A stretch of DNA of 52,638 nucleotides from Deltaproteobacteria bacterium (GTDB lineage Bacteria; Myxococcota; JACRCW01). Position numbers and translations under genes: made by a program. How positions within the stretch are numbered: the first letter of the stretch is position 1; the number at the start of each line of letters is the position of its first letter. This document shows positions 1 to 52,638 of this stretch, in pieces. Below the pieces are notes generated by a model. That model did not search any database. It was not told where the DNA came from and saw only the letters and a list, made by a program, of their open reading frames with translations. The DNA lies in contig JACRCW010000156.1 in NCBI GenBank assembly GCA_016218805.1, positions 1 to 52,638 on the forward strand. The letters run 5' to 3'.

Positions 1-301
1 GCTGTGCCGGTGCATGGCGACGTCACGGGTGTCCCGCTGGCGTCCCGGCCGGGGGCGGCCGGGCCACACCGCGCTGGCGTGCTACCTGGCCGCAGCGGCG
101 TTGTCGATCCCAGCGTCTACAACCATCTCGCATCACACCCCTCCACGGTGAACGGCCATGGGGCGGCGTCCTGGTGCCTGAGTCGCTGCACACGTGCCCT
201 GATGAGCCCATCAAGGCGCGCGGCGGTTCCTGTCTCGCGTCCAGCGGCGCCCATCCAAGACCGGGCAAGCATGGCTACAGGGTCGCCTACCCGACCCTGC
301 T

Positions 302-1039
302 TCATGCGTCGTGCTCCGGCTCCACCTTCACAACGATGGATGGCGCATCCGGCTCATCACGCGCCCGCTCGGCCGCGGCGGCCCCGAACTGTGGGGCGAC
401 TTGTGCGTGGGGGATTGACTCCACGTGTCGCAACCGGAGAACGCGCGGAGTGCCACCATCGAACCGCTGAAAACGCACAACCTCCCCGTCTGCGAGCCAT
501 GCACCAAAGCTGTACGTCCGCAGCCCGCGCTCAGACAGCACGTACCAACGGTCGTCAACGGGGACGAGAACCAGGTACTCCCCGGGTTCGCCCGGCTTGA
601 GGCCCAGCTGAGCGTGGAGGGCCATGGCCGGACGCCAGGCCGGGATGGACCGCGGAATCTCGTCTTCCTCGGCATACGTCCACCCATTGAGTTGTCCGGG
701 CAGTTCCAACTGCCAGCCGAGCTCATCCTCGAACTGCCGGCGCATCTCCTCGGGAAGGTCGTGATGCGCGAACATCACCTCCCCTTCGCCACGCCTCACG
801 GCGTCCACCAACTCCGCGGGGAGGCGTTTGAGTCGCCCGTACGTCACCTGGGGTTCACTGCCTGGGGGCACTGCCGGCCAACCCACAGCGACCACGACGG
901 CGTCGGGGGCGGCATCGTCCGCAATACGCTGGGGCGTGTTGAGCCAGATGGCAGCGCGCGTGCGCTTGAGAAACGCATCGTCGCCATGGACGGCGTTGAA
1001 GAAGCGATCAACTGGGCGGTCACCAAAGCGCACAAGCAT
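302..1039 (-). CDS. hypothetical protein (~245 aa)
   Basis: Protein-like amino-acid composition, unlike the Arg/Pro-rich shadow frames; no recognisable motif; start could be 1051 (TTG) or 1039 (ATG). Confidence 0.65.
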   Translation of the reverse strand: MLVRFGDRPVDRFFNAVHGDDAFLKRTRAAIWLNTPQRIADDAAPDAVVVAVGWPAVPPGSEPQVTYGRLKRLPAELVDAVRRGEGEVMFAHHDLPEEMRRQFEDELGWQLELPGQLNGWTYAEEDEIPRSIPAWRPAMALHAQLGLKPGEPGEYLVLVPVDDRWYVLSERGLRTYSFGAWLADGEVVRFQRFDGGTPRVLRLRHVESIPHAQVAPQFGAAAAERARDEPDAPSIVVKVEPEHDA

Positions 1040-1174
1040 CCGGGCCTCCAACGCCTCTCAGTGTGCCATGGTCTGAATTAGCAGCCGCCGGACGGCGCGG
1101 GTATCACCGCCCGCCCGTGCGCGCGCTCCCATGCCGGGGATGGCCACGCAATTGCGGGGAGAGGCCGGCCAGAC

Positions 1175-2503
1175 TCAGCGACACACCCAGAGGCTCCAGC
1201 GGTCGTAGCTGCCGCTGGCACCGGCCCGCTCGGCGGCCGTGTCGTGCCACAGGCCGTGGTTGGGATTGGCGTCGGTGAGGTCGTAGAAGCCGTAGTAGTA
1301 GGTGTTGCCGTACCACGCGAGAATGCGGAACTCGTTGCCGCCGTTGACGAGGTTCCCATTGCTGTCCACGGGGGCGATCCACCCGACGCGTCCGCACACC
1401 TTCTGGCTGGCCGCCCAGTTCACGTAGTCCTGGTTGAGGCTGATGCGGCCGCGCACGGCGTAGCGTTGGGTCCCCGACGCGGTGGGGAACGCGTAGGGAC
1501 CTGAGGCGTCCGCGCGCAGGCTGCCAAGGAAGGGGTGCAACAGGTCGTCGTCTTCGTTGGAGTCACTGCGGTTCCAGCACACCCAGCCCCACTGGTACAG
1601 CGCGGCCAGGTCCGCCTGGGACGGCGCAAACGCCACCGACCCAATGGTGCCGTACGCGGAATAAGTGGCTTCAAACGTGGCCGGGCGCTGCAGCATGTTG
1701 ATCTTGAGTTCGCAGTCCCCGTAGCGCCAGCGCTGCGGATTGGTGGTGCCGGGGGCACCGGCGCTCCACGCCGGGCCAATGTCCGCGTACTGCGGGATGG
1801 CCACCGGCCCCTGCGCGCCGCCCGCGCCGCCCGCGCCCAGCAGAATGGGCCCGCCCAGCGCATCCATGGCGGACCCCTGCAGCAGCAGCTGGTTGCTGCC
1901 GGACGGGCTGGTGACAATCTGGTCCGCCCGGGCGACACCCGCCACGTGCAACGGCGCCGCCGGCACCGCGGCTCCCGCGCCGATGCCCACGCTGCCACCC
2001 ACCAGGACATTCCGGTCCGCGGCGAAGTCCTGCTCCGGCACCGCGCGCCGTGCCGCCAGCGCAAACGCGGCGCTCCCCAGGCGCTGCCGCCCGGTCAGGG
2101 CGGTGTACGCGGGCTCGCCCGACGAGCGGACCTCCACGGCGAGGAACAGGTCCACCGATGCGGCCACGGCGTCCGTCAGCGCCGTGCGCTCGCCGAGGCG
2201 CACGGAGAACGCGCCGGCGGTGACCGGGACGCCGGTCTGCTCTTCCTGCCACAGGCACCAGGTGGACGGGCAGGCCGTCACGTTTCCCTGCACGGGGTCA
2301 TTGAACAGCGTGAACCGCAGGTCCGCCGTGGCGGCGAGCGGAAGGCCGTTGCGTTCAAGCATCCCTTCATACGGCAGCGTGCCCCAGCCGGCCGCGTTGC
2401 TGATGTCCGCGCGCGCCACGCCGCCCGCGGTGGTCAGCGTCACGGCGACGGCGAGCACCAGGGTGACGCGGGCCCTCATTCCCTCTCTCCATGACTGCGA
2501 CAT
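1175..2503 (-). CDS. secreted trimeric fibre/tail-fibre-like adhesin (MAT-like N-terminal domain)
   Basis: Signal peptide (…LAVAVTLTTAGGVARA); PYEGMLERNG…LRFTLF…WQEE…GAFSVRLG…RQRLGSAAFA domain; GSVGIG…PLHVAG fibre repeat; paralogue of 36709..37626; alternative start 2479. Confidence 0.8.
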   Translation of the reverse strand: MSQSWREGMRARVTLVLAVAVTLTTAGGVARADISNAAGWGTLPYEGMLERNGLPLAATADLRFTLFNDPVQGNVTACPSTWCLWQEEQTGVPVTAGAFSVRLGERTALTDAVAASVDLFLAVEVRSSGEPAYTALTGRQRLGSAAFALAARRAVPEQDFAADRNVLVGGSVGIGAGAAVPAAPLHVAGVARADQIVTSPSGSNQLLLQGSAMDALGGPILLGAGGAGGAQGPVAIPQYADIGPAWSAGAPGTTNPQRWRYGDCELKINMLQRPATFEATYSAYGTIGSVAFAPSQADLAALYQWGWVCWNRSDSNEDDDLLHPFLGSLRADASGPYAFPTASGTQRYAVRGRISLNQDYVNWAASQKVCGRVGWIAPVDSNGNLVNGGNEFRILAWYGNTYYYGFYDLTDANPNHGLWHDTAAERAGASGSYDRWSLWVCR

Positions 2504-2838
2504 GACGTGCACCTCGCCTGCGGGTTGGGGGCGGATGGTGGCAGCGTCGGCGCGGGGTGGCAAACGGGCATTCGCTGCGCGCCGCGGGGCGGACGGTTGC
2601 ATCGTGAAGCGGTGGCCAGAGCGCGACGATGACTGGATGCAGGCATTCTCTGCGACGGGCTCTTTGGGCAAATGGCGGACCGGCGCAACACCGAGACACG
2701 GACGAGGACACACCTTCGGCCGCAACACGGTCTGGAGGACCTTCAAGTGCGTCCGTCTGGACAAACCGTACCCCTGGAGGCCACATTACGACGCCAACGA
2801 CCCTTGCGGAGCCGCAAGCTGCCACGGCGGATTGAGCC

Positions 2839-3774
2839 ATGTACTCGTTGCTCGAGGTCCAGAACTTCCGTGGCATTGAACGCCTCACGCTGGATGGGCT
2901 GAACCGGGTCAATCTCGTCGTCGGCCGCAACAACTGCGGTAAGACATCGCTGCTCGAGGCGGCTGCGCTCGCCTGGGACCCGACCGTCGCGGACAGCGTG
3001 CTTCCTTCGCTCTTCCGTCAGAGCGCTGGCTCAACGGAGGAGCGGTACTACCGATGGTTGGTACGCCAATCGTCTCCGTCGGCATCGTTGGAAATCCGGA
3101 ACGGCGCCCATGCTTGTTCCGTGGTGCTGAACAGGGTTGCGACTGAGCAACCGGCGGGTTGGACGGTACGCGCCCTGCCGGGCGGCCTTCAGCTGCTTGC
3201 CAAGGACAGGGGCGGTAGCGTGCAGGTCACCACCGCACAGCCGCAAGGTCCAAACCAGGTTGTCTCCAAGTACGCGAAGGCCGTCCGGCGGAAAGGTGGG
3301 GAGGAGCAGATTGAGCGTCTCCTGCGAGCGGTGGACAGCCGGGTGCGGAAGGTTCGCGTTGATCCAGCGGCGGATGGCAACCACCTGATGGTGGACATGG
3401 GACTGGCCGAGATGCTGCCCCTTACCCAGGTGGGCGACGGCATGTACCGCCTTGTCTCCATGCTCTCCGATCTCGTGGGCGAGACGCCGGCATTCTGCCT
3501 GATCGACGAGATAGAAAACGGCCTGCACCATTCGGTTCTTCCCGCGGTGTGGACGGCGCTGGGCGAAGCCGCGGCGCAGCTCGACCTTCAGATCATTGCC
3601 ACCACCCACAGCCGCGAGTGCCTGGAGGCGGCCGACAGCGCCTTCGAAGCCCGTAGCAGCTATGACCTTTCCGTCATCCAGATGTTCCGATTGGAAGGCA
3701 ACGTTCAAGGGCGTTTGCTCGGGCGGGACCAGGTGCGAGCGGCCGCTGCAGGAGACGTGGATCTCCGGTCATGA
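2839..3774 (+). CDS. ABC-type ATPase (AAA_15/AAA_21 family)
   Basis: N-terminal 'LEVQNFRGI', Walker A GRNNCGKTS, Walker B CLIDEIENGLH, H-loop IATTHS. Confidence 0.9.
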   Translation: MYSLLEVQNFRGIERLTLDGLNRVNLVVGRNNCGKTSLLEAAALAWDPTVADSVLPSLFRQSAGSTEERYYRWLVRQSSPSASLEIRNGAHACSVVLNRVATEQPAGWTVRALPGGLQLLAKDRGGSVQVTTAQPQGPNQVVSKYAKAVRRKGGEEQIERLLRAVDSRVRKVRVDPAADGNHLMVDMGLAEMLPLTQVGDGMYRLVSMLSDLVGETPAFCLIDEIENGLHHSVLPAVWTALGEAAAQLDLQIIATTHSRECLEAADSAFEARSSYDLSVIQMFRLEGNVQGRLLGRDQVRAAAAGDVDLRS

Positions 3775-4393
3775 GCAAGCCCCGTCTCGAGGATTCTCCC
3801 CACGTGGTTTGCGTCGAGGATTACTCTGACCTGCTGTTCATCGCCGAGGTGTTGGAAGAGGAGGGCGTGAAGGGCGTCTTTATCAAGGAGTTTCCTGGCA
3901 AGCAGGCCATGAAGACCCAATTGGACCGTTTCTCACGCCGCAACTCCTTGGCGAAAAGGCCAGCATTGGCGTCATCGTGGATGCCGACACCGACTCAGGC
4001 GGGACGTTTGCCGGTTTCGCAGCACTCCTCGCGCGGCTGACAAAGGTCGAGATCCGACAGCCGGGCACCTGGGGAGGCGTGAACCCGCGGGTGGGGCTCA
4101 TGGTGGTTCCGCATGATGCGCCCGGCGAGCTGGAGACGCTGGTGTGGCGGGGCTGGTGTGCGGACCCCGCCAACGCCGCGCGGTTGAGCTGCATCCAGGC
4201 TTTCGAAGGCTGCATGCAGGCTGCCGGGGTGGCCGCACAAAGCCCAGACAAGGCCCGCCTCCAAGCGCTCCTGTCGCTGCTCAACGATGACGATCCGCGG
4301 CTGGGCCCGGGTGCGCGCGCACGAAAGCTGGACCTGGGCAGTCCGGCGCTGTTGCCCCCTGTGACGTTTCTGCGGGGCGTTGCATCCCCGTGA
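3771..4393 (+). pseudogene. DUF3226/TOPRIM-like protein, frameshifted near 3925
   Basis: ATGA overlap with the ATPase; frame 1 gives VCVEDYSD…MKTQL, and the -1 frame continues PFLTPQLLGEKASIGVIVDAD…PGELETL…PDKA; one base is missing around TTGGA/CCGTTT. Confidence 0.75.
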
Positions 4394-4473
4394 CGCCGGT
4401 TCGGCGGGCAGTGACGGCCCTCCACGCCATGATGCCGGGCCCGCGCCTTCGGGTCACTTCAGCAGTTCCCTGA

Positions 4474-5805
4474 TCAGCTGTGCGTGGCTTCGCCGCCGCT
4501 GCGGCGCGCGGACTTCACCACGCGGCGCAGGCGTGCGGTGGTCAGCGGGGCCATCACGTGGTGCAGCACCGGCAGGCGCGGCCGGTCACCCTTGTCCACG
4601 TAGGACAGCACCACGCCGCCGTGGGCGTGCGTCTCCGCCGCCAGCTCGCCAATGCGCACCTCATCCAGGTCCCGCGCGGCGTCCTCCAGCACCAGCACCT
4701 GCGGGCGGGCCATGCGCACCAGCGCCGGCGTGTCCCCGTCCAGGGCCACCACCGCCCACGCAATGCCCGGGTCATCCAGCGCGCGGAATGCGCGGCGCAG
4801 GCCGCGCACGTCATTGCCCAGCACCAGCACGGTCATGGCACCCGGTTCGGCCACCTTCTCCTTGCGGGGCCGCCGCGGGGACGGCGCGGTGGGGTCGGCG
4901 CCGGGGTCGGTGGGGCCAGCCAGGTCTGAGGCGGGCAGTCCCACGCGGGCCACAGGGGTGCGGTGGTCCTCGGGTGGCGGCGTGGGCTCCGGCGGCATGT
5001 CTGTGATGGGCGTGGGCTCGTCCAGGTCCGAGGCGGTCTGCTCCGCGGGGGGCGGGGTGGACGGGGGCGGCAGAGTGACGGGGAGCGGGCCCATCAGCGA
5101 GGTGAAAGTGGCCCCGGGCGCGGGAGTGCGGGTGCGCTGCGGTGGCGTTGGGGGCGGTGGCGGCGGTGGCGGCGGGGTGGGCGCGGCCGCGGGCGGTGGC
5201 AACAGGAGGCCCGGCCGCGCGGCGAGCAGGGCGCGGACCTGGTCCAACAGGGCGGCGGGGTGCTCGGCGGGGTCCGGCGGGAAGTTGAACGCAACGCGTT
5301 GCGAGGGCGCCAGCGTGCGCACACCGCCGGGAGGCCCCAGGGCGGCGAGCACCAGGCGCGGGCCGGGCTCGACGAGGACGTCAAACGCGCAGCCGGGGAG
5401 GGTGCCGCGTCCGGCCAGCACGGGGCGCCCGTCCAGGGGGGCCGGCCGCAGCCCCGCATGGGTCAGCAGGTCATGGTGCGTGGCGAGGCGGACGCGCAGT
5501 CCCTCCAGCTGGCCGCGCAACCGCGCCACCAGGTCGTCATGGGTGGTGCAGCCCACGGGGTCCAGCAGCGCCAGGTACGCCAGCTCCGGCGGGTCATGGA
5601 ACTTCAGCAGCGTGCCCATGACGGAGTAGCCGGAAGCTGCCAGCAGTGGCTGCTGTGTCAGCAGGCTGCGGAGTTCCGCGCCGTGCAGCGGCAGGTGGAA
5701 GCTGACGCAGTCACCCTGGGTGCGGCAGTCCGCGCCCGCCTGCCGGAGGAAGCGCTCCAGGGCGAGGGTGGCGGAGGAGGATGTCGCGGTGCCCGGCGGG
5801 TGCAT
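4474..5805 (-). CDS. hypothetical protein with Pro-rich linker and C-terminal degenerate receiver-like domain
   Basis: GC3-rich ORF; C-terminal 'TVLVLG…RPQVLVLED…VVLSY…MAPLT' resembles a REC fold; start 5826 (GTG) or 5805. Confidence 0.7.
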   Translation of the reverse strand: MHPPGTATSSSATLALERFLRQAGADCRTQGDCVSFHLPLHGAELRSLLTQQPLLAASGYSVMGTLLKFHDPPELAYLALLDPVGCTTHDDLVARLRGQLEGLRVRLATHHDLLTHAGLRPAPLDGRPVLAGRGTLPGCAFDVLVEPGPRLVLAALGPPGGVRTLAPSQRVAFNFPPDPAEHPAALLDQVRALLAARPGLLLPPPAAAPTPPPPPPPPPTPPQRTRTPAPGATFTSLMGPLPVTLPPPSTPPPAEQTASDLDEPTPITDMPPEPTPPPEDHRTPVARVGLPASDLAGPTDPGADPTAPSPRRPRKEKVAEPGAMTVLVLGNDVRGLRRAFRALDDPGIAWAVVALDGDTPALVRMARPQVLVLEDAARDLDEVRIGELAAETHAHGGVVLSYVDKGDRPRLPVLHHVMAPLTTARLRRVVKSARRSGGEATHS

Positions 5806-5862
5806 GGGTGCGTCGGAAACTGCCACGCGGGTGCCTGAGGCGTCACGCGGGGTGGTGCCGCG

Positions 5863-6699
5863 TCACAGGTGCGTGCGGACGTCCCACAGCTCGGGGAACA
5901 GCAGCCAGTCCACCGCCTTGCGCAGGAACGGGACGCCGGAGCTCCCGCCGGTGCCGCGCTTGTAGCCAATGATGCGGTGCACGGTCTTGAGGTGCCGGAA
6001 GCGCCACAGCGAGAACTGCTCCTCCACGTCCACGAGCTTCTCGGCCATCTCGTAGGCGTCCCAGGCCCGCTCCGGCGCGCGGTAGATGCCCTTGAACACC
6101 TCCACCACGCCCTCGTGCGCCACGTAGGGGCGCGTGAAGTCCCGCTCCAGCACCGCGCGGGGGACCGCGTGACCGTGGCGGGCCAGGTAGGCCAGGTACT
6201 CCTCGTAGATGGACGGACGGGCGGCCACCGCCAGCAGCGCGCGGTAGCGCGGCTCGTCATGGCGGAACACTTCAGCCATCTCCACGTTCTTGTTGTTGAG
6301 GATGAACTCAATGGTGCGGAAGTTGTGGGACTGGAACCCGCTGGCCGGTCCCAGCACGTGGCGGAATTGCAGGTACTCCGACGGAGTGAGCGTCTCCAGC
6401 ACGGCCCACTGGTTGAACAGCTGCGCCTGGATGTGTTTCACGCGGGACAGGATCTTCAGCACCGGGGGCAGCTCGTCGCGGCGGATGTGCGCCAGCGCCG
6501 CGTCCAGTTCGTGGATGACCAGCTTCATCCACAGCTCGCTGGTCTGGTGCTGGATGATGAACAGCATCTCGTCGTGGTGCGGGGGATCGCTGCGCGGGCG
6601 CTGCTGGTCCAGCAGCGCGTCCAGGCGCAGGTAGTCCGTGTAGGTCAGCTTGTCCTTGAGGTCGGTGGTGATGCCGGCTTCCAGTTCTCGGTGTGTCAT
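5863..6699 (-). CDS. kynA: tryptophan 2,3-dioxygenase
   Basis: [22 protein letters not shown] and [11 protein letters not shown] motifs; GGGAGA RBS before the ATG. Confidence 0.96.
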
Positions 6700-6859
6700 G
6701 GGTCTCCCCGGGGGCCAGGTGGCGCGCGTGTGTAGCGCAGCGGGGGTGGCCACGCCTTGGGTCCGCACGGCCGTTTGTGACGCGCCGCAGGATGGGGTTG
6801 CAGCGGGGGCCCGGCCCGCGCCAAGGTTGCGCCCACTTGGGAACCCTGGAACCCGCGTC

Positions 6860-8545
6860 GTGACCGAGCCCACCGCCCCCGCCCCGCGTCCGCCCACGCC
6901 CCGGGAGCTCCGGAAGAACCTCTCCGTCCTGCGCAAGGTGGTCCTGAAAAACCCGCTGGACCTGGACGCGCGCCTGCGCATTGCGCGCACCTACCGGCTG
7001 TTGGACAAGCCGGCCGACGCGGTGGAGCACTACCGCAGCGTGGCGCGCTATCTCGCCAACGCGGGCCACCCGGTGCTGGCCATTGCGGTGGTCAAGGAGC
7101 TGTTGCAGGTGGCGCCGGACCATCAGGAGTCCCTGCTGATGCTGGCGCGCCTGTACGCCCGCACGCGCGCCCCCGCCGAGCCCGGCCGCATTGCCGTCCC
7201 CATCCCGGAGCAGGGCACGGACGCGGCGGCGGCGGGCCTGCTGCGGCACTGGCCGCAGTCCCACACCGGGCTGTGGCGCGCGCTGCAGGAGGCGGACTCG
7301 GTGCTCAAGTCCGTGAGCCTGGCGCCGGGGACCCGGCCGGGCCCGGCGTTTGCCGCGCTGCTGGGGGAACAGGCGCGGGATACGCCGCCCATGCCCATGC
7401 CCGCCGTGGACCGCCCCATCAGCCTGGATGACGCGGACGTCCTGGAGGAGCGCGTGGCGGGCCCCGGCGTGCCGGCGCCGCCGCTGGAGGACGAATCCCC
7501 CACCAGCCCGCTGCGCCCCGCGCCCGCCGCCGGGCCCGCGCCGCCCCCGCAGGACACGGACCCGGAGGGCGTGGAGACCGTGTCCGCGGATGAGATTGCC
7601 GAGGTGCAGGACGACAGCGGGGACGCATCGCCCATGCCGCCGCTGCCGGATGTGCCGGACCACCCCATCCCGCTGCCGTCCATCCCGCTGTTCTCCTCTT
7701 TGGACCAGGACGGGTTTGTAACGCTTACGCGCGCGCTGGTGCACAAGACGGTGGCCGCGGGTGAGTACGTGTGGAAGGACGGTGATGACGCGTTCTTCCT
7801 GGTGGTGCTGGCCGCCGGCGAGGCGGTCATCTACCGCGGTGAGGGCGCGCACCGCGTGGAGATGCACCGGCTGGCCCCGGGTGACGTGGCGGGGGTGTTT
7901 GCGCTGGTGGCGGACCGCCGGCGCCAGGCCAGCATGCAGGCGGTGACGGACATTGCGTATTTTGAACTGCACCGCAGCGTGGTGGAGAAGCTGGCGCGGG
8001 ACAACAAGGCGCTGCAGGAGGCGCTGCAGGGTTTCTTCCGCGAACGCGTCATTGGCGCGGTGCTGGCCATGCTGCCGCTGGTGCGGGACCTGGACGTGGC
8101 GGCGCGGCAGGACGTGGCGGCGCGCTTCCGCATCAAGCGCTACCAGGAGGGTGACGAGTTGTTCTACGCGGGCACGGAGACCAGCGGGCTGTGGGTGGTG
8201 CTGGAGGGCGTGGTGGGCGTGGGCACGGAGCGCGCGGACGGGGAGTTTGAGACACGGCAGATGCTGCCACCAGGGCACTTTGTGGCCAGCCTGGCCCAGC
8301 CCAAGGGCGCCGCCACCGAACTGGGCGCGCTGGCCCGTGGGGACGTCACCACCGCGGTGCTGAACCACAAGGCCATTGTGGAGGTGATGACGGCGTACCC
8401 GGCGCTGCGCGGCATAGGCGAAGCGCTGGACCCGGCGGGATTCCTGCTCAGCCCCAACGTGGCCGCGGGGAGCGCGCAGCTGCCGGCGGACCTGTCCCCC
8501 GCGTTCCTGCAGGGCAGCGGCGCGCGGACGGGTGGACACACCTGA
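6860..8545 (+). CDS. TPR + two cyclic-nucleotide-binding domain protein
   Basis: N-terminal TPR-like helices, Pro/acidic linker, two CAP_ED-like domains (PLFSSL…GEYVWKDGD…GEAVI; …GDELFYAG…LEGVVGV); start uncertain. Confidence 0.85.
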
Positions 8546-8555
8546 GCGCGTGCCC

Positions 8556-8686
8556 CGTGGCATGGGGAAGCCGGGCGTCACCCGCCCCCCACCCCCCGCG
8601 CCTCCCCGCCTCGTCGGCGGAGCGGATGTCGGCGCGGGGCCGCCCCCCAAAGGGGGGCGGCGTTATTGGCTTGCCTGCGGCAAGCC
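8556..8686 (+). repeat. GC-rich multi-hairpin intergenic element (REP-like), probable terminator between convergent genes
   Basis: GCCGCCCCCC-AAA-GGGGGGCGGC hairpin at 8639-8661; GGCTTGCC-TGC-GGCAAGCC at 8668-8686; similar element at 32191-32272. Confidence 0.55.
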
Positions 8687-8693
8687 GGACGCG

Positions 8694-9326
8694 TCAGCGG
8701 TACAGCACCCGCCACGCCTGGCGCGCTCCCGGCGGCACTTCGGTCAGCGGCTGGAAGGAGATCCCGTCCCCCAGCGTCACCGCTTCGCGGAACTGGTCGG
8801 TCACCAGGATCTCGCGCGCGTGCGCAATGTCCTCCCCCAGCTTGGAGGCCGCGTTCACTTCCGCGCCAAACACCTCGTGGTCACCAATGCGCAGCATGCG
8901 CCCGAAGCCCAGCCCCACGCACAGCAGGATGAGTTCCTCGTCGGCGCGGCCCTGGTTGAAGCGCTCCAGGTGCCGCTGCATCTCCAGCGCGCACGCCAGC
9001 GCGGAGTTGGGCCGCCGGAACACCACCATCATGCTGTCCGCCTCCACCTTGAGGAGGAACCCGTCGTGGCGGTTGATGCAGGGCGTCAGCTCCCGCAGGG
9101 ACTCGTAGATGATCTGCAGGAAGTGGATGATCCCAAAGCTCACCACCTGGCGGGAGAACCCGGACAGATCGGTGAACATCACCGCCCACTCCTCGCCAAA
9201 CAGGTCCCAGATGCGCTGGTCCAGCGCGGTCTTGTCCGTGCCGGCCCGCATGCGTTCCTGGATGAGGTCCTCCAGGCGCTGCTCCGCGCCGGTGGGCTTG
9301 ATGCGGTACGCGGTGGGCATGAACAT
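8694..9326 (-). CDS. stand-alone class III adenylate/guanylate cyclase
   Basis: VMFTDLSGFS, LLKVEADS, GLGFG and VFGAEVNAASKL motifs; GGAGG RBS. Confidence 0.92.
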   Translation of the reverse strand: MFMPTAYRIKPTGAEQRLEDLIQERMRAGTDKTALDQRIWDLFGEEWAVMFTDLSGFSRQVVSFGIIHFLQIIYESLRELTPCINRHDGFLLKVEADSMMVVFRRPNSALACALEMQRHLERFNQGRADEELILLCVGLGFGRMLRIGDHEVFGAEVNAASKLGEDIAHAREILVTDQFREAVTLGDGISFQPLTEVPPGARQAWRVLYR

Positions 9327-9346
9327 GGGCGGCCTCCCCGGGTTGG

Positions 9347-10603
9347 TCAGGACGTGAAGAACTCAATGAGCCGGCTGCGCGCGGCGTCGGCGTCGTGCAT
9401 GCCCAGCTCCACCAGGTCGTGCGCGTACTCGCCGTCAAACAGCAGGTAGGACAGCAGGTCGTTCTCCGTCAGGCTCTCGTCCTCGCCAATGCGGCGGATG
9501 AGCCGGCCCACAATGCCGCCCACGCGCGCGGCCGCGCTCCCCAGGCGCGCGTGCTTGGCGGCAATGACGCCAATGTTGGTGGTGGGCTTGATCACCATGG
9601 GCTTGATGACGCGGTAGGCGCCCGCGTGGCGCGGTCCCATCACCTTGCTGATCTTCTCGGCAAACTCCGGCCCGTACACCTTGCGCCCGCCCTCGACGAG
9701 CGCGTTGGTGCGCTCCAGCCGCTCGATGTCGTACTCGGTGTGGTCCAGCAGCAGCGCGTTGAGGATCTTGCCCAGCAGGTAGGCGGCGGACGGGAACGAA
9801 TCCACGCGCTCGCTCTCCATGCGCTTGATCTCATCCACGCTCTCTTCATGGCGCAGGCCGATGACCAGCACGCGGTCCGCGCCCAGGCGCAGCGGCGGGG
9901 ACAGCGGCGTGTTGTGGCGCAGCCCGCCGTCACAGTACGTGCGGCCCTCCACCTCCACGGCGGGGAACAGCCACGGGATGGCGGCGGAGGCCAGCGCGTG
10001 CTGGTGGGTGATGCGCGTGGGGCGCGCGGTCACCCACGGGTCCCGGCTCCACGGCGGCACGCCGCCGCCGCGCCGCTCCACAAACACCACCGTCTTGCCC
10101 GTGCCAATGTCCGTGGCCGTGACGGTGAGCGCCTCCAGCCGCCCGGCGTTGATGTTGCGGCTGATCATGCCCCAGCGGTTGCCGTGCCGGACCAGCGCCT
10201 CCAGCGGGCCGGTGTGGAACAGACCGCCGCGCCGGCCGGGGCCAATGCGGTCATCCAGCTCGCCAAAGCCGCCGGAGCCCAGCACAAAGCGCGGCAGGTT
10301 GAGCAGCTCGCGCCAGCCCACCGAGTACACGCGTTCAATGCGGAGGCTCTCCCACAGCTCACACAGCTGCGCGCCCTGCATGTCCGGGACGTGCGCGTGC
10401 GCCGCCAGGAAGCACGCGTTGAGCGCGCCCACGCTGGTGCCCGAGACGATCTCGAACCGCGCGCGCTGGCGGACGCGCTCGGGGAGCTCTTCGCGGATGT
10501 AGCGGATGATCCCCGCCTCATAGGCGCCCCGCGCCCCGCCGCCGGACAGGACCAGTCCCGTCCAGGGTTCGTGCTTGACCGTCGTGGGGGCGGGCTCCGT
10601 CAT
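9347..10603 (-). CDS. patatin-like phospholipase
   Basis: LSGGGARG, GTSVG nucleophile motif, ASAAIP, DGG. Confidence 0.93.
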   Translation of the reverse strand: MTEPAPTTVKHEPWTGLVLSGGGARGAYEAGIIRYIREELPERVRQRARFEIVSGTSVGALNACFLAAHAHVPDMQGAQLCELWESLRIERVYSVGWRELLNLPRFVLGSGGFGELDDRIGPGRRGGLFHTGPLEALVRHGNRWGMISRNINAGRLEALTVTATDIGTGKTVVFVERRGGGVPPWSRDPWVTARPTRITHQHALASAAIPWLFPAVEVEGRTYCDGGLRHNTPLSPPLRLGADRVLVIGLRHEESVDEIKRMESERVDSFPSAAYLLGKILNALLLDHTEYDIERLERTNALVEGGRKVYGPEFAEKISKVMGPRHAGAYRVIKPMVIKPTTNIGVIAAKHARLGSAAARVGGIVGRLIRRIGEDESLTENDLLSYLLFDGEYAHDLVELGMHDADAARSRLIEFFTS

Positions 10604-10720
10604 GCCCCGCCATCTTTCCGCCGCCGGCGGCGGCAGCGCAACAAATCGCGCGGATTTGCGGCGCGCCCGGACGTCGGTGGCGCAGGGTGTGCGGCGGCGG
10701 TGGCGACGCGGGGAAGGCTC

Positions 10721-10749
10721 TTGACAGGCCCCACGGGGGCGCTTACAAG
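10721..10749 (+). promoter_or_regulatory. sigma70-type promoter of the tRNA gene
   Basis: TTGACA-17 bp-TACAAG, ending 17 bp upstream of the tRNA. Confidence 0.7.
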
Positions 10750-10766
10750 CCGCGCTCCCAACGTCT

Positions 10767-10839
<73 letters not shown>

Positions 10840-10854
10840 ACCTAGGAATCACCA

Positions 10855-10896
10855 CGGGGGCGCCCACGGAACACCGGGGGCGCCCCCGCCGGTTTT
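10855..10896 (+). terminator. probable intrinsic terminator after the tRNA
   Basis: 11-bp stem CGGGGGCGCCC/GGGCGCCCCCG followed by CCGGTTTT. Confidence 0.6.
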
Positions 10897-10933
10897 CCGG
10901 GCCCCCGCCGGCGCGAGTAGGCTCCGCCGGCGC

Positions 10934-11728
10934 ATGAAGCCCTACCTCGCCTCGCTGCCGCGCCACGCCCACACCTCCCACCGCGGCGGCAGCCTGCTGG
11001 CGCCGGAGAACACGCTGGCCGCGTTCCGCCAGGCGGTGGAGCGCTGGGACACGGACGTGCTGGAACTGGACGTGCGCCCCACCCGTGACGGCGCCGTGGT
11101 GGTGTTCCATGACGAGACGCTGGAGCGCACCACCAACGGCACGGGCCCCGTGTGCGAGCACAGCCTGGCGCAGCTGCAGGCGCTGGACGCGGGCCACCAC
11201 CTTGCGGGCTGGCGCGGCCGCGGCGCGGTGGTGCCCACGCTGCAGGAGGTGTTGGAGGCGTTCCCCGGCAAGCACGTCAACATTGAGCTGAAAGAGGGTG
11301 CGGACGCGTTCCTGGAGGCGTTTGCGGTGGTGGTGGAGGGCGCGGGCGCCGTGGACCGCGTGTGTGTGGGCCACGTGGACGAGGAGCGCGCCCACGCGCT
11401 GCGGGCGCGCCTGCCGGAGTGCGCAACCTTCTTTCCGCAGGATCCGCTGCTGCGCTTCTTCTCCGCCACCCGGGCCGACGGTGAGCCGCTGCCCGACGAG
11501 CCCTGGGACGTGCTGAGTCTGCCGCTGGAGTACCTGGGCCTGCGCGTGGTGGATGCGCGCCTGGTGGAGGCCGCGCACCGCGCCGGCAAGGCGGTGCACG
11601 TGTGGACCGTGGATGACCCGGGTGACATGCACGCGCTGTGGGACCTGGGCGTGGACAGCATCCTGACCGACCGGCCGGACGTGCTGCGCGCGGTGATGCA
11701 GGCGCGGGGTTACCCGCGCGGCGCGTGA
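10934..11728 (+). CDS. glycerophosphodiester phosphodiesterase family protein
   Basis: SHRGG…PENT, ELDV…DGAVVVFHD, NIELK, VHVWTVD, ILTDRP. Confidence 0.93.
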   Translation: MKPYLASLPRHAHTSHRGGSLLAPENTLAAFRQAVERWDTDVLELDVRPTRDGAVVVFHDETLERTTNGTGPVCEHSLAQLQALDAGHHLAGWRGRGAVVPTLQEVLEAFPGKHVNIELKEGADAFLEAFAVVVEGAGAVDRVCVGHVDEERAHALRARLPECATFFPQDPLLRFFSATRADGEPLPDEPWDVLSLPLEYLGLRVVDARLVEAAHRAGKAVHVWTVDDPGDMHALWDLGVDSILTDRPDVLRAVMQARGYPRGA

Positions 11729-11793
11729 GCGGCTGGATCAGCGGCTGGCCGGGACGGGGTGTTTGACTCGCCGGAAGCCGCGTGAATCGCCGC

Positions 11794-12399
11794 TCACCAC
11801 CCACCGTCCGGTGGCTCCAGCAGTTCCACCGACACGCCCGCCCGCCTCTTCTCCTTGTCGCCTGGAAAATCATACAGAACTGTGGTGTTCACCAGGATAC
11901 GGTAGTCCCTCAAAGCCGGGATTGCCCCCAGGGTCCAAACGAAGTCCACCACGCGTTCACACACCGTCATCCCGTCACACGCGCGCATGAAGCCCGGCTG
12001 GTAGTTGGTGGGGTCCACCATTGTCGTCCAGTCGTCCACCAGGGCGACCATCCCGGCATCGTTTGCATTGACCTGCACCACAAGACCGCCGTCCGCCACC
12101 CAATACGGATGCATCAGTGCCTCAAAGTGCACCCAAGGGGGCGAGACCTCGTCGGGGCGGGCGTCGGGACTTTCGACGAATGAAGCGTATAGTGTTGCGC
12201 CGCCTCCCTTGGCCAGCGGCTCCGGACTTTCCACGCGGTATAGGAACCTCCGCTTCGTCGGTGCGCCACCGTCCGTAGGAAGGGTTACAGGAATGTCACG
12301 GATGCTCGCTCCCTTGCTTCCACCGGGGTAGTTTGGGCCACACCAGCACGCAGAAACGACCGGTGCGAACAGCGCCCACCACACGTTGCACCGCTTCAC
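11794..12399 (-). CDS. putative lipoprotein, tandem paralogue 1 (201 aa)
   Basis: GTG start after GGAGGGGGAG; lipobox-like VVSA-C; about 80% identical, without gaps, to 12593..13198. Confidence 0.75.
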   Translation of the reverse strand: MKRCNVWWALFAPVVSACWCGPNYPGGSKGASIRDIPVTLPTDGGAPTKRRFLYRVESPEPLAKGGGATLYASFVESPDARPDEVSPPWVHFEALMHPYWVADGGLVVQVNANDAGMVALVDDWTTMVDPTNYQPGFMRACDGMTVCERVVDFVWTLGAIPALRDYRILVNTTVLYDFPGDKEKRRAGVSVELLEPPDGGW

Positions 12400-12599
12400 A
12401 ACGGCTCCCCCTCCGTCGCGGAACTCGTCGAGAAGCCGCGGATCGCCCCGCCGAGCGACTGCCGTGCAGTGAAGCCCGGTCCTGGACGGTTGCTGCTGAA
12501 CCAACCGGCCCGGTCACCGCCTTCCACAAAGACGTAGGTGAATCCCTGGGAATCCGTAACCGCGACCGGCGCAGATGCCGCGTGACCGCGTCTCACCAC
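12396..12599 (-). pseudogene. orphan C-terminal gene fragment 1 (…LGGAIRGFSTSSATEGEPL*)
   Basis: Stop overlaps the lipoprotein start (GTGA); homologous to the fragment at 13195..13290. Confidence 0.5.
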
Positions 12600-13198
12600 C
12601 CACCGTCCGGCGGCTCGACCAGTTCCACCGACACGCCCGCTCGCCTCTTCTCTTCATCGCCGGGGAAGCCATACAGAAAGGCAGTGTCCACCTGAATGCG
12701 GTAGTCCCTCAAAGCCGGTATTGCACCCAGGGTCCATACGAAGTCCACCACGCGCTCACAGACTCTCATCCCTTCGCATTTGCGCATGAAGAGCGGTTGG
12801 TAGTTGGTGGGTTCCACTGCGGTGGTCCAGTCGTCCACCAGCGCAAAGAAGCCTGCGTCGTTCGCCCCCGTGTCAACAACAACGCCGCCGTCCGGCACCA
12901 GGTACGGATGCACCAAGGCTTCGAAATGCATCCATGGCGGGGAAACTCGGTCAGGCCTGGTGTCGGGATCCTCAACGAACGAGATGGCGAGCGTTGCTCC
13001 GCCGCCCGCAGCCAGAGGCTCGGGACTTTCTACTCGGAAGATGAACCTCCGCATGGTGGGCGGGCCACCGTCTGTGGGAAGGGTCACGGGAATGTCGTTA
13101 ATGCTCCATCCCTTGCTTCCACCAGGGTAATTTGAGCCACACCAACACGCAGAAACGGCCGGCGCCAACAACACCCACCACACGTGGCACCGCTTCAC
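12593..13198 (-). CDS. putative lipoprotein, tandem paralogue 2 (201 aa)
   Basis: GTG start after GGAGGGAGAG; lipobox-like AVSA-C; paralogue of 11794..12399. Confidence 0.75.
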   Translation of the reverse strand: MKRCHVWWVLLAPAVSACWCGSNYPGGSKGWSINDIPVTLPTDGGPPTMRRFIFRVESPEPLAAGGGATLAISFVEDPDTRPDRVSPPWMHFEALVHPYLVPDGGVVVDTGANDAGFFALVDDWTTAVEPTNYQPLFMRKCEGMRVCERVVDFVWTLGAIPALRDYRIQVDTAFLYGFPGDEEKRRAGVSVELVEPPDGGW

Positions 13199-13290
13199 AA
13201 CGGCTCTCCCTCCGTCGCGGAACTCGTCGGAATGCCCCGAATCACTCCGCCGACGGGACCCGCGTATCCTGGCGATCGATTCGTGACCAT
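13195..13290 (-). pseudogene. orphan C-terminal gene fragment 2 (…VGGVIRGIPTSSATEGEPL*)
   Basis: Manual translation; same frame relationship (GTGA overlap) and same C-terminus as fragment 1. Confidence 0.45.
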
Positions 13291-13334
13291 TCCGTGGCGC
13301 CGGAGGCGGACTCATGTACGGCCGCGCTCGCGAG

Positions 13335-14069
13335 TCATTCGCCGTTGCCGGCCATCATCGTCGTCATCCGCACCAGCTGCCAGACCACCAGGCCCATGGC
13401 CGCGGCGCTCCCCACAAACGCGGCGGCGCGCAGCAGCTGCGTGCGCGCTTCGCTGCGGTAGACGGACTCCGTGTCACGCGTGTTGGCGGCCATGGCCACC
13501 GCCTGGGCCAGCACGCGGTCACGCCCCTTTTGCGCCGCCTTGTCACGCGGGTACGCCTTGAGGTGGTCCCGGTAGCGCATGCCGGCAAACGGCAGCGCCT
13601 GCACGGAGGCGCAGTAGGCAACGAACACCTCGTGCGCGCGGGGGTTGCCCCAGTCACGCGCGGCCCGGTTCCACGCCGCGTTGAGGTGGCCCTCAAGACC
13701 GGCCTCCGGCATGGCTGCGGGGGCCACCATGCCTTCCGTCAGCGGGACGGGGAGGGACGGCTCTACCGGGCGGGGCTTCAGGGTCAGCGCTGTTGCCGGG
13801 ACAGCGACGGGCAGGGCCATGGCGTCGGCCAGGCCCGGACCCGGGGTGGGGACCGCGTCGGCCGGAGGAGGTGCACCTTCAGACGGCGCCGGGACAAGCG
13901 GGGGTGTTGGCAGCGGGTCCGCGGCAGGCGGGTCGCTGACGGCCACGCCATCCGGCCGCAGTGCGGCGGTGGCACCGCAGGCAGCGCAGGTGAAGGACAG
14001 CACGCCATCCTCGGCGCGGAAGGTGCGGAGGTCGAACAGCGACTTGCAGAGCGGACACTGGACGATCAT
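13335..14069 (-). CDS. zinc-ribbon (MJ0042-like) domain protein with C-terminal TM helix
   Basis: MIVQCPLC…FTCAACG, Pro-rich linker, C-terminal hydrophobic helix. Confidence 0.85.
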   Translation of the reverse strand: MIVQCPLCKSLFDLRTFRAEDGVLSFTCAACGATAALRPDGVAVSDPPAADPLPTPPLVPAPSEGAPPPADAVPTPGPGLADAMALPVAVPATALTLKPRPVEPSLPVPLTEGMVAPAAMPEAGLEGHLNAAWNRAARDWGNPRAHEVFVAYCASVQALPFAGMRYRDHLKAYPRDKAAQKGRDRVLAQAVAMAANTRDTESVYRSEARTQLLRAAAFVGSAAAMGLVVWQLVRMTTMMAGNGE

Positions 14070-14139
14070 CGCGGTGCCTGACGGGCGGGCATGTTGGCAC
14101 GGCGCGGAGGGGGCCTCCAGTCCGCGGCCGCGGATCCGT

Positions 14140-15150
14140 TCACAGCCCGGACCGCGGCAGCGGGTCTGGCACCAGGCACAGCGCAAAGGCCAGCACGCAC
14201 AGGACAAGCACCGCCCATTGGCGCGCGCCCAGCGGCGGGCTGCCCTCCGGGGGCGGCGGATGGCGCAGCCCGGCCAACAGGCCCAGCAGCACCATCCCCG
14301 CGGCAACCGCCAGCCACGCCCAGTGGCGGCTGGCCACGGCGGCCAGCGGCAGCGCGGCAAACGTGAGGACGGACAGCGGCAGCGCGCGCCGCGGAGTAAC
14401 AGCAGCGGCGATGTGCCCGCCGTCCAGTTGGCCGAACGGCAGCAGGTTGAACCACGTCAGGTACAGCCCGTACCAGCCGGCCAGCGCCATGGGGTGCAGC
14501 ACCAGGTAGCGGTCCGGCGGCAGGCCCCCGTGCACCAACCACCGCGCCAGGGCCAGCGCGGGGGATTCCGGCATGGACAGGCCGCCCAGGCGCAGGAACA
14601 CGGTCATCTCCTCGGCGGTCTTCACCTCAGAGGAGCCCACGCCCACCAGCAGGAACAGGAACGCGACCAGAAAACCGGTCAGCGGTCCGGCGGCCGCGAT
14701 CTCCAGCATGGCGCGCCGCGGCCGCGGCGTGTCCGCGTCCATGGCGATGAGCGCGCCCATGGTCCCCAGCCCCGCCGGGATGGGCATGAAGAACGGCCAG
14801 GACGCTGGCACCTTCCAGGCGCGCGCCACCAGGTAGTGACCCATTTCATGCGTGAACAGCGACGCGAGCAGCGGCGCCGCAAACGCAATCCCGTCCAGCA
14901 CGCGCGCGGGGTCACGCCGCAGCAGCGCCCACGCCACCCACATGGAGGTGGGCGCCGGCCGGTGCGCCAGCCCCACGCCGGCCAGCACCGTGGTGACAAC
15001 GGTGCACAGGAACAGCACCAGGTGGAGCAGCCCGGGATGCGCGCGCCCCGGCGGTGCGGGACGCCCCTGCGCGGGGGCGGGGGAGAACAGTGCACCGCCC
15101 CAGCCGGTGCGGCCGGGGGCGGACCCGTGGGGGGACGGCGTGGGGTTCAC
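14140..15150 (-). CDS. site-2 protease family (M50) membrane metalloprotease
   Basis: HEMGH, IAAAGP, WFNLLPFGQLDGGH, multiple TM segments; start uncertain (15150/15159). Confidence 0.92.
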   Translation of the reverse strand: MNPTPSPHGSAPGRTGWGGALFSPAPAQGRPAPPGRAHPGLLHLVLFLCTVVTTVLAGVGLAHRPAPTSMWVAWALLRRDPARVLDGIAFAAPLLASLFTHEMGHYLVARAWKVPASWPFFMPIPAGLGTMGALIAMDADTPRPRRAMLEIAAAGPLTGFLVAFLFLLVGVGSSEVKTAEEMTVFLRLGGLSMPESPALALARWLVHGGLPPDRYLVLHPMALAGWYGLYLTWFNLLPFGQLDGGHIAAAVTPRRALPLSVLTFAALPLAAVASRHWAWLAVAAGMVLLGLLAGLRHPPPPEGSPPLGARQWAVLVLCVLAFALCLVPDPLPRSGL

Positions 15151-15264
15151 CGGTGTCACCGTGGCCGCGGAGTCATCCGCGTTCCCCGCGCCACGCGCAA
15201 GCAGCGGTGCCCGGGTTGTCGGGGACGGGCGCCGCCCGTATGTTGCCCGGCGACAGGAGCGGCA

Positions 15265-15813
15265 ATGGCAACACGGGAAATCCTCATCTGGCCGGACAAG
15301 CGCCTGGCGCAGAAGTGCGTGGCGGTGGCCGACGTGAACGACGACATCCGGGCCCTGGCCAGGGACATGCTGGAGTCCATGTACCAGGCCAATGGCGTGG
15401 GCCTGGCCGCGCCGCAGGTGGGCGTGCTCAAGCGCATGGTGGTCATTGACCTGCAGGGCCGGGACGGCGCGCCGTCCGGCGAGCCACCGCTGGTGCTCAT
15501 CAACCCGGTGTTCAACGACATGCAGGGCGAGCTGACGTGGGAGGAGGGCTGCCTGTCCGTTCCCAATGAGGTGGGCCAGGTCACGCGCTACGCGCGCTGC
15601 GTGGTGGACTACACGGACCTGGATGGGAAGCCGCAGCGCGTGACGGGTGAGGGCCTGGCCAGCGTGGCGTTGCAGCACGAATGCGACCACCTGGAGGGCA
15701 AGCTGTTTGTGGACTACCTCAGCCCCATCAAGCGCAACGTGATCCGCCGGCGCATGCTCAAGCTGAAAGCGGAACGCGAACGCAACCGCCCGGTCCAGGC
15801 CGCCGCGCTCTGA
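15265..15813 (+). CDS. def: peptide deformylase
   Basis: GVGLAAPQVG, EGCLS, QHECDHLEG; AGGAG RBS. Confidence 0.97.
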   Translation: MATREILIWPDKRLAQKCVAVADVNDDIRALARDMLESMYQANGVGLAAPQVGVLKRMVVIDLQGRDGAPSGEPPLVLINPVFNDMQGELTWEEGCLSVPNEVGQVTRYARCVVDYTDLDGKPQRVTGEGLASVALQHECDHLEGKLFVDYLSPIKRNVIRRRMLKLKAERERNRPVQAAAL

Positions 15814-15823
15814 CGACGACACC

Positions 15824-16768
15824 ATGGGCCTCCGCGTCCTCTTCATGGGCTCGCCCGCCTTTGCGGTGCCGTCCTTGCGGGCGCTGCACGCGGCGGGGCA
15901 CACCGTGCTGTGCGCCGTGTGCCAGCCGGATGCGCCCAAGGACCGCGGCCACCGGTTGCAGCCGCCGCCGGTGAAGGAAGCCGCGCTGGAACTGGGCATC
16001 CCCGTGCGCCAGCCGGAGCGGGTGAAGGGCCCGCGCGGGCAGGCGTTCCTGGACGAGGTGAAGACTCTGGGCGCGGACATTGGCGTGGTGGCGGCGTACG
16101 GGAAGATCCTGCCGCAGGAGCTGCTGGATGCGCCGCGCGCGGGCTGCGTGAACCTGCACGCGTCCCTGCTGCCGCGCTTCCGCGGGGCTTCGCCCATCCA
16201 GCACGCCATCCTGGAGGGGGACGCGGAGACCGGCGTGTGCCTGATGCGGATGGTGCTGGAACTGGATGCGGGCGGTGTGTTTGCCCGCGCCCGCACGCCC
16301 ATCCGGGACGACGACACCGCGGAGACCCTCTCCGAGCGGTTGGCGGGGCTGGCCGCGACGCTGTGCACCGCGCGCCTGGATGAGGTGGTGAGCGGCGCGC
16401 TGGTGGCGGAGCCGCAGGCGGCCGAGGGGATGACCTACGCGCCGTTGCTCACCAGGCAGATGGGACGGTTGGACCTGACGGGAGACGCCGCGCGCGAGGC
16501 CCGGCGCATCCGCGCCATGACGCCGTGGCCGGGCACCTGGCTGCCGTTCCGCGGCGAGGTCCTCAAGGTCCACGCCGCCCGCGCGGAGGTGGGCGGAGGT
16601 GGTGCGCCCGCAACCGTGCTGGCGGTGGGGGACGGGATCCGCGTGGCGTGCGGGACGGGCTCGCTCGTCGTCACCGAAGTGCAGGCGGCCGGCAAGCGGC
16701 GCATGCACGCGGCGGATTGGGCCCGCGGCGCGCGGCTGCAACCGGGTGACATGCTGGCCGAGCGCTGA
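15824..16768 (+). CDS. fmt: methionyl-tRNA formyltransferase
   Basis: FMGSPAFA, VAAYGKIL, NLHASLLPRFRGASPI, LDAG; follows def. Confidence 0.97.
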   Translation: MGLRVLFMGSPAFAVPSLRALHAAGHTVLCAVCQPDAPKDRGHRLQPPPVKEAALELGIPVRQPERVKGPRGQAFLDEVKTLGADIGVVAAYGKILPQELLDAPRAGCVNLHASLLPRFRGASPIQHAILEGDAETGVCLMRMVLELDAGGVFARARTPIRDDDTAETLSERLAGLAATLCTARLDEVVSGALVAEPQAAEGMTYAPLLTRQMGRLDLTGDAAREARRIRAMTPWPGTWLPFRGEVLKVHAARAEVGGGGAPATVLAVGDGIRVACGTGSLVVTEVQAAGKRRMHAADWARGARLQPGDMLAER

Positions 16769-16781
16769 ACGCAGGCAGAAG

Positions 16782-16909
16782 TCAGGGCGCGCTCTTGAGG
16801 GATCCCCTCATTGCCGGTCCACGCCAGGATGAGAGCTAGCGGAGTCCTCCCGGGGATGCCAGCGTCGTTATGAGGGGATGCCTCAGGGCGCCTCAGGGCG
16901 CGCTCTTGA
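16782..16909. mobile_element. small MITE-like remnant: 16-bp inverted repeats inside 17-bp direct repeats
   Basis: TCAGGGCGCGCTCTTGA at 16782-16798 and 16893-16909; TGAGGGATCCCCTCAT (16796-16811) versus ATGAGGGGATGCCTCA (16870-16885), one mismatch. Confidence 0.55.
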
Positions 16910-17612
16910 ACGTGGCCGCGCGCACCTGCTCCGCCCGGACGGAACCGCCGCCAAACGCGGGGTCCAGCGTGCCCGGCCGTGACCGCGTGAGCGTCACCGT
17001 GGCGTCACACGTTTCGGTCTGGTCCCCGGAGGCCTTGCGCAACGTCCCGCGCGTGACCGTGGTGCCCAGCGTCTGCGGGTCCAGCGTCCGCGTGTAGTTG
17101 TCAAAGCACGTGCCGGCCACCAGCAACTCCAGCGTGTCCGCGCTGATGTCACTGGTCCACGTCAGCACCAGGTCCTCCGCCGCGCGGGACAGGCCCTGCG
17201 CGCCGTGGTCATTGATGGCGCCCAGCGTGAACGGGACCGGCAGCTCCGCCGACGACGAGGGCGCGCTGGGGAAGCTGCCCGTGCGCGTGAAGGAGACCAC
17301 AAACGCCGCGGCGTCCGCCGGCTGCGCCGAGAACGTGGTGGCGTACGTGATGAAGCCCAGCAGGCTGGTGCGCGTGAGTTCGTGCGTCTCCGCCGAATGG
17401 GTGGCCTCCAGCTTGTCCGAGTTGGCCAGGTCAATGAACGTGGCCGCGGTATCCGCCTTGCGGAGCGTGACGCTCACATCCGCCGTGGCCCCACCCTTGT
17501 GCGTCACCACGATCTTCGCGTCCATGTCGCGGGTGGCGATATCGTCGGAGACCTCCGTGGTGCAGGCGGAACCCAGGGACAGGGCGAACAGACCGGCCAG
17601 AACTCGTTGCAT
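16893..17612 (-). CDS. lipoprotein of unknown function
   Basis: AGGAGG RBS; MQRVLAGLFALSLGSA-C lipobox; beta-rich mature part. Confidence 0.85.
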   Translation of the reverse strand: MQRVLAGLFALSLGSACTTEVSDDIATRDMDAKIVVTHKGGATADVSVTLRKADTAATFIDLANSDKLEATHSAETHELTRTSLLGFITYATTFSAQPADAAAFVVSFTRTGSFPSAPSSSAELPVPFTLGAINDHGAQGLSRAAEDLVLTWTSDISADTLELLVAGTCFDNYTRTLDPQTLGTTVTRGTLRKASGDQTETCDATVTLTRSRPGTLDPAFGGGSVRAEQVRAATFKSAP

Positions 17613-17685
17613 TGAAATCCTCCTTTTTGACCCCACGCGCCCGGGACCATGCCACACGCCAACGCGGGCCGCGAGTGCCACGCCG

Positions 17686-18249
17686 TCACGGAGCGTCAAG
17701 TGCCTGCGTGACCGCGGCGCGCATCACGTCCGGCTCGGTGTAGCCCATGAATTGCCGCACCACGCGCCCGTTCCGGTCCACCAGTACCGTCATGGGAAGG
17801 CTGACAACGCGGTAGCGCTCCCCGGTGTTCTCCGTGTCAAACAGCACGGGAAACGCAAAGGGCCGGCCGCGCAGGTAGGCCTCCACCTTGGGGCGGTCCT
17901 CGGGCTCACGGTTGATGGCCAGCACGGTGAAGCCGCGCGCCTGCAGGTCGTCGTGGAGGCGGCCGAGTTCGGGGAGTTCGCGCAGGCAGGGGGGGCACCA
18001 GGTGGCCCAGAAGTCCAGCAGCACCACGCGGCCGCGTTGGCTCTCCAGGGACAGCTTCTCCGCGGCGGCGTACCGCGGCAGCGTGAAGGCGGGCGCCACG
18101 TCACCGGGCAACAGCGGGCTCAGTTCATCCCGCCGGCGGAAGGCGTCCAGCGCCCCCAGCGCCAGCGAGAAGCCCAACACGACGAGGAGAACGACCCCGG
18201 CGGACGTCTCCAGGCGCGGGCGCCGACGGGTCTGCGGCTGCGAGGTCAC
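17686..18249 (-). CDS. TlpA/ResA-family thiol-disulfide oxidoreductase
   Basis: TM anchor, APAFTL, LDFWATWCPPC, SLPMTVLVD. Confidence 0.93.
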   Translation of the reverse strand: MTSQPQTRRRPRLETSAGVVLLVVLGFSLALGALDAFRRRDELSPLLPGDVAPAFTLPRYAAAEKLSLESQRGRVVLLDFWATWCPPCLRELPELGRLHDDLQARGFTVLAINREPEDRPKVEAYLRGRPFAFPVLFDTENTGERYRVVSLPMTVLVDRNGRVVRQFMGYTEPDVMRAAVTQALDAP

Positions 18250-18305
18250 GCGTGGCGTGCTAGCAGAGCCGCGTGCCCAAGGCACCACCCCCGCCCCGGG
18301 AACCC

Positions 18306-19127
18306 ATGCCGCTGCCCGTTGTGAACGACGACAGCCCGCTGTGCCAGGGCCCCGCCGCCAGCTGCGCCGCGTGCTGCGGGGTGTTCAACTTTGCGGACCG
18401 CTCCCCGCACGCGCTGCACGCGCGGCTGGAGCAGCGCACCGCGCGCGTGACCGCGGCGGGATGGGACCTGCAGGCGCTGACCGCGGTGGCGCGCGCGCTG
18501 TCCCTCCAGGAATCCCCGCAGCTGCTGTTCCGGGCGGTGCGCACCTGCCCGCTGGCGGGTTTTCTCAACGAGGAACGCACCCGCGTGGGCTGCCTCATCC
18601 ATCCGCGGCGGCACCCCGCCGGCGCGGACCTGCGGGACCTGGGCGCGTACGGGGACCGGACCATCTGCGCGGGGCACCTGTGCGCGCCGCATACGTGGAT
18701 GACCGCGGCGGACCGCGCGCTGCTGGCGGCGGCACCGGGGTGGCGCGCGTACAGCATGGCCGTGGGTGAGACGGGCTTTGTGAAAGCGGTGCTGCGTCAC
18801 GTGGCCAACCGGCGCGGCGGCGAAGTGCACGCGGACGAGCTTGCGAACGCGCGCGTTCGGGCGGCGGCGGCGCGGGTGCTGGCGCTGTTTGACGCGTGGC
18901 CGTGGGCGGACCCGGACCCGCGGCGTTTTGGCGGGTTCTCGTTTGCCGGAGATGACGCGTACACGCGTGAGGTGCCGTCAGCGGGGCGCTTCCCGTTCAT
19001 CCGTCCCAATGAGGCAACGCTGCTGGATGCGCTGGGCTCTCGCCTGGAGGACGAGGCCACGGCGCGCGCCGCGCTGGACGGGCTGGTGCTTGCGCTGCGG
19101 CCGCTGGTGGAAGCGCTGGGCGGGTGA
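18306..19127 (+). CDS. uncharacterised Cys-rich (probable Fe-S/Zn-binding) protein
   Basis: CQ…SCAACCG…CPLAGFL…GCLIHP…IC…C; start 18273 or 18306. Confidence 0.75.
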   Translation: MPLPVVNDDSPLCQGPAASCAACCGVFNFADRSPHALHARLEQRTARVTAAGWDLQALTAVARALSLQESPQLLFRAVRTCPLAGFLNEERTRVGCLIHPRRHPAGADLRDLGAYGDRTICAGHLCAPHTWMTAADRALLAAAPGWRAYSMAVGETGFVKAVLRHVANRRGGEVHADELANARVRAAAARVLALFDAWPWADPDPRRFGGFSFAGDDAYTREVPSAGRFPFIRPNEATLLDALGSRLEDEATARAALDGLVLALRPLVEALGG

Positions 19128-19183
19128 ACCTTGCCCGGCGGAGCGTGCATGGATATCCCCGCGCCGGGGACGACGGAGGCGGT

Positions 19184-19684
19184 GTGACCAAAGCGCGCGA
19201 GATGGACCTGGAGACCCTGCGGGGAGAGCCCCTGCCCGACGCCCTGCGCGATGCGGTCATGTCCTTCATGGAGGAGCAGATCCCGTTCAATCAGTACCTG
19301 GGGATGAAGGTGGTGACGCTGCAGCGCGGGCGCGCCGTCCTGGAGCTTCCCGCGCGTCCGGAGTTCACCGGGGACCCGTTCCGCCCCGCGCTCCACGGCG
19401 GCGTCATCTCCACGCTGGCAGACACGGTGGGCGGACTCGCGTGCTTCTCGCTGGCGGACGTGGAGGACCGCGCGTCCACCATTGACCTGCGTGTGGACTA
19501 CCTGCGGCCGGGCAAGGTGAACACGCCGCTGCAGGCTGAGGCGGAGATCATCCGCATGGGCAACCGCGTGGCCGTGGCCAACGTCGTGGTGTTTCAGGAG
19601 GGGGACCGCGCGCACCCGGTGGCGGTGGCCAAGGGCGTGTACTCCATGCGGCGCGGGCGGCGCACCGAGCTGCCTGAGCCGTGA
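19184..19684 (+). CDS. PaaI-like hotdog-fold thioesterase
   Basis: IPFNQYLG, LHGGVISTLAD, TIDLRVDYLRP; GGAGG RBS. Confidence 0.92.
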   Translation: MTKAREMDLETLRGEPLPDALRDAVMSFMEEQIPFNQYLGMKVVTLQRGRAVLELPARPEFTGDPFRPALHGGVISTLADTVGGLACFSLADVEDRASTIDLRVDYLRPGKVNTPLQAEAEIIRMGNRVAVANVVVFQEGDRAHPVAVAKGVYSMRRGRRTELPEP

Positions 19685-19691
19685 GGCATGC

Positions 19692-19967
19692 ATGGGAACC
19701 GTCGACATTGCCCTGCTGGTGATGCTTGGTGCCATGGCGCTGGGAAACGCCGCCGTGCTGGCGCGCGTGGCGTGGCGCGAGCAACGACCCGAGCTGGGCC
19801 TGCTCGGCGTCACGGGGTTCAACAGCGTCGTCGTGATGGTGGGGCTCGGGTTCCAGTGGGACTCCTACCAGGCCATCTTCCTGGTGCCCGTGCTGCTGAT
19901 GGTGGTGGCCGGTCTCAACCTGATGGCCGCCGTGCGCCTGGGCCTCACGCTGCTCGAGGACGAATGA
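19692..19967 (+). CDS. small membrane protein (3 predicted TM helices)
   Basis: 91 aa, three hydrophobic stretches; lies between co-oriented genes. Confidence 0.7.
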   Translation: MGTVDIALLVMLGAMALGNAAVLARVAWREQRPELGLLGVTGFNSVVVMVGLGFQWDSYQAIFLVPVLLMVVAGLNLMAAVRLGLTLLEDE

Positions 19968-20002
19968 GCGCCGTGTTACCGTCGCCACTTCTTGGAGGAA
20001 GC

Positions 20003-20572
20003 ATGCAACTGCCGGTGCTCCATATCGAGTACCCCGCGTGGGTCGCCTCGCACGTTGACTGGGACCGCCCCTACCGTACCGACGAGGACCGGATGCGCCT
20101 CGCGATTGAGATGTCACGGCAGAACGTGGTGACGGGGACGGGCGGCCCGTTTGGCGCGGCCATCTTTGAGCGCGCGTCCGGGAAGCTGGTCAGCGTGGGG
20201 ATGAACAGCGTGGTCCGCTACAACAACAGCACGCTGCACGGCGAGATGATGGCGTTCATGATGGCGCAGGCGCGGTTGGGAAGTTTTACGCTGCGCGCCA
20301 AGGACGGGCCGGAGCATGAGCTGTTCACGTCGTGTGACCCGTGCGCCATGTGCCTGGGCGCCACCTTGTGGAGCGGCGTCACGCGCGCCGTGTGCGGCGC
20401 TGACCGTGAAGATGCGTTCCGGTTGCACTTTGAGGAGGGGCCGGTCTTCCCCGAGTCATTGCAGTATCTACGCAAGCGCGGCATTGAGATTGTGGCGGGG
20501 TTCCTGCGCGAAGAGGCCAACGCGGTCCTGGAACTGTACCGGCAGAACAAGGGCGTCATCTACAACGGGTGA
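20003..20572 (+). CDS. nucleoside/nucleotide deaminase (cytidine-deaminase superfamily, guanine deaminase/TadA-like)
   Basis: GGPFGA, HGE, CDPCAMC; GGAGGA RBS (alternative start 19964). Confidence 0.9.
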   Translation: MQLPVLHIEYPAWVASHVDWDRPYRTDEDRMRLAIEMSRQNVVTGTGGPFGAAIFERASGKLVSVGMNSVVRYNNSTLHGEMMAFMMAQARLGSFTLRAKDGPEHELFTSCDPCAMCLGATLWSGVTRAVCGADREDAFRLHFEEGPVFPESLQYLRKRGIEIVAGFLREEANAVLELYRQNKGVIYNG

Positions 20573-21023
20573 CGTTGGCCACGGCGGCGCGGACGGCGGA
20601 CACGGCGGCGGGAACCGCGCGCGCCACTGAGTCATTGAGTCCCTGGCCCATGGACGCCTGGTCCTCCACTTCAACGGCCACGACGTGGATGTGCCGCGGC
20701 ACCGGGGCGCCGAATGCGCGCGCCAGCCGCAGCGCGGTGGGCAGGCCGATGCCGTGCGTGGTGGGTCCCGCCGTGGCGGGGAGCGCATCCATGGGAAACT
20801 CCACAATGGACCCGGCAGGCCGCCGCCCGGATTGCACGGCATCCAGCAACACCACGGAATCAAAACCGTCCATGTCGTCCAGCAGGTGCAGGCCGGACAA
20901 CTCACTGCGGCGGATGACCGCGCCGGGTGGCGGGTCCCGCTCCAGTTCGTCCGCCACGCGCCATCCCACGCCGTCATCACGACGCAGCGGGTTGCCCAGG
21001 CACAGCACCAGGACCGCCGTCAT
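20556..21023 (-). CDS. hydrogenase maturation protease
   Basis: LGNPLRRDDGVG, LLDAV, TTHGIGL; directly downstream of the large subunit. Confidence 0.93.
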   Translation of the reverse strand: MTAVLVLCLGNPLRRDDGVGWRVADELERDPPPGAVIRRSELSGLHLLDDMDGFDSVVLLDAVQSGRRPAGSIVEFPMDALPATAGPTTHGIGLPTALRLARAFGAPVPRHIHVVAVEVEDQASMGQGLNDSVARAVPAAVSAVRAAVANVTRCR

Positions 21024-22501
21024 GCGTCGCCAGCAACCACCCCGCGTGACAGGCGGCGCACCAGCGTGCCGTCACGCGCGCGCACCTGCACGTCCAAGGG
21101 CATCTCCCCCGGCAGCGAATGCGACGCGCACGCGTTGCACGGGTCGTACGCGCGGTACGCCATCTCAAGCTGGTTGAGGATGGCGTCATCCACCTTGCCG
21201 CCGTGGATGAACCCGCGCGCCGCTTTCCGCACGGAAATCTGCACCGGCGCGGCGTTGTGCTGGGAGGCGACGATGAGGTTCACGTGCGTAAGGATGCCCT
21301 GTGCGTCGGTCTGGTAGTGGTGGATGAGCGTGCCGCGCGGCGCCTCCACAATGCCAATGCCCTCAGCGGGTGTGGCCTCAGGGATGCGGCGCACGTCCGG
21401 ACTACGCAGTTCCTCATCCTCCGCCAGCGCCGCAACGGCCTCCGCGGCCTGCATCACCTCCACCAGCCGGGCCCAGTGGAACGCCAGCGTGCGGTGCACT
21501 GGACGCCCGCCCAGGGCGGTGAACATCTTCTGCCGGTGCTCTTCCGCGCGCGGCGTGGCCATGCCGGTGGCGGCGTTGAGGCGTCCCAGCGGGCCCACGC
21601 GGTACAGGCTGCTGTCCGGTCCCTCTTCAAACCCCTTCCAGCCACGCGCGCGGAGGAACGGGAACTTCACGTACGTCCAACTCTCCGCGTGCTCGTCAAT
21701 GTGCTGTGCGTAGTCGCGCGCGGCAAACGTGAGCAGTTCGGCACCCGCGGTGTCCACCACGCGCACCCGGCCGCGGTAGAAGGTCACGCGGCCCTGGTCA
21801 TCCACCAGGCCCATGGAGTGGGTACGCAGGTTGAACGGTTCGGCCTCCATGGCCCGGTTCCACGCGTCCCCCGCCACGACGAGCTTGTAGAAGGTGTCCA
21901 GCGAGAATGCCGCGAAATCCACCAGCGAAGGAGCCAGCGCGCGGAGCTTTTCCAGCGTGGGAGGGGGCATGGGGCGGGACAGCCCGCCGGGCAGGGCAAA
22001 CACCGGATGTGCCGTGCGGCCGGACATTTCCCCCATGATGGCGCGCACCGCCTTGCGCGTGCTGACGACGCGCGCGCCCACGTCCGCACCCAGCTTGGCG
22101 ATGACGCCGAGCACGTTGCGCTGTGCTGGCGGCGTGTCCGCGCCCAGCAGCAGGTCCGGGCCGCCCAGGTAGTAGAAGTGGAGCGCGTGGTCCTCGAGAA
22201 TGAACAGGTTGTAATAGAGTTCCCGCAGTTTGTGGGCGGCCGGTGGCGGGTCCACCTTCCACAGGTCATCCAGCGCGCGCGCGGAGGCCAGGTGGTGCGC
22301 GGCAGGGCACACACCGCAGATGTGCGCGGTGATTTGCGGCATTTCCTCGGCGGGACGACCCACACAGAAACGCTCAAATCCACGCAATTCCGGAATCTGC
22401 AGGTACGCGTGCTCCACCTCGCCGGCGTCATTCAGGAAGATCTCAATCTTCCCGTGGCCCTCCAGGCGCGTCATGGGGTCAATGGTGATGCGCTGGCTCA
22501 T
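21020..22501 (-). CDS. mvhA: [NiFe]-hydrogenase large subunit, group 3c-like (MvhA)
   Basis: TRLEGHG, RGFE…ICGVC (L1), EAPRGTL, RAYDPCNACASH (L2) plus a cleavable C-terminal extension. Confidence 0.93.
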   Translation of the reverse strand: MSQRITIDPMTRLEGHGKIEIFLNDAGEVEHAYLQIPELRGFERFCVGRPAEEMPQITAHICGVCPAAHHLASARALDDLWKVDPPPAAHKLRELYYNLFILEDHALHFYYLGGPDLLLGADTPPAQRNVLGVIAKLGADVGARVVSTRKAVRAIMGEMSGRTAHPVFALPGGLSRPMPPPTLEKLRALAPSLVDFAAFSLDTFYKLVVAGDAWNRAMEAEPFNLRTHSMGLVDDQGRVTFYRGRVRVVDTAGAELLTFAARDYAQHIDEHAESWTYVKFPFLRARGWKGFEEGPDSSLYRVGPLGRLNAATGMATPRAEEHRQKMFTALGGRPVHRTLAFHWARLVEVMQAAEAVAALAEDEELRSPDVRRIPEATPAEGIGIVEAPRGTLIHHYQTDAQGILTHVNLIVASQHNAAPVQISVRKAARGFIHGGKVDDAILNQLEMAYRAYDPCNACASHSLPGEMPLDVQVRARDGTLVRRLSRGVVAGDA

Positions 22502-23910
22502 GGGAGCACCGGGAAGCGGCGCGCGGGGATGAGCGCGGACGCCATGGAGTAGCGGTAGAACGTCCCGGTGGGGTCCACAAACGCACCGGCTGCAGCGGCG
22601 GCACCCTCCGCGCTTTCACCGGCCAGCAGCGAACCCACCGCGCCGAGGAATGCCGCGCCCTGGTCCGTCACCCCGTCGGGCGGGCCAAAGCAGCCGCGGC
22701 ACGGCATGTTGGCGTTCATGCAGCTCTCTCCGCAGCCCTGGCGCGTGGCGGGGCCCAGGCACACCAGCCCGTCAGCCAGAAAGCATTTGTCCGGGTTGGG
22801 TTGGTAGGTGGCAATGCGCCGCATGCGGGACAGGTCCACCTTCTCCGGGCGTGACTCGCGGCGCGTGCACGTCTCGCACAGCGCGCGGCCGGGAGAGAGG
22901 ACGGCGCCGAACGGAGGCAGTTTCCCGGCCAGCAGCGCCTGTACCGCGGGGAGGATGACTTCCGTCGTCGGTGGACAGCCGGGCACGGTGCAGTCCACCG
23001 CCACCACTTCCGCCAGCGGCCGCACGCGCGCGCACAGGTCCGGCAGGTGCAACGCGTCGTGTTGCGTCCCGGGATGGTCCCCGTGTGAGACGGCACGGAT
23101 GGCGGCCGACCCGACGAGGTTGCCCAGCCCCACGATGCCCCCGAGGTGCGCACACGCTCCAAAGGCCACCACCACGCGGGACTTGCGCCGCAACAACTCC
23201 GCCATTTCCACCTGTTCCTGCGTGCGCACCGCGCCGTTGATGAAGCTGACGTCAATGTCGCCGTCGGGCAGCGCCTCAATGTCCTTGCGGCGGAAGTCCA
23301 GCGCCACAGGCCACAGCACCACGTCCGCCACCTCCAGCACCGCGTGCAGACCCTCCGCAAGGTCCACAATGGCCTCCTCGCATCCGCCGCAGGAGGCGTT
23401 CCAGTAGAACGCCAGGCGCGGCCGCCGTCCGGCGGGCGGGGCGGCGGCGGCCGGTCCCGGTTGCACGTGGGCCGGGACCGCGGAGGGCGCTTCTTCCAGC
23501 GTGGACCGGGCGTAGCTCAGGGGGCCCAACTGCTGCAGCGCGGCCGTCATCTCCCGCACCGTGGAGGCAAAATGCTCGCTTTCCGTGGCGGACGCCCACG
23601 TCATGCGGACACGCGCGGGTTCAAAGCCCAGGTCCGCCAGCGTGCGCTGCAACAGCGTGAAACGCGCCAGCGCCTCAATGTTTCCGCGCAGGTAATGGCA
23701 ATCCCCCGGGTGGCATCCGGCAACCAGGACGCCGTCCGCGCCCTCGCGCAGCGCCTGGACCACGTGCGTGGGCTCAATGCGGCCGGTGCACATCACGCGG
23801 ATGGTCAGCAGCGCCTGCGGGTAGACCAGGCGCTCGCGCCCGGCAGCGTCGGCCGCTGCGTAGGCGCAGTGATCGCACAGGAACGCCACAATGCGCGGGG
23901 TGAACGTCAT
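22498..23910 (-). CDS. fused MvhD ([2Fe-2S]) - MvhG (hydrogenase small subunit)
   Basis: N-terminal FLCDHCAY…RVMCTGR…GCHPGDCHY; Ala/Pro linker; SCGGC…GACA…PGCPP…CETC…CLGPATRQGC…PCRGC. Confidence 0.92.
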   Translation of the reverse strand: MTFTPRIVAFLCDHCAYAAADAAGRERLVYPQALLTIRVMCTGRIEPTHVVQALREGADGVLVAGCHPGDCHYLRGNIEALARFTLLQRTLADLGFEPARVRMTWASATESEHFASTVREMTAALQQLGPLSYARSTLEEAPSAVPAHVQPGPAAAAPPAGRRPRLAFYWNASCGGCEEAIVDLAEGLHAVLEVADVVLWPVALDFRRKDIEALPDGDIDVSFINGAVRTQEQVEMAELLRRKSRVVVAFGACAHLGGIVGLGNLVGSAAIRAVSHGDHPGTQHDALHLPDLCARVRPLAEVVAVDCTVPGCPPTTEVILPAVQALLAGKLPPFGAVLSPGRALCETCTRRESRPEKVDLSRMRRIATYQPNPDKCFLADGLVCLGPATRQGCGESCMNANMPCRGCFGPPDGVTDQGAAFLGAVGSLLAGESAEGAAAAAGAFVDPTGTFYRYSMASALIPARRFPVLP

Positions 23911-23924
23911 GGGAGCGGCCTCCG

Positions 23925-24146
23925 TCAGAACTGGATCTGGATGGTCAGCAACGGCGCCTTGCCGTTCACCGTCAGCACCATCTTCTTCTTCTTCTGGCAG
24001 AACTCACGGATATCCTTCTCAAACGACGGACAATCTCCCGATATTTCCACCAGCGTGCCCGGAGCCGTCTTTTGTGTGGCATTGGACAGGGCCAGCGTGG
24101 GGTGCGGACAGCGCAAACCTACAGCGTCAATCTTCTGGATCTCCAT
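23925..24146 (-). CDS. tusA: TusA-family sulfur carrier protein
   Basis: 73 aa, IDAVGLRCPHP (CPxP), G-x-L-x-I-x-x-D, DIREFC. Confidence 0.88.
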   Translation of the reverse strand: MEIQKIDAVGLRCPHPTLALSNATQKTAPGTLVEISGDCPSFEKDIREFCQKKKKMVLTVNGKAPLLTIQIQF

Positions 24147-24163
24147 TTCCTTTGCTTTCCTCC

Positions 24164-26110
24164 TCAGTGACTCCGGGTGGTACCCTCCATGGCCAACAAT
24201 CCGCTGATTTCCGCGGAGACCTGGCGGTACTCAAACTGCGGACACGCAATGGCGAGCGACGGGCACGCTGCGGCGCACGTCCCGCACCCGCGGCAATGCG
24301 CGGGCTCCACGCGGCACTTGCCATCCGCGAGCGTGCGGATGGCTCCGTACGGGCACGCCGTCACGCACACGCCGCACGCTCCGCACCGCTCCGGGATGAC
24401 GCGCGCGGCCAGCGGTTCCAGCTCCAGCCGTTCGCCGGGGAGGCGGGTGGAGAGGATGCGCCCGGCCGCCGCGGTGCCATCCCGCACCACGTCACCCAGC
24501 GGGCGCGGGCCCAGCGCCGCGCCCACCACGTAGATCCCCGGCACGCGCGTTCCCGTTGGCACCAGCAGGTCAACGTCCGCTTCCAAGAATCCCTCCGCCG
24601 TGGTGCGCACGTGGAGATCGCGCGCCAGCTCGCCCACGGTGGAAGACGGACGCGTGCCGGTCCACAACACCACCAGGTCCGCGGTCCCCGTGGACGCCAG
24701 CTTGCCCGCGCGCCGGTAGGACACCCCGTTGTCCGTGGGAACCAGCGTTGCGGGGTCCAGCGCCCCGCTGGAGAACGCAACGCCCGCCGCGCGCAGCTGC
24801 TCAATCATGGGCGCGGCAAGTGTGGCTTGGTGGCAATCCCCCGCAAGTTGCAGCTCCACGCCCTCACAAACGTCCAACAGGCGGACGGCCAGCTTGGTCA
24901 GCTCGCGGCGGGCAAGGTCCGTGTCCCGCGCCGGCATCTCTGACGACGGCGCGAGCACCACGCGCCGCGGTACACCGCCGCCGGGCACCGTGACCTTGCC
25001 CGACGTGGGTCCCTGCGGATGCAGCATGCGCTCCAGTTGCACGCACGAGATGACCCCGGGCACCGCCGGGACCGGCAGCGTCTCCATCCCCGTGGCGACG
25101 ACCACCGCACCGCACGTCAACGTGCGGTTCACCGGCGCCCGCTGGAAATCAATGGCATTCATGGGGCAGGCCTGGACGCACGGTCCGTCACACCCCGCGC
25201 CGTTGCACCGGCCGCAGTGCACCGGGTCCACGTGTGACACGTGCGGCAGCGACCCTGAGTACGCCATGCCGATCGCCTTGCGCTGGCCCACGCCCTCGTC
25301 GAGCGGATCGGGGAAGGACACGGGGCAGGCCGCGGCGCATTCCCCCGCACCCATGCACCGCGACGGGTCCACCGCCGGCGCGGCGGATTCCACCTCAACG
25401 GTGAACTGCCCGTGGAAGCCCTTCACGGAGACCACGCGGGATTCGCGCAGGACGTCAATCTGCGGGTGGTCCAGCACCTGGTTGATGGCCGGCTCCAGGA
25501 AACAGGACGCACACTTCATGGACGGGAAGACCTCATCCAACCGCGCAAGCAGTCCGCCCAGCGCGGCGCTGCGTTCCACCAGCGCCACGCGCCGGTTCTT
25601 CTGCGCCAGCGTCAGCGCGGCGGACAGCCCCGCCATTCCCCCACCAATTACGACGACATCCGCGCTGGCCTCCACCGTGCGCGTTTCCACCGCTTCCTGT
25701 TGCGCGGCCCGCCACAGTGCGCCCCGCACCAGGCCGCGCGCCCGCACGGTCGCCTGGCCGTCGTCGTCGCCCTGCCATTCGCACTGCTCCCGCAGATTGG
25801 TCATCTGCAACAGGAACGGGTTGAGTCCCGCGTCGGCCAGCACCTGCCGGAAGGTCGCTTCGTGCTCATGCGGTGAGCACCCGCCAATCACCACGCGGTC
25901 CAGTCCCTGCGTCCGCACCTGCTCAGCAAGCTTGGCTTTCCCGTCGGGCGCGCACAGAAACGCGTGCCGCTGCACCACCGCCGCCTCCGGCCACGCCTCC
26001 TGTGCCGCCAGGTCATCCAGCCGGATGGCGTTTCCCATGTTGGGACCGCACTCGCAGAAGAACAGGCCAATCCGTGGTGACGGAGTTGGCTTGCCATGCT
26101 GTTCACTCAC
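24164..26110 (-). CDS. hdrA: heterodisulfide reductase subunit A-like flavo/Fe-S protein
   Basis: RIGLFFCECGPN…GCSP…NLREQC, VIGGGMAG FAD motif, FPSMKCASC, inserted and C-terminal ferredoxin motifs; GGAGG RBS. Confidence 0.9.
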   Translation of the reverse strand: MSEQHGKPTPSPRIGLFFCECGPNMGNAIRLDDLAAQEAWPEAAVVQRHAFLCAPDGKAKLAEQVRTQGLDRVVIGGCSPHEHEATFRQVLADAGLNPFLLQMTNLREQCEWQGDDDGQATVRARGLVRGALWRAAQQEAVETRTVEASADVVVIGGGMAGLSAALTLAQKNRRVALVERSAALGGLLARLDEVFPSMKCASCFLEPAINQVLDHPQIDVLRESRVVSVKGFHGQFTVEVESAAPAVDPSRCMGAGECAAACPVSFPDPLDEGVGQRKAIGMAYSGSLPHVSHVDPVHCGRCNGAGCDGPCVQACPMNAIDFQRAPVNRTLTCGAVVVATGMETLPVPAVPGVISCVQLERMLHPQGPTSGKVTVPGGGVPRRVVLAPSSEMPARDTDLARRELTKLAVRLLDVCEGVELQLAGDCHQATLAAPMIEQLRAAGVAFSSGALDPATLVPTDNGVSYRRAGKLASTGTADLVVLWTGTRPSSTVGELARDLHVRTTAEGFLEADVDLLVPTGTRVPGIYVVGAALGPRPLGDVVRDGTAAAGRILSTRLPGERLELEPLAARVIPERCGACGVCVTACPYGAIRTLADGKCRVEPAHCRGCGTCAAACPSLAIACPQFEYRQVSAEISGLLAMEGTTRSH

Positions 26111-26323
26111 GCGGAACCTCCGTGCGCTTCAGGGGAAGGCGTTCCGGCCAACGCGGCCGCGAAGCTACAGCCCTGCCACAACGGCTACAAGGTTGACGAT
26201 CGCCGCGACCGGGTAGAAACGCGAAGATCCTGCGTTGGCGTCACCGTCCCGCCGGGGTGCGCGATTTGTCGTCGAGACCGCAGTGTGTTGCGGCGCGGAC
26301 TCCATTCGTGGAAGTTGCGCACC

Positions 26324-27757
26324 ATGACCACCGCTGACGCGCACACGCCGCCGCCGGGCCGCGGCATCTTCTGCAACCGGACCTTGAACCTGCGGTCCAT
26401 CCACGCCGTCGGCTACGACATGGACTACACGCTGATCCACTACCGCGTGGACCAGTGGGAACGGCGCGCGTTTGAGCACATCCGCCAGCGCCTGTCCGCG
26501 CGCGGCTGGCCCGTGGACGACGTGACCTTTGACCCGGATGCGGTGACGCGCGGGCTGGTTATCGACACCGAGCTGGGGAACGTGGTGAAGGCCAACCGGT
26601 TCGGGTTTGTAAAGCGCGCATTTCACGGCACGCGGGCGCTGCAATACGACGAATGGCGCGGCGTGTACGCACGCACGCAGGTGGACCTGGGCGAGCCGCG
26701 CTGGGTGTTCCTCAACACGCTGTTCAGCATCTCAGAGGCCTGCATGTACATGCACCTTGTGGAGTTGCTGGATGCGCGCCGCATACCGGAGGTGATGGGC
26801 TACCCGGAGTTGTACGCCGTGGTGCGCCGCACGCTGGATGAAGCGCACATGGAGGGCGAGCTCAAGCGGGAGATCGTGTCCGACCCGGACCGGTTTGTGG
26901 AGTTGGACCCGGACGTCCCGCTGGCGCTGCTGGACCAGAAGACCGCGGGCAAGAAGCTGCTGCTCATCACGAACAGCGAGTGGGACTACACCGCGGCGAT
27001 GATGAAGTACGCGTTTGACCGGTTCTTGCCGACGGGGACGACGTGGCGTGACCTGTTCCACCTGGTGATGGTCAGCGCGCGCAAGCCGGACTTCTTCAGC
27101 ACGCGCACGCCGGTGTACGAGGTCCAGACCGACACCGGGCTGTTGCGGCCTTTCCCCACGGGGTTTGCGCCCGGCGGCGTGTACCACGGCGGCAACGCGC
27201 ACCAGGTGGAGCGGCACCTGGGCGTGGGCGGGGATGACATCCTCTACGTGGGTGACCACATGTTCACGGACGTGCACATCAGCAAGAGCATCCTGCGCTG
27301 GCGCACGGCGCTGATCGTCCGCGAACTGGAGGCGGAGATTGAGGCCACGGTGCGCTTCGCGCCCGACCAGGCGCGGCTGGATGGGCTGATGGCCAAGAAG
27401 GAGAGGCTGGAGTTCGCTTTCAGCCAGCTGCGCGTGCAACTGCAGCGCGGACGTGCGCCCCACGCCTCCGACACGACGACCAGCGCGCACGAACTGGAGC
27501 GGCGCATGGGCGAGCTGCGCCAGGAAATGCTGGAACTGGACAGCGCCATCAGCCCGCTGGCGCGCACCAGCGGCGAGCTGTTCAACCGGCGGTGGGGCCC
27601 GTTGATGCGCGCCGGGAACGACAAGAGTCACCTGGCACGCCAGGTGGAACGCTACGCGGACATCTACATGTCGCGGGTCAGCAACTTCCTGTTCCAGACG
27701 CCGTTTGTGTACCTGCGCTCGCCGCGGGGGAGCCTGCCGCATGACCCGATTCGCTGA
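26324..27757 (+). CDS. HAD-IG family (cN-II-like) 5'-nucleotidase
   Basis: IFCNRTLNL, GYDMDYTL, LITNS, ARKPDFF, YVGDHMFTD. Confidence 0.94.
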   Translation: MTTADAHTPPPGRGIFCNRTLNLRSIHAVGYDMDYTLIHYRVDQWERRAFEHIRQRLSARGWPVDDVTFDPDAVTRGLVIDTELGNVVKANRFGFVKRAFHGTRALQYDEWRGVYARTQVDLGEPRWVFLNTLFSISEACMYMHLVELLDARRIPEVMGYPELYAVVRRTLDEAHMEGELKREIVSDPDRFVELDPDVPLALLDQKTAGKKLLLITNSEWDYTAAMMKYAFDRFLPTGTTWRDLFHLVMVSARKPDFFSTRTPVYEVQTDTGLLRPFPTGFAPGGVYHGGNAHQVERHLGVGGDDILYVGDHMFTDVHISKSILRWRTALIVRELEAEIEATVRFAPDQARLDGLMAKKERLEFAFSQLRVQLQRGRAPHASDTTTSAHELERRMGELRQEMLELDSAISPLARTSGELFNRRWGPLMRAGNDKSHLARQVERYADIYMSRVSNFLFQTPFVYLRSPRGSLPHDPIR

Positions 27758-30098
27758 GTGGTGGCTCCCCGCGCTTGCCGCCGTGGCCGCCTGCACGCCC
27801 CCGGCGCCCGAGCACGACGTGGACGTGGATGACGGCCCGCTCCACCTGCACGCCAGCACGCGTGACGGCACGGTGGTGATCACGCAGGCAGGGCAGGTGG
27901 TCGCGGCAGTGGACCTGTCGCTCGTGGCCTTCCGCGCGTCGGAGGCGGTGTTTGACATGCAATACGGCATGTTTGATATCCGCGAGTTTCCGGAGGACTG
28001 GCGCACCACGGCGCGGCTGCGCACGTCACGGCACCGGCCGTTTGTGCTGGTGGATGGGAGCGGCGCGGACCTGGGGGAGCTGCGCGTCCTCCTGCGCGGT
28101 GATGGACACGTGCGCCTGGAATTCGTGGCGGATGATGCGCGAATGAACCGCGCGCGCATCGCGCTGGACTGCGCGGCCACGGAGCATTTTGCGGGTTTTG
28201 GTGCGCAGACGCATGACGTGGACCACCGCGGGCAGCGCGTGCCCCTGTGGGTGAGTGAGCAGGGCATTGGCAAGGTTGACCACGACGAGCTGCCCACTGT
28301 GTGGCAGGTGACCGGGCGGCGGCACACCAGCCAGGTGCCCATCCCCGCGTATGTCTCCAGCCGCGGCGTGGCCGTGGTGGCGGACACGTACGCGTACAGC
28401 GTGTTTGACCTGTGCCGGGAGCGTGAGGACCGCGTCATCATTGAGACGTGGGAGGGGACACTGCGCCTGGACGTGTACGCGGGGCCAACGCCGCTGGATG
28501 CGCTGGCGCGCCTCACCGCGGACCTGGGCCGGCCGCGGCTGCCCCCGCCGTGGGCGCTGGCGCCGTGGAACGACGCGCTGTTTGGGACGGACAACGTGCT
28601 GGCGTTTGCGCACTGGCTGCGGGAGCAGCGCATTCCCAGCTCCGCCATCTGGAGCGAGGACTGGAAAGGCGCGGAATGGAACGGTGACCACTACACGCTC
28701 AGCGAGAACTGGGACCTGGACCCCGTGCTTTATCCGCGTTTCAGCGCGATGATTGTCGAATTGAAATCCATGGGTTTTTCGCAGCAACTGTACCGCAACC
28801 CGTTCCTGTACCTGGACGCGGACGCGTGGCGGGAGGCCAAGGATCTTGTTGTCATGGACACCGCGGGAGACCCGTGGAAGACCAACGGCGCCACGTTCAC
28901 GGACACGGCGTTCCTGGACCTCACGTCACCGGCGGCCCGCACCTGGGTCCTGGGAAAGTTGCTGGAATGCCTGGATACCGGCGCGCTGGGCTGGATGGCG
29001 GACTTTGCGGAATGGATGCCGGTGGATGACGCGGTGACCGCTGATGGCAGCGATCCCGCGCTGGTGCACAACCGCTACCCGGTGTTGTGGCAGGAGGTGA
29101 ACAACGAAGCGTTGCGCCTGGCGGGCCGGTTGGACGACGCGGTGGTGTATTACCGCAGCGGACACCTGCGGTCCCAGGGGCTGGCGCAGGTGATGTGGGC
29201 CGGGGACCAGCGCACGGACTTCCAGGCGGATGACGGACTGCCGACGGTGCTGCCCATTGGGCTGGGGCTTGCGGCCACCGGTTTCCCGTTCTTTGCGCAT
29301 GACATTGGCGGGTACCAGTCCTCCACCAACCCGCCCGCGGACAAAGAACTGTATTTCCGGTGGACGGAACTGGGCGCGCTCACGCCCGTGATGCGCACGC
29401 ACCACGGCACGCACCCGCGGCTGCAATGGAACCTTCGCTCCGACGAAGAGACCACGGCGCACTACAAGCGCTACGCGGAGCTGCACGTGCGCCTGTATCC
29501 GTACCTGCGCGCGCTGGCGCACGCGGCGGTGGAGCAGGGGCGTCCCATGTGGATTCCCATGGGGTTCAAGCACCCGTCCGACCCGACCGCGTGGGCCGTG
29601 AAAGACCAGTATTGCCTGGGGGAAGCGCTGCTGGTGGCGCCGGTGGTGACCCGGGGTGCCACCAACCGCGACGTGTACCTCCCCGCGGGACGCTGGGTGC
29701 CCTGGCTGGACGGCGGCGCCGCGCTGGACGGAGGACGCACGGTGAACGTGCCGGCGCCCCTGGTGGAAATACCGGTATTCATCGCGGCGGGTGGCCTGGT
29801 TCCCATGACCGCGGCGGCCGCGCAGACGTTGTTTCCGGGGGATTCCTCCATTCCCGGATTGGAGACCACGGAGGGCGACCGGGTGCTGCACGTCGGACTT
29901 GGGGCGCCCGGAGCGTTCATGGAGGAAAGCGGTGCATCGTACGCATTGACCGGCACGGGCACGGATGTCACGGGGCTGACGCGGGAGGCGGACGGCGCCG
30001 TCATTGTGGATGGGAACGGGACCATTGCGGGCGGTGGCTTTACGCTGATGCTGGCGGGGCATCCCACCGTGCGCCGCACGCGGGTCTATTTCCGGTGA
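27741..30098 (+). CDS. GH31 alpha-glycosidase, lipoprotein (YihQ-like clade)
   Basis: Lipobox AVAA-C; nucleophile GWMADFAE; acid/base WAGDQ; HDIGGY; MRTHHG. Confidence 0.92.
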   Translation: MTRFAEWWLPALAAVAACTPPAPEHDVDVDDGPLHLHASTRDGTVVITQAGQVVAAVDLSLVAFRASEAVFDMQYGMFDIREFPEDWRTTARLRTSRHRPFVLVDGSGADLGELRVLLRGDGHVRLEFVADDARMNRARIALDCAATEHFAGFGAQTHDVDHRGQRVPLWVSEQGIGKVDHDELPTVWQVTGRRHTSQVPIPAYVSSRGVAVVADTYAYSVFDLCREREDRVIIETWEGTLRLDVYAGPTPLDALARLTADLGRPRLPPPWALAPWNDALFGTDNVLAFAHWLREQRIPSSAIWSEDWKGAEWNGDHYTLSENWDLDPVLYPRFSAMIVELKSMGFSQQLYRNPFLYLDADAWREAKDLVVMDTAGDPWKTNGATFTDTAFLDLTSPAARTWVLGKLLECLDTGALGWMADFAEWMPVDDAVTADGSDPALVHNRYPVLWQEVNNEALRLAGRLDDAVVYYRSGHLRSQGLAQVMWAGDQRTDFQADDGLPTVLPIGLGLAATGFPFFAHDIGGYQSSTNPPADKELYFRWTELGALTPVMRTHHGTHPRLQWNLRSDEETTAHYKRYAELHVRLYPYLRALAHAAVEQGRPMWIPMGFKHPSDPTAWAVKDQYCLGEALLVAPVVTRGATNRDVYLPAGRWVPWLDGGAALDGGRTVNVPAPLVEIPVFIAAGGLVPMTAAAAQTLFPGDSSIPGLETTEGDRVLHVGLGAPGAFMEESGASYALTGTGTDVTGLTREADGAVIVDGNGTIAGGGFTLMLAGHPTVRRTRVYFR

Positions 30099-30099
30099 A

Positions 30100-32094
30100 T
30101 CACGGGCGCCAGTCGGCGCGCATTTCGTCCAGGGACAGGGTGGCGTTGGGCGCCAGCACTTCCAGCCGCACGCGCATGCGCTCCGTTCCAACGGGTGCAT
30201 AGAAGGCCATTCCCGCGGCGTGGTGTGTACCGGCAACCGGCGCGTTCAGTGCGCCGTCACCCAGCTGGGCGTCTGCCGCGTCAAAGAACTGCACCCGCAC
30301 GTACGTCTCACCGGAAGCCTGTGCGACGACGTGCAGGAACACAACACCCGGCGCGGCCGGGTAGAACGGCGAAAGCGCGTACGCTCCCGGGTACTGGCAC
30401 CCGCCCGTGCACGGCAGGTCATGGGATACCAGTTCCGCCGTGGCGCCGCCGGCGCGCGTGCCGGCGGAGAGTGTTCCGGCGGTGCACCCGGAGCAGTTGG
30501 TCCACGACGTCCAGCCGCCGGTCCCGGTCTCAAAGTCATCCTGCAGCAGGACGCGGGGTGTGCAGCGCCCGGCCTGGCACCAGCCGGCGCTGCAGGCGGC
30601 GCCGTCCGCGGAAGACGTGCATGCGCCCGCGGCCTGTTCATGGGTGATGAGCCACGCGGCCACGTCGTCGGAAGGCTCCACCGTGTAGCAGGTGGGGGCG
30701 GCCGCGCAGAACTGGTGGAATTGCCAGGCCCACAATGCGCTGTAATCCACACGGGCCTCCAGCATTGCAGCGGTGAGGCGGCGGGTCGCCCCTTCGCGCG
30801 CGTCACCCGCGCAATCCGTGATGCTTCCGCAGGTGATGGTGCCCGCGCGCGGCTCACCGTACTCACCCACGTACAACGTGCGCCCGGCGCGGCGGGCAAT
30901 CTCCGCCGTGGTGGCCACCAGTGCGGCACCAAAGTCATCCAGGGAACCAAACCGGCGCGCGTCGTCGCCCGGGTAGTGGTGCACGGAGATGATGTCCACG
31001 CCGGAGGGGTGGAGTTGCAGCAACGTGGATTCGTATTGGGCCGCGTCATCCGCGGTCCAATCACAGGCCGGGCAGGGGCTGCGCGCCAGGTGCCAGGCGG
31101 ACGCGCGCGGGTAGGCGTGGCCGGTGGAGACGGGTTTGCCGGGATCAAGTCCGTGAATCAACGCAGTGATGGCGCCGGCGAATTGACCGAGATCTTCCGC
31201 CGTGGACGTCACACCCCGGCAGGCGTGGCAGGAGAAGAAGTTGTCCGCGCTGGTGCGCTGGCACGGCGTGCCCAGCGCGGGGACCAGGCTCCCGCACGCG
31301 TTGGTGGCACCCGAGCACACGCTGCATGTTGAGAAATCCAGGTCCGCGGCCAGGTTGAGTTCGTTGCCGATCTCCCAGAACAGGATGACGTCCTGCCCCG
31401 CGTACCGGGTGACGACGTCACGGATGTACTCCTCCGCCATCTGGCGGGTGGCGGAGCCCGGCGTGAACAGCGCGGACAGTGGTTGGTTGTTGAGGTCCGG
31501 AAAGAGGAACAGGTGCCACAGCAGGCTCGGGATGAGGCGCAGTCCCCGCGCGCGGGCGTCTGTCACCAGTGCGTCAAACGCGGCGAAATAGGCGGCCTTG
31601 TCGGCGACCCAGCCCGCGCCCGTCGTCATGTCCGTGGGCCAGTAGCCGCTGGCGATGAAGCGCGCGTGCGTGAAACCCGCGGCGCGCGCGGAGTCCATGT
31701 TGGTGCGCGCACCCGCGGGCCCCTCCGGCGCAATCCCCAGGTAGCCGTGCAGGATGTTGGGCAGGTTGACGCCCATGGGGCGCGCCGCGGGAAGCGGTGC
31801 GGACGAGGTGGCCGCTGCGGTGGAGCTGTTGTTCGCCGTTGAGGAGGACGCGGCCGCGGGCTGAGAGGTGGCCGGCTGGGAAACGCCGGTCTGCGATGAC
31901 GGACGGGATGCGGAGGAAACACCCGCGCGCGAGGACGAGGCGGACGTCCGGCGGCTTGTGGTGGGGCCGATTGACCAGTCTGCCGCAGAGGAAGAAGCGC
32001 TCACCGCACCGGAGGAGGAGCCCCCGCCGTCAGGGGGCGACGGCCGGCACGCTGCAAACAGGAGGAAACCAAGAGACACGCAGGCGCGGTGCAT
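30100..32094 (-). CDS. GH5-like (clan GH-A) glycoside hydrolase, lipoprotein with Ser-rich linker and C-terminal CBM-like domain
   Basis: LFAA-C lipobox, WEIGNELN acid/base, SVHHY, YVGEYG nucleophile, ALWAW. Confidence 0.85.
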   Translation of the reverse strand: MHRACVSLGFLLFAACRPSPPDGGGSSSGAVSASSSAADWSIGPTTSRRTSASSSRAGVSSASRPSSQTGVSQPATSQPAAASSSTANNSSTAAATSSAPLPAARPMGVNLPNILHGYLGIAPEGPAGARTNMDSARAAGFTHARFIASGYWPTDMTTGAGWVADKAAYFAAFDALVTDARARGLRLIPSLLWHLFLFPDLNNQPLSALFTPGSATRQMAEEYIRDVVTRYAGQDVILFWEIGNELNLAADLDFSTCSVCSGATNACGSLVPALGTPCQRTSADNFFSCHACRGVTSTAEDLGQFAGAITALIHGLDPGKPVSTGHAYPRASAWHLARSPCPACDWTADDAAQYESTLLQLHPSGVDIISVHHYPGDDARRFGSLDDFGAALVATTAEIARRAGRTLYVGEYGEPRAGTITCGSITDCAGDAREGATRRLTAAMLEARVDYSALWAWQFHQFCAAAPTCYTVEPSDDVAAWLITHEQAAGACTSSADGAACSAGWCQAGRCTPRVLLQDDFETGTGGWTSWTNCSGCTAGTLSAGTRAGGATAELVSHDLPCTGGCQYPGAYALSPFYPAAPGVVFLHVVAQASGETYVRVQFFDAADAQLGDGALNAPVAGTHHAAGMAFYAPVGTERMRVRLEVLAPNATLSLDEMRADWRP

Positions 32095-32190
32095 GAAACA
32101 TCCTCCGTCGTGGGACGCGGCGGAGCGTTACCAGACCAAACCTTCGGTGGATAGACCGGTTATTCGGCGCTGCGTTTCGCTGGCTTGCGT

Positions 32191-32272
32191 TGCCTCCCCC
32201 TTCGGGGGGAGGCAGCTTGCCGACGTCAGTCGGCAAGCGGTGGGGGGGCGGGACCAACGGGTCCATCCCACG
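32191..32272 (-). repeat. double-hairpin REP-like intergenic element
   Basis: TGCCTCCCCC-TTCG-GGGGGAGGCA (32191-32214) abutting GCTTGCCGAC-GTCA-GTCGGCAAGC (32215-32238); related to 8556-8661. Confidence 0.6.
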
Positions 32273-32277
32273 CGCCC

Positions 32278-33168
32278 TCACGGTGGCCGCATCCGCCCGC
32301 GAGCCGCAACCTGCCCGAACACCTCCAGCGCTAGGACACCCAGGTCTTCCCTGCCGTGTCCGGACGCAATCAGCGCATCCATGCGCTCAGCGATGGCGGG
32401 CAGCACGGCGAGCGGCAACGGCGACGCGCGCGCGGTCTGCAGCATCAGGCGCACATCCTTGCGCGCCATGGACAGCTCAAAGGTTGCATTGAAATCCCCC
32501 TGCGCCATGCGTGCGCCGCGGATGTCAATCTGCCGCCCGACGGGGAAGTCCTTGAACAGCGCCATGGCCTCCGCGGGTTCAATCCCCGTCGCGCGCGCCA
32601 GCACCAGCACATCCGCCACGCCCGCCGCCAGCGCCATGATCATCGCGTTCCCAAACAGCTTGAATGCGGCGCCCTTGTCCGGCCGCTCGCCCAGGTACAT
32701 GAGCTTGCCCGTCATGGGGCGCAGTGCGGCCTCCACGCGTTCAAACAGCGCGCGCGGTGCACTGCACAGCATGATCCCCGTCGCCGTGCGTGCGTTGTCC
32801 GGTGACATGAACACCGGCGCATGGACAAACGCGACACCCGCCGCCTGCATGCGTTCGCAACGGCGCACGGTTCCCTCCGGCGTGACGGTGCTGTGGTCCA
32901 CCATGATCGCGCCCGCCGGAAGGTGCGGAATGATCTCATCCAGCACGGCGTCCACCGCGGCATCGTCCGCCAGGCACAGGTGCACGCGGGCCGCGTTGGC
33001 CACCGCGGCGGATGCGCGTGGGTGGGGCACCGCGCCCAGCTCCGCCAGCGGGACCAGCTTGGACGCCGTGCGGTTCCACGCGTCCACGGGAATCCCGCGC
33101 GTGCGCAGTCCCGCCACAAATCCGCTCCCCAACAGCCCCGTTCCCAGCCACGCCACGCGCTCCGTCAT
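32278..33168 (-). CDS. beta-hydroxyacid dehydrogenase family (3-hydroxyisobutyrate DH-like)
   Basis: WLGTGLLG, WNRT, DHSTV, APVF, catalytic K in AFKLFGN, KDVRL. Confidence 0.92.
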   Translation of the reverse strand: MTERVAWLGTGLLGSGFVAGLRTRGIPVDAWNRTASKLVPLAELGAVPHPRASAAVANAARVHLCLADDAAVDAVLDEIIPHLPAGAIMVDHSTVTPEGTVRRCERMQAAGVAFVHAPVFMSPDNARTATGIMLCSAPRALFERVEAALRPMTGKLMYLGERPDKGAAFKLFGNAMIMALAAGVADVLVLARATGIEPAEAMALFKDFPVGRQIDIRGARMAQGDFNATFELSMARKDVRLMLQTARASPLPLAVLPAIAERMDALIASGHGREDLGVLALEVFGQVAARGRMRPP

Positions 33169-33281
33169 GGTGCACCTCCCGGCCGGTATGTGCGGCACCG
33201 CGGCCCGGCGTTCAAGCGCGCCGCTCTGGCCAGCGCGGCCTTCACCGTGGTACGCGCGCCGACGCGACGGCGGGGTGCACC

Positions 33282-34124
33282 ATGTCGGGCGGGCGCGGGC
33301 TCATGCAGTGGGCGGTGGACCCGGAGGTGGACCGGGCGGTGGACGCGGTGCCCAACCGCGTCAACGGGCTCGGTTATGACCCGTGGGGCTTCAACCCGCA
33401 GGCCGCCAAGCTGTACTTCTCCATTGCCCGGCACATCTACGCGTATTTCCGCCCGGAGATCGTCGGCATTGAGAACCTGCCGCCGGGGCGCGTGCTGATC
33501 GTGCCCAACCACTCCGGGCAGCTCCCGTTGGATGGGCTGGTCATCGCCGTCGCCTGCCTGCTGCACGCGCAGCCGCCGCGGCTGGTGCGGGCCATGGCGG
33601 AGCGGTGGTTTCCCACGCTGCCGTGGGTGAACATTGCCTTCAGCCGCTCCGGCGTGGTGGTGGGGGATCCCATCAACTGCAAGAACCTGCTGGAGGCGGA
33701 CAACGCCATCCTCGTCTTCCCTGAAGGCGCGCGCGGTTGCGGCAAGACCTTCCAGCACCGCTATCAGTTGGAGGAGTTTGGCCGCGGGTTCATGCGCCTG
33801 GCCTTGCAGACCGGGACGCCCATTGTTCCCGTGGGCGTGGTGGGCGCGGAGGAGTCCATCATCTCCGTGGCCAATCTGCGCCCGCTGGCGCGGCTGGTTG
33901 GGATGCCTTACGCGCCGGTGAGCCCGCTGCTGCCGCTGCTGGGACCGCTGGCGTACCTGCCGCTGCCCACGCGTTTCCACGTGCACTTTGGCAAGCCGCT
34001 GGTGTTTGACGGCCCGTTTGATGACGAGGACACCGAAATCGACCGCAAGGTGGCCGTGGTGAAGGACGCGGTGGCCGGGCTGCTGCGCAAGGGGCGCGCG
34101 CAGCGCCGCGGTTGGTTCACCTGA
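33282..34124 (+). CDS. PlsC-like lysophospholipid acyltransferase
   Basis: NHSGQLPLD (HxxxxxD), VFPEG, PIVPV. Confidence 0.92.
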   Translation: MSGGRGLMQWAVDPEVDRAVDAVPNRVNGLGYDPWGFNPQAAKLYFSIARHIYAYFRPEIVGIENLPPGRVLIVPNHSGQLPLDGLVIAVACLLHAQPPRLVRAMAERWFPTLPWVNIAFSRSGVVVGDPINCKNLLEADNAILVFPEGARGCGKTFQHRYQLEEFGRGFMRLALQTGTPIVPVGVVGAEESIISVANLRPLARLVGMPYAPVSPLLPLLGPLAYLPLPTRFHVHFGKPLVFDGPFDDEDTEIDRKVAVVKDAVAGLLRKGRAQRRGWFT

Positions 34125-34132
34125 GGACCGCC

Positions 34133-35068
34133 ATGGCCGCCACTCTTGTCACGGGCATTTCCGGCAGCCTTGCACGCCGCGTGGCGGACCGGCTGGTGGA
34201 GCGCGGGGACACCGTCGTGGGTGTGGACTACCGGCCGCCGCCCGCGGCGCTGGACAAGCGCATCCGCTTCTTTCAGGCCAACTACAACAAGACCCGCATT
34301 GAGGATGTGTTCCGCCACTGCACGTTTGACCGCGTGCTGCACCTGGGCCGGGTGGGCAACCTCAAGGAGTCCATGGGCAAGCGGTTTGACCTCAACGTGG
34401 TTGGCAGCCAGAAGATCCTCAACCTGTGCCTGGCGGGCGGGGTGAAGCGCCTGGTGGTGTTCTCCACGTTCCACATCTACGGCGCGCACCCGGCCAACCA
34501 CATCCCCATCTCTGAAGAAGACCCGCTGCACGCGGGCACGGATTTCCCGCAGATTGCGGACGCCATCCAGCTGGACAACATGGCCAGCCGCTGGGTGTAC
34601 CAGCACCGCGGCATCCGCACCGTGGTGCTGCGGCCCACCAACGTCATTGGCCCGGCCATCCAGAACGCCATCGCCAACCTGCTGCGCCAGCCCCGCATCC
34701 CGCACCTCATGGGTTACAACCCCATGGTCCAGTTCATCCATGAAGATGACATGGCCGCGGCCATCCTGGCCGCCGCCGACGGCGAACAGGTGGGCATCTT
34801 CAACGTGGCGGGTGACGGCGTCATGCCGTGGCGGACGGCGCTGCGCCTGGTGCGTGCGTCCACCTTCCCCATCCCCGCCGCCGCCGTGGAACTGTACCTG
34901 TCCATCTTCAGCCGGTTCCCGCATTACCTGGTGAACTTCTTCCGCTACCCGTGCGTGATCACAGACCGCCGGTTCCGCGAGGCGTTCCACTGGGCGCCGC
35001 GCATCCCCATGGAAGACATGCTGTGGTCCACCGTTGAAGAGGCGCGCAAGCGCCAGGGTTTCACGTAG
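34133..35068 (+). CDS. NAD-dependent epimerase/dehydratase family protein
   Basis: LVTGISGSLA, NVVGS, ST…YG, VLRP, QFIHEDD; the YxxxK motif is not intact. Confidence 0.88.
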   Translation: MAATLVTGISGSLARRVADRLVERGDTVVGVDYRPPPAALDKRIRFFQANYNKTRIEDVFRHCTFDRVLHLGRVGNLKESMGKRFDLNVVGSQKILNLCLAGGVKRLVVFSTFHIYGAHPANHIPISEEDPLHAGTDFPQIADAIQLDNMASRWVYQHRGIRTVVLRPTNVIGPAIQNAIANLLRQPRIPHLMGYNPMVQFIHEDDMAAAILAAADGEQVGIFNVAGDGVMPWRTALRLVRASTFPIPAAAVELYLSIFSRFPHYLVNFFRYPCVITDRRFREAFHWAPRIPMEDMLWSTVEEARKRQGFT

Positions 35069-35080
35069 AGGAGGCACGTC

Positions 35081-35848
35081 ATGGAGCTCAAAGGAAGGAC
35101 GGCACTGGTCACGGGCGGCGCGTCGGGGTTGGGGCGGGCCGTCGTGGAGCGGTTGGTGGGCGCCGGGATGAATGTGGTCATCCTGGACCGGGAGAAGTCT
35201 GAGGGCGCCACCGTCGCCGCGGGGCTGGGGAAGGCGGCGCACTTTGAACCGTCTGATGTCACCAGCCCGGAGTTGGTGAAGAAGGCGGTGGATGGGGCGG
35301 TGGCGCGTTTCGGTGGGCTGCACGTCGGTGTGTCGTGCGCCGGCGTTGGCGCGGCGGCGCGCACGCTGGGAAAGACGGGTCCCATGGACCTGGAAGTGTT
35401 CCGCACCGTCATCAACGTGAACCTGGTGGGGACGTTCAACGTGGCGCGCTTGTGCGCGGACGCCATGTCCCGCAACCAGCCCACCGCGGACGGCGAGCGC
35501 GGCGTCATCATCAACACCGCGTCCATTGCCGCGTTTGACGGGCAGGTGGGCCAGGTTCCCTACGCGGCCAGCAAGGGCGGGATTGTCGCCATGGCGCTGC
35601 CCATGGCGCGTGACCTGATGAAGAACGGCATCCGCGTGGTCACCATCGCCCCGGGTATCTTTGACACGCCCATGCTGGCGCAGGTGCCGGAAGACATCCG
35701 CCGTGCGCTGGGCGAATCCGTCCCGTTCCCCTCGCGCCTGGGCCGGCCCGCCGAGTTCGCCGCGCTGGCGCAGCACATCGTCGAGAATTGCATGCTCAAC
35801 GGCGAAGTGATCCGCCTGGACGGCGCGCTTCGCATGGCACCCAAGTGA
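35081..35848 (+). CDS. SDR 3-hydroxyacyl-CoA dehydrogenase (HSD10/type II-like)
   Basis: [44 protein letters not shown]. Confidence 0.94.
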
Positions 35849-35865
35849 CCCACCCGGAGGAACCG

Positions 35866-36651
35866 ATGTCCCGCAGATTGCCCGTGCTTCTTGTTGCCCT
35901 GGTCCCGCTGCTTGGCGCGTGGACCGCACCACCGCCCGCGGACGCCACGCCGGAACCGCTCAAGGCAGACCTGCTCAAGGCGGACACGCTGTATGACACG
36001 CGCCACGAGGGGAAGAACGAAGACGACGCGTTGGCGCTGCTGCGCAAGCTGGGCAAGGAGAATGCCGGCAATTACGACGTGCAATGGCGCCTGGCGCGCG
36101 CGCTGTACTTCCGCACCGAGGGCACCACCGACAAAGGCAAGCACCAGACGCTGGCCGAAGAGTGCTGGGACGCGGGCAAGAAGGCGGTGGCCGCGGATCC
36201 CAAGCGCGCCGAGGGACAGTACTGGCTGGGCATCTGCGTGGGCGCGTACAGCCAGGGCGTGGGAATTGTCACCGCGCTCACCCGCGGCCTGGAGGGCAAG
36301 TTCCGGGATCCGGTGGTGGCCGCGCAGAAGGTGAATGACGGCGTGGACAACGGCGGGCTGTACGCCGCGCTGGGCCGCTACAAGTACGAACTGCCGTGGC
36401 CCAAGCGCTCGCTGGACGGGTCCGTGGAATACCTGCGCAAGGGCCTGCAGAAGCACCCGGCCAACCTGCGCTGCAAGCTGTATCTGGCAGAGAGCCTGTG
36501 GGACCGTGACGAGGGCAAGGACCGCGAGGAGGCCCAGAAGATGCTCAAGGAGGTCGTGGCGGCCACGCCCGGTGCGTACGACACCGCCGAGGAGATCCGT
36601 ACGCAGAAGATGGCCAAGGAGACCGCCGCCCGCCTGGGCGTGAAGCTGTGA
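35866..36651 (+). CDS. secreted TPR-repeat protein
   Basis: GGAGGA RBS, signal peptide, all-helical repeats (WRLARA, GQYWLG, LYLAE). Confidence 0.8.
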   Translation: MSRRLPVLLVALVPLLGAWTAPPPADATPEPLKADLLKADTLYDTRHEGKNEDDALALLRKLGKENAGNYDVQWRLARALYFRTEGTTDKGKHQTLAEECWDAGKKAVAADPKRAEGQYWLGICVGAYSQGVGIVTALTRGLEGKFRDPVVAAQKVNDGVDNGGLYAALGRYKYELPWPKRSLDGSVEYLRKGLQKHPANLRCKLYLAESLWDRDEGKDREEAQKMLKEVVAATPGAYDTAEEIRTQKMAKETAARLGVKL

Positions 36652-36708
36652 ATCCGGCTCGCTTCACGTGAACAGGTGAAGGTGCCCGCCCGGTGACCGC
36701 GCGGAGCG

Positions 36709-37626
36709 TCACCGCCACCGGCCGATGGCGATCCAACTGCACTTGTTGTTGTTGCCGGAGTTGACGTGGATGGTCATGCCGGTGCCATCCGTCCTCCGGT
36801 AATCCGTGCCGGTTTGGCCCGCTGAGCATTGGTAGTCCTGCCGGTACACGCTGCTCACCGACACCTGTGGAACTCCAACAAACGGCACGGGGAAGTCCAC
36901 CACCGCGGACCCGCCCGCCGGGATGACGCCGGTGTCCGCCCACATCAACAGGATGTCACCCAGGAACGCGTACTTGATGGGCGCTGCGCTGGAGTGGTCC
37001 CACGGACCGGTGAGTTCCTGACCGCGCAGCGTGCCCATCACGTCAAGCAGCGCCGCGGCGTCCGGCGTCCCGCTCCCCACCGCCACCGGCCCCTGCAGGA
37101 TGGCGTCACCCGCCACGTCCAGCTTCCGGCTGGGGGCCGCGCCGGGAGGCAGCGCCACCCCCATGCTGCCGGCGGCCTGGATGTTGCCGTCGGCCAGGAA
37201 GTCCTGTCCCGGCGCGCCACGCCGCGCAAAGGGGACGCTTCCCAGCAACTGCCGGCCGCCCAGCGGCGTGCCGTCAACCGTGACCTGCAGCCAGCGGTTG
37301 CCGCCCAGCGCGTTGTCCGGCAGGTCCACGCTGCTGCCCAGCGCCACCGAGAACAGCCCGCCCGCCACCAGCACGCCCGTATGCGTCTCCGGTCCCCAGG
37401 TCCGATTGCCTGCCGCCGGGTCGTCGTACAGCTCAAAGGTGAACTCCGCCGCGGTGCTGATGGGGACCCCGTCCTTCTCAAGAAACCCCTGGTACGGGAT
37501 GGTCGCGCCGCTGGCCGCGGCATCGGTGGTGACCGTCCGTGCAAAGGCGGACAGCCCAAACACCAACCCTGCAACACCCGTGGTCAGCGACAACCCGTTC
37601 ATCCAGTTCCGGCGGTGGTTCGTCAC
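36709..37626 (-). CDS. secreted fibre adhesin (MAT-like N-terminus) with gp53/H-lectin-like tail-fibre tip
   Basis: GGAGGA RBS, signal peptide, IPYQGFLEKDG…FELY…WGPE…GLFSVALG…RQLLGSVPFA, two G-x-x-x-V…LDV-x-G repeats, tip 'ILLMW…VDFPVPF…PQV…WIAIG'. Confidence 0.82.
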   Translation of the reverse strand: MTNHRRNWMNGLSLTTGVAGLVFGLSAFARTVTTDAAASGATIPYQGFLEKDGVPISTAAEFTFELYDDPAAGNRTWGPETHTGVLVAGGLFSVALGSSVDLPDNALGGNRWLQVTVDGTPLGGRQLLGSVPFARRGAPGQDFLADGNIQAAGSMGVALPPGAAPSRKLDVAGDAILQGPVAVGSGTPDAAALLDVMGTLRGQELTGPWDHSSAAPIKYAFLGDILLMWADTGVIPAGGSAVVDFPVPFVGVPQVSVSSVYRQDYQCSAGQTGTDYRRTDGTGMTIHVNSGNNNKCSWIAIGRWR

Positions 37627-38017
37627 GCTGTTCCTCCGTTCACTCGCTTGGCCTCTCGGGTCCTGTCGTCAGGCGCCGCGGGAGAGGCCCGCTGCGGCGC
37701 GCGTGCGTGCACGGGATACCTACCACAGCGGTTCACAACGCCAGAATGCAGGCGGGAGGACGGCCATGCGCAACGGGGGAACTCGGGAATCGTTGGCTCG
37801 GCGTTCCGTTGTCTGACGGAGACCGTGCGGTGGGCGGCGTGCCCGCCCGAGACGAGGATGTTGCGCGGCGGCAAGGTGGCCGTGTCAGGGCAGCCGGGCT
37901 CAGGATTTCCCGGCGCGCCGTCCCGTCGTGCAGTTGCTTCCCCGGGCAGGCATGCCTAAACACCGCCACGCCTCAATGGGGACGGCCGTCTGGGCCCGCT
38001 CCCCGACGGAGAACGGC

Positions 38018-38683
38018 ATGCGGGCAACCTGGGGAACGCTGTGGACGCTCACGCTGCTGGGGACGGCCTGCCCGCCACCACCCGCCGTCACCCCGGAGGA
38101 TGCCGCGCACTTCTTCGGCCTGGAGCCGGGGCGGTCACTGGTCTACGCGGTGACCGGCGGGCCCATCCCCACCACCGCGCACATTGACCTGGTGCGGAAT
38201 GACTCGTTTGCGGACTACCTGGGGTTTTCGGCAACGGAGCGCAACGCGGGCAACATCATCCAGGAGGTGCTGCTGTACGGCGCCGAGGCGGAGAACCTGC
38301 GCCTCACCCGCGTGGGAGACTGCCTGCCCAATTGCACCACCTACGCAAACCCGCCCATCCTGCTGAAGGTGACCGGGGATGACCCGGAAACGCTGGAACT
38401 CGTCGAGAACACCACCTACACCACGGAGACCGCCACGCAGGTGACCACCTCCGGCGGCACCGCCGAGGGCCCGCGCGAACGGCACGAGATCACCGTCAGC
38501 GCGCGGGTCAACACCGTCACGCCCGCGGGAACGTTCTCCGCCTACCCGGTCGCGTGGCGGAAGTTCGTCGTCGGGCAGTCAGGCAGCGAGGACCGCTTGC
38601 TGTACTTTGCACCGCAGCGCGGGTTCATCCGCCTGGACCGCGGCTCGCTCCGCTACGAAGTGCAGGGCGGGGTGAGCCCGTGA
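38018..38683 (+). CDS. lipoprotein of unknown function (beta-rich)
   Basis: LLGTA-C lipobox; VTPAGTF…YFAPQRG motif of DUF3108-like beta proteins. Confidence 0.8.
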   Translation: MRATWGTLWTLTLLGTACPPPPAVTPEDAAHFFGLEPGRSLVYAVTGGPIPTTAHIDLVRNDSFADYLGFSATERNAGNIIQEVLLYGAEAENLRLTRVGDCLPNCTTYANPPILLKVTGDDPETLELVENTTYTTETATQVTTSGGTAEGPRERHEITVSARVNTVTPAGTFSAYPVAWRKFVVGQSGSEDRLLYFAPQRGFIRLDRGSLRYEVQGGVSP

Positions 38684-39723
38684 AGCGTGCGCTGGCCCTG
38701 TCCGTCGTCGTCGCGCTGGCCACCGGTGGGTGCGGTATCCAGCGCCTGCTGCGCCCGGCCGCGCCCGCCCCTGAACCCATTGCCGCGCAGCGCCCCACGC
38801 TCGCCCCCGGCGAGATTGCGCTCACCTGGCTGGGCGCTGCCGGCGCGCTGGTGCGCGGCCGGGACCGCACCGTTGCGTTTGACCCGTACGTGTCACGCCC
38901 CTCCGGCGTGCTGCCCCGCAGCATGGTGGAAACGTCGCTGCCGGCCATCATTGTGGACGGGCTGTTGCGGGACCTGCAGGGCGCCCAGAACCTGGGCCGG
39001 CTGGTGGCGGGCAACGTCCGGCCGGACCACGCCGCCGTGGACCGCTACATTCCCAAGGTGGACCTGGTGCTCATCGGGCACGCGCACGCGGACCACGTGG
39101 TGGACGCGCCCTACCTGGTGCAGCGTGACGGCGCGGACCTCGTCGGGAATCTCTCCGCCGTGCAGGTGGCGTCCGCCTACGGTGCCCCGCGTGAACGGCT
39201 CCACGTGGTGGGCCCGGGCGAACACGTCTCCATCCGCGGGCTGGGCGTGAGCGCGGCCCGCGGTGCCCACGTCCCGCTGTTGCTGGGAAAGGTCCCCGGC
39301 CGCGGCGTGGCGCAGGACCCGGACCCCGCCCCCCTGCGCGGCGGCGAGTTCCGCACCGGCGGCATGCGCATCTGGCGCGTGAGTGTGGACGGCATCCGCG
39401 TGGGGCACCTGTCATCAGGCGCGCTGCCGCGGGACTTCCCGGCGGACCTGCCCACAGACGTGGTGTTTGTGAGCGTGGCGCTGGGCAAGAAGGATGATGG
39501 CGTGCTGGAGCGCCTGCTGAAGGCCACCCGCGCCAAGGTCATTGTCCCCATCCACCAGGACGTCTTTTTCCTGGGGCTGGAGGCGGAACCGCGCCCCATG
39601 CCGGGTTGGGATGAGAACACGTTTGCAGAGCGCGTGGCCAAGGCGTCGCCGGACACGGCGGTGGTGGTGATGCGCCCCATGCAGGAGCGGATTGTGGACG
39701 TGAACAGCGGCCGCGTGCGCTGA
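38680..39723 (+). CDS. MBL-fold metallo-hydrolase, lipoprotein
   Basis: TWLG, DPY, GHAHADH, VPIH; GTGA overlap. Confidence 0.88.
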   Translation: MKRALALSVVVALATGGCGIQRLLRPAAPAPEPIAAQRPTLAPGEIALTWLGAAGALVRGRDRTVAFDPYVSRPSGVLPRSMVETSLPAIIVDGLLRDLQGAQNLGRLVAGNVRPDHAAVDRYIPKVDLVLIGHAHADHVVDAPYLVQRDGADLVGNLSAVQVASAYGAPRERLHVVGPGEHVSIRGLGVSAARGAHVPLLLGKVPGRGVAQDPDPAPLRGGEFRTGGMRIWRVSVDGIRVGHLSSGALPRDFPADLPTDVVFVSVALGKKDDGVLERLLKATRAKVIVPIHQDVFFLGLEAEPRPMPGWDENTFAERVAKASPDTAVVVMRPMQERIVDVNSGRVR

Positions 39724-39748
39724 GCCCGCGGCGGCACGGAGGTGTTCC

Positions 39749-40621
39749 ATGCGGATGTCTGGGATGACGGTGGCGGGGACAATCCTGGTGCTGGCGCTTT
39801 CCGGCTGTGGTGGTGGCAAGGGGGCGCAGCGCGGGGCCGCCAAGGGCAGCGCCGCGGTGCGCGCGGCGCGCGTGGACATGGAGCAGGGCGGATTCAGCCG
39901 CGCCACCGTGCACGTGGTCCTCGTCGTGGACAATCAGACCAACAAGGCGCTCACCATCCAGGGCGCGGAGATTGAGACGTCTTTTGCGGGCGGCGGCGCG
40001 GACGGCGAAGGCGATGCGCCCTCCGATGGACAGACATTCAAGGGCGCCATGCAGCCGTCCGGGCGCGCGTCCGTGGATCCGGGTGGCACCGCGGAGATCC
40101 CGGTGGAAGTGGAACTGGTCTATCCCAGCGAGCCGGGCGCGTTCATGGCGTTCACCAAGCCCAGCGTGCAGCGCCTCAAGGTGGTGGGCACGGTGCAGAG
40201 CTCCGCCGGCGCGCTGCCAATCAACGACGAGACGGACTTTCCCACGCCCAAGCTGCTGCAGGGCCAGGTGAAGGAAGCGCAGATGTCGTCGGTGGATGAC
40301 GGCGCCGCGGGCGAGGTGACCTTGGAGTTGGTGCTCTTCAACCCCAACCCGTTCCCGGTGAAGGCGGACGTGTGGAACATGAAGATCACCGTCGCGGACA
40401 AGGACCTCAAGGAGGTTGACGTGGGGCAGGCGGAGACGGTGTTGCCCAACGCCGGCGTGGCCTACTCCGAGTCATTCAAGATTGACCAGGAGAACTGGGG
40501 TCCGGACTACAAGCAGGTGCTCAAGCGCTCTGCCGTCAGCTGGAAGGTGGTGGGCAGCATCAAGGTGGGCGATGTGACCTACCCGTCCGAGGCCAGCGGG
40601 GAGATGAAGTTCCACCGCTGA
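39749..40621 (+). CDS. LEA-2/WHy tandem-domain lipoprotein
   Basis: LALSG-C lipobox, VDNQT and FNPNPF motifs. Confidence 0.8.
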   Translation: MRMSGMTVAGTILVLALSGCGGGKGAQRGAAKGSAAVRAARVDMEQGGFSRATVHVVLVVDNQTNKALTIQGAEIETSFAGGGADGEGDAPSDGQTFKGAMQPSGRASVDPGGTAEIPVEVELVYPSEPGAFMAFTKPSVQRLKVVGTVQSSAGALPINDETDFPTPKLLQGQVKEAQMSSVDDGAAGEVTLELVLFNPNPFPVKADVWNMKITVADKDLKEVDVGQAETVLPNAGVAYSESFKIDQENWGPDYKQVLKRSAVSWKVVGSIKVGDVTYPSEASGEMKFHR

Positions 40622-40700
40622 GCGGGCGGTGGTGGTTGAAACGCGCGCGCGGCTTTGGCAGGTTCTCACGCCCCCTGTTGTGGGCTGGAGCGTGACCAAG

Positions 40701-41177
40701 ATGAACAAGGTGATTGTTGCGGCGGTGGCCCTGGCGGGCCTGGGTCTTTCCTCGGTGGCGCTGGCGGACGGCGCGGGCAAGGGCAAGCAGAGTTTTGGCA
40801 AGCCGTTCACCATGAACGGTGCCGCCATGCCGATTGGAGACGTCCTGGCGAAGGCGGCCTCCTACGAGGGGAAGACGGTGAAGGTCACGGGGCTGGTGAC
40901 CCAGGTGTGCCAGGCCAAGGGGTGCTGGTTTGAGGTGGCCCCTGCGGAGAAGCAGAAGGGCGTGCGCATCAAGAGTGCGGACTACAGCATTTTTGTGCCC
41001 AAGGACTGCGCGGGGCGCACGGCCACCATTGAGGGGACGTTCAAGGTGACAACGCTGACGGAGGCGCAGGCGAAGCACCTGGCGGAGGACGCGGCCAAGG
41101 CGGGGCAGAAGGCGCCTGAGGTGAAGGGGCCGGTCCAGGAGTTCCAGCTCGCCGCCACCGCGGTGGAACTGAACTGA
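40701..41177 (+). CDS. DUF4920-like periplasmic OB-fold protein
   Basis: Signal peptide, VCQAKGCW, FVPKD, KHLAED. Confidence 0.85.
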   Translation: MNKVIVAAVALAGLGLSSVALADGAGKGKQSFGKPFTMNGAAMPIGDVLAKAASYEGKTVKVTGLVTQVCQAKGCWFEVAPAEKQKGVRIKSADYSIFVPKDCAGRTATIEGTFKVTTLTEAQAKHLAEDAAKAGQKAPEVKGPVQEFQLAATAVELN

Positions 41178-41199
41178 GTCGGGTTGGGTTTTCCAGCCG

Positions 41200-41396
41200 T
41201 TCACGCGCGCGCAATGGCTCTTTGCTCATTCTACCGGTGGGGCCGGCGTCCCCGCCGGCCGCCGACTCATTTTTCACCACGCCATCAACCATCCTTCACG
41301 CGCGCGCAATGACTCTTTGCTCTTTCTACCGGTGGGGACCGGTGGGGCCGCCGACTCATTCCTCACCACGCCATCAATCATCCTTCACGCGCGCGC
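41200..41396. repeat. tandem repeat, units of 95 and 89 bp plus a 13-bp partial third copy
   Basis: TTCACGCGCGCGC at 41200, 41295 and 41384; shared CTCTTTGCTC.TTCTACCGGTGGGG and GGCCGCCGACTCATT..TCACCACGCCATCAA.CATCC. Confidence 0.9.
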
Positions 41397-42774
41397 GCTG
41401 CAACGCGGAGTAGATGTCATCCACGGTGAGCGGCCAGCTTTCCGGGTCATACAGCTTGATGCGCCGGTTGACGGCCTCCAGCGCCTCCATCCAGACCTCA
41501 TCATACGGAGTAGCGCGGTCCACCTTGAGGTTGAGGACCATGGGGGCCTGGGTACCGCTGACGTAGAAGCCCGGTTTGTAGAGGACAAACTCCGCCTGGT
41601 ACGTCGTGGGCTTGTTGGGGTCCGGGTCCAGCTCCTTGCGGATGTCCTTGAGCGCTTTGCGCAGCTGCTCTTCCATGGAGGGGATCTCATAGGCGCCCTC
41701 GTCCGCGCCGCTGCCGTCATCCACCAATGCGCCACCGCGGCGCTTGTCCTCGCGGTTCTCGTCGCCGGACGCCTGGTTCCCATCGCCGTCCTGGTGGCCC
41801 AGCTGCTGGGTGGCATCCCCGCGGGCCAGCCCGGGTGCATCCGGGGCGCGGCCTCCTTCTTGGGCCTCCTGCGTCCCCGTCCCCGCGGAACCCGGCCGCG
41901 CCTGGGATTCGCGGGCTTGCGCGGAACCCTCCCCGGGTTTCCCTGGTCCTGATGAGGCGCTCTGCGCGGCGGTGTTGCTGGAGTTGTTGGACGGCGGCGC
42001 CTGGGACGGAGTGCCGGGCGCTTGCGTGGGGGCCCCGGACGAGCTGTTCGATGCGGGGGCGGGCGTCGACGGTGCGTGCGCCGCGGTGGTGGTGGGCGCC
42101 GGGGTGGACGGCGTCGTCGGCGGGGCGGTCGTGGGAGGCGGTGCGGCCGTGGACGTGGACGTGGACGCCGTCGTCGCCGCGGCGGTGGACGTGGCGGGTG
42201 CGGCCGGCGTGGGCGGCGCCTTGGCGGCGGCGCTCGCCTGGGCGGCCGCGGGGGACTCCGGGCGGGACATGCTGCGCTGCGGGGGCGTGAACGGCTCGGC
42301 GGTCTTGCTGAACAGGTTGCGCGCGGCCGCGTTCTCAGACGCGGTCCGGATGAACCGCGACGCGTCCTGCTTCTGCGCGCTGACCGGTGCCTTGGGTGTC
42401 GCCGGCGGTGGCGGGGGCGCGGCGCTGGGCTCGGGCCGGTACTTCTCAACCAGCACCTTGGAGGTCTTGTCATCCAGCCGGCCGGATTGCGGCAGTCCCT
42501 CCTTGCCCTGCAGTTGCTTGAGCGCTTCGGCCAGCTTGGCCGCGTCACCGGCGGGAGCGTCGCCGCGCTTGGCGCCGTCCGCCTTGGGCATGAACCCCTT
42601 GAGCACCAGGAAGTCCAGCAACTGCTTCATCACGTCGTCGGGTGACAGGCCCCATTCCAGCTTGATGAGCCCCATCTGCGCCAGCACGTCCGCCGGGTTG
42701 CGCCCGGACTGGATCATGGCGGACGCCGCCGCGGCCAGGTTGTTGTTGTTGTTACCCAGTCCCCGCAGCGTCAT
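41374..42774 (-). CDS. peptidoglycan-binding-like domain protein with long low-complexity linker
   Basis: ALKQLQGKEGLPQSGRLDDKT (PG_binding_1-like), Pro/Thr/Ser/Ala linker, small globular C-terminal domain. Confidence 0.78.
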   Translation of the reverse strand: MTLRGLGNNNNNLAAAASAMIQSGRNPADVLAQMGLIKLEWGLSPDDVMKQLLDFLVLKGFMPKADGAKRGDAPAGDAAKLAEALKQLQGKEGLPQSGRLDDKTSKVLVEKYRPEPSAAPPPPPATPKAPVSAQKQDASRFIRTASENAAARNLFSKTAEPFTPPQRSMSRPESPAAAQASAAAKAPPTPAAPATSTAAATTASTSTSTAAPPPTTAPPTTPSTPAPTTTAAHAPSTPAPASNSSSGAPTQAPGTPSQAPPSNNSSNTAAQSASSGPGKPGEGSAQARESQARPGSAGTGTQEAQEGGRAPDAPGLARGDATQQLGHQDGDGNQASGDENREDKRRGGALVDDGSGADEGAYEIPSMEEQLRKALKDIRKELDPDPNKPTTYQAEFVLYKPGFYVSGTQAPMVLNLKVDRATPYDEVWMEALEAVNRRIKLYDPESWPLTVDDIYSALQRARVKDD

Positions 42775-43021
42775 GGCACGGCCCCAGCGACGGGCGCAGC
42801 ATAACAGGCAGGCGCGTGGGGATGGAGCACCGGGCCCCCGGCAGCGGGCATCCTCCACATGACCGACCCCGTGGAGAGACGCGACAAAGCCGCAGTATCG
42901 GTTCGGGTTTCCCGCGGTTGCTCGGTCTGAATGCGCCTTGACCACCCTGGGCGCCCCGCCCACACTCGCCCACGTGTCGGACTGCGCGGATGTCCGCCGG
43001 GTCCGGCACGGAGGTGTCCCC

Positions 43022-45157
43022 ATGCAGCGTCTCTTCCGGACCTCTCTGCTGCTTCTGCCGCTGGTGCTGGCACAGTGCACGTGTGACGGGCTGGAGCCCA
43101 TTGGCGAACTGCCCGGGACCATCCTGGGCCAGGTGTGTGACGTGCGCACGGGCGCCGGCAGCGCGGGTGTGGAGATGGCCATCACGTTGCTCAACGGTTC
43201 ATCCAAGCGCGTGGAGAGCCAGGGCGGCGGCATGGCCAAGATGGAGAACGTGGAGCCCGGCGTCTACGACGTGGTGTTCAGCCAGAGCCTTCCCGGGGGC
43301 CGCGCGGACGTCCGGAGCGTGCCCAGGGTGGAGGTGAAGAGCAACCTGGAGGTGCAGGTGACGGACCCCGCGTGCATCGCCGGGCGCAACCCGCCGGGGA
43401 CGGGCTGGGTGCGCGGCAAGATCTGCAACCGCCACACCGGTGACTGGGTGGGCGCGGCGGACGTCACCATCCAGCTGTCCTCCGGCGAGATCATGGCCAC
43501 GGCGACGGACCTGGAGGGCAACTTCCTGCTGGAGGGCGTCCCCGCGGGCGATCACGTGCTGTACGTGCGCAGCCAGACCTTCCAGCGCGCGTATGCCATC
43601 ACCGTCGTCGCGGGGCGCGAGACCACCTTGGAATCCTCGCCCACCTGCACGGGCCTGGACCCCAACAGCGGCGGCGTGGAGGGTGTGTTCTGCAGCCCCG
43701 CGGGCACCGGGCCGCTGACCGGCGCGCTGGCCTACGTGGACGTGGGCAACCCCGCCACGCGCCTGAGCGATCTCACGGACGCGGACGGTCACTTCATCAT
43801 CACCGGCATCCCGGCGGGCAACTATGACCTCCACGTCGAACAGGGTGCCTACAACCGCACCTATCCCATCACCATCACCGTCGGGATCATCGCGGTCATT
43901 GGCCCGTCCATCTGTGAGACGCCCAACCTGAACACCACCGGCCGCATTGACGGGCTGTTCTGCAACCCCGGTTCGGTGGGCCCGCTGGTGGGCGCGTCCG
44001 TCACCGTGGACCTCGGGTCCAGCGTGCTGGAGGACGTGACGGATTCGCTGGGGCGGTTTGAGTTTGCCGGGGTGCCACCGGGCAACTACGAGGTGCAGGT
44101 CCACAGCGTGAGTCTCAACCAGTCCTACCCCGTCACCGTGGTGGCGGGGCAGACCACCCACGTGCAACCGCAGGGCGAATGCACCTCCATTGGTGGTCCG
44201 GTGGGCGAGATCCAGGGCCGCATCTGCGCGCCCAATGGCACCACCTGGCTGGCCAACGCGCGCGTCTGGGTGGACACGTCCAACGGCACCATTGAAACAC
44301 AGACGGATTCCAACGGCCGCTTCACGCTGCTCAACGTCCCGCCGGGGACCTATGTCGTGCACGTCGCCGCGGGCACGTTCACCACGGACTATCCCAACGT
44401 GGAGGTGCGGGCCAACGAGATCACCACCATCGGCGCGTCCCCGGACCAGTGCGTGCCGTTGGAGGACACGCACAAGATCGCCGTGGTCACCGGCCAGTTT
44501 GACGAGGTGCAGGTGGTGCTCAACCGCCTGGGGCTCAACAACATTGACCTGTATGACGGCATCAACGGGACGTTCGCCAGCACGCTGCTGGGGGACTACG
44601 CGCTGATGCAGACCTACGACGTCATCTTCTTCAACTGCGGCCTGGATGACACCTACCTGCACACCGAGGGGAACAACCAGGTGGCGGTGCAGAACCTGCG
44701 CGCGTACGTGGACAGCGGCAAGAGCACCTACTTCTCGGACTGGGCGTACAACCTGGTGGAGACCGCGTGGCCCAACTTTGTGGATTTCTACGGAGATGAC
44801 AGCGCGCTGGATTCCGCCAAGGTGGCCAAGGACGTGGCCGCGCTGGTGGGCAACGTGGTGGACCCGGGCCTGCGCAACGCGCTGGGGCAGCAGACGGTGT
44901 CCATCAACTACAACCTCATCCAATGGGTGCCCGCCAGCGGCGCGGGTTCAGCCACGCGCGTGTACCTGCGCGGCAACCCGGAGGTCTGCATGGACTTCTT
45001 CTGTGACCAGACCAGCGTCCTCAACAACGTGCCCCTCACCGTGGGTTTCCACCCGTCCAGCGCGGCGGGCAAGGTCATCTTCACCAGCTTCCACCAGGAG
45101 CGGCAGACCACGCAGGACATGGACCAGATCCTCCAGATGCTGGTGTTTGAGCTGTGA
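43022..45157 (+). CDS. surface lipoprotein: five carboxypeptidase-regulatory-like (CnaB/transthyretin-like) repeats + C-terminal alpha/beta domain
   Basis: GGAGG RBS; G.I.G..C…TD..G.F….VP.G.Y repeats; C-terminal AVVTG.FD…FFNCG…SDWAY…FTSFH. Confidence 0.85.
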   Translation: MQRLFRTSLLLLPLVLAQCTCDGLEPIGELPGTILGQVCDVRTGAGSAGVEMAITLLNGSSKRVESQGGGMAKMENVEPGVYDVVFSQSLPGGRADVRSVPRVEVKSNLEVQVTDPACIAGRNPPGTGWVRGKICNRHTGDWVGAADVTIQLSSGEIMATATDLEGNFLLEGVPAGDHVLYVRSQTFQRAYAITVVAGRETTLESSPTCTGLDPNSGGVEGVFCSPAGTGPLTGALAYVDVGNPATRLSDLTDADGHFIITGIPAGNYDLHVEQGAYNRTYPITITVGIIAVIGPSICETPNLNTTGRIDGLFCNPGSVGPLVGASVTVDLGSSVLEDVTDSLGRFEFAGVPPGNYEVQVHSVSLNQSYPVTVVAGQTTHVQPQGECTSIGGPVGEIQGRICAPNGTTWLANARVWVDTSNGTIETQTDSNGRFTLLNVPPGTYVVHVAAGTFTTDYPNVEVRANEITTIGASPDQCVPLEDTHKIAVVTGQFDEVQVVLNRLGLNNIDLYDGINGTFASTLLGDYALMQTYDVIFFNCGLDDTYLHTEGNNQVAVQNLRAYVDSGKSTYFSDWAYNLVETAWPNFVDFYGDDSALDSAKVAKDVAALVGNVVDPGLRNALGQQTVSINYNLIQWVPASGAGSATRVYLRGNPEVCMDFFCDQTSVLNNVPLTVGFHPSSAAGKVIFTSFHQERQTTQDMDQILQMLVFEL

Positions 45158-45171
45158 GAGGGAACGCGCGC

Positions 45172-46875
45172 ATGAACCGCTCCATCACGTTGTACGGCCT
45201 GGCCGCGCTGGCCCTGGCGCTGCCTGCCTGTGACGGGTGTGAACTGGAAACCGTTGAGGACGCACCCGGCACATTCAAGGGCACCGTCTGCCACCAGGTC
45301 ACCGGCCGTCCGTCCGTGGGCGCCACCATCACCGTGAAGGCCAAGAAGTCCGGCGGTGACATTGAGCTGACCGCCACCAGTGACGGCGCCGGGAAGTTCC
45401 AGCTGGACAACGTCCCGCCGGGGACGGCCCGGGTCACCATCAGCGGCGAAGGCGTGCATGATCTCGCCGTGACGCCCGATCCCGAGATTAAAACCGGGCT
45501 CGTCACCGAGTGGATGGACCCCATGTGCATCGACCCGACGCGCAACCTGGGTCACGGGTGCGTCACCGGGCAGGTCTGCAACCGGCACACCGGCGGGTAC
45601 GTGTCCGGCGCCAGCGTCACGGTGGTGCTGTCCAACGTCCAGGCGCAGGCGGGTGACGCCGAGCTGGCCACCACCACCAATCCGCAGGGCGTCTTCCAGA
45701 TCTGTGATGTGCCGGAAGGCACGCACACCGTGCTTATCCGCGGCGTGGGCTACCAGAAGGCGTACCCCGCCACGGTGACGGACGGGAACACCACCGAGGT
45801 GGTCGCCAACCCGTCTTGTAACGCTTACGATCCGCAGGATTACTGCGTGGTGCAGGGCCGCGTGTGCACCTCTGAGACGCCGCCCGGCTGGCTGCCGGAC
45901 GCGCGGGTCACCGCGCAGATGCTGGATGCCGTTGGCAACCCCCTGGTCCCCGCCGTCACCGAAGCGGAGCCCGAGTTCACCGACGCCGAGGGGCGCTACG
46001 AGTTGTACCTGCAGCCCGAGGGGCGGTGGCGCGTGCAGGTGCAGAAGGGCACGTTTGTGTCCCGGCAGGACGTCAGCTGCCTCAAGGGGGAGACCACCGT
46101 GATCCAGGAGGGCACGCAGTGCGTATCCGCCGGCGAATGCCGGTTCCTGGTGGTGACGGGGATCTTTGACCGGATTGAAAACGTGCTGGGGCGCGTGGGT
46201 GTGCCGCAAAGCCGCATTGACCTGGTGGACGGCAACCCGGCGGACCTGACGGATGACTGGGCGTTCCGCACCTTTGGCGTGGCGTCCGCGCTGGAGGGCT
46301 ACTGCGGGGTCTTCTTCAACTGCGGTATTGACGAGGCGGCCTTTGCCGGGCCGTTCCAGAACGCGGTGGTGCTCACCAACCTGCGCAACTGGGTCAGCGC
46401 CGGCGGGACGCTGTACGTGTCAGACGAGGCGTACGACGTGGTGGAAAACCTCTACCCCGGCAAGCTGGACTTCTTCCGCAATGATGACCTCCCCTCGGAC
46501 GCGGAGTACGGGCTGCCCGGGGATGTGACCGCCAGCGTCGTGGATGAATCGCTGCGGACCTACCTGGGGCAGGATCTGGTCACCATCAAGTTCAACTACC
46601 AGAGTTGGACGCCCATCATCGGCGTGGATGCGGACGTGCAGGTGTTCCTGCGCGGGAATTCCAACGTGTGCGCGGACGGGGAGCCGTGCTCGTCGTCATT
46701 GACGCTGCAGCAGATCCCGCTGACCATCCGCTACCCGGTGGGACCCAACGGTGGACAGGTGCTGTTCACGTCCTTCCACCTGGAGACGCGCCCGCCGCCC
46801 ACGGACGGGGGCACGCCCACGGAGATCTCCACCGGCGACACCGACCGCGTGATGCGCTTCCTGATGACGCTGTGA
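45172..46875 (+). CDS. surface lipoprotein, paralogue of the previous gene with three repeats
   Basis: LALPA-C lipobox; same repeats; VVTGIFD…FFNCG…SDEAY…FTSFH. Confidence 0.85.
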   Translation: MNRSITLYGLAALALALPACDGCELETVEDAPGTFKGTVCHQVTGRPSVGATITVKAKKSGGDIELTATSDGAGKFQLDNVPPGTARVTISGEGVHDLAVTPDPEIKTGLVTEWMDPMCIDPTRNLGHGCVTGQVCNRHTGGYVSGASVTVVLSNVQAQAGDAELATTTNPQGVFQICDVPEGTHTVLIRGVGYQKAYPATVTDGNTTEVVANPSCNAYDPQDYCVVQGRVCTSETPPGWLPDARVTAQMLDAVGNPLVPAVTEAEPEFTDAEGRYELYLQPEGRWRVQVQKGTFVSRQDVSCLKGETTVIQEGTQCVSAGECRFLVVTGIFDRIENVLGRVGVPQSRIDLVDGNPADLTDDWAFRTFGVASALEGYCGVFFNCGIDEAAFAGPFQNAVVLTNLRNWVSAGGTLYVSDEAYDVVENLYPGKLDFFRNDDLPSDAEYGLPGDVTASVVDESLRTYLGQDLVTIKFNYQSWTPIIGVDADVQVFLRGNSNVCADGEPCSSSLTLQQIPLTIRYPVGPNGGQVLFTSFHLETRPPPTDGGTPTEISTGDTDRVMRFLMTL

Positions 46876-46879
46876 GCCT

Positions 46880-47845
46880 TCAGTAACCCAAGCGCTTGTC
46901 CACCACGTTCAGCAGCGGCTCGCCCGCGGTGAAGCGGCGCAGGTTGTCCAGGAACAGCGCGGTGGATTGGTGCAGCCAGCTGGCGGTCTGGTCCGCGCAG
47001 TGTGGCGAGATGAGCACGTTGTCCATCCGCCACAGCGGGCTGTCCGGCGGCAGCGGCTCATGCGTGAACACGTCCAGCGCCGCCCCGCGCAGGTGTCCCG
47101 TTCGCAGTGCCTCCACCAGGGCGTCCTGGTCCACCACCGGGCCGCGGCCGATGTTCACCAGCACCGCGCCCGGCCGCACCGCCGCCAGTTCCGCCCGCCC
47201 GATGAGCCCGCGCGTATCCGCCGCCAGCGGGACCGCCACCACCACGTGGTGCGCCTCCGCCAGCGCGCCGTGCAGCGCCGCGGTCCCGCACACCGCCACG
47301 CCCAGTTCGTCCACCGCGGCGCCGGGGCGGCGCCGGATACCCACCACGTCCATCCCCAGGGCCCGCGCGCGCGTGGCCACCGCCCGGCCAATGGCCCCGT
47401 ACCCGACGATGACCAGCCGCTGCCCGTGCAGTTCCACCATGTCAAAACGCCGCCACGTGCGCTCCGCCTGCTGGCGCAGCAGCCGGCGCAGGCCCTTGGC
47501 AAAGAACAGCATGCCCGCCACCGCGAACTCCGCCAGCGCCACCGCAAAGACGCCGCGTGCGTTGGTGAGCGTGACGGCGCTGTCCACCAGTTCCGGAAAC
47601 AGGACCAGGTCCACGCCCGCGGACAGCGAGTGGACCCAACGCAGCCGCCGGAACCGGCCCCACAGCGGCCGCAGCCCGTCCGAGTTGCCCATGCACAGCA
47701 GCGCTGCGTCGGTGGTGGGCGCGGCCTCCGCCAGCACAGCAAGGTCGGTGGAGAGGGTGAAGGTGACGCCGGGCGGCGCGGTGCGCAGGAGCAGGAGCGG
47801 CGGAGAGGCCGGGTCACCCACGACGAGCACGTGGAGAGGAACCAT
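46880..47845 (-). CDS. D-2-hydroxyacid dehydrogenase
   Basis: SAGVD, GYGAIG, NIGRG, LDVFTHEPL, SPH. Confidence 0.94.
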   Translation of the reverse strand: MVPLHVLVVGDPASPPLLLLRTAPPGVTFTLSTDLAVLAEAAPTTDAALLCMGNSDGLRPLWGRFRRLRWVHSLSAGVDLVLFPELVDSAVTLTNARGVFAVALAEFAVAGMLFFAKGLRRLLRQQAERTWRRFDMVELHGQRLVIVGYGAIGRAVATRARALGMDVVGIRRRPGAAVDELGVAVCGTAALHGALAEAHHVVVAVPLAADTRGLIGRAELAAVRPGAVLVNIGRGPVVDQDALVEALRTGHLRGAALDVFTHEPLPPDSPLWRMDNVLISPHCADQTASWLHQSTALFLDNLRRFTAGEPLLNVVDKRLGY

Positions 47846-47946
47846 GGGGTGAAACCCTAGGGGAGCACGCGGGGGCGCGCACCGGGGCCGGGGCCTGCTA
47901 TCGTCCTCGGCCGGCGGGGCAGGGGACGCCCCAGCGGCGGAGTGCC

Positions 47947-48831
47947 ATGCGAGCGTGGATGTGGGCGGCCGTCGGGGCCGCCGTCATGATGGCCGGTGCG
48001 CCGGCGTGGGCGCAGGACGCGGGTGTGGACGCGGGCAGCACGGCGTCTTCGGCGGGCGCCGCGTCTTCCGCAGCGGCGCCGTCCAGTGCGGCGCCCTCCA
48101 GCGCCATCCCCGCGTCCTCCAGTGTCCCGTCCTCCAGCGCGGCCCCGCCGCCGTCCAGCACCGCGCCGCCCTCCAGCGCGGCGTCCCCAGCGTCCAGCGC
48201 GGCGTCCCCGTCCTCCAGTGCGGTCGCGCCCGCGTCGTCCGCCGGGACGCCGTCCTCAGGCGGTTCGTCCAGCCGCGCGGCGCCGTCGTCGTCCGTGGCC
48301 GCGCCCAGCAGCGCTGAGCCGTGCGTGCCCGGCTGCCGCAACGCGGGCCGCACGCTCCGCTTCTGCATCAACGGGCGCACCTTTGACCGGCAGTGCGCGG
48401 CGGATGAGCGCTGCCAGGCCGGCGCGTGCGTGTACCAGCCTCCGCCGGATGCGGGATCCACCTGCCGCCCCGGGTGCGCGGGATCCACCACCGTCCGCCG
48501 CTGCGTGGGCGGCGAGGCCGTGGATTTGGCGTGCGGGCCGTTCCAGGCGTGCGCGGACGGTGACTGCCATGACGTGGACGCGGGCGTGGGCCCGCCGCCG
48601 GACGGTGGCGCGTGCGTGGACACGTGCGTGGACACCATGACGGCGCGCATCTGCACCAGCACCGGCCAGGCCATGGTGGTGACGTGCAACGAGGACAGCC
48701 CGTGCAGCAACGGCCGCTGCGTTCCTCCGGCGGAGCCCGGCCCCGCGGGCAACTGCGGGTGCACGGGGCTGTCCACCGTGGCGGGCATTGTGTTTGCCGG
48801 ACTGGTGCTGCGCCGCCGCCGCGGCCCATGA
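47947..48831 (+). CDS. cell-surface protein: Ser/Ala-rich stalk, three Cys-rich repeats, MYXO-CTERM-like anchor
   Basis: Signal peptide AWA-Q; C..xC…C…C…C..G.C x3; C-terminal GNCGC + TM + RRRR. Confidence 0.82.
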   Translation: MRAWMWAAVGAAVMMAGAPAWAQDAGVDAGSTASSAGAASSAAAPSSAAPSSAIPASSSVPSSSAAPPPSSTAPPSSAASPASSAASPSSSAVAPASSAGTPSSGGSSSRAAPSSSVAAPSSAEPCVPGCRNAGRTLRFCINGRTFDRQCAADERCQAGACVYQPPPDAGSTCRPGCAGSTTVRRCVGGEAVDLACGPFQACADGDCHDVDAGVGPPPDGGACVDTCVDTMTARICTSTGQAMVVTCNEDSPCSNGRCVPPAEPGPAGNCGCTGLSTVAGIVFAGLVLRRRRGP

Positions 48832-48864
48832 CAGGCGCGCACCGTATGGTAGGCTGGGCGTTGC

Positions 48865-50115
48865 ATGGGTGATTCGGACAGCCATTCCAGAGCCGCCAAC
48901 GGCGTCCGCAGGGTGCTGCTGCTGGATGATGAAGCCAGCGTCCTTGACGTCCTCTCCAACTACCTGCGCTCCCCGCGCCTGGAAATTGTCACCTGCCAGG
49001 AGATTGAGGCGGCGGAGGCGGTGCTCAAGCACAGCCACTTTGACGTTGTGGTCACGGATCTGCGCGTGAGTGAACTGGGCGGGCTGGAGGGCATGCGCCT
49101 CATCCGGTTTGTGGCCACGCACTTCCCGGAGACCGTGGTGCTGGCCATGAGCGGGTTTGTGAACGAGGAGGTGTTGGCCATTGGCCGCGCCGTGGGCGTC
49201 ACGGACGTGCTGCAGAAACCGCTGGACCTCAAGCGGCTGTGGGAGTGGGTGCACGGCCAGGGCGTCCCCATGGAGGTGGGCGGCGAAGGCCCCGTGGAGC
49301 ACATGGACCTGCTGGACGAGTTCATGCAGCGCAACCTGGTGCGCGCGGTGTTCCAGCCCATTGCCGACCTGGCGTTGGTGGAGGGCCCCGGCGAGGACAT
49401 GGCCGGCGAGCAGATCCACGGCTACGAGAGCCTGGCCCGCGCGCCCGCCGGCACGCCGCTGCGCAACCCGGAGATCCTGTTTGAGTACGCCGCGCGCAAG
49501 GAGCGCCTGGTGGAGTGCGACCTGATGTGCATCCGCGCGGCGCTGCGCGATGCTGTGCCGCTGGGGCAGGCGCGGCTGTTCATCAACGTCCACCCGCGCT
49601 CGCTCACCAGCCCGGACGCACCCCGCGCCATCCGGGACGTCGTGGTCGCTGCGGGGCGGGACCCGCGGGACATCGTGCTGGAACTGACTGAGCACCACGC
49701 CATCGTCAATCCGGCCGCGTTTGCCAGCCACCTGCAGAAGCTGCGGGAGTGGGGCTTCCAGTGCGCGCTGGATGATTTTGGCGTGGGCTATGCCAACCTG
49801 CGGCTCATCAGCGAAATCCGCCCCGACTACCTGAAGATCTCCGGCTACTTCTGCCTGGGCGTGGCGCGGGACCCCTACCGCCAGGTGCTCATCCGCAACG
49901 TGGCCCGCATGGCGGGGGACCTCAAGATCCCCGTCATCTGCGAAGGCATTGAAACCGAGGAGGAGCACCACATCGTGCGCCAGCTCGGCGTGCCGTTTGG
50001 ACAGGGCTACCTGTTCAGCCGGCCGCACCCCGGGACGGACCTTGCGCGCCGCTACCTGGGGGCCGCGCCGGCCAGCCCCCAGCCGTCCGTCCCCGCCACG
50101 TCGTTGCTACCGTGA
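48865..50115 (+). CDS. response regulator - EAL c-di-GMP phosphodiesterase
   Basis: REC (LLDDE, VTD, KP) + FQPI, ESLAR, FINV, LELTE, DDFGVGYA, EGIE, QGYLF. Confidence 0.93.
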   Translation: MGDSDSHSRAANGVRRVLLLDDEASVLDVLSNYLRSPRLEIVTCQEIEAAEAVLKHSHFDVVVTDLRVSELGGLEGMRLIRFVATHFPETVVLAMSGFVNEEVLAIGRAVGVTDVLQKPLDLKRLWEWVHGQGVPMEVGGEGPVEHMDLLDEFMQRNLVRAVFQPIADLALVEGPGEDMAGEQIHGYESLARAPAGTPLRNPEILFEYAARKERLVECDLMCIRAALRDAVPLGQARLFINVHPRSLTSPDAPRAIRDVVVAAGRDPRDIVLELTEHHAIVNPAAFASHLQKLREWGFQCALDDFGVGYANLRLISEIRPDYLKISGYFCLGVARDPYRQVLIRNVARMAGDLKIPVICEGIETEEEHHIVRQLGVPFGQGYLFSRPHPGTDLARRYLGAAPASPQPSVPATSLLP

Positions 50116-50799
50116 CGCGGGCGCCGCTTGGGCGCGTTCGTCCAGTGCGTTTCTCGTCGGCACCGGCAGGTGCACCGCCCGGGGCATGACCGCCAGGGGC
50201 AGCGCCGCGGCCGACGCCGAGGTGGCGTCGCGCAGTGCCGCGGGGGGTGTGAGGGGCGGGGGCGCCGGCGGTTCGGCGGACGCCTCCGGTGGCGCCGCGT
50301 CCAGCGTCTGGTCCACGCAGCGGGCCATGCCGCGCGCAGCCTCCGCCTGGAGCAGGTGCGCCACCAGGCGGTCTGTGGCGGCCAGCAGCGCAACGGGATC
50401 TGCCGGGTCCAGCAGCTCCTGCACGGACGCCACCACGTCCGCGGAACCCGTGTCCACCAGCGACAGGGAGACGGCGAGCAGCCCACCCAGCCGCGCCAAC
50501 CGGCCTGTGAGCACGCGCCGCACGCTCAGTCCCTCCTCCAGCGCCACCAGGCAGTCCGTGCACTGGCCCAGCTGCAGCAGCCCGGCACGCGCCAGCACGT
50601 CCTGCAACTCGCGGTCGTGCACCACGCGCGCGGACGGCTCCGCGCGCCGCAGGGCGTCCACCACGCGGTCGGAGAGCACCTGCGCCAACTCGCGGTCCTG
50701 CGCCTGGGCCGCCTCCAGCGTCCACACAAACACGGACGCGCTTTCCGGCGGCGCGGGGGCGGCGGCGGCAAGCAGCAGAACGGGAAGCACAGCCCACAT
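50107..50799 (-). CDS. secreted hypothetical protein (TolB-N/CsgG-like alpha/beta domain)
   Basis: Signal peptide; C..C…L.V..VL.G.L..LG…SLSLVD pattern. Confidence 0.65.
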   Translation of the reverse strand: MWAVLPVLLLAAAAPAPPESASVFVWTLEAAQAQDRELAQVLSDRVVDALRRAEPSARVVHDRELQDVLARAGLLQLGQCTDCLVALEEGLSVRRVLTGRLARLGGLLAVSLSLVDTGSADVVASVQELLDPADPVALLAATDRLVAHLLQAEAARGMARCVDQTLDAAPPEASAEPPAPPPLTPPAALRDATSASAAALPLAVMPRAVHLPVPTRNALDERAQAAPASR

Positions 50800-50880
50800 G
50801 GCCCCAGCACCAGAGCGCGCTGGCGCCGCACGGGCAAATTTCCGGTCCCGAGCGTAGGGTCCTCCCGTCAAGCGCACCGG

Positions 50881-52146
50881 ATGGCAGAACCCGCCCGCCC
50901 CACCCGAGAGACCCGCCGCCTGCGGCGCCGCGCGGAACACGCGTTCCGCCGGGCGGAGCTGGCGGTCTGGCAGTTGGGGGAGCCCGGCGCGGAGGTGCCC
51001 ACCGCGCTGCGCGACCTGGACGAGGCGCTGGCCCGGCTTGACGAGCCGCTGCGCCACGCCACCGGCCTGGCAACCCGGCGCACGGAGCTGGACGGTGCGC
51101 TGCAGGAAGGCGCGGTGCGTGACCGCTACGTCCGGGACCACGGCGTGGACGAGGTCACGCGGGTGACCACGTCCGCCGGTGACCGCATCTATCGCATTGT
51201 GGCGCCCACCTTTCCCGGTCACGAAAACTACCTGTACGTGGTGGTGACGCCGGCGGGCGCGCTGCTGTGGGACGTGGGCAGCGGGCCCATGAGCCGGCCG
51301 GTGATCCAGCGTGGCCTGGAGGTCATCCGCCGCGTCCACCTGGACCCGCTTCCAGAGGCCGACTTCCGCGGCGTGCTGGTGTCGCACGCGCACATTGATC
51401 ACTTTGGTGATGCGGCGTTCTTCCGTGACGCGCTGCACGCGCCGCTGATGGTGCACGAGCTGGATGCGCGCGTGCTCACACGGTTTGAGGAGCGGGTGGT
51501 GGTGACCGCCAAGGACCTGGGCGTGTTCCTGGCGCGCGCCGGGATTCCGCGGGACCGCCGCGAACAACTGGAGGGGATGTACCTGGCGGGCAAGGACTTC
51601 TTCCGCAGCGTGGAGGTGGACCGCCGGTTGCGGCATGACAACATGCTGCTGGGGCGCCTGCGCGTGATTCATACGCCCGGTCACTGTCCCGGCCACATCT
51701 GCCTGCGCGTGGACAACGCGCTGCTGGTGGCCGACCAGGTGCTGGAACCCATCACGCCCAACCTCTCCCCGCAGTCGGTCACACCCTTCAACGGCCTGGA
51801 GAACTACCTGGGCGGCCTGCGCCGCCTGCGCCTGCTGGAGGGGATTGACCACGTCCTGCCCGCGCATGCGGAGCCCATCCCGTCACTGGGCGCGCGGATT
51901 GACCGCATCCTGGAGCACCACCAGGAGCGGCTGGCGCGGGTGACGGACAGCTGCGCAGTGCCGCGCACGGTGGCCGAGGTGGCGGACGCCCTGTACGGCG
52001 CGCAGGAGGGGTACAACGTGCTGCTCGCGCTGACTGAGGCCGGAGCCCACGTGGAGTACCTCCACCAGTACGGGCGCCTGCGCATTGCCAACGTGGACGA
52101 GGTGGCCCGCGAGCGGGATCCCGTGCTGCGGTACGTCACGGACTGA
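50881..52146 (+). CDS. MBL-fold metallo-hydrolase with C-terminal winged-helix-like region
   Basis: SHAHIDH, HTPGHCPGH, AD, PAH. Confidence 0.9.
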   Translation: MAEPARPTRETRRLRRRAEHAFRRAELAVWQLGEPGAEVPTALRDLDEALARLDEPLRHATGLATRRTELDGALQEGAVRDRYVRDHGVDEVTRVTTSAGDRIYRIVAPTFPGHENYLYVVVTPAGALLWDVGSGPMSRPVIQRGLEVIRRVHLDPLPEADFRGVLVSHAHIDHFGDAAFFRDALHAPLMVHELDARVLTRFEERVVVTAKDLGVFLARAGIPRDRREQLEGMYLAGKDFFRSVEVDRRLRHDNMLLGRLRVIHTPGHCPGHICLRVDNALLVADQVLEPITPNLSPQSVTPFNGLENYLGGLRRLRLLEGIDHVLPAHAEPIPSLGARIDRILEHHQERLARVTDSCAVPRTVAEVADALYGAQEGYNVLLALTEAGAHVEYLHQYGRLRIANVDEVARERDPVLRYVTD

Positions 52147-52638
52147 TGGGGAACACCTGCGGCGCGGTACTGGGTGCGGCCCGCCGGTGAACCGACCTTG
52201 CCAAGGGCGCGGACGGAGGCGCCTTTGCGGGTGACCGAGATCCGGTCAGCTGTCCGAAAACCGGGTGGCACCCGACTGGGATGGCGCGGACTCGGTGCGA
52301 TGCGCCGCAGCGCTTGGGCTGGCGCGGGGGTTGCTCCGGCGCTCGCCGTGCCGGGCCACGTCAGTACCCGGGCGGGGGCGCGGCCGCGTCTCAAGTACGC
52401 CCGTGGGGTGGGAATCCGAGCTGCCCCGGCCAGCCGATGAGGAGACCAGTGTTCGTCTAGATCGAACCTTGACGGGAGACGCGTGGGTGAGCCGTGCAAC
52501 GGAGTCCACGCGAGCGTGGTGCGCAGCCGGTTGGTGTCTGTTGGGACCGGTTGGAGTTGATGCAGAGGCCCACCACGTTGACCGGCGCATGACGCAGGCA
52601 AAGCCGGCCCCGGCGAGCGCAGCGGCAGTCCACGGTCA

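Follow-up and report, generated by a model that had tools for sequence, protein, structure and literature searches.

The closest described system is the methanogen complex MvhAGD-HdrABC, an H2:CoM-S-S-CoB, ferredoxin oxidoreductase (PDB codes 5ODC, 9SW2 and 8RVU). Within its HdrA subunit, HA4 is the high-potential exit toward HdrB, according to parts of PMC13580544 and PMC12350162. Two cysteines of the same subunit (Cys202 and Cys205) and three residues of MvhD (Cys16, His68 and Asp71) lie between the MvhD cluster and the FAD, and they are reported to bind an unidentified ligand (PMC13580544). Large subunits of the MvhA type carry the motifs L1 (ICGxCxxxH) and L2 (AYDPCxxCATH), as given in a section of PMC6085437. 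Our literature search found no published description of a module that joins a hydrogenase and HdrA with TusA.

A packed hydrogenase operon with a TusA-like gene

The window, the whole stretch of 52,638 nucleotides analyzed here, comes from an uncultured myxobacterium-like bacterium and carries five tightly packed genes on its minus strand (Table 1). The earlier note on this DNA had read them as hdrA, tusA, a fused mvhD-mvhG, mvhA and a protease gene, all co-oriented, and both the coordinates and the profile matches confirm that content. From hdrA onward the genes are spaced by 17 nt and 14 nt and then overlap twice by 4 nt; a convergent deaminase gene in orientation, and on the other side a divergent 5'-nucleotidase gene, flank the operon. 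The hdrA frame starts with GTG, 6 nt downstream of a GGAGG Shine-Dalgarno sequence, and the non-coding region ahead of it probably holds the operon promoter. The weak sigma-54-like match in this region (TGGCAGGGCTGTAGC, 68 nt upstream of the start codon) is not kept in 10 relatives and, with a pattern background of 0.8 per kb, is not significant.

Table 1 Features of the operon and its upstream region in the window
Feature	Position	Strand	Remark
hdrA	24164-26110	-	648 aa
tusA-like gene	23925-24146	-	73 aa, three-Cys TusA-fold subfamily
Fused mvhD-mvhG, whole gene	22498-23910	-	470 aa
MvhD [2Fe-2S] connector domain of the fused gene	23524..23892	-	residues 7-129
mvhA	21020-22501	-	493 aa
Maturation protease (hydrogenase maturation endopeptidase)	20556-21023	-	155 aa
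Upstream non-coding region, probable operon promoter	26111..26330	-	weak sigma-54-like match inside

The large subunit is Mvh/Vhu-like. It matches the VhuA profile at 3e-105 (352 bits, under the cut-off of 800), presents ICGVCPAAH and AYDPCNACASH as its L1 and L2 motifs with the N- and C-terminal Ni-binding cysteine pairs, and bears a C-terminal extension for the protease, which itself matches TIGR00072 over the cut-off (1.4e-32). The top PDB match of MvhA is the 7T2R/7T30 entry (1e-106), which we take to be the electron-bifurcating NiFe-HydABCSL, with HydABC in its composition. In the fused protein, FlpD matches residues 7-129 (1e-47) and Oxidored_q6/VhuG covers the MvhG part, residues 165-463 (VhuG 1e-54). 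Such fusions are common, accounting for at least 600 of the 607 pattern matches listed among the genome contigs. The MvhD part conserves C12, C15, C41, C66, H67, D70, C71 and H72, the cysteines being invariant, and C15, H67 and D70 align with the methanogen residues Cys16, His68 and Asp71. The genome encodes one HdrA and one [NiFe] large subunit only.

HdrA matches the HdrA2 and HdrA NCBIfam models at 6e-131 to 1e-97, every one under its equivalog cut-off, and its top PDB match is 5ODC_A (1e-103). It comprises the FAD motif, the N-terminal 4-Cys domain, a CxxC pair (C200/C203, equivalent to Cys202/Cys205 in the M. marburgensis protein), an inserted ferredoxin domain with seven of the usual eight cysteines, and a C-terminal ferredoxin domain with eight. 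The exception in the inserted domain is A255, at the second cysteine of one motif, and it may change the low-potential path. The four-cysteine motif HC.VGSRD...YCS..CC of the thioredoxin-reductase domain is absent. Among 24 TusA-linked HdrAs this motif is lacking in exactly the window protein and its five close relatives, and 46 of 48 HdrAs that are not TusA-linked carry it. By elimination, we infer that it is the ligand set of HA4; with the motif absent and alanine at 255, this HdrA would not carry the complete set of FAD plus six [4Fe-4S] clusters, HA4 among them, of the methanogen complex. All five reading frames are intact, and the metal-binding motifs are complete apart from these two departures, the first of which is clade-wide.

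The lack of hdrB and hdrC in the operon and window, claimed earlier, is borne out by a profile search that returned zero CCG (HdrB) domains on the window contig (C131). Carried over the whole assembly, the same check came out mixed: besides the absence at the window contig it gave four CCG matches, which fall in two proteins encoded on contigs C161 and C65. Both are HdrD/TfrB-like, with Fer4 fused to two CCG domains as in TfrB, LdhH and GlpC, and both score under all cut-offs; the one on C161 adjoins an M16 peptidase gene, and neither adjoins redox partners of the hydrogenase-HdrA system. A pair of HdrC and HdrB with two CCG domains did not turn up in the assembly. What had been presented as a peculiarity of the locus is ordinary, as a CCG protein lies nearby in just 17 of 65 related hdrA-mvhDG-mvhA loci, with none nearby in 48. 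NuoF-like proteins occur at 7 of the 65, and about 20 have no partner gene whatever. Five TusA-linked genome loci, checked on both strands, have no CCG, NuoF-like or other partner gene. Operons of hdrA, mvhDG and mvhA without HdrBC are common, and the three-cysteine TusA is the distinctive part.

A three-cysteine TusA subfamily and its linkage

The small protein belongs to the TusA family (PF01206, 1.3e-12; 47.8 bits, cut-off 28.6). Its cysteines are C13 in CPHP, C39 in GDCP, and C50; across 84 sequences the first is invariant and the other two are at least 90% conserved. C13 aligns with the active-site CPxP cysteine of E. coli TusA, Cys19, and C50 with Cys56; C39 stands in place of an Asp of that protein and equals the 'DCP' cysteine of YedF. 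In the AF2 model (pLDDT 92.3; TM 0.88 to TusA 3LVJ_C) C13 lies immediately ahead of helix 1 and C39 immediately past strand 2, at one shared sheet edge. The scores are below the cut-offs for both the E. coli TusA equivalog (NF001423, 35.9 bits versus 78) and YedF (NF008242, 24.7 bits versus 79). The name given to the gene earlier holds for the fold and the CPxP cysteine but not for canonical TusA, from which this three-cysteine subfamily is separate.

A second TusA of the genome, which is canonical (58.7 bits in Pfam), adjoins a DsrE_2 gene on another contig, which argues that the operon copy is specialized. We therefore rejected the operon protein as the housekeeping TusA, since the housekeeping copy pairs with DsrE and the operon copy is of a subfamily with an extra near-invariant cysteine. 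Neither DsrC/TusE nor a YeeE/YedE family match was found in the assembly, which leaves no evident source of sulfane sulfur.

Linkage of the subfamily to Hdr and Mvh genes was surveyed in metagenomes and in genomes. Among the best 80 metagenome loci with the subfamily, 52 have hdrA, mvhD(G), mvhA or the protease gene within 6 kb on the same strand, in shuffled gene orders (50 of 80 without two loci whose sole match is the protease). Where at least 2 kb of sequence lies on both sides, 17 of 21 loci are linked. The neighbor within 400 nt is mvhD(G) at 20 loci, hdrA at 15, mvhA at 13 and the protease gene at 4, with two loci counted twice. Across 401 genomes of the window's phylum the scores for the subfamily fall into two separate groups, one at 94 bits or more and the other at 62 bits or less. 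The hydrogenase clade, defined by MvhA at least 60% identical, occurs in 36 genomes, of which 33 also have the TusA subfamily, 30 of them with the gene less than 4 kb from mvhA on the same strand; one family dominates this count, and the genomes are not independent. The three that lack the subfamily are 79-89% complete. In agreement with the linkage that the earlier note had put up for checking, the association recurs across phyla in varied orders. The view of the tusA position as an 'acceptor slot' does not survive: tusA lies between hdrA and mvhDG in 4 of the 30 adjacent cases (judged by spacing), a minority order, and its position thus marks no such slot. At 60 of the 65 related hdrA-mvhDG-mvhA loci there is no TusA-like gene.

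A candidate thiol partner of HdrA and the alternatives

The reading that we favor, at chances a little under even and from sequence and fold comparison, is that the cysteine pair of the TusA-like protein is a dedicated thiol redox partner of HdrA/MvhD in place of HdrBC. As part of the same best explanation, and as tentatively, the operon product would be a cytoplasmic Mvh-type [NiFe] hydrogenase whose fused MvhG-MvhD feeds HdrA. Electrons from the hydrogenase would pass through the fusion protein to the flavoprotein, which in this clade retains the FAD site, the flavin-adjacent CxxC and both ferredoxin domains and would have lost HA4. The three-cysteine protein would bind there and take over the high-potential exit role that HA4 has in methanogens toward HdrC/HdrB. 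The C13/C39 pair, as a disulfide or with a persulfide, would be reduced by H2-derived electrons at the site formed by the HdrA flavin, the CxxC and MvhD; if the enzyme bifurcates, the second electron could reach ferredoxin by way of the ferredoxin domains. Once reduced, the carrier might release its load as sulfide or as thiol reducing power, or might signal the H2 or redox state to other proteins. The putative loss of HA4, the feeder of HdrC/HdrB, fits an acceptor other than HdrBC.

Several observations run counter to this partner reading. The HA4 motif is kept in 18 of the 24 TusA-linked HdrAs, so that the link to TusA does not require its loss, and two loci (L105 and L109) have HdrC/HdrB genes beside the TusA-linked set. 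Known disulfide reductases fed by Fe-S chains use special clusters, as do HdrB and ferredoxin:thioredoxin reductase, and no special disulfide-reducing cluster is evident in the window system. That no hyp genes, DsrC/TusE or YeeE/YedE were found in the assembly weighs on the same side.

A role that the earlier note did not consider arises from the signaling neighbors of distant relatives. The TusA-like protein could read the redox state of HdrA/MvhD, or sulfur species, and relay the signal to kinases, chemoreceptors, STAS partner-switching or c-di-GMP proteins, with the hydrogenase-HdrA unit mainly an H2 or redox sensor or itself regulated by the small protein. Signaling genes directly adjoin the cluster in 21 of the 52 Hdr/Mvh-linked metagenome loci, 20 of them on the same strand, and encode MCPs, CheW, PAS kinases, Hpt-RR-GGDEF, GAF-HD and STAS/HATPase/PP2C proteins. 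A kinase or PAS-LuxR gene lies immediately 3' of the TusA-like gene in 6 of 21 scanned loci that lack Hdr/Mvh genes; in genome loci a CZB chemoreceptor gene follows it (L052 and L054), or CheA and a receiver (L019). Within the same phylum we found tusA2-EAL (G238), mvhD-hdrA-tusA-STAS (G045), HATPase-tusA-PAS-STAS (G024) and tusA-STAS-STAS-HATPase (G014). Locus L154 reads mvhG-mvhA-tusA-kinase, with hdrA and mvhD not adjacent. At L165 the contig ends shortly past tusA and the downstream genes are not visible. For the window such a relay is unlikely; no signaling gene lies by the operon there or in close relatives (TusA 49-62% identical: L088, L091, L096-L103, L008 and G129). A relay would also have to begin as the partner reading does, with a change in the redox or sulfur state of the cysteines, and hence overlaps with that reading without excluding it. 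The signaling neighbors of many distant members suggest a relay and not a bulk acceptor. A combined form, in which the three-cysteine TusA of HdrBC-less Mvh-HdrA enzymes would be their physiological partner, dock at the CxxC/ligand site that separates the HdrA flavin from the MvhD cluster, accept H2-derived electrons on a protein-borne disulfide or persulfide, and in many lineages pass its state to chemoreceptors, kinases, STAS partner-switching and c-di-GMP enzymes, is a long shot of similar weight.

The remaining explanations are less probable still. Since TusA proteins are sulfur carriers and this one retains the fold and the CPxP cysteine, it could be a maturation or repair factor that supplies sulfur for an Fe-S cluster or a ligand at the HdrA CxxC/MvhD site without being a substrate; the gene adjoins the maturation protease gene or hypA at L040, L114, L117 and L148, and a ligand on Cys202/Cys205 is reported for the methanogen complexes (PMC13580544). 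This is improbable, as most related loci manage without the gene, and the near-invariant C39 and the pairs of TusA and kinase genes with no Hdr nearby are left unexplained. To our knowledge, the operons of the methanogen complexes with the HdrA ligand have no TusA-like gene either. We also doubt, to much the same degree, that there is no catalytic link at all and that the TusA-like gene is a passenger of a plain oxidoreductase that couples H2 to ferredoxin or another soluble acceptor, or that uses an HdrD/TfrB-like CCG protein encoded elsewhere. The related loci devoid of partner genes indicate that such enzymes may work alone, and proteins of Fer4 with two CCG domains do exist in the assembly; but a passenger would not stay linked across shuffled orders in several phyla, the window HdrA lacks the motif that would bind the cluster feeding HdrC-type partners, and the CCG proteins do not lie beside redox partners. 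Least credible is a decaying or silent operon whose hydrogenase cannot mature for want of hyp genes. The genome-wide search for hyp genes, proposed earlier, indeed found no HypA, HypC, HypD or HypF in the assembly, with the protease present in the operon. However, at 92.4% completeness and 170 contigs the assembly could plausibly miss one hyp cluster, five of five relatives with the hydrogenase have HypD, and the intact frames and largely preserved metal-binding motifs argue against decay.

Mvh-type hydrogenases joined to HdrA without HdrB/HdrC occur widely among bacteria and also in some archaea. The three-cysteine TusA is a candidate for their electron acceptor that is small, purifiable and genetically tied to HdrA/MvhD across phyla. 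In the window clade, the HdrAs tied to TusA have also lost the motif that would bind the HdrC-feeding cluster. The protein may bear on the role of the conserved cysteine pair by the bifurcating flavin, a question raised by the methanogen structures. Should the kinase and chemoreceptor neighbors in other lineages prove to be functionally linked, they would reveal a way in which cells sense H2 or the redox state of the cytoplasm; were H2-reduced TusA to signal to kinases, chemoreceptors, STAS or c-di-GMP proteins, this would be a previously unrecognized thiol-based H2-sensing pathway on a bifurcating-type flavoprotein.

Comparison with known systems

The window resembles MvhAGD-HdrABC in MvhA (8e-96), MvhD (9e-37), HdrA (1e-103) and a homologue of MvhG, and keeps the FAD motif, the HdrA CxxC, the Cys/His/Asp site of MvhD and both ferredoxin domains. 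It differs in lacking HdrB/HdrC, in the fusion of MvhD to MvhG, in an HdrA with A255 and without the putative HA4 motif, in the three-cysteine TusA-fold gene of its operon, and in its host, a bacterium that presumably has no CoM/CoB metabolism. With NiFe-HydABCSL (7T2R/7T30) it shares the top match of MvhA, and NuoF-like partners occur at some relatives of its hydrogenase, but the operon itself has no NuoE/NuoF-like subunits and its flavoprotein is HdrA.

The sulfur-oxidizing sHdr system with its TusA/DsrE/rhodanese relay (PMC11094781) likewise ties an Hdr-type module to a TusA-family carrier. That system has HdrB, HdrC and lipoate-binding proteins and no hydrogenase, whereas the window has no CCG subunit, and its TusA is of another subfamily with an extra cysteine, the canonical TusA-DsrE pair lying elsewhere in the genome. 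We tried the operon as an sHdr system and rejected it on the missing CCG protein and on its deaminase and nucleotidase neighbors.

E. coli TusA (1DCJ, 3LVJ) shares the fold and the two aligned cysteines; it has Asp for C39, and the window-type partners are Hdr/Mvh and signaling genes instead of IscS/TusBCD. YedF (1JE3) has the second cysteine in 'DCP', but the match is below its cut-off and the partners are not YedE. The regulatory H2-sensing [NiFe] hydrogenases HoxBC/HupUV, of another hydrogenase group, work with the HoxJ kinase and with neither a TusA-like adaptor nor HdrA. The signaling-linked relatives (mvhG-mvhA-tusA-kinase; hdrA-mvhD-tusA-MCP) would likewise feed a signal pathway from a hydrogenase, unlike the window operon itself, which has no adjoining kinase.

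Operon organization and surroundings

The earlier note had described five co-oriented, tightly packed genes (hdrA, tusA, a fused mvhD-mvhG, mvhA and a protease) with neither hdrB nor hdrC in the operon or the window. All five are present as described; hdrB and hdrC are missing from the operon, and outside it the window has no hdrB/C, hyp or plainly related gene. By their coordinates, the first two junctions are gaps of 17 and 14 nt and the last two are 4-nt overlaps, and the GTG start of hdrA (26110) has a good Shine-Dalgarno sequence, GGAGG, 6 nt ahead of it. MvhA presents the motifs ICGVCPAAH and AYDPCNACASH, in agreement with the Mvh motifs quoted in PMC6085437, and its closest solved structures are 7T2R_D (1e-106), 5XF9_D and MvhA 5ODC_F (8e-96). 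Its flanking genes encode a deaminase (convergent with the operon) and a 5'-nucleotidase (divergent from it).

Genes of the operon; Pfam and NCBIfam agree on each assignment
Gene	Coordinates	Strand	Product (aa)
hdrA	24164-26110	-	648
TusA-fold gene	23925-24146	-	73
mvhD-mvhG fusion	22498-23910	-	470
mvhA	21020-22501	-	493
hydrogenase maturation endopeptidase	20556-21023	-	155

The longest 5'-nucleotidase reading frame (plus strand, ATG at 26096) overlaps the start of hdrA at 26096-26110. As Pfam recognises the protein only from residue 91 onward, the true start is probably farther downstream, and such a later start would probably leave a divergent promoter region of about 200 nt between the two genes. 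A scan for sigma-70 promoters and terminators returned no match; a sigma-54-like motif upstream of hdrA was rejected, being a single match that is missing upstream of 10 related operons and has a background frequency of 0.8 per kb. Contigs of the sequencing runs X2 and X3 are short and identical to the window, with none shown to span the tusA junctions; they share one groundwater study with the window and do not constitute independent assembly support. The runs listed for this DNA are four, all of DNA and all from that study. A receiver-EAL protein, a TPR/cNMP-binding protein and a small cyclase-like protein are encoded at 48865-50115 and 6650-9326; each lies over 10 kb away from the operon, to which no link is visible.

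Linkage of the TusA-like gene to hdr and mvh genes

Among 80 genome loci, tblastn and a custom HMM (E <= 1 over 7681 six-frame ORFs) located a TusA-like gene in five: an Anaeromyxobacter MAG, Desulfocicer, a Coriobacteriia MAG and two Thermodesulfovibrionales MAGs. Its position differs from lineage to lineage, and none of the five has a gene for a CCG (HdrB-type) domain, a NuoF-like protein or another partner on either strand. In a tree of MvhA (53 rows; L040 was omitted, its mvhA being in pieces), every TusA-linked row, that is, every row whose locus has the three-cysteine TusA subfamily gene beside hdrA/mvh genes, falls within one supported 23-row clade. A single origin of the link on this tree was rejected, as the label takes three changes and supported branches force two or more of these.

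A metagenome scan with the subfamily alignment gave at least 592 pattern matches and at least 451 confirmed relatives, and 80 loci were retained. In 52 of these 80, hdrA, mvhD(G), mvhA or the protease gene lies within 6 kb on the same strand (50/80 once two protease-only loci are excluded; 17/21 among loci having 2 kb or more of sequence in each direction). Within 400 nt of the TusA-like gene, 20 loci have mvhD(G), 15 hdrA, 13 mvhA and 4 the protease, with two loci having two such neighbours; the 30 loci of the 80 without an hdr, mvh or protease neighbour at this distance include many short contigs.

Subfamily profile scores are bimodal in 401 genomes of the window's phylum (at least 94 versus at most 62 bits). 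The subfamily is found in 39 of them, an MvhA at least 60% identical to that of the window in 36, and both in 33, counts that are not independent because one family supplies most of the genomes. The three genomes with this MvhA and no member of the subfamily are 79-89% complete. The earlier note had asked whether the synteny is conserved across genomes, and the answer is divided: the link of tusA to the hydrogenase is kept, with tusA and mvhA no more than 4 kb apart on one strand in 30 of the 33 genomes carrying both, but the exact order hdrA-tusA-mvhDG-mvhA is a minority arrangement, indicated by spacing in 4 genomes compared with 25-26 for tusA-hdrA-mvhDG-mvhA. The window's order was confirmed for one genome (G129) and for locus L088. 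As the linkage persists through shuffled gene orders, a functional tie between the TusA subfamily and HdrA/MvhD/Mvh is very likely.

Several arrangements depart from this pattern. At L089:6001-6646 and L184 (G169:C49) 4295-4940, the TusA-like gene is directly followed by a stretch resembling a hydrogenase maturation protease, and neither a hydrogenase gene nor hdrA lies between the two or close by; the pair resembles what is left of an operon after deletion. Two subfamily copies flank the operon in L188 (G372:C159, 255-6383; tusA-hdrA-mvhDG-mvhA-protease-tusA2), and several genomes of the same family have a second copy elsewhere. In the closest relatives (L008, L091, L096 and L099-L102), tusA-hdrA-mvhDG-mvhA stands directly downstream of an lptB-rpoN-hpf-ptsN-type row (Sigma54, S30AE, PTS_EIIA_2 and ABC_tran matches), a context that the window does not share.

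Operons with hdrA-mvhDG-mvhA and no HdrBC are common. Species-representative genomes contain at least 600 relatives of the fused MvhD-MvhG; 65 of 80 loci were retained for a survey, the 15 matching the MvhD part alone being left out, and the usual layout places hdrA directly upstream of mvhDG-mvhA(-protease). A Pfam scan of 150 of the 162 same-strand flanking ORFs (three of more than 1000 aa and the nine shortest were left out) identified a CCG protein at 17 loci, a NuoF-like flavoprotein at 7 and an NfnB/GltD-like pair at 1; about 20 of the 65 loci have no visible partner gene. In about 12 loci, the scan showed a Fer4-only protein of about 360-400 aa encoded between two HdrA-like genes. In Bacteroidota-type and some other loci (L013, L014, L017, L018, L020, L021, L041, L042, L044, L065 and L078), a protein of about 330-400 aa occupies this position upstream of mvhDG-mvhA; its sole feature is an N-terminal 4Fe-4S dicluster motif, the L013 copy has no Pfam family, and it may be another uncharacterised partner module.

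Cysteines of the TusA-like protein and HdrA

Within the TusA subfamily (84 sequences), C13 of the CPxP motif is invariant, C39 (DCP) and C50 are each kept in 90% or more, and the alignment ends in a conserved ..IQIQF. The AF2 model of the window protein (pLDDT 92.3) superimposes on 3LVJ_C with a TM of 0.88 and an rmsd of 1.2 A, from which we confidently predict a TusA fold. The model places C13 just ahead of helix 1, C39 just past strand 2 and C50 within helix 2; given the beta-alpha-beta topology, C13 and C39 would lie on one edge of the sheet. The subfamily profile retrieved 353 proteins at E <= 1e-10 among 1.84 billion library representatives. The top library matches (P0008-P0018 and others) are proteins of 450-820 aa with 2-6 tandem TusA-like stretches.

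Residues 11-386 and 477-639 of the window HdrA align with 5ODC_A as two separate blocks, the middle remaining unaligned. In an alignment of 72 HdrAs (24 TusA-linked and 48 not linked), the motif HC.VGSRD...YCS..CC is missing, among TusA-linked sequences, from only the window and its five close relatives (L008, L091, L097, L098 and L100), and no conserved replacement cysteines appear. Two unlinked HdrAs are also short of the four cysteines, of which L057 is an extraction artefact and L062 has CCGC. The conserved cysteines that remain are four in the N-terminal domain, the CxxC pair, eight in the inserted ferredoxin domain and eight in the C-terminal ferredoxin domain. Of the six [4Fe-4S] clusters of HdrA, HA1-HA3 are placed on the mobile N/C-terminal arm, HA5 and HA6 on the ferredoxin path at the inserted domain, and HA4 on the FAD-to-HdrB path, according to PMC12350162 and PMC13580544. 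By elimination among the placements of the other clusters, the four-cysteine motif lost in the window's HdrA clade would be the site that binds HA4. The 2017 structure paper reportedly agrees with this assignment.

A second change is confined to the window. Its inserted ferredoxin domain has seven cysteines, as codon 255 of hdrA (25346-25348) encodes alanine at the second cysteine of the first CxxCxxCxxxCP. Of 47 aligned HdrAs, 90% or more have cysteine here, among them each of the 23 TusA-linked sequences besides the window's, and second-sample contigs covering the region (25173-26070) show no difference. A255 could leave a [3Fe-4S] cluster on the ferredoxin path. An enrichment of cysteine in TusA-linked HdrAs at window position 483 (46% vs 8%) was discarded, as this is a beta-strand Ser/Ala/Cys position that follows lineage.

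Candidate roles and comparison with known systems

What joins the TusA-like protein to Hdr/Mvh we infer as follows. We tentatively favour a thiol redox partnership, at somewhat below even probability: at the flavin/CxxC-MvhD site, electrons derived from H2 would reduce the C13/C39 pair, held as a disulfide or persulfide, and the TusA-like carrier would take the place of HdrBC. The loss of the HA4 motif fits this reading, and so does the fact that the TusA-linked loci have no other acceptor gene. Against it count the retention of the HA4 motif by most TusA-linked HdrAs, the presence of HdrBC beside the TusA-linked set in two loci, and the rest of the genome (assembly G000: 6.43 Mb, 170 contigs, 92.4% complete, the window being the entire contig C131), in which no sulfur-metabolism context is visible and no hyp genes were found. 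Neither DsrC/TusE nor YeeE/YedE was found in the assembly; a second, more canonical TusA (58.7 bits) adjoins a DsrE_2 gene on contig C74. The window is the sole site of HdrA and of a [NiFe] large subunit in the assembly, and two proteins encoded on other contigs contain CCG domains, one of 613 aa (Fer4 and two CCG domains, adjoining an M16 peptidase) and one of 489 aa. Both resemble TfrB/LdhH/GlpC/DsrK, with scores under every cut-off. The HdrBC-less state noted for the window thus extends to the whole assembly for the canonical pair, but HdrD-like proteins do exist, and the possibility that one of them is a trans-encoded partner, or that no catalytic link exists at all, is improbable in our view. 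A search of the 92.4%-complete assembly found no HypA, HypC, HypD or HypF, though its sole hydrogenase looks intact; as HypD is present in 5/5 relatives possessing the hydrogenase, a hyp cluster left unassembled is the likelier explanation, and we regard a relic operon as very improbable. A maturation role for the TusA-like protein seems improbable.

A relay or regulator, which we hold unlikely as the role here, shares its first chemical step with the thiol partnership; in other lineages it may be the chief output. Of the 52 Hdr/Mvh-linked metagenome loci, 21 have signalling genes immediately beside the cluster, and the TusA members there are 36-45% identical to that of the window; these genes encode dCache or CZB chemoreceptors, CheW, PAS kinases, Hpt-receiver-GGDEF and GAF-HD proteins, and STAS/HATPase/PP2C partner-switching sets. 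A kinase or PAS-LuxR gene comes right after the TusA-like gene in 6/21 scanned loci without Hdr/Mvh, and in genome loci it is followed by a CZB chemoreceptor (L052 and L054) or by CheA plus a receiver (L019). Extra TusA copies in the window's phylum stand ahead of an EAL protein (G238) or of STAS modules (G045, G024 and G014). L154 has mvhG-mvhA-tusA-kinase with neither hdrA nor mvhD beside, and L165 has mvhG-mvhA-tusA at a contig end. No signalling neighbours of the operon were found in the window or its close relatives. Two loci also encode an HdrC-like dicluster protein fused to a MerR-type HTH domain (L105:2559-3515 and L109:3180-4082), directly ahead of a CCG (HdrB-like) gene and hdrA-mvhD; this set lies downstream of mvhD-tusA-MCP.

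Full-text searches found no description of a TusA-linked Mvh/HdrA module; passages of PMC12142623 proved unrelated, and those of PMC13490349 show no such link. The window's own contribution lies in three features: an HA4 motif lost specifically in its clade, alanine at position 255 and a gene order that only a minority of relatives share. Compared with E. coli TusA, the window protein retains Cys19 as C13 and Cys56 as C50, whereas an Asp of the E. coli protein is replaced by C39, which instead matches the 'DCP' cysteine of YedF. On the hydrogenase side, Cys202/Cys205 of M. marburgensis HdrA correspond to C200/C203 of the window, and Cys16, His68 and Asp71 of its MvhD to C15, H67 and D70. PMC13580544 places this HdrA cysteine pair and the MvhD Cys/His/Asp between the MvhD cluster and the flavin, where they hold an unidentified ligand.

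What the first reader, a model, noticed from the sequence alone, without database searches (positions are those of the whole stretch)
24780..25100. HdrA has lost the Cys ligands of its thioredoxin-reductase-domain [4Fe-4S] cluster
Seen: after QLERMLHPQGPTSG, canonical HdrA carries C-x-GSR…CS-x-x-CC-M-x-x-x-K. This protein reads VVLAPSSEMPARDTDLARRELTK, with all four Cys gone while the flavin-proximal Glu (LER) and Lys appear retained. The first inserted ferredoxin motif is also altered (CMGAGEC rather than CxxCxxC), whereas the N-terminal cluster and both C-terminal ferredoxin motifs are intact. Established: this cluster is the high-potential exit towards HdrC/B. Inference: selective loss of this site together with hdrBC suggests a rewired HdrA subclass rather than random decay.
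Basis: partly seen in the sequence, partly recalled or inferred. Interest (0 to 1): 0.75.

Follow-up and report, generated by a model that had tools for sequence, protein, structure and literature searches.

The report
HdrA lacking its exit iron-sulfur cluster
This bacterium's hydrogenase-linked HdrA flavoprotein belongs to a conserved subclass that has lost the iron-sulfur cluster that normally passes electrons to HdrBC, has no HdrBC, and is always encoded beside a small three-cysteine sulfur-carrier protein (TusA) that may be its new partner.

Summary
The 648-aa HdrA homologue (24164-26110, minus strand) lacks all four Cys of the thioredoxin-reductase-domain cluster HA4: three are replaced (S389, A400, R401) and one is deleted. 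It keeps E360 and K406 (E356/K409 of the solved enzyme), the N-terminal Cys set, the flavin-side C200xxC203 pair, all 8 C-terminal ferredoxin Cys and 7 of 8 inserted-ferredoxin Cys (CMGAGEC).

This is not decay. In a tree built without that segment, 49 homologues at 38-66% identity form one clade and none has the ligand motif. The AF2 model is confident (pLDDT 95). In 20 of 20 related genome loci the operon is tusA + hdrA + mvhD-G fusion + mvhA + protease with no HdrB. In the same phylum, 7 of 7 HdrAs with the canonical motif sit beside HdrB/HdrCB and none beside TusA.

One nuance: three relatives without adjacent HdrBC still keep the four Cys, so HdrBC loss came first. The CMGAGEC change is shared only with the two nearest homologues.

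Best mechanism (inferred): H2-derived electrons leave at the flavin or its Cys pair to sulfur or a disulfide on the three-Cys TusA, with the ferredoxin branch retained.

This scan has noted Mvh-HdrA-TusA operons on other DNA. My searches found no paper describing the HA4 loss. It is a new variant of a known kind.

The parts
24164..26110 (-). hdrA-like gene, 648 aa. It has the N-terminal 4-Cys domain, FAD/thioredoxin-reductase fold, inserted ferredoxin domain and C-terminal ferredoxin domain. Cluster HA4 ligands are absent.
   Evidence: ORF. Pfam Pyr_redox_2 and Fer4. PDB HdrA 5odc_A at 1.2e-103. AF2 pLDDT 95.4, pTM 0.92. Foldseek 8rvy_A TM 0.80 over the full length.
24875..24967 (-). Residues 382-412, the segment that in canonical HdrA carries C-x-GSR...CS-x-x-CC...K. 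Here it reads RRVVLAPSSEMPARDTDLARRELTKLAVRLL, with S389, a gap, A400 and R401 at the four ligand columns and K406 kept.
   Evidence: The model shows a strand at 383-389 and a helix at 394-414 with block pLDDT 96-98.
25031..25033 (-). Codon of E360 in LERM, which aligns with E356 of 5odc_A.
   Evidence: alignment. Invariant in the clade. PMC12054007 names E356 and K409 as key flavin residues.
25502..25513 (-). C200-A-S-C203, the flavin-domain CxxC pair. It aligns with C194/C197 of 5odc_A.
   Evidence: Cys in 53 of 53 HA4-less sequences and 90-92% of 48 canonical ones. Positions counted on the alignment. PMC13518236 reports a Cys-Sec197 pair between a cluster and the FAD.
25325..25357 (-). First motif of the inserted ferredoxin domain, C252-M-G-A255-G-E-C258-A-A-A-C262. 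The second Cys is replaced by Ala.
23925..24146 (-). tusA-like gene, 73 aa, with three Cys invariant across the orthologues: C13 in the CPxP motif, C39 in GDC, and C50.
   Evidence: Pfam TusA 1.3e-12, 47.8 bits against a cut-off of 28.6. Alignment of 21 orthologues.
22498..23910 (-). mvhD-mvhG fusion, 470 aa: a [2Fe-2S] connector domain joined to the hydrogenase small subunit.
   Evidence: Pfam FlpD 1e-47 and Oxidored_q6 9.5e-23. NCBIfam VhuG/VhuD. The MvhD Cys pattern is kept.
21020..22501 (-). mvhA, the [NiFe] hydrogenase large subunit of Mvh/Vhu (group 3c) type, 493 aa.
   Evidence: Pfam NiFeSe_Hases. NCBIfam VhuA 3.2e-105, below the equivalog cut-off. ICGVCPAAH and DPCNACASH are in the translation.
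20556..21023 (-). Hydrogenase maturation protease, 155 aa.
   Evidence: Pfam HycI. TIGR00072 1.4e-32.

Best explanation
The gene encodes an intact, folded HdrA-type flavoprotein of a conserved bacterial subclass. It is the flavin and iron-sulfur core of a five-gene soluble hydrogenase module (hdrA, tusA, mvhD-G fusion, mvhA, protease). Shown: the subclass lacks cluster HA4, the one-electron exit towards HdrC/HdrB, and has no HdrBC gene beside it. It keeps everything else: the N-terminal cluster ligands, FAD motifs, E360/K406, the flavin-side C200xxC203 pair, and the C-terminal and inserted ferredoxin domains. It is always co-encoded with a dedicated TusA carrying three invariant cysteines. Inferred mechanism: H2 is oxidised by MvhA and electrons reach the HdrA flavin through MvhG and MvhD, as in methanogens. 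The high-potential half-reaction no longer runs through an Fe-S wire to a CCG-domain subunit. Instead it takes place at or next to the flavin, most plausibly through the C200/C203 dithiol as in a true thioredoxin reductase. The acceptor would be a persulfide, polysulfide or disulfide on the TusA cysteines. The retained ferredoxin-type domains remain the low-potential branch to ferredoxin, so the enzyme may still bifurcate. In this protein and its two nearest homologues, one inserted-domain cluster has only three Cys and may be a [3Fe-4S] or otherwise ligated cluster.
For: Loss is complete and clade-wide: 0% Cys at the four ligand columns in 53 sequences against 96-100% in 48 canonical ones. 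The main clade of 49 is monophyletic in a tree built without that segment. The closest homologues also lack the motif. The fold is kept: pLDDT 95.4, and full-length match to solved HdrA with TM 0.80. E360, R361 and K406 are invariant in the clade. C200/C203 are Cys in 53 of 53. Context: tusA+hdrA+mvhDG+mvhA+hycI in 20 of 20 related genome loci, with HdrB-like genes in 0 of 20. Canonical-motif loci have HdrB-like genes in 7 of 7 and tusA in 0 of 7. Flanks of two HA4-less loci and of the window hold unrelated housekeeping genes. Among TusA-anchored metagenome loci, 55 of 80 have HdrA or MvhDG adjacent and 0 of 80 have an HdrB-like gene. Of 26 loci where the segment is readable, 25 lack the motif. 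TusA has three invariant Cys. Literature passages read: HA4 is the high-potential exit and HA3/HA5/HA6 the low-potential branch (PMC12350162). A Cys-Sec197 pair next to the FAD may be a redox-active bridge of unresolved role (PMC13518236).
Against: No experiment or structure links TusA to HdrA, so adjacency is the only evidence. The 20 genome loci come from one family and amount to roughly one evolutionary event. The C200/C203 pair is also conserved in canonical HdrA (90-92%), so it is not a special adaptation of this subclass. A dithiol is a two-electron centre, and how it could replace a one-electron cluster in bifurcation is unclear. At least 7 of the 25 metagenome loci without an HdrA/Mvh hit (L111, L126, L127, L161, L170, L178, L180) have flanks long enough to show this TusA type in other contexts. 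Relatives that keep HA4 also have tusA (L092, L181), so TusA does not require HA4 loss. Two HdrD-like Fer4+CCG proteins exist elsewhere in the genome. Residues 382-476 evolve faster than the rest of the protein.
Confidence: 0.5

Rival explanations
1. Plain, non-bifurcating ferredoxin-linked hydrogenase. With HA4 and HdrBC gone, the flavin and the ferredoxin-type domains simply wire Mvh to ferredoxin (H2 uptake or H2 evolution from reduced ferredoxin). TusA would have an accessory, regulatory or unrelated role.
For: Every cluster of the low-potential branch and the hydrogenase input path is kept, and the only missing site is the high-potential exit. No acceptor-binding subunit other than TusA is encoded in the operon. 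This TusA type also occurs away from HdrA.
Against: E360 and K406, proposed as markers of bifurcating HdrA (PMC12054007), remain invariant. tusA stays inside the operon in 20 of 20 loci and in two different gene orders, which argues for a functional tie. H2 to ferredoxin alone is uphill (general knowledge).
Confidence: 0.25
2. The high-potential acceptor subunit is encoded elsewhere. One candidate is either of the two HdrD-like Fer4+CCG proteins on other contigs. It would dock on HdrA and take electrons by a route that does not need HA4.
For: Two proteins with a ferredoxin domain plus CCG domains exist in the genome: 613 aa on contig C161 and 489 aa on C65.
Against: They are not near hdrA, and CCG proteins are common in many genomes (12 of 14 control genomes). 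In all solved complexes the route to HdrC runs through HA4 (PMC12350162 legend), and its ligands are gone. No HdrB-like gene lies in 0 of 20 related loci or 0 of 80 metagenome loci.
Confidence: 0.1
3. The vacated domain has regained a pyridine-nucleotide site, as in thioredoxin reductase. The enzyme would then be an H2:NAD(P)+ (and ferredoxin) oxidoreductase.
For: The segment sits in the Rossmann-type domain that binds NADPH in thioredoxin reductases, and the fold there is kept (strand 383-389, helix 394-414).
Against: The segment RRVVLAPSSEMPARD has no glycine-rich GxGxxG/A loop, and the clade consensus (V/I)LLAxxxAxxD has none either. The protein's only GxGxxG is the FAD one at 156-161.
Confidence: 0.05
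4. Decaying gene: the copy is losing function and the Cys loss is part of random erosion.
For: Residues 382-476 have a higher dN than the whole gene, and crude dN/dS values of 0.5-1.2 appear in many clade pairs.
Against: The frame is intact at 648 aa and the operon is conserved in 20 of 20 loci. The clade averages 58% pairwise identity, and the segment itself 50%. The same stretch (413-476) is also the most variable part of canonical HdrA, at 21% against 38% overall. The closest pair gives dN/dS 0.22 for the whole gene and 0.21 for the region. The other values are inflated by GC3 of 85-99%, which compresses dS.
Confidence: 0.03

Closest known systems
MvhAGD-HdrABC / Elp-Hdr / Fdh-Hdr of methanogens (solved: 5odc, 8rvu/8rvy, 7bkb)
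   Same: HdrA has the same four-domain architecture and fold over its full length (TM 0.80 to 8rvy_A). FAD motifs, E356/K409 equivalents, N-terminal cluster ligands, both ferredoxin domains, MvhD, MvhG and MvhA are all present.
   Different: All four HA4 ligands are missing. No HdrB/HdrC is present. A three-Cys TusA lies in the operon. MvhD and MvhG are fused. One inserted-domain Cys is missing. The organism is a bacterium without methanogenesis.
sHdrA of the sulfur-oxidising sHdr system (Hyphomicrobium denitrificans, 6tjr)
   Same: It has an HdrA-type flavoprotein core (Foldseek TMt 0.83). That system is genetically tied to TusA-type sulfur carriers (PMC6776052 passages).
   Different: It is the mirror image. 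sHdrA (349 aa chain) is the minimal form, which by recall keeps FAD and the single thioredoxin-reductase-domain cluster. The window protein keeps all the other domains and clusters and lacks exactly that one. sHdr works with HdrB/C-like subunits and lipoate-binding proteins, not with a hydrogenase.
QmoA / HdrA2 and other HdrA-superfamily flavoproteins
   Same: They share the FAD domain and the FPxxxCxxC region.
   Different: The QmoA-named hit P0104, the unnamed 416-aa hit P0108, the HdrA-named Methanosarcina hit P0082 and the Methanobrevibacter hit P0073 (source name 'hydrogenase iron-sulfur subunit') all keep CxGSR...CSxxCC. The site lost here is therefore among the most widely kept in the superfamily.
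Low-Mr thioredoxin reductase (e.g. 3cty, 5mh4)
   Same: The two-Rossmann-domain fold is shared (Foldseek hits). The proposed mechanism works like it: flavin to a Cys pair to a small protein disulfide or persulfide.
   Different: There is no NADPH site. The CxxC lies in the FAD domain rather than the NADPH domain. Electrons come from a hydrogenase through Fe-S clusters.
Mvh-HdrA-TusA operons noted earlier in this scan on other genomes (e1-4743058, e1-7471520, e1-3302832)
   Same: A hydrogenase or MvhD plus HdrA plus a multi-Cys TusA, with no HdrBC.
   Different: Those are unchecked AI notes on other DNA, and the summaries shown do not mention the HA4 ligands. Here, relatives with tusA occur both with the Cys (L092, L181) and without them (this clade).

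Membership tests
HdrA (heterodisulfide reductase subunit A, methanogen type) | Overall four-domain fold: N-terminal domain, thioredoxin-reductase fold, inserted ferredoxin domain and C-terminal ferredoxin domain | tested here: met
   AF2 pLDDT 95.4. Foldseek full-length matches to 5odc_A, 8rvy_A and 7bkd_A with TM 0.67-0.80. phmmer 1.2e-103.
HdrA (heterodisulfide reductase subunit A, methanogen type) | FAD site with E356 and K409 equivalents | tested here: met
   GxGxxG at 156-161. E360 and K406 are present and invariant in the clade.
HdrA (heterodisulfide reductase subunit A, methanogen type) | Four Cys of the thioredoxin-reductase-domain [4Fe-4S] cluster HA4 (C-x-GSR...CS-x-x-CC) | tested here: not met
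   S389, a gap, A400 and R401 occupy the ligand columns.
HdrA (heterodisulfide reductase subunit A, methanogen type) | Eight Cys of the inserted ferredoxin domain | tested here: not met
   Seven of eight are present. C255 is Ala, in a column that is Cys in 100 of 107 sequences.
HdrA (heterodisulfide reductase subunit A, methanogen type) | N-terminal cluster Cys and eight Cys of the C-terminal ferredoxin domain | tested here: met
   C19, C21, C53, C78 and C576, 579, 582, 586, 606, 609, 612, 616 are present.
HdrA (heterodisulfide reductase subunit A, methanogen type) | Partner subunits HdrB/HdrC (CCG domains) encoded with it | tested here: not met
   There is no CCG domain in the window operon. 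The only CCG matches in the genome are on contigs C161 and C65. NCBIfam HdrA models score far below their cut-offs: 438 against 1100, 349 against 1300, and 328 against 1400.
Group 3c (Mvh-type) [NiFe] hydrogenase | MvhA large subunit with the L1 ICGxCxxxH and L2 DPCxxCxxH motifs (as given in PMC6085437), plus MvhG and MvhD | tested here: met
   ICGVCPAAH and YDPCNACASH are in the 493-aa translation. VhuA 3.2e-105 and VhuG/VhuD matches, all below the equivalog cut-offs. FlpD and Oxidored_q6.
TusA family (PF01206) | Pfam model above its gathering score, and an active-site Cys in the CPxP motif | tested here: met
   47.8 bits against a cut-off of 28.6. RC13PHP is invariant across 21 orthologues. 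NCBIfam TusA and YedF equivalogs fall below their cut-offs, so it is a family member and not an orthologue of E. coli TusA.
Flavin-based electron-bifurcating enzyme | H2-dependent coupled reduction of a low-potential and a high-potential acceptor | not testable with these tools
   This needs enzyme assays. Only the sequence markers E360 and K406 could be checked.

The most novel reading that the evidence does not exclude
The complex is still an electron-bifurcating hydrogenase. Its high-potential acceptor is sulfur or a disulfide carried on a dedicated three-cysteine TusA, and it is reduced directly by the flavin-adjacent Cys200/Cys203 pair. The whole HA4-HdrC-HdrB wire has been replaced by thiol chemistry. 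That would be a natural HdrA that bifurcates without HA4. It would give a physiological role to the Cys(Sec) pair beside the flavin, whose function the 2026 M. maripaludis structure paper left open. It would also name the long-unknown acceptor of bacterial Mvh-HdrA modules.
Probability: 0.2. Interest if true: 0.85.

Novelty: new variant of a known kind. Interest (0 to 1): 0.6.

Why it matters
HdrA is the model for flavin-based electron bifurcation, and HA4 is the accepted first stop of the high-potential electron. A conserved, otherwise complete HdrA without HA4 and without HdrBC is a natural knock-out of that branch. It can show whether bifurcation needs HA4 and what the flavin-side Cys pair does. 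It can also show what bacterial Mvh-HdrA modules reduce, with the co-encoded three-Cys TusA as a concrete, testable candidate. The clade is common in one family of the window's phylum (34 of 67 sampled genomes). One member carries the source name Anaeromyxobacter terrae. The question therefore also bears on H2 use by abundant soil and groundwater bacteria.

Tried and rejected
(1) Complex prediction of HdrA (alignment A1) with TusA (alignment A3) gave 'no answer': scores 0.00 and 0.07 against a mark of 0.32, and controls were not run. It is not used either way.

It returned almost only unrelated flavoproteins, so the scan was wasted. I used the genome search instead.

(3) Expression: no RNA holder is listed for the operon. 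There are only 4 DNA runs from one study.

(4) Nei-Gojobori dN/dS was done, but I do not trust it beyond the closest pair. GC3 of 0.85-0.99 compresses dS, and all window pairs are saturated (dS 0.9-1.2).

(5) Selenocysteine: a '1 TGA' flag on the clade member of G207 proved to lie outside the HdrA frame. Its CxxC is ECASC.

(6) Two home-made GC-frame gene callers mis-called strands in high-GC loci. I replaced them with tblastn synteny plus Pfam on filtered ORFs.

(7) Protein Atlas look-alikes only repeated 'HdrA family'.

(8) My regex count of the motif over all 257 fetched proteins was too strict, because it demanded the Lys. It is not used. The alignment count is used instead.

(9) Wagner et al. 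2017 (Science) and Appel et al. 2021 (BBA) are not held. The residue numbers C386/C399/C403/C404 for HA4 are recalled, not read. Appel et al. may already classify HdrA variants by cluster content.

I could not measure the distances between C200/C203, the flavin site and the former HA4 pocket.
Full report
**What is there.** The finding lies in a 648-aa ORF on the minus strand (24164-26110). It heads a compact same-strand operon:
- hdrA, 24164-26110.
- A 73-aa TusA-family gene, 23925-24146 (Pfam TusA 1.3e-12).
- A 470-aa fusion of MvhD (FlpD domain) and MvhG (Oxidored_q6), 22498-23910.
- MvhA, 21020-22501.
- A hydrogenase maturation protease, 20556-21023.

The genes on either side are unrelated: a divergent 5'-nucleotidase, a convergent deaminase, a GH31 glycosidase, a thioesterase and a peroxiredoxin. 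The assembly (6.4 Mb, 170 contigs, 92% complete) has only this one HdrA.

**Checking the observation.** The quoted peptide is exactly what 24893-25042 encodes. phmmer finds solved HdrA chains (5odc_A at 1.2e-103), but the alignment breaks at q386/q477, over the cluster segment.

I aligned 107 HdrA homologues of 560-700 aa (A2). Of the 114 proteins in that length range I dropped P0099, whose sequence looks out of frame. I also dropped P0086, P0091, P0092, P0094, P0097 and P0215, which are short or of other architecture. All six of those show the canonical Cys.

In A2 the four ligand columns are Cys in 96-100% of the 48 sequences with at least 4 Cys in the segment. They are Cys in 0% of the 53 sequences with none, and six sequences are partial. 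The window protein has S389, a gap, A400 and R401 at those columns. A profile alignment to the solved M. marburgensis chain shows HCVGSRDE..YCSRVCCMYIMK at the same place.

E360 matches E356 of 5odc_A (counted). K406 sits five residues after the last ligand column, as K409 does. C415 and C426 are private to this protein (2% and 4%), so no alternative Cys set is conserved. The second observation, CMGAGEC, is also real, though it lies at 25337-25357, outside the stated range. The N-terminal Cys, the C200xxC203 pair and all eight C-terminal ferredoxin Cys are present. Contigs from three DNA runs of one study, one of which may be the source, carry the segment without any difference.

**Decay or subclass?** The nearest homologues lack the motif too: P0002 (66%), P0003 (51%) and about 45 more at 38-52%. 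P0002 keeps a single Cys at the first ligand column.

A FastTree tree built after removing the segment puts P0001-P0046 and P0109-P0111 in one clade. All 49 have 0 Cys in the segment except P0002 with 1. I did not inspect branch supports.

Neighbouring branches mix sequences with 0, 1-3 and 4 Cys (P0115, P0122, P0127, P0129, P0137 against P0123, P0124, P0162). The site has therefore probably been lost more than once in this part of the family.

Within the clade, E360, R361 and K406 are invariant and E403 is at least 90% conserved. Mean pairwise identity of residues 382-412 is 0.50 against 0.58 overall. The fast-evolving part is 413-476 (0.37), which is also the most variable part of canonical HdrA (0.21 against 0.38).

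Crude dN/dS is 0.22 for the whole gene and 0.21 for residues 382-476 in the closest pair. Higher values in more distant pairs are not reliable at GC3 of 0.85-0.99.

AlphaFold2 on A2 gives pLDDT 95.4 and pTM 0.92. The segment forms a confident strand (383-389) and helix (394-414). Foldseek matches solved HdrA over the full length, with TM 0.80 to 8rvy_A.

**Context test.** A search of 401 genomes of the window's phylum found HdrA-like matches in 58. Of these, 34 are among the 67 genomes of one family. The only other genome of the window's own family has none.

I fetched about 8 kb of flank on each side for 20 of the 29 best non-self places. I left out G372, G207, G210, G323, G306, G206, G143, G382 and G358. 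I also fetched flanks for 10 of the weaker places.

| HdrA type | Loci | tusA adjacent | HdrB/HdrCB-like adjacent |
|---|---|---|---|
| HA4-less, with mvhD-G fusion, mvhA and hycI | L072-L091 (20) | 20 of 20 | 0 of 20 |
| Canonical CxGSR...CSxxCC | L095-L101 (7) | 0 of 7 | 7 of 7 |
| Intermediate: C...CSxxCC...K kept, 'GSR' lost | L092-L094 (3) | 1 of 3 (L092) | 0 of 3 |

In the HA4-less loci, tusA lies upstream of hdrA in 17. It lies between hdrA and mvhDG in 3, as it does in the window. L092 is mvhD-hdrA-tusA without a hydrogenase.

The 20 HA4-less loci are kin from one family, so they count as roughly one event and not as 20 independent ones.

**An independent, TusA-anchored scan.** A scan of metagenome contigs returned 80 loci. 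HdrA or MvhDG is adjacent in 55 of them and an HdrB-like gene in none. The HA4 segment is readable in 26 of them:
- 22 have no Cys.
- 3 have one unaligned Cys upstream.
- 1 (L181, mvhA-hdrA-tusA) keeps HC...CSKLCC.

At least seven of the 25 loci without an HdrA/Mvh hit have enough flank to show that this TusA type also occurs elsewhere. In L161, L126 and L127 it sits beside a class IV aminotransferase. In L111 it is near a peroxiredoxin fragment and a 2-thiouracil desulfurase, and in L178 near a rhodanese.

**The inserted-domain change.** The clade consensus keeps CxGCGxC. Only P0001, P0002 and P0003 have lost that Cys outright (A, A and L). P0004 and P0110 have it shifted by two positions. 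It is a stable trait of the window's own small branch. It fits a three-Cys site such as a [3Fe-4S] cluster, which is an inference from general ferredoxin knowledge.

**Mechanism.** From passages I read:
- The high-potential electron leaves the flavin via HA4 towards the heterodisulfide. The low-potential electron goes to HA3 in the C-terminal domain and then to HA5 and HA6 (PMC12350162, figure legend).
- E356 and K409 are the flavin residues proposed to mark bifurcating HdrA (PMC12054007, passages).
- In M. maripaludis a Cys-Sec197 pair lies between a cluster and the FAD and may be a redox-active selenylsulfide of unresolved role (PMC13518236, passages).

The window's C200/C203 align with C194/C197 of 5odc_A. 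Equating these with the M. maripaludis pair is my inference.

The subclass thus keeps the input path, the flavin with its marker residues, the Cys pair and the whole low-potential branch. It has lost only the one-electron exit and the CCG subunits. The TusA beside it has three invariant Cys: C13 in CPxP, C39 and C50.

The best-supported reading is that the high-potential half-reaction has moved to thiol chemistry at the flavin, with TusA-bound sulfur or a TusA disulfide as acceptor. Ferredoxin reduction may be retained. Adjacency is the only evidence for the TusA link.

The rivals are:
- A plain ferredoxin-linked hydrogenase.
- A distant CCG partner, since two HdrD-like proteins exist on other contigs.
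- A regained NAD(P)H site, although no glycine-rich loop is present.
- Decay.

**Comparison and novelty.** The protein works like an HdrA and has its fold, but it fails three defining features: the HA4 ligands, one inserted-domain ligand and the HdrBC partnership. It also scores far below NCBI's HdrA cut-offs.

The site it lacks is kept in the QmoA-named hit P0104, in P0108 and in the two archaeal hits P0082 and P0073 that I checked. It is, by recall, the only cluster of sHdrA (6tjr). The loss is therefore unusual within the superfamily.

Seven full-text searches found no description of an HA4-less HdrA or of an Mvh-HdrA-TusA enzyme. Appel et al. 2021 and Wagner et al. 2017 could not be read.

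Earlier notes of this scan describe Mvh-HdrA-TusA operons without HdrBC on other genomes. They agree with the context found here, but as shown they do not mention the cluster loss.

My verdict is a real, conserved, new variant of a known kind. It has a testable candidate partner but no biochemical evidence yet.

Noticed in passing
window 22498-23910 (-); L072-L091: MvhD and MvhG are fused into one roughly 470-aa protein in the window and in all 20 HA4-less loci, where tblastn gives a single hit over residues 1-464. In the canonical and intermediate loci L094, L097 and L099 they are separate genes. The fusion looks like a second clade-specific trait.
   Followed up: partly
window 23925-24146 (-): The tusA gene has 55% G+C and GC3 of 0.76, inside a region of about 69% G+C where the neighbouring genes have GC3 of 0.82-0.88. 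I did not pursue the cause, which could be Lys-rich composition or a foreign origin.
   Followed up: no
A2 column of window residue S287: A Cys in the inserted ferredoxin domain (consensus PYxGCLPH) is present in 74% of the HA4-less set and 2% of canonical HdrAs. The window protein has Ser there. Conversely, a Cys at the column of A532 (GACQGP) is found in 52% of canonical HdrAs and 0% of HA4-less ones.
   Followed up: no
L002 = G000:C154:6867-10091 (ORF 592-2781, minus): The genome's only other FlpD (MvhD-like) domain sits in a 730-aa fusion of cytochrome b, a 2x[4Fe-4S] ferredoxin and FlpD. This is an unusual membrane-anchored MvhD-type protein. A weak TusA-family match lies about 8 kb away on the same contig.
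   Followed up: no
L161, L126, L127 (metagenome contigs): Copies of the same three-Cys TusA type, about 50-57% identical, occur without HdrA or Mvh directly upstream of a class IV aminotransferase and a HEAT-repeat protein. They may be a second, housekeeping paralogue in the same organisms.
   Followed up: partly
tallies: The operon is patchy. It is absent from the one other sampled genome of the window's family and from one of the two genomes sampled from the other family of its class (the other holds only a weak HdrA match, E 6.5e-68, not examined). Yet it is present in 34 of 67 genomes of another family of the phylum. The window's HdrA is only about 50% identical to those, so horizontal transfer or repeated loss is possible.
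   Followed up: no
window 25282-25858, run X1: Two short low-depth contigs in run X1 differ from the window at 33 and 17 positions, which suggests a second strain or relative in the sample. One X1 contig joins 24564 to 25073, skipping 508 bases, with only 25 letters on the shorter side. That is probably a chance or foreign match.
   Followed up: no
L092 (G045:C29): A hydrogenase-less mvhD-hdrA-tusA trio that keeps the HA4 Cys is followed by two STAS-domain proteins, a SpoIIE-type phosphatase and an anti-sigma-type kinase. This hints at a regulatory or sensing use of the module in some relatives, as one earlier scan note (e1-3302832) also suggested for another genome.
   Followed up: no
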